From Macrostomum lignano (taxonomy: Eukaryota), in assembly GCA_002269645.1 (NCBI GenBank), contig NIVC01005184.1:1-23136 (forward strand): a stretch of DNA of 23,136 nucleotides, given 5' to 3'. Position numbers and translations under genes: made by a program. Of this stretch, positions 1 to 23,136 are shown in pieces; position 1 is the first letter of the stretch, and each line of letters opens with the position of its first letter. The notes below the pieces were generated by a model, which saw nothing but the letters and a program-made list of their open reading frames with translations, did no database searches and had not been told where the DNA came from.

Positions 1-3000
1 GTTATTGCAAAAAAGTTTATACATCGACCAATAATCGTACAAAAAAAATTATTTCGACAATTTCTGTAAGAAGCTGCTACTAAAACCACAAGAAAACTTG
101 AAATTGAGAAGAAATCAAGGCTATTTGTTATTCTTTGTTGCGGAAAATAAACGACAAAAATATTAAAGAGAAAATAAAATTTTCTTCTATTTTTATTTTA
201 AATATGCAGTTAAATTTCTTTTGGAAAAATAAAAGAACAAGAAATTGACAAAGGAAATGTTTTTGAGCACAGCATTTTGTTACTCTGCTCTAAATCCCAG
301 ACATTTAAAATTATCGTGTGCGAAAAAGTGCGAAATTATTATAGCATGCACTCGAAAGGACTTCGATCAGTTTAACTAATCACTGAATTAAGAAGTCTAA
401 ATAAGTCTTGAAAAGTTGAATTAAAAATCAAGTTTTCACTATGTATCTTTTCAAAGTCAAGATGATTCGACAAATAAAGAATGTTCATTTTTACGGTGAA
501 TAGAATTGTTCATTTTTACATTAAATATAATAAAATCTAACTAATAATAGAAAAAGTCAGGGAACTATCCTTGAACACCAAAAAGCACATTGTGGATTTA
601 ATATCAACTGCATGTTCCTTAATAAAGGAATTCGGATTCTAGTATATATTTGATTATTTGTAGCATAATTTCTGAAAACTATAACTTGCTTGATTTTACT
701 TTAAGTACTTATTACATTAATACTTATACCAAAGCTGCATGTACTTAAAAAAAAAATTATAGTTACTTATTAGACATTTTACTCCAATTAACTTAAAATA
801 ATTCAAATTTATTTTAATTAATTCATTTTTTTGAAACTTTTTGGAAAATAGACAAAATTGAATTATTTAATTACCAAAAACCTACTAGCTTAACTAAAAT
901 AGCAGTTAGTCTTTAAAAAAGATTTCACTTGTTAATTGAGAAAAATGAGGGTGTGCGAGGTGTAAAAATGCGAAAGAGCATGCAGGAAACAGAGAAAAAA
1001 AATGTAGGTAAAAGACACTGCACATGCACATAATATGATAACCAGACATAATGCGCACACTGAAACACCAGTAGCAATGACGCCCAAGCTTTTGATGATC
1101 ACAAGCGAAAAGGCAAAACCCAGCCATCAATCAAAGAAGTAGACTATAGCACGCATCTTGAGTGCATCACGCATTTTTTGCAGAGAAGCTCGAAAATTAA
1201 CATTGTATTCTGTGCACAACCACCAACTGCGACAGGGTCTGCCGGGGGATTTGTGGGCACGCGGTCGCGGATACAAATCGGAGGAGTCGCTGACCATTCT
1301 GAAATTACTAGCTAGTACATGTAATTTTGTGTATTAATATATTTAGCCCGCTTTATTTCTATGCTCTCGTCCGCCTCTCGTTAATGCATCCCCAGACTCA
1401 TGGAATAATCAAACTTATGATCGAACTATGCATGGCTTCCGTCCCTCGCTTTGAATCTCTCACCTCCCCATAGTTCCATCAACCTTACCGTAGTGGCTTC
1501 CTATGCAAAAATCATCCCTCCGCATCTTACACAGGCTACTTCAGGCTGTAGACTGTACTACACTATTAATTAGTTGCGCTAGGAATCTACATGTATTTTG
1601 CTCGCAGCGCAACGCGCTGCTCAAAGAAGTTTAGATCTATCTAGATATTCTAGTAATTTCAGGTTTGTCCATAGACTAGAGCTCATGAGATGAGAATTCC
1701 ATTAACTAGTACATTTAATATGAATGAACTGCGTGTGTGTGTGCTGTGCATACATATGTATAATATACGAGTAGTTTATGGGCCAAATTTTGTGTGGCAC
1801 AATTCTTGGCATCACTCAGCAGGCACAAGATGCAGTTAAGCAGCGCACGAAAATTCTACAAAAGAAATTGAGCCTGGTTGAGGTGATGCGAGGAGGCAGA
1901 TCCACACAATCTCAGTGAATACACCAGACTGCACCAGATACGAGTCCAGTCGAATGTGCGCACTGGTCTAAGCAGCACACGCATGTCCTTCTGACAATGA
2001 CGGCACCTAGCTTCGTCCAAGCCTTTGCCAGCGTCACTGACAGCGTCAATACTACCATGCAGTGCCACCTGCAGCACCGACAACGGCAATTCCTCCAGTT
2101 AGCCCACAACAGTGGCTAAACTGAGGGACATGGAACCTACCCGCAGAAGACACACACATACACACACAGCACCGGCAGCAGCACTCTGACAGCATAACCT
2201 AAAGCTCCATGAGCTCAGTTTTCAAGCATTGAAGAAGCAGAAGCAGTCATCTTGAATCCAGGGATCAGGAAGAGTGTTGCATGTCCGACATGTGCTGTTT
2301 CCGTGGCAAAAGGTGATGGAGCAAATTAATCAACACTTACTATCTAGCTCGTATTAAGACTAAAAAACTGAGGCAAGGTGGGATTAAACCAAAGAAAAGT
2401 TTTTACTATACTTTTTTTACCATGTACTTTTACTATACTTCTATAGTATAGTAGAGAGGTACTCTATTTAAATGCAGTAAGAAGTGAAACAAATTTATAT
2501 ATTTAATTATTAAAATTAAATTAATTCAAGGTAAATAACTAATTTAACCAATTTATTAGAAGTATTTAATATTTTAATAAATTGATTTTTATACCTTACA
2601 CGAAATAAGCTCTACATTCATTTCTTAGCTTGGGGCCCATCTGTATAAGGTCAGTTTCTTCAAAATGCTGATTAATTAATTAAGGCCTGTTGTCTTTACT
2701 TAAATTTATAAGGGCATCTTAGAAGTTAATATTACTATATAATACATGTATAATATTATTACTATATTATAATAATATAGTTGCAATTTTAATGACTATT
2801 GAATAAGTCTAAATGCTTCCCCTATTGACTCTAAATATATGGTATCTTTACCTTCAGAAAAAATTAGCATAGAATGACTTGATGAAAACAAAAAAAATCA
2901 TTTCGAGATACACATTTGCTGATCATTCAGGTCAAATTTCAAGGTCCAGTTTTGCACATGTTTCTCTGTAGCTTGGTTACAAGGATTTTAATAAAAATAT

Positions 3001-3829
3001 AATAAATATGTCCAATGTACTAACTGATACATAGCCAAATTGAAGTATTTTCAAAAACAAAAAAAATCATTTGCTCAGTTTACTTTACTGGATATCTGTG
3101 TAAAATTTCAGCTCAAAAGGTGCTCCATGGAGAATGCTAGTGTGGTTACAGGATATTTATTTTGTGCTTCAAAGTAGGAGTTTATTGCGATGCATGGTTG
3201 CTTTTAATTATTTTTATCAACAATAGTGCTCTATTTCATAACAATTTTTTACAAAAAGATAAAAAGACATGTTTTTCTAATTATCTGCATCAAAATGTAT
3301 CATTTTAAGCGCACATTCTAGACGTCAGCTGAAAAAATACATTTTGTGAGACGCAAAGAGGCTATCCCACCGGAAATGCTAGGCGTACAGTTAAGCGTCT
3401 ATAAAATCATTTATAGTGCAGTTTATTGAGCTTTAACAAAATCTTAAATTAAATTTATATAAGCTTTAATTTTAAATGTAATATAGCAAGGTTTCACACA
3501 ACAACAACTTTTTTTTAGCTACAGACATCTTGTAGTACCATAAAATTAACATCGGAAATGATTGAATTTGAATTTTTTCATCGCTAATTATCGCTTAATA
3601 CCACCAGATGATTAAAAAACACTTTTGCATGATAAAGTTTAACCCAAAATTATCTTTATTCACAGATAAAAGTGTCCTATTATTTTCAATATGGCAGTAA
3701 CAATAGTAAATGTTCGGAAAATTGTTAAAATTTTTGCTCCTCCAGAATTTGCGAACGACCCAAGATCGGTTTAGTAAAAAATAGTTGCTGAGCTGCAATT
3801 CTCGGCAAAATAACTACTATTGCTTTATA

Positions 3830-6800
3830 ATGGAAGGAAAGAGTATTGAAGATTTGATTCTTGAGCGATATGCTAATGAACTGAGTGCTGATCATTCCAT
3901 GTCAAAAAGAGTGGAACGCTCTCCATACCAGCTTCCTCTCGGTCACTCAAATATTTTATCTTCGTACAAAACTCAACAAGGGTCGTGCAGCTCGATTAGA
4001 AGCCACAGAACGCGCTCAACAAAACCTGTCAGTGAAAGGTCGCGGTCAACAGATATTGGAAGAGCACCACCGCACACTCCAACAAAGGAATCGGAGGCAA
4101 GTTTGAGACAAGCTCCTATACCTGCTAATAGGCGAAACAGTGGTTCCAGCGGACATTTTATGGCTAAAGGCTTAGAAAAAGACGAACTTGACTTGACTCC
4201 GCTACAAAATAGCCAAGATTTAAACTCCACGAAAGACGAATCTGCTCGTCATAGTCGTCTATCCACAGGTCGAAAAAAGACAAAGACAAGAGCTAGTTAT
4301 CTACTGAAGCCAGCAGTTTACGTCGTTAATGCATTCAAGAATGGAGACACTTCCACAAGCCACAGAGTTTCTGCGCCAAACTTTGAGAGGCTGCTTGAGG
4401 AGTGTACACAGCGTCTGCATTTACCATCTTCTGCAAGAAAGCTGTTTCTGTCTTCAGGAGCAGAAGTAACTAAAGACAGCATTTTGCCTAGAGGAATCGA
4501 TGTATTCGCATCTATGGGAGAGCCTTTTAAGGATCCATTAAAGATGTTTGAAAAGAAGCTCAGTATAAAGGCCGATATGCAGTGGACTCTCACTGGTCTA
4601 AATCTTCCAAGTGGTCGCGAGAAGGAGACAACAAAGCCGTTGATTGGTTCTACAAGATTGGAGGGAAACCGAGCAGCAAAGAGACGAATTCTAGCCTTTC
4701 CGAACGGTAAGGGCATTAAGGGCGTGGAGGTAATGGCTGATATGACCAACATGGAAGATTTCTTGCAGAGCTGCACTTTCAAACTTAAGTCCGGCCAGCC
4801 GTTCCGTCGTGTACTTCTCCTAGACGGCCAAGAAGTTACCAACTTGCACACTGTGCCAATGCTTCATCATTTCTTTAACTCATCCAGTGCACCACTTTTA
4901 GGCCCCGTGTGGCTCAGTAAGGGAGAAAATATCAGTCCAATGGGAGTAGAGGAGTACCTAAGAGATTCGATCGAATTTGTTGCAAGGCTAAAGTCGCAGT
5001 GCAACAAATACTTGGCACAGTTGAATGCTGCCTACTATTGTGACGACAGATCAAGTCTCGCCGGAGATCCCCAACTGACAGACAAGCGAATTCTGTCATT
5101 ATCAAAAAAGGAGTTAGAGCAGAAGATCGCCAAGGAAACTGAGAATCATGATGAATATGTTGCTTTCCTGACTGAGTTCAAAGCCAAAGTAAGAGCCGTC
5201 GAGCCCAAAGCGAGATCTGAGCTTGAGGAAGGCAGTCAGTTCACAATGAAACACATATCTGCGTTGCCTGAGAACCACAGGCTCGTCTCCGATAGACGTG
5301 GCATCCGACTAAAAGTCCACAACAACGGACGAGACTCCGATCCAGTCACTGTGTATTTCAACATGCGCGAGGCATCCAGAGGCCTTGGTAAAGACAGGGA
5401 CGGGACGCGAATAGTCTTCCAGCGTTTCCTGGACAGCTTGTCAGCTAATCCACAGTTGGCTGGCCAGAGCAGCAAGTCCAAAGGTACCCTCGTTCAGCGC
5501 ATCTTTACTAAGTCCGGTCAGGAGGTAACCGACGCTCTCACGCTGCAATACGATGATGAGATTTGGATCTCGCACGGTGAAAACTGGATTGACCCGTTCA
5601 CTTACTGCCTGCAGGCCGAGGTCAGCAGAATAACGGCGTGGAAAAAGGGGGCCGCCCGCTTTGCGGTCCGATCGGACATTCCGCACATTGACGACTCTCT
5701 GGAACGACCCTCGGCCTGGGATGCTCAATGGCAGCTTCCAGACGACGTCGAACAACTGACGCTTGAAGAAGATGAAGAAGAAGAAGCGGAGGAAGAATAT
5801 GTCTGCGACTTTGAAGATGAAGATGGCGAAGAGATTGCTGCGGCTGCACCTGGTGCAACAAAAGAACCCATCAAGCCTCCCGAAGGTTCAGTGCCGATAG
5901 AGAGCTGCTTCCTGCAGCATAGCCGAAATCGGAAACTGTGTCTCTTTGTCGAGCCCGTTGTCGGCGTCATGAAAGTGCCTCACGAGTCGGCGATAGCCAA
6001 GAGCGATGACCATCAACAGACTCGCCCTGTGCTGCCAGTCTGGCCAAAGGCAGGTATTGCGCAGTCGTGGGTCATTCACAAGTCAGGTCAAATATCTGTT
6101 AAAGGATTTCCCGGCCTTGCTCTTGCCGTCACTGACTACGAGATTGAAACTGACCTAAATGGAGTTCGAATTCGAGGCAGCTTAGTGCAGTTCTGTCCGT
6201 TCGAACGCGACGAGTTTCAGGTGCGCGCGTCGCAGCGGTGGATTTTCCACACAGACGGGCTCGTCTATTCCAAACAGTTTCCCGAGCTGGCGCTAACCTA
6301 TCTGGGTGGATCGATTGACGAGTTGAGCTCGTGTCCGAAGAATGAGCTCGATCGCGATTCTGGACATCGAAATCTTCTGGCAGTCTGTGAGCACCTGGAA
6401 TCTCGCCTAGCCAAGTACCAGCGATTCGGTATTCGACTGCAAAAGCTTGGCAACCTGAGCCAGCTGAGAAAGGCGGCGAGGTACAGGGACCCAGCCTGGA
6501 GCAAGTTGGCCATCGTGTGGCCTACCGATCAGCGGGGCCACTGGATCGAAGATTACGACTGGCCAATCGAAGGTCAAATTCTGACATTCGCGCCGCCATT
6601 AAAATACAAGCCTGAAGCGGAGCAGCGGAAACGATTGTTTTGCCTGAAGAACGGCGAGCGGAAGGAGGAAGTCGGGGTTTTCATAACTGCACCCGATCTC
6701 ACAAATATGAAAAAGGATCGCCAGCTGCTGAAGCGTCAGACAACAAAGACAAGACGAATCCGACATTCGTCTTTACTCAGCGACGCGGCCTCAACGGTGA

Positions 6801-7294
6801 CGGCTGACGAATTTCAGCCTGGCGAAACCGAGCAGAAAGTGAGTGAAGTGCAATTTCAAATCTTTCTGGAGTCCTGCACTACGAAGCTCGGACTGAACGC
6901 TGAGGCCAAAAGACTTTTCGACCGGAACGGGTTTGAGCACAAGTCCCTGAAGCAGCTGGAGAGCGATCAAGTAGTGTACATCTCGACCGGCGAGGATTGG
7001 ATTGATCCGAAGTTTACAAAGTCGCAGCTGGAAGCACGATCGCTACTTTCTAAGCTATCCGATGATGTCGACAAGATAAGGTGCTTTGTTGCCCTAAGAA
7101 AAAGCACTCAAAATTTGGCTCTAAGCACCGAGAGCTTGACCCCTAGTGCTCGAATCTGTGTCGTAAAGGACGCTTCTGTCGCTTCTGTCGACGACTCAAA
7201 CTATGCTGCTGCCGGCAGATTGGGTAACGGAGTTCGTGACAGCGAAGACGGCAAGCTCAACAAGCTCCGCTGGCCATGGGAAAGGATAGTTAGC
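3830..7294 (+). CDS. DCDC1: DCDC1/DCDC5-like doublecortin-domain protein, N-terminal part (DCX repeats 1-4 and a ricin-B-like region); first part of a giant exon, up to the frameshift
   Basis: Open frame 3785-7357 with ATG at 3830 in good context (ataATGG). DCX-like repeats with the pattern (V/I)xxxxNG...LxxCTxxLxL...xxGxxx...V(W/Y)xSxGExxxxP start at ~4313 (VYVVNAFKNG), ~4679 (KRRILAFPNG), ~5303 (IRLKVHNNG) and ~6626 (RKRLFCLKNG). QxW-type repeats at ~5900-6310 (QSWVIHKSGQI, QRWIFHTDGLVYSK). Motifs LLGPVWLSKGE, WSKLAIVWP and YDWPIEG match vertebrate DCDC1 as I recall it. Confidence 0.9.
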
Positions 7295-9497
7295 CCGAGT
7301 TTGATGATGGCGCTCCCAGGCGTCGCCGCTTCGGCAGTCGAGATGGCGATGCGCTGAAGCAGTTCGGCTACGAAGACGGCTACATCTATTCATTGGAGGA
7401 CTGCGGCCTCGTGCTGACGGCGGTCGACACTGGCGTCAAAAGCGGCCTGGAAGTTACCCTGCAGCGCCGGCGACCGGACAATGTCTATCAGCGTTGGCAG
7501 CTCAGCCCCAGCGGCTTCATCGTTTTAAAATACCAATCAGGCAGCGCGCTGACGTTGCAGCTGCCTAAAGTGTCCGCCTCCCAACCTGTGGACACCGAGG
7601 CCGCCGTATTGACTGTGCAACCGCAGGTTCCAAATCAGTTTGGTCGCGCGCATCAACTGTTTGCAGTCGATGAAGCCAGCAGTACAGTCAGATGCTTTGC
7701 CTCCAACCCATTAGACATTGCAGTTACTGTTGCTATTCACTGCGGCTGCTGTACAAGCAGTGTAGTGCTGCCGAAGGACTACGCAATTGATCAGCCAGGC
7801 TACACTGTGTACTTGCCTGTAGAACACCGATTGCAGAATTCGCGACGCGACGAAGCGCGGATGAAGTGCTGCGAGGTGTGCGCCGGCTGCGCCAAGTCGC
7901 TTCGTGGCCGCTACAAGCTGCAGAGGATCGGTGCGGCAGCGCGCGGCGCCGATTTTGCGTGCGCTTTCGCTCAGGCTGGCGCGCTCGGCCTGAAAGAGAC
8001 CGGCGCTTATCGCCTACTCGGCGGAAAGCTCGATCTCACAGAGGGTGAAGATGTAGCAACTCTGAGGCGATGGGAAAGCGAGCTGGAAGAGAGACGGCAA
8101 AACCTTTCACTGAAGGCGATCAACGAGCGACTGTCCGAGGCGCGAACTCCCCGCCCTATTCGAGTGCTGGCCTACCGCAACGGCGAGGGGCGCCAGCGGC
8201 CGCCAGTTCTTGCCACAGGTTCAAGCATTGCCGGCCTGATGGACCAGTGCACACTCAAGCTGAACACGGAAGAGCCAGTGCTGCGGCTGTTCCTTGAAGA
8301 CGGCACGGAGGTGCTTGAGATTGCTGAACTCCGTCGCTGGCGAAGCGCCAATGCTAAGCTGGTGCGCAGACGTCAGCGGGAGGTGGCGCGTCAGCGTGGC
8401 GCAGCTCCCAAGACTGAAGCCAGCAATGACGAGGACGATTCTCAAAGCGATGACGAGAATCAGACTCAACAAGCCAAGGAGGACGACCTCGAGCCGAGGT
8501 TGACGTCCAAATATTTCATAATCGGCTCAAAATTCGCGGCTCCCTCGGCTTACAACCTGGGCATCAGCCTGTACTCAATGAGCTTCTTGGATGAGATTCT
8601 GCCCGAGTCTGAGCAAACTGATGAAGCCAGACAGTTAGCGGTTAGGTACAGCATATTCGGCCAGACCCTCTGCACCGATCCATTTTCTAACGAGGAGACG
8701 TTCGAGGGAGAGAAGCGCGAGATCCTGGTCAAATCCGAGCTCCAGATTCTGCGCCGCTACTTCGGCGAGAAGTTTCGCCTGCTGAAACTGGACCTGATCG
8801 AGCTGACGCCGGAGGAGGAGTCTGTGCTGGCCACCTGCTACGTGCCGCTCGACAGTCTGATCCGCGAGGAGCACGAAGAGTTCATCAACTCAACCAAGAT
8901 GGCTGCTGACTATGCCTGGTACAGGAAGTCTGCCAGGAAGCCAAATGGCGAGAGAACTCACGCCTCGATGCACGTGGAGGTCAGCATCACCGTCTCGATT
9001 GACGTCGATGTCGACGACGACGACGATGAAGAAGAAGACGGAAAAAACGAAGACAAAGAGCAGCCGAGCAGCAAGAAGGATGAGGCCTCTGTTGAGGATG
9101 AAGACACCATCGTCGAGGTCTGGGCTTCCATCGGTGAAGATTTCGTGCACCCAAAGAAGGCGCCGCCCAGACGGTCGGGCGATGACGCAGCGGCCGCGGC
9201 CGCAGCAGTCGCCAACGCCACCGTCGGCCACGTCAGCCCGGAGCCGCGACTCGTGCGCCTTCGCGTCTACCCGAATGGTGAAAATCCAACGTCATCGGCG
9301 GTGACCATCTGGGCCGAGTCGGTGCCGCAGGCGCTTGAGAATGCCACCGCCAGGTTGGGGCTCCGCCGTCCCGGTCGGGTTCTCTACGATTCTGAAGGCC
9401 GCGAGCTGCACGACCCGCTGACAGAGCTGTCCTCTTCGAAGCTGCTGTGCTGCGTGTCTTCCGGCGAGCCCTTCCAGCCGCCGCCTTCGTCTAAGCG
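7294..9497 (+). CDS. DCDC1: DCDC1-like protein, second part of the giant exon (ricin-B-like repeats, Cys cluster, split DCX5 with C2-like insert, DCX6)
   Basis: Frame open from 7294 (after TAG 7291-7293): PEFDDG...KQFGYEDGYIYS...SGLEVTL...YQRWQL...IDQPGY...CCEVCAGC...IRVLAYRNG...IVEVWASIGEDF...RLRVYPNG...CVSSGEPFQPP. Ends at the predicted donor AAGCG|GTGGGT (9497/9498, phase 2). Confidence 0.85.
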
Positions 9498-9833
9498 GTG
9501 GGTTACAGAACTTGTTCGCTGTAAAATTACCACTTTACAGGCTAGCCTTTTAATGTAATCTCAGTTGGTCCCTGTAAGCTTTGGGCACTGCTATATGTAC
9601 GCACGCACAGACTCAGATAGGCACTTCTATCCACGTGACATTTTCTAATGTTAAGTCGATGGCCTGTAATTGGAGCAATAGCCTTGGAACACTTGCCCAT
9701 CTGAGCAATGGGCATATTGAGTTGATACTGCTCTGACGTCTAATATTGTAGGACAAATAGTCGTCCGACTGAGAGCCCATGAGAGCCAAAGTCAAGGCCG
9801 CTGTACACCCCCAGCTTACCCGCCAAATTTCAG
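9498..9833 (+). other. Predicted GT-AG intron (336 nt) in DCDC1-like gene
   Basis: Donor G|GTGGGT at 9498 and acceptor TTTCAG| at 9833. Of the nearby acceptors I checked, this is the only one that joins the phase-2 donor in frame (KR|PTSHH...) to the last DCX repeat. Composition drops to AT-richer sequence with stop codons inside. Confidence 0.65.
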
Positions 9834-10203
9834 CCCGACATCGCACCATTCTGCGCAGCCTCCGCCGCCGCCGCCAACATTCGACACGAAGCGTGTCCTT
9901 GTGAGCGCCAGGCGCGGCGACACCGGCGCCGTGACCGTCTGGGGCGACTCGCTGGAGGCGCTGCTGAAGGCGGCCACCCAGCGGCTGCGACTGCGCACGC
10001 CAGCGGTCAGTTTTTATCGCGCCGACGACGGCAGCAGGGTGGAGAGTTTTGCGGAAATCTCGCGCGACGAGCGCCTGCTGATCTCGGCGCCGTCCTCCTC
10101 CGTTGCGACTGTTGCTGGCGCTGCGGCCAAGGGGAACTCTCCAGCGCCTGGTGCTGCTTCAGTCACCAATACTACGCGTACTACTTTAGGTAGTGTCTGG
10201 TAG
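9834..10203 (+). CDS. DCDC1: DCDC1-like protein, predicted last coding exon (DCX7 and low-complexity tail)
   Basis: PPPPPPTFDTKRVLVSARRGD...VTVWGDSLEALLKAATQRLRLRTPA..FY..DG..VESFAEISRDERLLIS resembles the terminal DCX repeat of DCDC1. Stop TAG at 10201-10203. A possible donor G|GTAGTG at 10189/10190 could instead extend the gene. Confidence 0.75.
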
Positions 10204-10298
10204 CAGAAATTTGGCAAATGAATTTTATTGCATAAATTGCAATTGTTTTACTTATACCCTGAACTGAACTGTTGAATTAGATGGTTATTGCGCATCTA

Positions 10299-10648
10299 TA
10301 ATAATAATTTAATAACTGATTACACCTGCACTAATGGCCAGATGTGCAACCGACAGCTCAGCCGAGGTTATTGCGCGGCGCACTGCGCGGCTGCGTACGG
10401 CTGTTCAGTCCAAGGACTGGGGGGGGGGGTCGCCACACACACCCTAAATTACCCCAGCTAATGCTGGCACCCATTTTACAGCTGGGTGAACTGAAGCAAT
10501 GCAGAGTTAAATGCAGAGTTAATGCAGAGTTAAAAAAGCTCAAAGACACAAATTGTTCCAAGTGAGTTTAGGTGGAGAAAGGTGGAGAATCGAACCCCCG
10601 ACCTTTCAGTAGTCGTGAGTATAGGGTACGACCCCCCTACAGCTACAT
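10299..10648 (-). mobile_element. tRNA-derived SINE (~350 bp) with 8-bp target-site duplication CGCATCTA
   Basis: The minus strand begins ATGTAGCTGTAGGGGGG (A-box-like, 10634-10645) ... GAAAGGTCGGGGGTTCGATTCTCC (B box, 10586-10596). Central motif CACCCAGCTGTAAAATGGGTGCCAG (10464-10488). (TTA)-rich tail at 10299-10315. Identical CGCATCTA at 10291-10298 and 10649-10656. Confidence 0.8.
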
Positions 10649-11174
10649 CGCATCTACAACGACAGAAGCATATTCACCCAATTACTTGGCACCTCTGCTA
10701 TTCTATGTTACCTTATTTATACTACAGTGTATTTTGTCTTCAATGCTTTGCATGCTGCTAACACTATACTCAATATTTGCCTATCTGTGAATATTATACT
10801 CGTATTTTACTATTCTGATCGATAAAAACGCACAATTTCAACAACTCAGTAAATCCAGTTAATAACAGCATTCGTTGCCATATTGCAATTGATATAAAAT
10901 TGGTTATCCTTGTCGCACCTGCTGACAGAATTGATGTCTCTGCAGTCGTCAGGATTCTCTGCAACGCACTCCGCTTTGTAGTGAAGCGGCGCGATTTTGT
11001 TTGCTTTGTTTGTTTTGTTTGAAAATATATGACTAAACCATGGCTGTCTTGTTTTGCCGATGGTAGCACATCTCTGTCCTAACGTAAATACTATTTGTGA
11101 TATGCTACGAGTAGTGCGGACCGTTTTTTAATAGCTATTTTTCGTTGCAAGAAAGGAATGTAAAAGACTTTTAG

Positions 11175-12189
11175 GGTAGCTAGAGCTGGTAGCTAGAGCT
11201 GGTAGCTATAGCTGATAGCTTGAACTGGTAGCTAGAGCTGGTAGCTAGAGCTGGTAGCAAGAGCTGGTATCTAGAGCTGGTAGCTAGAGCTGGTATATAG
11301 AGCTGGTAGCTAGAGCTGGTATCTAGAGCTGGTAGCTAGAGCTGGTAGATAGAGCTGGTAGCTAGAGCTGGTAGCTAGAGCTGGTAGCTAGAGCTAGTAG
11401 ATAGAGCTGGTAGCTAGAGCTGGTATCTAGAGCTGGTAGCTAGAGCTGGTATATAGAGCTGGTAGCTAGAGCTGGTATCTAGAGCTGGTAGCTAGAGCTG
11501 GTAGATAGAGCTGGTAGCTAGAGCTGGTAGCTAGAGCTGGTAGCTAGAGCTGGTATATAGAGCTGGTAGCAAGAGCTGGTATCTAGAGCTGGTAGCTAGA
11601 GCTGGTATATAGAGCTGGTAGCAAGAGCTGGTATATAGAGCTGGTAGCTAGAGCTGGTATCTAGAGCTGGTAGCTAGAGCTGGTAGCTAGAGCTGGTATA
11701 TAGAGCTGGTAGCTAGAGCTGGTATCTAGAGCTGGTAGCTAGAGCTGGTAGCTAGAGCAGGTATATAGAGCTGGTAGATAGAGCTGGTAGCTAGGGCTGG
11801 TAGATAGAGCTGGTAGCTAGAGCTGGTAGATAGAGCTGGTAGCTAGAGCTGGTATATAGAGCTGGTAGCTAGAGCTGGTATATAGAGCTGGCAGCTAGAG
11901 CTGGTATATAGAGCTGGTAGCAAGAGCAGGTATATAGAGCTGGTAGCTAGAGCTGGTATCTAGAGCTGGTAGCTAGAGCTGGTAGCTAGAGCAGGTATAT
12001 AGAGCTGATAGATAGAGCTGGTAGCTAGAGCTGGTAGCTAGAGCAGGTATATAGAGCTGGTAGATAGAGCTGGTAGCTAGAGCTGGTAGCTAGAGCAGGT
12101 ATATAGAGCTGATAGAGCTGGTAGCTAGAGCTGGTAGCTAGAGCAGGGATATAGAGCTGGTAGATAGAGCTGGTAGATAGAGCTGGTAG
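11175..12189. repeat. 13-bp minisatellite (GGTAGCTAGAGCT)n, ~78 units with interspersed variants
   Basis: Directly visible tandem array. Variants include GGTATCTAGAGCT, GGTATATAGAGCT, GGTAGATAGAGCT and GGTAGCAAGAGCT. Confidence 0.97.
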
Positions 12190-12704
12190 GTTCATCACCT
12201 ATAAATAAAAGTTCCTAAAATGATCCAGACGACGCGTTTTGTCATGTCTCAGAGAAGTGTATTGTTCATTGTGAACAATTGTTCAGGCAATGAATTCACA
12301 TATCACGCCCTTAATCTTGCTAAAAATTCTACTTAGATTCAATCCCATTAGCAACCTTTTTTGTCCTCTGTGGATTATAGCCAATGCAAATTATTTCGCA
12401 GCGACCAGAAGTTGTTCGCACGATATGGGACACAGGACTCTCGTTTATCGGAGTCCTTGACTCTGGGCCGAGGCGAGCTCGAATTGTTATTATGCAAAAT
12501 AGGATCGGCTTTGAGTGGACAGGGTCGCGGACTTTGGGCCGGTCGTCCATGGGTTAGCGAAATTTGAATAAAAGTCTAATTGCATGCTTGGCACCGAGTG
12601 CTGCGTGTGCAGCCTGTGTGCTTTGCTTACCCGCGGCCTGTACATTTATTGCTTAACGGAATATTTACTCAGCATTCTGGGGAGTCATGAGTCTTGTGAC
12701 TTGT

Positions 12705-13010
12705 GAAGGCTTGTGACTGAGTCTAAGTCTAATTGCATTATGAAGGCTTGTGGCTGAGTCTAAGTCTAATTGCATTTTGAAGGCTTGTGGCTGAGTCTAA
12801 GTCTAATTGCATTATGAAGGCTTGTGGCTGAGTCTAAGTCTAATTGCATTTTGAAGGCTTGTGGCTGAGTCTAAGTCTAATTGCATTTTGAAGGCTTGTG
12901 GCTGAGTCTAAGTCTAATTGCATTTTGAAGGCTTGTGGCTGAGTCTAAGTCAAATTGCATTTTGAAGGCTTGTGACTGAGTCTAAGTCTAATTGCATTAT
13001 GAATGCTTGT
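12705..13010. repeat. 37-bp minisatellite GAAGGCTTGTG(G/A)CTGAGTCTAAGTCTAATTGCATT(T/A)T, 8 full units plus a partial ninth
   Basis: Unit starts at 12705, 12742, 12779, 12816, 12853, 12890, 12927, 12964 and 13001; head-to-tail with no spacers. Confidence 0.97.
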
Positions 13011-13410
13011 GACTGACTGACTGACTGACTGACTGACTGACTGACTGACTGACTGACTGACTGACTGACTGACTGACTGACTGACTGACTGACTGACTGA
13101 CTGACTGACTGACTGACTGACTGACTGACTGACTGACTGACTGACTGACTGACTGACTGACTGACTGACTGACTGACTGACTGACTGACTGACTGACTGA
13201 CTGACTGACTGACTGACTGACTGACTGACTGACTGACTGACTGACTGACTGACTGACTGACTGACTGACTGACTGACTGACTGACTGACTGACTGACTGA
13301 CTGACTGACTGACTGACTGACTGACTGACTGACTGACTGACTGACTGACTGACTGACTGACTGACTGACTGACTGACTGACTGACTGACTGACTGACTGA
13401 CTGACTGACT
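13011..13410. repeat. Perfect (GACT)100 microsatellite
   Basis: 400 bp of uninterrupted GACT. This accounts for the spurious (SQSV)n ORF 12945-13427. Confidence 0.98.
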
Positions 13411-13960
13411 ACTGTATTATTTTTCAAGATAGTGGTTTATCTCTATAGTATTATTTTTCAAGAAATTTTGACTTTATCACTAATTCATACATCGTTCTTG
13501 CACCAGTACTGTACAGTCCATGCAGTCCAACAATTCGCTTCACAAGCAGTCGTTAACCGCCTTAATAACCTGTCTAATTAACCTAGAACTTTATCCCAGC
13601 TTGTTAAGACTTGAACGTGATGCTGTGAAGAGAGAGAGGCTTGTGGAGCGAAAAGGAGGGAAAGCTCTGCACACCGCTCTTCAGTTCCTTGCTTCCTTAT
13701 TTGTGCAAGGGAGAGCAGTGGAGAGAAACGGGATTGAGAGGACTTTCTCGCCCTGAGCTCGAAGGGGGTTTAGGGCGGGTTTTGAAGGCAGGGGCGGTAC
13801 AAGTCAAACAGGCTTTTCATTCCGTCCTTTCTCAACAACACACAGCAACTTCTGAACTCGTTTTTAAAGCTTATTCCATCTTTTTTCGTAAAAATAAAGA
13901 ATTAAGCTCTAGAGAATACCGATGTCAGTGTGCGGAATCAGAGAGGGCGGAGTCCAGTCT

Positions 13961-14059
13961 GTGGGTCAGTAGGGTTGAAGTGGGTCAGTAAAGTTGAAGT
14001 GGGTCAGTAGTGTTGAAGTGGGTCAGTAGTGTCCATGTGGGTCAGTAGTGTCCATGTGG
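13961..14059. repeat. 19-bp tandem repeat GTGGGTCAGTAGTGT(TGAA/CCAT), 5 units
   Basis: Units start at 13961, 13980, 13999, 14018 and 14037; followed by GCCGAAGTG...GCCGAAAC. Confidence 0.9.
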
Positions 14060-14682
14060 TGCCGAAGTGAAAAGTGCCGAAACGGGAGGCGGAGGACGCC
14101 TTAAGAGAATAATGTGTGGGCCATAGGCATAAATAATAGATCTGTGATGGATCTAGAGAATAAAACTTTCTCTGTCAAAGTGACGCGATGAACTGAGGGT
14201 CAAAGGCACTAAAGTGCAGCCTGGCCATCATGAGCCGTTGCCAGCAGATCAGTGCAATTCGAGTTGCAGTTCCGGCAAAAATTGATCAATTTCATTTCTA
14301 TAGATAGCAGATGCGGGCCTCTGCACTTCTTTCTTGTAATTCTGGGTCTAAACAAACTCGTGAGCTAATCTCCAACGACACATTAAAGAAAGCCGGTTCG
14401 ATGCGTGGGCGGCTGCAGACTCTTGGCTGACATGGTGAACAAATGTGAGCAAGAAGAGATTGAATACCGAATTTCTGTACAAGAATGAGGATTCGATGAA
14501 ATGTGGACAGTCTAATGAGAATGTTGTTGGAAATGGTTTTTCTTAAAAGCTTTCTCAACTGCAGTTTCGTTATAGGCAGCCATATATGATGGATTAAGAA
14601 TTAATATAAGGTACTCGTATTAATGAGACTTTAAAGCTTCAGAATTGTAATATTATTACCATGGGTGTCTCCATGCTTGGGT

Positions 14683-14833
14683 GCAACCTTGGGATTCACT
14701 CGGCCGTTTCTATTGGCAACACACACATGTGTGTCGCTATTGGACAGAATAGTAGTCACGTGACTGCTCTCAGCCAATAGCGACTTACATGTGTGTGTTG
14801 CCAATAGAAACGGCCGGGTGATTCCCAAGGTAG
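14683..14833. repeat. ~150-bp near-perfect palindrome (MITE-like fold-back) centred on GTCACGTGAC
   Basis: The left arm CCTTGGGATTCACTCGGCCGTTTCTATTGGCAACACACACATGT is the near-exact reverse complement of the right arm ACATGTGTGTGTTGCCAATAGAAACGGCCGGGTGATTCCCAAGG. Inner arms GTCGCTATTGG / CCAATAGCGAC. Flanked by the direct repeat ATGGGTGTCTCC (14661-14672 and 14841-14852). Confidence 0.92.
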
Positions 14834-14862
14834 CGCATGTATGGGTGTCTCCCTGAATAGAA

Positions 14863-15387
14863 GGGTAGCAGGGTGTCATCGGGAGTAGCAAGGTGTCATC
14901 GGGGATAGCAGGGTGTCATCAGGGGTAGCAGGGTGTCATCAGGGGTAGCAGGGTGTCATCGGGGATAGCAGGGTGTCATCAGGGGTAACAGGGTGTCATC
15001 GGGGATAGCAAGGTGTCATCAGGGGGTAGCAGGGTGTCATCAAGGGTAGCAGGGTGTTATCGGGGGTAACAGGGTGTCATTGGGGGCAGCAGGGTGCCAT
15101 CGGGGGCAGCAGGGTGTCATCAGGGGTAGCAGGGTGTCATCGGGGATAGCAGGGTGTCATCGGGGGTAACAGGGTGTCATCGGAGATAGCAAGGTGTCAT
15201 CAGGGGGTAGCAGGGTGTCATCAAGGGTAGCAGGGTGTTATCGGGGGTAACAGGGTGTCATTGGGGGCAGCAGGGTGCCATCGGGGGCAGCAGGGTGTCA
15301 TCAGGGGTAGCAGGGTGTCATCGGGGATAGCAGGGTGTCATCGGGGTAACAGGGTGTCATCGGGGATAGCAGGTGTCATCAGGGTAG
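14863..15387. repeat. 20-bp G-rich minisatellite (AGCAGGGTGTCATCGGGGAT)n, ~26 units
   Basis: Visible tandem array. A 9-unit (181-bp) block is duplicated (diagnostic variant AAGGTGTCATCAGGGGG at 15010 and 15191). Degenerate units continue to ~15485. Confidence 0.96.
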
Positions 15388-16939
15388 GGAGTCATCAATG
15401 CATTTTAGCGCCAATGATCGCAGATGACAGTGTCATTAAAGCAGCATCGTAAGGGTGCTCATCGAGCAGGGTGCCATCGGAGCATTCGAGGGGTGTGGAT
15501 AGCATATATCATCAATTTTTATGAGCAGATGAAGTGACAAAGAAAAGCAAACGTAAGTTTTGCATTGCCGAAATGTCGGAATCTACTCGTGTGGATAGCA
15601 TATATTTTATTTATTATGCTTTTGTGACAAACGAGATAACATTGCGTCTCTCCAACGCTTCCTAAGTCTTCATCTGCACAAATTTATATCTTCACTCGTT
15701 AAATAATACAACTACGAGCATAAATAAGTGCACAGATATAATGTAAAATAGTAATGCATTGAATATGACAGCAAAGCATCATCACTAGCTAAAGCAATTT
15801 TAATGTTTTATTTACTTATAAGTATTTATATAATATGCTTTTTTAGTTATGTAATTTATGGTGCTCGGTTAATCTAATAAATGGTGCTTGGATAATGAGC
15901 CCAACCGGTCCTCACCTTCATTGAGTGGCTGGTACGGGGTAGTAGTGGTCGAACTATAGCGATAACGAAATCGGAATATTGTTCAGTATTAAGTAAACAA
16001 ATTAACAAAAATACAAGCATAAATTACCTTGAAACTAATGAACTACGTGTATAGACCGATATGGTTATTCACAAATTCGTTGTAAGACATCAGCGTCATG
16101 TTGAAAATATCGAAGCAATTGCTTGCTCTGAGTCAACATTTTGCAGAGAAGATAAAAATGTAAGCAGAAGTAACAAGACCCGGAATTGGAAAAGTTATTT
16201 ATATATCTAAAATCGGTATGTTTTTTAATTTCTTAGCTCGATGTCAATCAATTGTTTTCAATTTGAATTCGCGCCAAAAGGAACGACAAGGCGTATTTTG
16301 GCGCCAATTCAAATTAACAAGCGAATCGATACTCGCGCAGAGATGAGTTAAAGGTTCTAAGTCATAATTAGTGCCATTGCATCGACTTATACAACAGGGA
16401 ATGGAATATATATTAGACAAAACGTCAAATTGCACCTTTGCAAACTGTCTTAAGCTGACAATTGCTGCGACATAAAATGACAGATCAAGAGATATATCTA
16501 GCTCTGCGCTGTGAAGAAGCGGATGAGGATTCACTTATAAATTCTTTGTTAGACGTAAGCAGAGTGACAGTGCTGGATATGCCCCGCTGCTATTAGCCAG
16601 CAAAAAACCCGTAAAAATACGTTTTCTACAGAAAAAAATATCAAAACAATTTGTTTGAATGACTACGAGGTTCTCTAGTAAAAAAGGAACATCTAATAAT
16701 ATAAATAATTACTGCGATATTCACGTACTGACCATATTCTACATAGACTGGGCAAAGTTGAATAAAAACGGTTAATAAAAATGTAGAAATACAATTCTAG
16801 TATTATGCAACGATGGTTGATATCCACTATGCAACAGTGAAACATAAATAAAATATACAATATTCGCTTTCATTTTTACCTAAGCTAAGGTAGTGAAAAC
16901 AAGAAGTTAGTTCATTGTGTATATAAATATATAAATAGT

Positions 16940-16945
16940 TTTATT
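16940..16945 (-). promoter_or_regulatory. Candidate poly(A) signal AATAAA for complexin (3' UTR ~600 nt)
   Basis: First TTTATT on + that I found below the complexin stop codon; AT-rich sequence follows. No transcript evidence. Confidence 0.35.
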
Positions 16946-17535
16946 GCATATACTGCCACATAGATTTGTGCCTAATTTATTAATCCTTGCCCAATATTGG
17001 GAGCTGGGGAGTTCTGATGCTAGTGCTTGAGTGCTGCAACGCCACTGCAGAGACGGAGCCACCAACGTGTCCATCAAGCAACAAACAGCAGCTATTGCAA
17101 TTATAGAACAACTACTAAACTAAGTGAAAAACATCGTAGTGCATTGACGGGGGCAAACTGATCTATTTAGCTAGACGCGGGACAGAGTGAGAATAAGCCT
17201 TTTCATTTTATCGATTGGTGGTCTCGCGTTCTCATGTACTTAGCTGTACATCGTTTAGAGGGCCTGTACACTGTTAGCTCTTCTTAACCCCGGCTGAACC
17301 GCCACCCCATATTATTCTTATCGATCCAAACGTTCTCGTCTAAAAATAGATTCCATACCCCAGTGTGCAAGTCCGTGTACTTTACTATATCGATCGTGTA
17401 GTCTATCAACGAACAAAACAATGATTCCCTCACTGGCCCGATGAGATTTCACCCGGTGGGAAACTTGTCAAAAAATAGCAAACAGAATGCGTCAGTTTAT
17501 CAAAAGAAATTAGTAAAGAGCCAGAGAGTATCTCC

Positions 17536-17766
17536 CTACTGAATGACGCACTTCTCCTGCGCGTCGGAGATCATCTTCTGGGGCACGGCGGTGACGTTGC
17601 GCACAGTGTCCCGGACGCCCTCGGGCAGGAAGGAGGCGAAATCCTCCTTCTCTTCGAGGTCGCGCTCGGCGGCGAGCTCTTCCGGGGTTTTGCGTTTCCT
17701 GCCGACCCCTTTGCCGTCGTCCATTTCGCCGAAGTTGAACTCCTCCTCCTTCTTCTGGATGTTGTA
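17536..17766 (-). CDS. cplx: Complexin, last coding exon (C-terminal domain with CAAX box)
   Basis: Acceptor ACTTCAG|TACAAC at 17767/17766. Translates YNIQKKEEEFNFGEMDDGKGVGRKRKTPEELAAE...FASFLPEGVRDTV...QEKCVIQ-stop (TAG 17538-17536). Joins phase 0 to give the complexin hallmark IRDKYxIxKK. Confidence 0.93.
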   Translation of the reverse strand, partial: YNIQKKEEEFNFGEMDDGKGVGRKRKTPEELAAERDLEEKEDFASFLPEGVRDTVRNVTAVPQKMISDAQEKCVIQ

Positions 17767-17991
17767 CTGAAGTCACGATGAGGCATTCGTTCGTTTATTC
17801 GCAATAGCTCGAACTTTGCTAGGTTAAGGGGTACCGCGCTTAATTACTACCAGAGCCTCCAGAAACTTCAGTGGGGTGATGGCGTTACGCTCGTAATGAA
17901 GATTCCCAGTCTAATATGACCCCGGTACTTCGATTCAGACTTCTTAACCGATTTCTCATTAACCTGAACAGGTACGCGATGTTCCGCTCAC
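17767..17991 (-). other. Complexin GT-AG intron (225 nt, phase 0)
   Basis: Donor AAG|GTGAGC at 17992/17991 and acceptor TTCAG| at 17767. Confidence 0.9.
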
Positions 17992-18207
17992 CTTGTCGCG
18001 AATTCCCTGCCGCAGTTCCTCGCGCTCCGCCTCCATTTTCTGATGCTTCTCGTCGCGTTTTCGTTTCTCTTCAGCCAGAGCCTCGGCGATGGCGGCCGCC
18101 TCCTCGGCCTGCTTCTCGGTGTCCTCCGGATTGGCTTCCTCGCCGCCCATCTTTTTGACGCTATCCATCTGCTTGCCAACAAGCTGTTTGGCGATGAAAC
18201 CGGCCAT
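17992..18207 (-). CDS. cplx: Complexin, first coding exon (N-terminal domain, accessory helix and central helix; 72 codons)
   Basis: MAGFIAKQLVGKQMDSVKKMGG...EALAEEKRKRDEKHQKMEAEREELRQGIRDK is the canonical complexin/synaphin signature. ATG context ACAATGG. Confidence 0.95.
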
Positions 18208-18228
18208 TGTTTTGCTGCTTTGTAGGCA

Positions 18229-19400
18229 CCTGAAATTACCTGCTCAAAATGTTTCTTTGGCGTATTATTTGCGTCCTTTGAAAGACACTTTTCACCTCTA
18301 TCAGCGTCTAAGTGTGCTGTTTTCTGAACTCTTTATAGAGGGCCTGTGCGGCGTCAGTGCTTTGAGGCTAGGCGGCGGCAGCGGAGGAAGAGGAGGGGTC
18401 AGCCTCCGAGGGAGGGGGGAATGGGCGAGGAGTGCAGTGGCGGAGAACAGGGCTGGGCCAGCCGCAGAGATGCGATCCGATGAGAACCGGGGCCGGACGC
18501 GAAATAGTTTCCCCCGCGACCTGCGCACGCAACTTCGCCCGACCTCCATCTGTACCTCATCCCTCTCTTTCTCGCTCTAAGCCTCATTTCTTCCTCTCCG
18601 TTCAGCATCCTTCATGTTTCTTACCCTTTACCAAAAAGAGTCTTCGTTGCCTCCTATTTGGGTGGGGGGGGGGGCTGGAGCTGGGGCTACCACAGCAGGA
18701 GGTAGACGGGATTCCGTCTCGATGCCTTTCTCTCGCACTCACTCGCCGCAAACGCCTCGAGGTGGTACAAACGTTTGCCGCTCGCTTGCCTGTTCTCTCT
18801 CCCTCCTCACTATTCCTTCTCCCATTGGGAGCTGGGACTGGGATATTTGGATTAGGGAGGCGAGGGAGCGAGAGATACGGATAGATAGATGCAAGAGGAG
18901 CGAGCGCGCCCGAGGGGAGGGCAACAGAAACAGTTTGTACTCCTGCCTCCGTTCTTCCTCTACTCTCTTCCCTGCTCGCGCAGATCGATCGATGGCCGTC
19001 CGACTTCCCCCGCCGCCTCATCTGAAATCTCTCCCTCGCATTCAATGAGCACTGCTCCCCAGGGGCTGCGGACTTTTGAGTAGCCCCGGCCATGCCAATC
19101 GACGGGAGCTTTCCCAGACGGAAGGAGAGCAACCTGCGTGGGCAGGGGAACTGCGGGGATGAAGGGAAGACCTGCGAGAGAGAGGCTGCTGAGCACCGCG
19201 GAGAGGAGGCGCCGTGATGAGGATGACGGAAGAGAGAGAAGGAGAGAGAAGATCAAGTTAGAACTAGATCGCCTCAGAGGCGATGCCCTCCCCCTCCTCC
19301 AGCCTCCGCTCCTTCATCCTCACCTCTCTGTCAAGCCTCAGCCGAGTCCGAACGTTCCGGTTTCAGTTTTCTCCCTCGTGGCAAGCTGGCCAGCCCGACT
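18229..19400 (-). promoter_or_regulatory. Complexin 5' region: splice acceptor 22 nt upstream of ATG, probable non-coding 5' exon(s) and GC/GA-rich promoter-like island
   Basis: TTTCAG|GTGCC acceptor at 18230/18229. Candidate donors at 18624 (AAGG|GTAAGA), 18555 and 18295. CpG-rich sequence with GA/CT tracts at 18340-19400. The TSS cannot be placed. Confidence 0.45.
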
Positions 19401-19586
19401 CAGGCCCCTCCCTTGTTATCAATTCGATTATTATTGTCATGTTCGCTATCTTCTACTGGTTTTACTTAGTAGCGTAAATTGAATATTCTTCAAACAATTT
19501 TTCTTGTAGAGTCATCGTACCGGTTGAATTCTGTTCTCCAATGGAAATTTTATTTCTAGCTCGAATTTCTCGATGTACGAGTAATT

Positions 19587-20744
19587 TGTCTATGGCCAAA
19601 CGCCATTCAGCATTGTGAAAAGTAGCATTTTTTGCGAAAAATTGTTTAGAAAGCACAACAGCATTTTGAGCAATGCCCTGGCAAAAGAGGCCGGAGCTGA
19701 AAGTTCATCTTCTCATAGGAGGTGTAACAGACCCAGGAAAAGTCTCTGAGCATTACATTTTTACTGCAAGCAAGCCGTCCTGTTCTAGATACTCTACTGT
19801 TGTGGGAAACCAGATTGCAATGACCTTTGATACTGGGGCGGATGTTCCTAGTGTGCAAAGAAGACTTTAAAATTCAACTCCTGCAGTGCAGAAGCAGGGT
19901 CACAGATCATGGGCCGCATCTGAATGAATGCCATTTTCTCCTTAATTGGATTTGCATATTCCAGAAGTTTGTAGTTTTCCTGAGGCCCCGAACGATTTCA
20001 TACGGACTGCGAGACGCTGTCAAAAAGAATGGGATACATTGTTTGGTAAAAAGAAGGAATTCAGTGGATTGTAAGTGTTTTATACGACACTAATAGCGGT
20101 AATCCGCAAGGAAAATGAAAGATTAAATATCAGTTTGACCCTAAATTTCAAAGCATGGTGTCGACAACTCCATCTACTGAAGACACATATTGTAAAAGAA
20201 TTGCATGGCTCAGGGTTGAAATGAACACACTCTCGACAATTGTTTGGACTTTTCGTTACAACAGCTTGCCATTCGAAGCAAAACAGTTGGCGAACTTCAA
20301 CCAATGGTTAAATCGGACTACCCAAATTTTCCCAGCTACCAAGATGATGTCAGCTGCATAAATTTATTTGAGGAAGAAATTTTCAGCTGGTGACTGACAA
20401 CAAACCTCTAATGCACATTTTCCATCCATCTAAAAATCATCTTATACTCGTACATGTACCATCACAGCTGCACGACTGCAAAGATAAGCCATGTTCATAA
20501 GCTGTCACACGAAATCCCAATACCAGATGCACTGTCACGATGCGCATCAAGGAGATCTGAGACAGTGGCTTTTGAAATCAACTCTGTACAGGATTACATC
20601 ATGGACCCACCTGTTTCCAAGATGAAGATAAGAGGCGAGGACCAGCATCATGTCAAAGCATGCGACAGGTGTTGCAAAGAGCCCCGTCTTGCTCAACCCC
20701 AGGGGAAGTCCTTGCTAGAGGAAATGAAAAATGGAAATGTGTAA
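19587..20744 (+). mobile_element. Heavily degenerate Ty3/Gypsy LTR-retrotransposon gag-pol remnant
   Basis: Collinear motifs across frames: Zn-knuckle-like CLWPNAIQHCEK*HF/AKNC (~19587-19650), aspartic protease FDTGA (19826-19840), RT FRYNSLPF (20251-20274) and YQDD (20337-20348), post-RNase H PDALSR (20523-20540), integrase Zn-finger-like VKACDRC (20652-20672). Many stops and frameshifts; no LTRs identified. Confidence 0.75.
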
Positions 20745-22519
20745 TGTATGTAGGAACTAATAAGTGTTGAAATAGAATTATGCCTACAATTATGGCTTTT
20801 GAGTACCTGCATGCAACGATTTTAACAATAAATACACTTGATTAAAAAAAGTAACACAACAAAAAGTTCAGCTAACGCCAGTTGTGATTATTTACAACTT
20901 TGGGTTTATAAAATAAAAAGAAAACAATATGAAAATGAAACTTTCACTACACGGCTATCTATATGTAAATTACAACAGAGTAACATGTTGTGCTCGCTAG
21001 ATTATCTGAATCGCAATCTTTAACTGCCTCAAATTAAATGCAATCACTGATTATATGCTTAAAAATGATGTTTTGCTATCTCCAAAGTGTGTTTTTTCTA
21101 AGAAATTGACCTCCAAAAGTTACATGTTAAGTTTTATGCCCACTTATACTACAGTGGTCCTTGGTTCGTTGCTCACTGATATTATTCAATACATCCACTA
21201 ATTGAATTGATTCAAAATGAAAATTCTTCTTGGGCAAACTTTGGAGGCTGTTTTCGGAGATCAGTCTATGGCTCAAGCAGGGTCATAATGGGATATTGGA
21301 TAAGCTGAAAGTTCCGCACGCACAATGGATTGCAATTTTTGTGGAACTGGATCGCAAAAAAAGAGGTATAAATTTTAACCGAAAAGATTAGTCTCGCTCA
21401 ATTAACCTGAGAGACAGACAGAAAGAGCCGGCAAAGCCACGCCCTACGGAAGCTCCAGTTGTTGCGCCTGGGGAATTTTTAACAAGCGCAATTTACGCGT
21501 AACTGAAGCGGGCCTTTTCATTATTTGAAAGGCTCGTTGATTTCAAAATTTAATTGATTTTAGAAAGCGTTTGGCACGCAAAACTGCCGCCATCTTTTGT
21601 CCTGCTGGGCTTCGCTAATTTTAATTTTAATTTTAATGATTTATCAATCTACCAAAAAATTCTAATAAATACCATAAGCTGCCACTATGGAGAAAAATAT
21701 GATAAATAATTATCGAAATGGACTGAGGATAGTTGATAAATTGAATGAGCAATTTTGTTTGATGGTGCTATGAGAAACTCTGATATTTTTTCGATTTTTT
21801 TTTGCAAGTTTTGCCCTAAAAAAGAAAATAGTCGGTAGGGGCTAATTTTACCCAAGCACACGAAACTCTGTGAGAAGTGGTCGGATTGTCAGTAATGCCC
21901 AACTTGGAGGCTGATTTTATTACCTTGAAGGGGGCATGATAAATCAAATCTGTGCTCGATGTGTTTCTCTGAGCTAGACAGGCAAAATTGCTTTACTTTT
22001 GCCGACTGTATGCAGTAGAAGGAGTCTTGGACTTCTGTATGGCCGGAGACTTTTTCAGCTCTATTTAAGGAATCCTTGAATCTAATAGGTCCAGAGGAAA
22101 GACCGGGTATGTAGATACGGTCATAACTAGAAGTTGGCTGCTCGATAAAGTATCGGACTATATAGACAGTCAGTGTTACGACTGTGCGTTTGCATTTTTA
22201 CGTTCGCTTGCACTCAATGTAGACCAACTATTTAGTTTGTTCGCATGTACACTCTCAGGCCCACCTAATTCGGGACGCCAGCGTCAGGCATCAGGCAGTC
22301 GACAAAACGCAGATTCCGCGGCTGTCCTCGCCCTTGGTTGGGCTTTTATGAGAGGCAGGAGGTTGTGTGCACCCTGGCGCACTTTAAGCGACATTGTCGC
22401 ACAACCGGCGAGAAGCATTACTGCCCATTCCTCCGACTCCCCTGAGCAGGCACACAAGCGCGCGGATACGTACGCAGTCATACGCACAGGCACACACTCA
22501 CACAGGAGTGTACAGCGGC

Positions 22520-22713
22520 CCTAACTTTTATTTATCGTTTGGTATGTACACTTCACTGTGCCTTGGGGGTTGGTCATCAAGGACGTTAACTGCACGAGCA
22601 GAGCCAAGCCGAGATTCCAATTTAGCCCCAGATTAGTGTGACTGCACTTGGAATCGAGCCTGGCCTGCAGCGTCCACAACCGCGCGTTCTGCACCGGCTG
22701 CGGGCAGTGCAAC
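22520..22713 (-). mobile_element. Candidate degenerate tRNA-His-like SINE or tRNA pseudogene
   Basis: Minus strand GCAGCCGGTGCAGAACGCGCGGTTGTGGACGCTGCAGGCCAGGCTCGATTCCAAGTGCAG aligns by eye with tRNA-His (GCG-TTGTGG-CGC anticodon arm, GTG at 22677-22675; B-box variant GGCTCGATTCC at 22650-22660). It is followed by ~120 bp of body and ATAAATAAAAG. No TSD seen. Confidence 0.45.
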
Positions 22714-22912
22714 TCGATGCGAGGTCATGGTGCGGCCTGTCAGCTGGAGTCACCAACAGCGTAACAGGTCGCTTGGACAGACCGAACCGTCTTGGTGATG
22801 CAGTGCCGCATAGCTAACTCTCTTGTAGCTGATCGTGAAGGCTGTGCGCAGCAGGCCAGCGTCCTGCAATCGCCTCCTAGCATCTGAAAATGAGGAGGAT
22901 CTGGAGAAGAGT

Positions 22913-22960
22913 GATTCGTAGGGCAGGATTCGTAGGCAGGATTTGTAGGCAGCGATTCGT
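22913..22960. repeat. Short 13-bp tandem repeat (GATTCGTAGGCAG)x3.5
   Basis: Units at 22913, 22927, 22940 and a partial one at 22954. Confidence 0.8.
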
Positions 22961-23136
22961 GGTCCAGGTTTGCTGGAGTGCAGGTTATTGCGGGTTGAAA
23001 GTTGGTCAAGAAACTGTATCCAAAGAATACGAATAGTCAAGCTACTTTGTACCAAAGAAGTCCTGCCAAGATTTGATGGCTCGCATACTCATTAAGAATT
23101 AGTCAGTAGCTAGTAGGGTGAATGAAAAAGCATAAC

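Follow-up and report, generated by a model that had tools for sequence, protein, structure and literature searches.

In the flatworm Macrostomum lignano, the fifth doublecortin domain (DCX5) of a DCDC1 gene appears to be interrupted in its last loop by a C2 module of the CEP120 type, resembling the C2B domain of that protein. The gene lies on the forward strand of contig NIVC01005184.1, of which a stretch of 23,136 nt was analysed (the window; all positions refer to it). We consider it reasonably probable that the C2B-like domain was inserted into the DCX5 loop in the flatworm lineage and that it has a protein-docking role as a tethered module.

Judged from its domains and their order, the gene at 3830-10203 on the plus strand is a M. 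lignano orthologue of DCDC1. In Pfam searches, the first of its two long open reading frames, ORF1, scored above the curated cut-offs of PF24478 (DCDC1-specific DCX2; 152.9 bits, 3e-45) and PF25510 (DCDC1 ubiquitin-like; 131.7 bits, 1e-38), and it also matched PF03607 (2e-9). The product of ORF1, to which P0001 is 100% identical, aligned with a 'DCDC1-like' protein of the hemichordate Glandiceps at E 1e-139 with 86% of ORF1 covered, and the collinearity continued in the alignment through ORF2 (721 codons, 7393-9558). Two further sequences were compared: contig NIVC01000281.1, 99.5% identical to the window, and a diverged M. lignano paralogue, Mlig002406 (BOX15_Mlig002406g1/g2/g3, that is, PAA59223.1, PAA60311.1 and PAA58558.1; UniRef100_A0A267ECB7; P0003). 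The paralogue encodes an intact protein of 2151 aa in one uninterrupted 6456-nt exon annotated as CDS, and its overall identity to the window gene is about 47-52%. The features of the window gene are as follows.

3830-7292, plus strand: 5' coding sequence of DCDC1, with DCX1, DCX2, DCX3/ubiquitin-like, the first QxW beta-trefoil-like region, DCX4 and the WPWER motif (Pfam; tblastn with the paralogue covers 3830-7303).
7293-7357, plus strand: interval holding the frame break, a shift of -1 from the first long ORF to the second (three-frame translation; the paralogue reads straight through the equivalent region).
7358-8154, plus strand: second QxW beta-trefoil-like region, Cys-rich CxxC segment and coiled linker into DCX5 (alignment with Glandiceps DCDC1-like and the paralogue).
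8155-8340, plus strand: N-terminal part of DCX5, strands 1-4 and helix (PF24478 profile positions 3-75 or 13-72; AlphaFold pLDDT 78-90).
8341-8496, plus strand: linker 1, first a basic helix (WRSANAKLVRRRQREVARQ) found in the hemichordate too, then an acidic, poorly conserved stretch (29% identity to the paralogue, with indels; AlphaFold helix 56-82).
8497-9009, plus strand: putative CEP120 C2B-like C2 module, PF12416/DUF3668 (Pfam envelope at nt 8509-9003; block conserved with the paralogue).
9010-9108, plus strand: linker 2, a tether rich in Asp and Glu with a net charge of -14 (27% identity to the paralogue, whose linker is 33 aa longer).
9109-9153, plus strand: last strand of DCX5, IVEVWASIGEDFVHP (in the alignment the paralogue has VVVELWASTGEAFVPL and the hemichordate IEVWISSGEPFVKP; AlphaFold strand 320-325).
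9250-9501, plus strand: DCX6, running to a likely splice donor, TGG|GTTACA, at 9501/9502 (alignment with the paralogue and hemichordate, tblastn; donor inferred).
9502-9858, plus strand: probable GT-AG intron of 357 nt, AT-richer, holding an in-frame stop at 9556-9558 (boundaries placed from the frame and the GT and AG positions only).
9859-10203, plus strand: last exon, with DCX7 and the stop codon (translation; tblastn; weak DCX matches).

Isoform X2 of the Glandiceps talaboti DCDC1-like protein (P0002, 1873 aa) has its DCX domains, QxW regions, WPWER motif and Cys-rich segment arranged in the order found here. Three QxW motifs fall in regions alignable with this hemichordate protein; the Pfam ricin model had no match at E <= 1 in the translation of the gene. 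The other ORFs of the window, at 13.6 kb, 18-19.5 kb and 22.8 kb, gave no Pfam matches. The GenBank gene call at this locus, BOX15_Mlig027318g1 (1175 aa), runs to the stop at 7355-7357; nothing is called over ORF2, and the 3' part of the gene, C2 module included, carries no GenBank annotation. The gene model has one frame break to be repaired.

The original prediction held that a C2-like module is nested in DCX5, and the peptides it quoted in evidence were all found where it had placed them. The N-terminal part of DCX5, which reads PIRVLAYRNG...LFLEDGTEVLEIAELRRW, is 57% identical to the paralogue. A gap of 768 nt, or 256 codons, all in open frame, separates it from the last strand, and the whole of 8155-9153 is in frame inside ORF2. 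Left unjoined, the DCX5 match to PF24478 breaks off at profile position 72-75 of 105, at the start of the insert; when the two halves were joined, the match to this model (DCX2_DCDC1) grew from positions 13-72 to 13-98 of 105 and the score rose from 32.7 to 36.2 bits. AlphaFold on DCX5 with the insert gave a pLDDT of ~80-90 for both halves, strand 320-325 included. Moreover, both flanks of the insert can be aligned with the hemichordate orthologue and with the paralogue, and both DCX5 parts are conserved. All of this bears out the nesting. Together, 8155-8340 and 9109-9153 are predicted to form one complete DCX beta-grasp, and the alignments put the insertion site in the loop between the 'EDGTEV' strand and the last strand of DCX5. 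A PDB search with the hemichordate DCDC1 found no solved DCDC1 relative.

Profile comparisons support the insert as a CEP120-type C2 module, C2B-like in character. The sole Pfam family matched by the segment is PF12416 (DUF3668, "Cep120 protein"; gathering cut-off 26 bits), which scored 31.1-34.8 bits in the window (E 2e-8 to 3e-7, positions 11-171 or 26-172 of 176) and 44.1-50.2 bits in the paralogue (E 4e-13, positions 9-172 of 176). Since these scores are above the cut-off and the model is covered almost in full, the match does not appear to be due to chance. In the PDB, the only sequence matches below E = 0.1 were to CEP120 C2B of Oreochromis niloticus (6EWG/6EWH/6EWI), and the E-value improved from 0.018 with the single sequence to 5e-4 with a two-paralogue profile. 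The solved domain and the module have a 'F/YSxxGxxxxTxPF' motif in common, and the CEP120 disease residues V195 and A200, read off the PDB alignment, correspond to Ile and Met in the module, hydrophobic at core positions. The assignment to the CEP120 type, made in advance from the letters, is thus upheld, and the five beta-like segments reported with it were located in 8545-9000. As limits of the C2 domain these coordinates were slightly too narrow on the 5' side, the block conserved with the paralogue being 8497-9009.

Sequence similarity of the module to the solved C2B domain is nevertheless very low (18-23 bits) and covers only ~85 residues, all in its first half. When 1.84 billion representatives were searched exhaustively with phmmer, no CEP120 protein came up at E < 1e-3, so the relationship is distant; the module is a CEP120-like domain and not a CEP120 orthologue. 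The short PDB alignment and the missing CEP120 hit could also be taken to mean that the segment is not C2 but an elaboration of the DCX5 loop, beta-rich and evolving fast, whose match to PF12416 would be due to chance or convergence. AlphaFold, too, gave the C2 part a pLDDT of 25-45 together with DCX5 and of 35 alone, and Foldseek on the model of DCX5 plus insert was uninformative, its PDB matches being weak CIDE-N (beta-grasp) ones to the DCX part, at E of at least 0.28. However, low pLDDT is expected here because the alignments held only 2-3 sequences, and it is hard to attribute to chance that two paralogues 69% identical in this domain both exceed the PF12416 cut-off, or that the PDB matches are confined to CEP120 C2B and improve with a profile. 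We regard the loop elaboration as very unlikely. As AlphaFold yielded no confident C2 fold, it is sequence profiles only that argue for the beta-sandwich of the proposed C2 module.

At the protein level, purifying selection acts on the C2 module. Between the window gene and the paralogue, which carries the nested C2 at the same DCX5 site, dN/dS is 0.16 at a dS of ~1.25, and identity is 69% in the C2 module and 27-29% in the flanking linkers; every length difference between the two keeps the frame. The paralogue is intronless; it differs from the window gene in retaining the DCX5-DCX6 linker and in its longer linker 2. Because the two linkers are of low complexity and poorly conserved, 8341-9108 might be suspected of being an in-frame retained intron, or an alternative exon, that the main mRNA lacks. 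Yet the paralogue's whole 2151-aa CDS is a single exon with the insert included, and selection on the C2 core, the preserved frame and a GC3 of the insert (0.61-0.75) as high as that of DCX5 all make such a reading extremely improbable.

The comparison with DCDC1 outside flatworms is to one hemichordate, as a stand-in for the vertebrate protein. Like that of the window gene, DCX5 of Glandiceps already has an extra loop, which splits it and opens with the same basic helix. In Glandiceps, however, the loop is ~63 aa long and non-C2, whereas the flatworm loop is 256-300 aa long with the C2 module; PF12416 was not found in the hemichordate DCDC1 at E <= 1. Among the 1.84 billion representatives, phmmer returned only the M. 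lignano paralogue cluster and P0004, a tandem-repeat protein of 340 aa whose match to query residues 132-155 we dismissed as a repeat artefact. A word-indexed homology search with 8155-9153 found nothing, and one with a four-row alignment including a CEP120 C2B fragment found the paralogue only. In the literature on DCDC1 with C2, DUF3668, Mlig genes and Macrostomum doublecortin, we found no paper on this architecture. Its presumed novelty therefore stands with respect to the searched literature but not to databases, where PF12416 is already listed among the precomputed Pfam matches of three GenBank/UniProt entries for the paralogue.

The frame break at 7293-7357 is identical in NIVC01000281.1, and hence present in two assemblies; it may be a real 1-nt deletion or an assembly error. 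Elsewhere the two assemblies disagree at single-base indels and so do contain indel errors; one such indel, in L001 at 9439, lies upstream of VSSGEPF (9454-9474), the conserved end of DCX6, and would shift that end out of frame. A 44-nt intron at the break (7299-7342) is less likely than a 1-nt indel. It is the sole GT-AG pair in the right phase, but it is only 44 nt long and ~64% GC, and a pyrimidine tract is absent. Beyond DCX6, residues 2071-2139 of the paralogue align by tblastn to 9880-10086 with 54% identity. The window copy is without the DCX5-DCX6 linker of ~90 aa that is conserved from the hemichordate to the paralogue.

Given the frame break and the missing linker, the window copy may make no full-length protein. 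By extension, Mlig027318 could be a pseudogene or a duplicate in decay, with the nested C2 functional only in Mlig002406 and a relic here. The GenBank annotation, restricted to the 1175-aa 5' ORF, and the stops that interrupt the region after DCX6 would agree with such decay. On the other hand, 721 codons remain open past the break, and the C2 module, with its low dN/dS, is the best-conserved segment of the region. The break itself lies in assemblies that contain indel errors, and the stops beyond 9501 fit a GT-AG intron. We view decay of the window copy as possible but doubtful.

With classical C2 domains (PF00168: synaptotagmin, PKC, PLC-delta) the module presumably shares the beta-sandwich fold class. 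It differs from them in being acidic (net charge -9 in the window and -5 in the paralogue; pI 4.9-5.4) and in its lack of a match to the PF00168 profile, at E <= 1 in the window and E <= 10 in the paralogue; other C2-clan models were likewise unmatched. Binding of Ca2+ or lipid is thus unsupported. Phospholipid binding is common among C2 domains, and on that ground the module might be expected to bind membrane or tubulin, either linking the DCX array to vesicles or the ciliary membrane or adding a C2A-like tubulin contact. In a passage of PMC3899981 citing Kaplan and Reiner (2011), vertebrate DCDC5/DCDC1 is linked to dynein and Rab8 vesicles, and it is C2A that binds tubulin in CEP120 (Joseph et al. 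2018, PMC5990496). The latter study suggests, however, that C2B does not contribute to tubulin binding, and the solved relatives of our module are C2B only, not C2A or C2C. Its negative charge, moreover, is unfavourable for contact with anionic lipids or the acidic microtubule surface. Binding to membrane or tubulin is accordingly unlikely, and so is the membrane coupling that the original prediction had envisaged, the module being acidic and unmatched by the classical C2 model.

The C2 domains of CEP120 have the PLC-delta1-like topology II and are arranged as three in tandem, followed by a coiled coil (PMC5990496). The window protein, in contrast, has neither the C2A-C2B-C2C array nor the C-terminal coiled coil, and its single C2-like module sits inside a DCX domain. 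Because this module is acidic and C2B-like, we infer a docking role in preference to binding of membrane or tubulin. For CEP120 C2B, centrosomal and ciliary proximity partners are reported (PMC5990496), and by analogy the module would recruit a partner. In the scheme we favour, the DCX5 loop would have been enlarged already before a complete CEP120 C2B-like C2 domain of ~170 aa was inserted into it in the flatworm lineage. The module would hang from DCX5 by two flexible, largely acidic linkers of 52 and 33 aa, with the DCX5 halves still folding together around the insert. While the DCX array would keep the protein on microtubules, the tethered module would serve as a protein-docking surface that brings to them a partner, perhaps, by analogy with that CEP120 domain, a factor in centriole or cilium assembly. 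Binding of tubulin, Ca2+ or membrane by the module itself would not be expected, and the acidic tethers may also hold it off the acidic microtubule lattice.

Both DCX and CEP120 C2 domains are known, and both have ties to microtubules, centrioles and cilia. In the papers searched, no DCX loop carrying a grafted C2B-type module is described. The presence of this module indicates that the DCX beta-grasp tolerates insertion of a whole domain in its last loop. If the module keeps the partner specificity of C2B, it would also provide a natural experiment on the role of C2B in the ciliopathy protein CEP120. Since M. lignano is a tractable model, amenable to RNAi and transgenesis, the docking idea is testable. 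A more far-reaching proposal, to which we assign a low probability, is that in macrostomid flatworms a microtubule-lattice binder captured a centriole/cilium-assembly docking module of the CEP120 C2B type and brings C2B partners to microtubules that are non-centriolar or ciliary. This would amount to a lineage-specific rewiring of ciliogenesis or of cortical microtubule organisation, and to the first documented functional domain nested in a DCX fold. The proximity candidates of C2B in human cells include CEP350, centrobin, CP110, TALPID3 and KIF24.

The gene at 3830-10203 (+) is, judged from its sequence, an orthologue of the doublecortin protein DCDC1. This assignment follows from its first open reading frame (ORF1), together with the second frame (ORF2) and the last exon. 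ORF1 matches the Pfam families PF24478 (DCX2_DCDC1, E 3e-45) and PF25510 (Ubiquitin_DCDC1, E 1e-38) as well as a classical DCX model, and its top relative outside M. lignano is a hemichordate protein, P0002 from Glandiceps talaboti, named 'doublecortin domain-containing protein 1-like' (E 1e-139).

Layout of the DCDC1 gene in the window
3830-10203, + strand: DCDC1 orthologue (ORF1, ORF2 and last exon)
3830-7357, + strand: ORF1, 100% identical to M. lignano BOX15_Mlig027318g1 (GenBank)
7393-9558, + strand: ORF2, 721 codons, the continuation of the gene
about 9859-10203, + strand: last exon, after ORF2

Over positions 1-15145 the window matches the 3' end of contig NIVC01000281.1 (assembly GCA_002269645.1) at 99.5% identity, with seven differences across the DCDC1 gene, three of them single-base indels. 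On that contig ORF2 carries no called gene; the GenBank annotation comprises the 5' ORF alone (1175 aa), so that 40% of the gene on its 3' side, with the C2 module in it, has no annotation. The presumed ricin-B-type regions contain QxW motifs at 6062 (QSW), 6233 (QRW) and 7489 (QRW) and gave no match to the Pfam ricin model at E <= 1.

The original prediction held that a CEP120-type C2 domain is nested within the fifth DCX repeat (DCX5), and all the peptides it quoted were found where it placed them. The DCX5 N part (8155-8340) and the strand IVEVWASIGEDFVHP (9109-9153) are separated by 256 stop-free codons. When ORF2 and three sub-segments were scanned, PF12416 (DUF3668, 'Cep120 protein') was the sole Pfam family matched in this stretch, scoring 31-35 bits (E 2e-8 to 3e-7; curated cut-off 26 bits) with profile positions 11-171 of 176 falling on 8509-9003. 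Below E = 0.1, phmmer against the full set of PDB sequences returned just the CEP120 chains 6EWG, 6EWH and 6EWI (E 0.018). These chains represent C2B, the second C2 domain of CEP120 from Oreochromis niloticus (PMC5990496). With a profile built from both paralogous copies, the match improved to E 5e-4. The C2A and C2C domains, solved alongside C2B (PMC5990496), were not matched in the PDB search, nor did PF00168 (classical C2) or other C2-clan models match even at E <= 10. These profile matches argue for the proposed CEP120-type identity. AlphaFold on the module, with alignments of two to three sequences, reached a pLDDT of only 25-45, and Foldseek on the model was uninformative; the C2 fold is thus a prediction from sequence profiles. 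An exhaustive phmmer search of 1.84 billion cluster representatives with 8497-9009 found no CEP120 protein at E < 1e-3; the module is thus only distantly related to CEP120 and was not copied recently from the worm's own CEP120.

That the insert is nested inside DCX5 was borne out by three kinds of evidence. Both DCX5 halves align with the hemichordate P0002, which has only about 63 intervening residues; these begin with a basic helix shared with the M. lignano gene, and P0002 has no PF12416 match. The N half alone matched positions 13-72 of PF24478 (32.7 bits), and joining 8155-8340 to 9109-9153, as had been suggested, carried the match on as far as position 98 of 105, with the score rising to 36.2 bits. 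AlphaFold2 on 8155-9153 (three-sequence alignment) gave residues 1-70 a pLDDT of 78-90 and the distal strand (residues 320-325) about 80-90, so that packing of this strand into the DCX sheet is the only plausible reading of the model. The DCX5 loop was already enlarged in the ancestor, and the C2 module entered its disordered portion, downstream of the helix. DCX4 has its own loop insertion (6707-6844, about 46 residues, basic and Ser/Thr-rich) between its first strands and helix, which suggests that loop expansions are tolerated in the DCX domains of DCDC1 generally.

The exhaustive search found one real relative of 8497-9009, the M. lignano protein P0003 (BOX15_Mlig002406g1/g2; PAA59223.1, PAA60311.1, UniRef100_A0A267ECB7), of which a third near-identical copy, g3, exists. 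This DCDC1 paralogue is full-length, shares about 47-52% identity with the window gene, and carries the module at the same site in DCX5 (residues 1572-1740 of 2151; 69% identity over all 171 residues). Its module matches PF12416 at 44-50 bits (E 4e-13), a match already present in its precomputed Pfam list. The 3183-aa 'SAM domain-containing protein' UniRef100_A0A1I8H5P1 shares the 90% cluster of P0003; it probably represents fused genes, modelled on an older M. lignano assembly. Segment by segment, we compared the window copy with P0003, taking dN/dS by the Nei-Gojobori method.

Identity to the paralogue and dN/dS across the DCX5 region
8155-8340, + strand: DCX5 N part, 57% identity, dN/dS 0.28
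8341-8496, + strand: linker 1, 29% identity, dS saturated
8497-9009, + strand: C2, 69% identity, dN/dS 0.16
9010-9108, + strand: linker 2, 27% identity, dS saturated
9109-9153, + strand: DCX5 last strand, 60% identity, dN/dS 0.20

The C2 core is the most conserved segment of the region, and the linkers differ in length between the paralogues with the frame kept every time. The low dN/dS and top conservation of the module, with the in-frame length changes of the linkers, identify it as a conserved domain of the coding sequence and led us to reject loop filler or an intron. With dS at about 1.25 in each of the three conserved segments, the duplication is old by comparison with g1-g3, which are nearly identical to one another. 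By these DCDC1 sequences, on which the dating rests, the insertion took place before the two M. lignano paralogues separated, and the hemichordate lacks it.

One exon of 6456 nt holds the whole P0003 coding sequence (2151 codons; 3001-9456 of its two loci) without interruption, whereas the window gene apparently has an intron near its 3' end. Retroposition or wholesale intron loss may explain the intronless DCDC1 genes of M. lignano. The stop at 9556-9558 falls inside a probable GT-AG intron of 357 nt (9502-9858). A -1 frame shift separates the two long ORFs within 7293-7357, just past the conserved WPWER motif (7271-7285); P0003 reads straight through the equivalent site. This break might be an assembly error: single-base indels at 3743, 9439 and 9808 distinguish the window from NIVC01000281.1, and the one at 9439, upstream of the conserved DCX6 end, would, in the GenBank contig, take that end out of the reading frame; such differences indicate indel errors or polymorphism in these assemblies. 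Alternatively, it might mark incipient pseudogenisation, since the break is identical in both assemblies and about 90 residues between DCX5 and DCX6 (KHxLxxMQGRR ... NPVxVEGGW) are missing from the window copy. These are conserved between the paralogue (P0003 residues 1820-1935 compared) and hemichordate DCDC1, and an Ala-rich stretch takes their place at about 9153-9250.

What might the module do? In CEP120, C2A carries tubulin binding, to which C2B seems not to contribute; C2B is critical for stability, and its proximity partners are centrosomal or ciliary (PMC5990496). The module has a net charge of -9 (-5 in the paralogue), and strongly acidic tethers flank it (linker 2 net -14 and, in the paralogue, -17). 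By sequence-derived charge, this speaks against binding to anionic lipids or to the microtubule surface, which is itself acidic, and the membrane coupling originally envisaged thus appears less likely. By analogy with CEP120 C2B and given this acidity, we favour a protein-docking role, in which the tethered module would recruit a partner to DCDC1-decorated microtubules. A link to the centriole or cilium is possible. DCDC1/DCDC5 is a DCX-family protein; Kaplan and Reiner (2011, as cited in PMC3899981) connected DCDC5 at the midbody with dynein and Rab8 vesicles.

Our literature search found no paper tying DCDC1 to a C2 or DUF3668 domain or naming these M. lignano genes, and a 2006 survey of the DCX superfamily named kinase and ricin alone as DCX partners; on the other side, the architecture already stands, without comment, in three M. 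lignano GenBank/UniProt entries with a precomputed PF12416 match. The nested C2 belongs to a known family, of which it is a variant confined to one lineage, and M. lignano is a tractable model in which to test it.

Downstream of the gene, 11175-15384 is a block of tandem arrays with strong G-over-C skew, within which the GenBank contig NIVC01000281.1 ends, at about 15145-15326.

Tandem arrays downstream of the DCDC1 gene
11175-12189: 13-mer, 78 copies
12704-13016: 37-mer, 8.5 copies
13010-13414: (TGAC), 101 copies
14861-15384: G-rich 20-mer, 26 copies

Further on, 18089-19482 (both strands) and 22750-23055 (-) are GC-rich (0.57), with several overlapping ORFs of 100-176 codons in differing frames that have no Pfam matches; they may stem from a repeat, the remains of a transposon or a gene not yet recognised.
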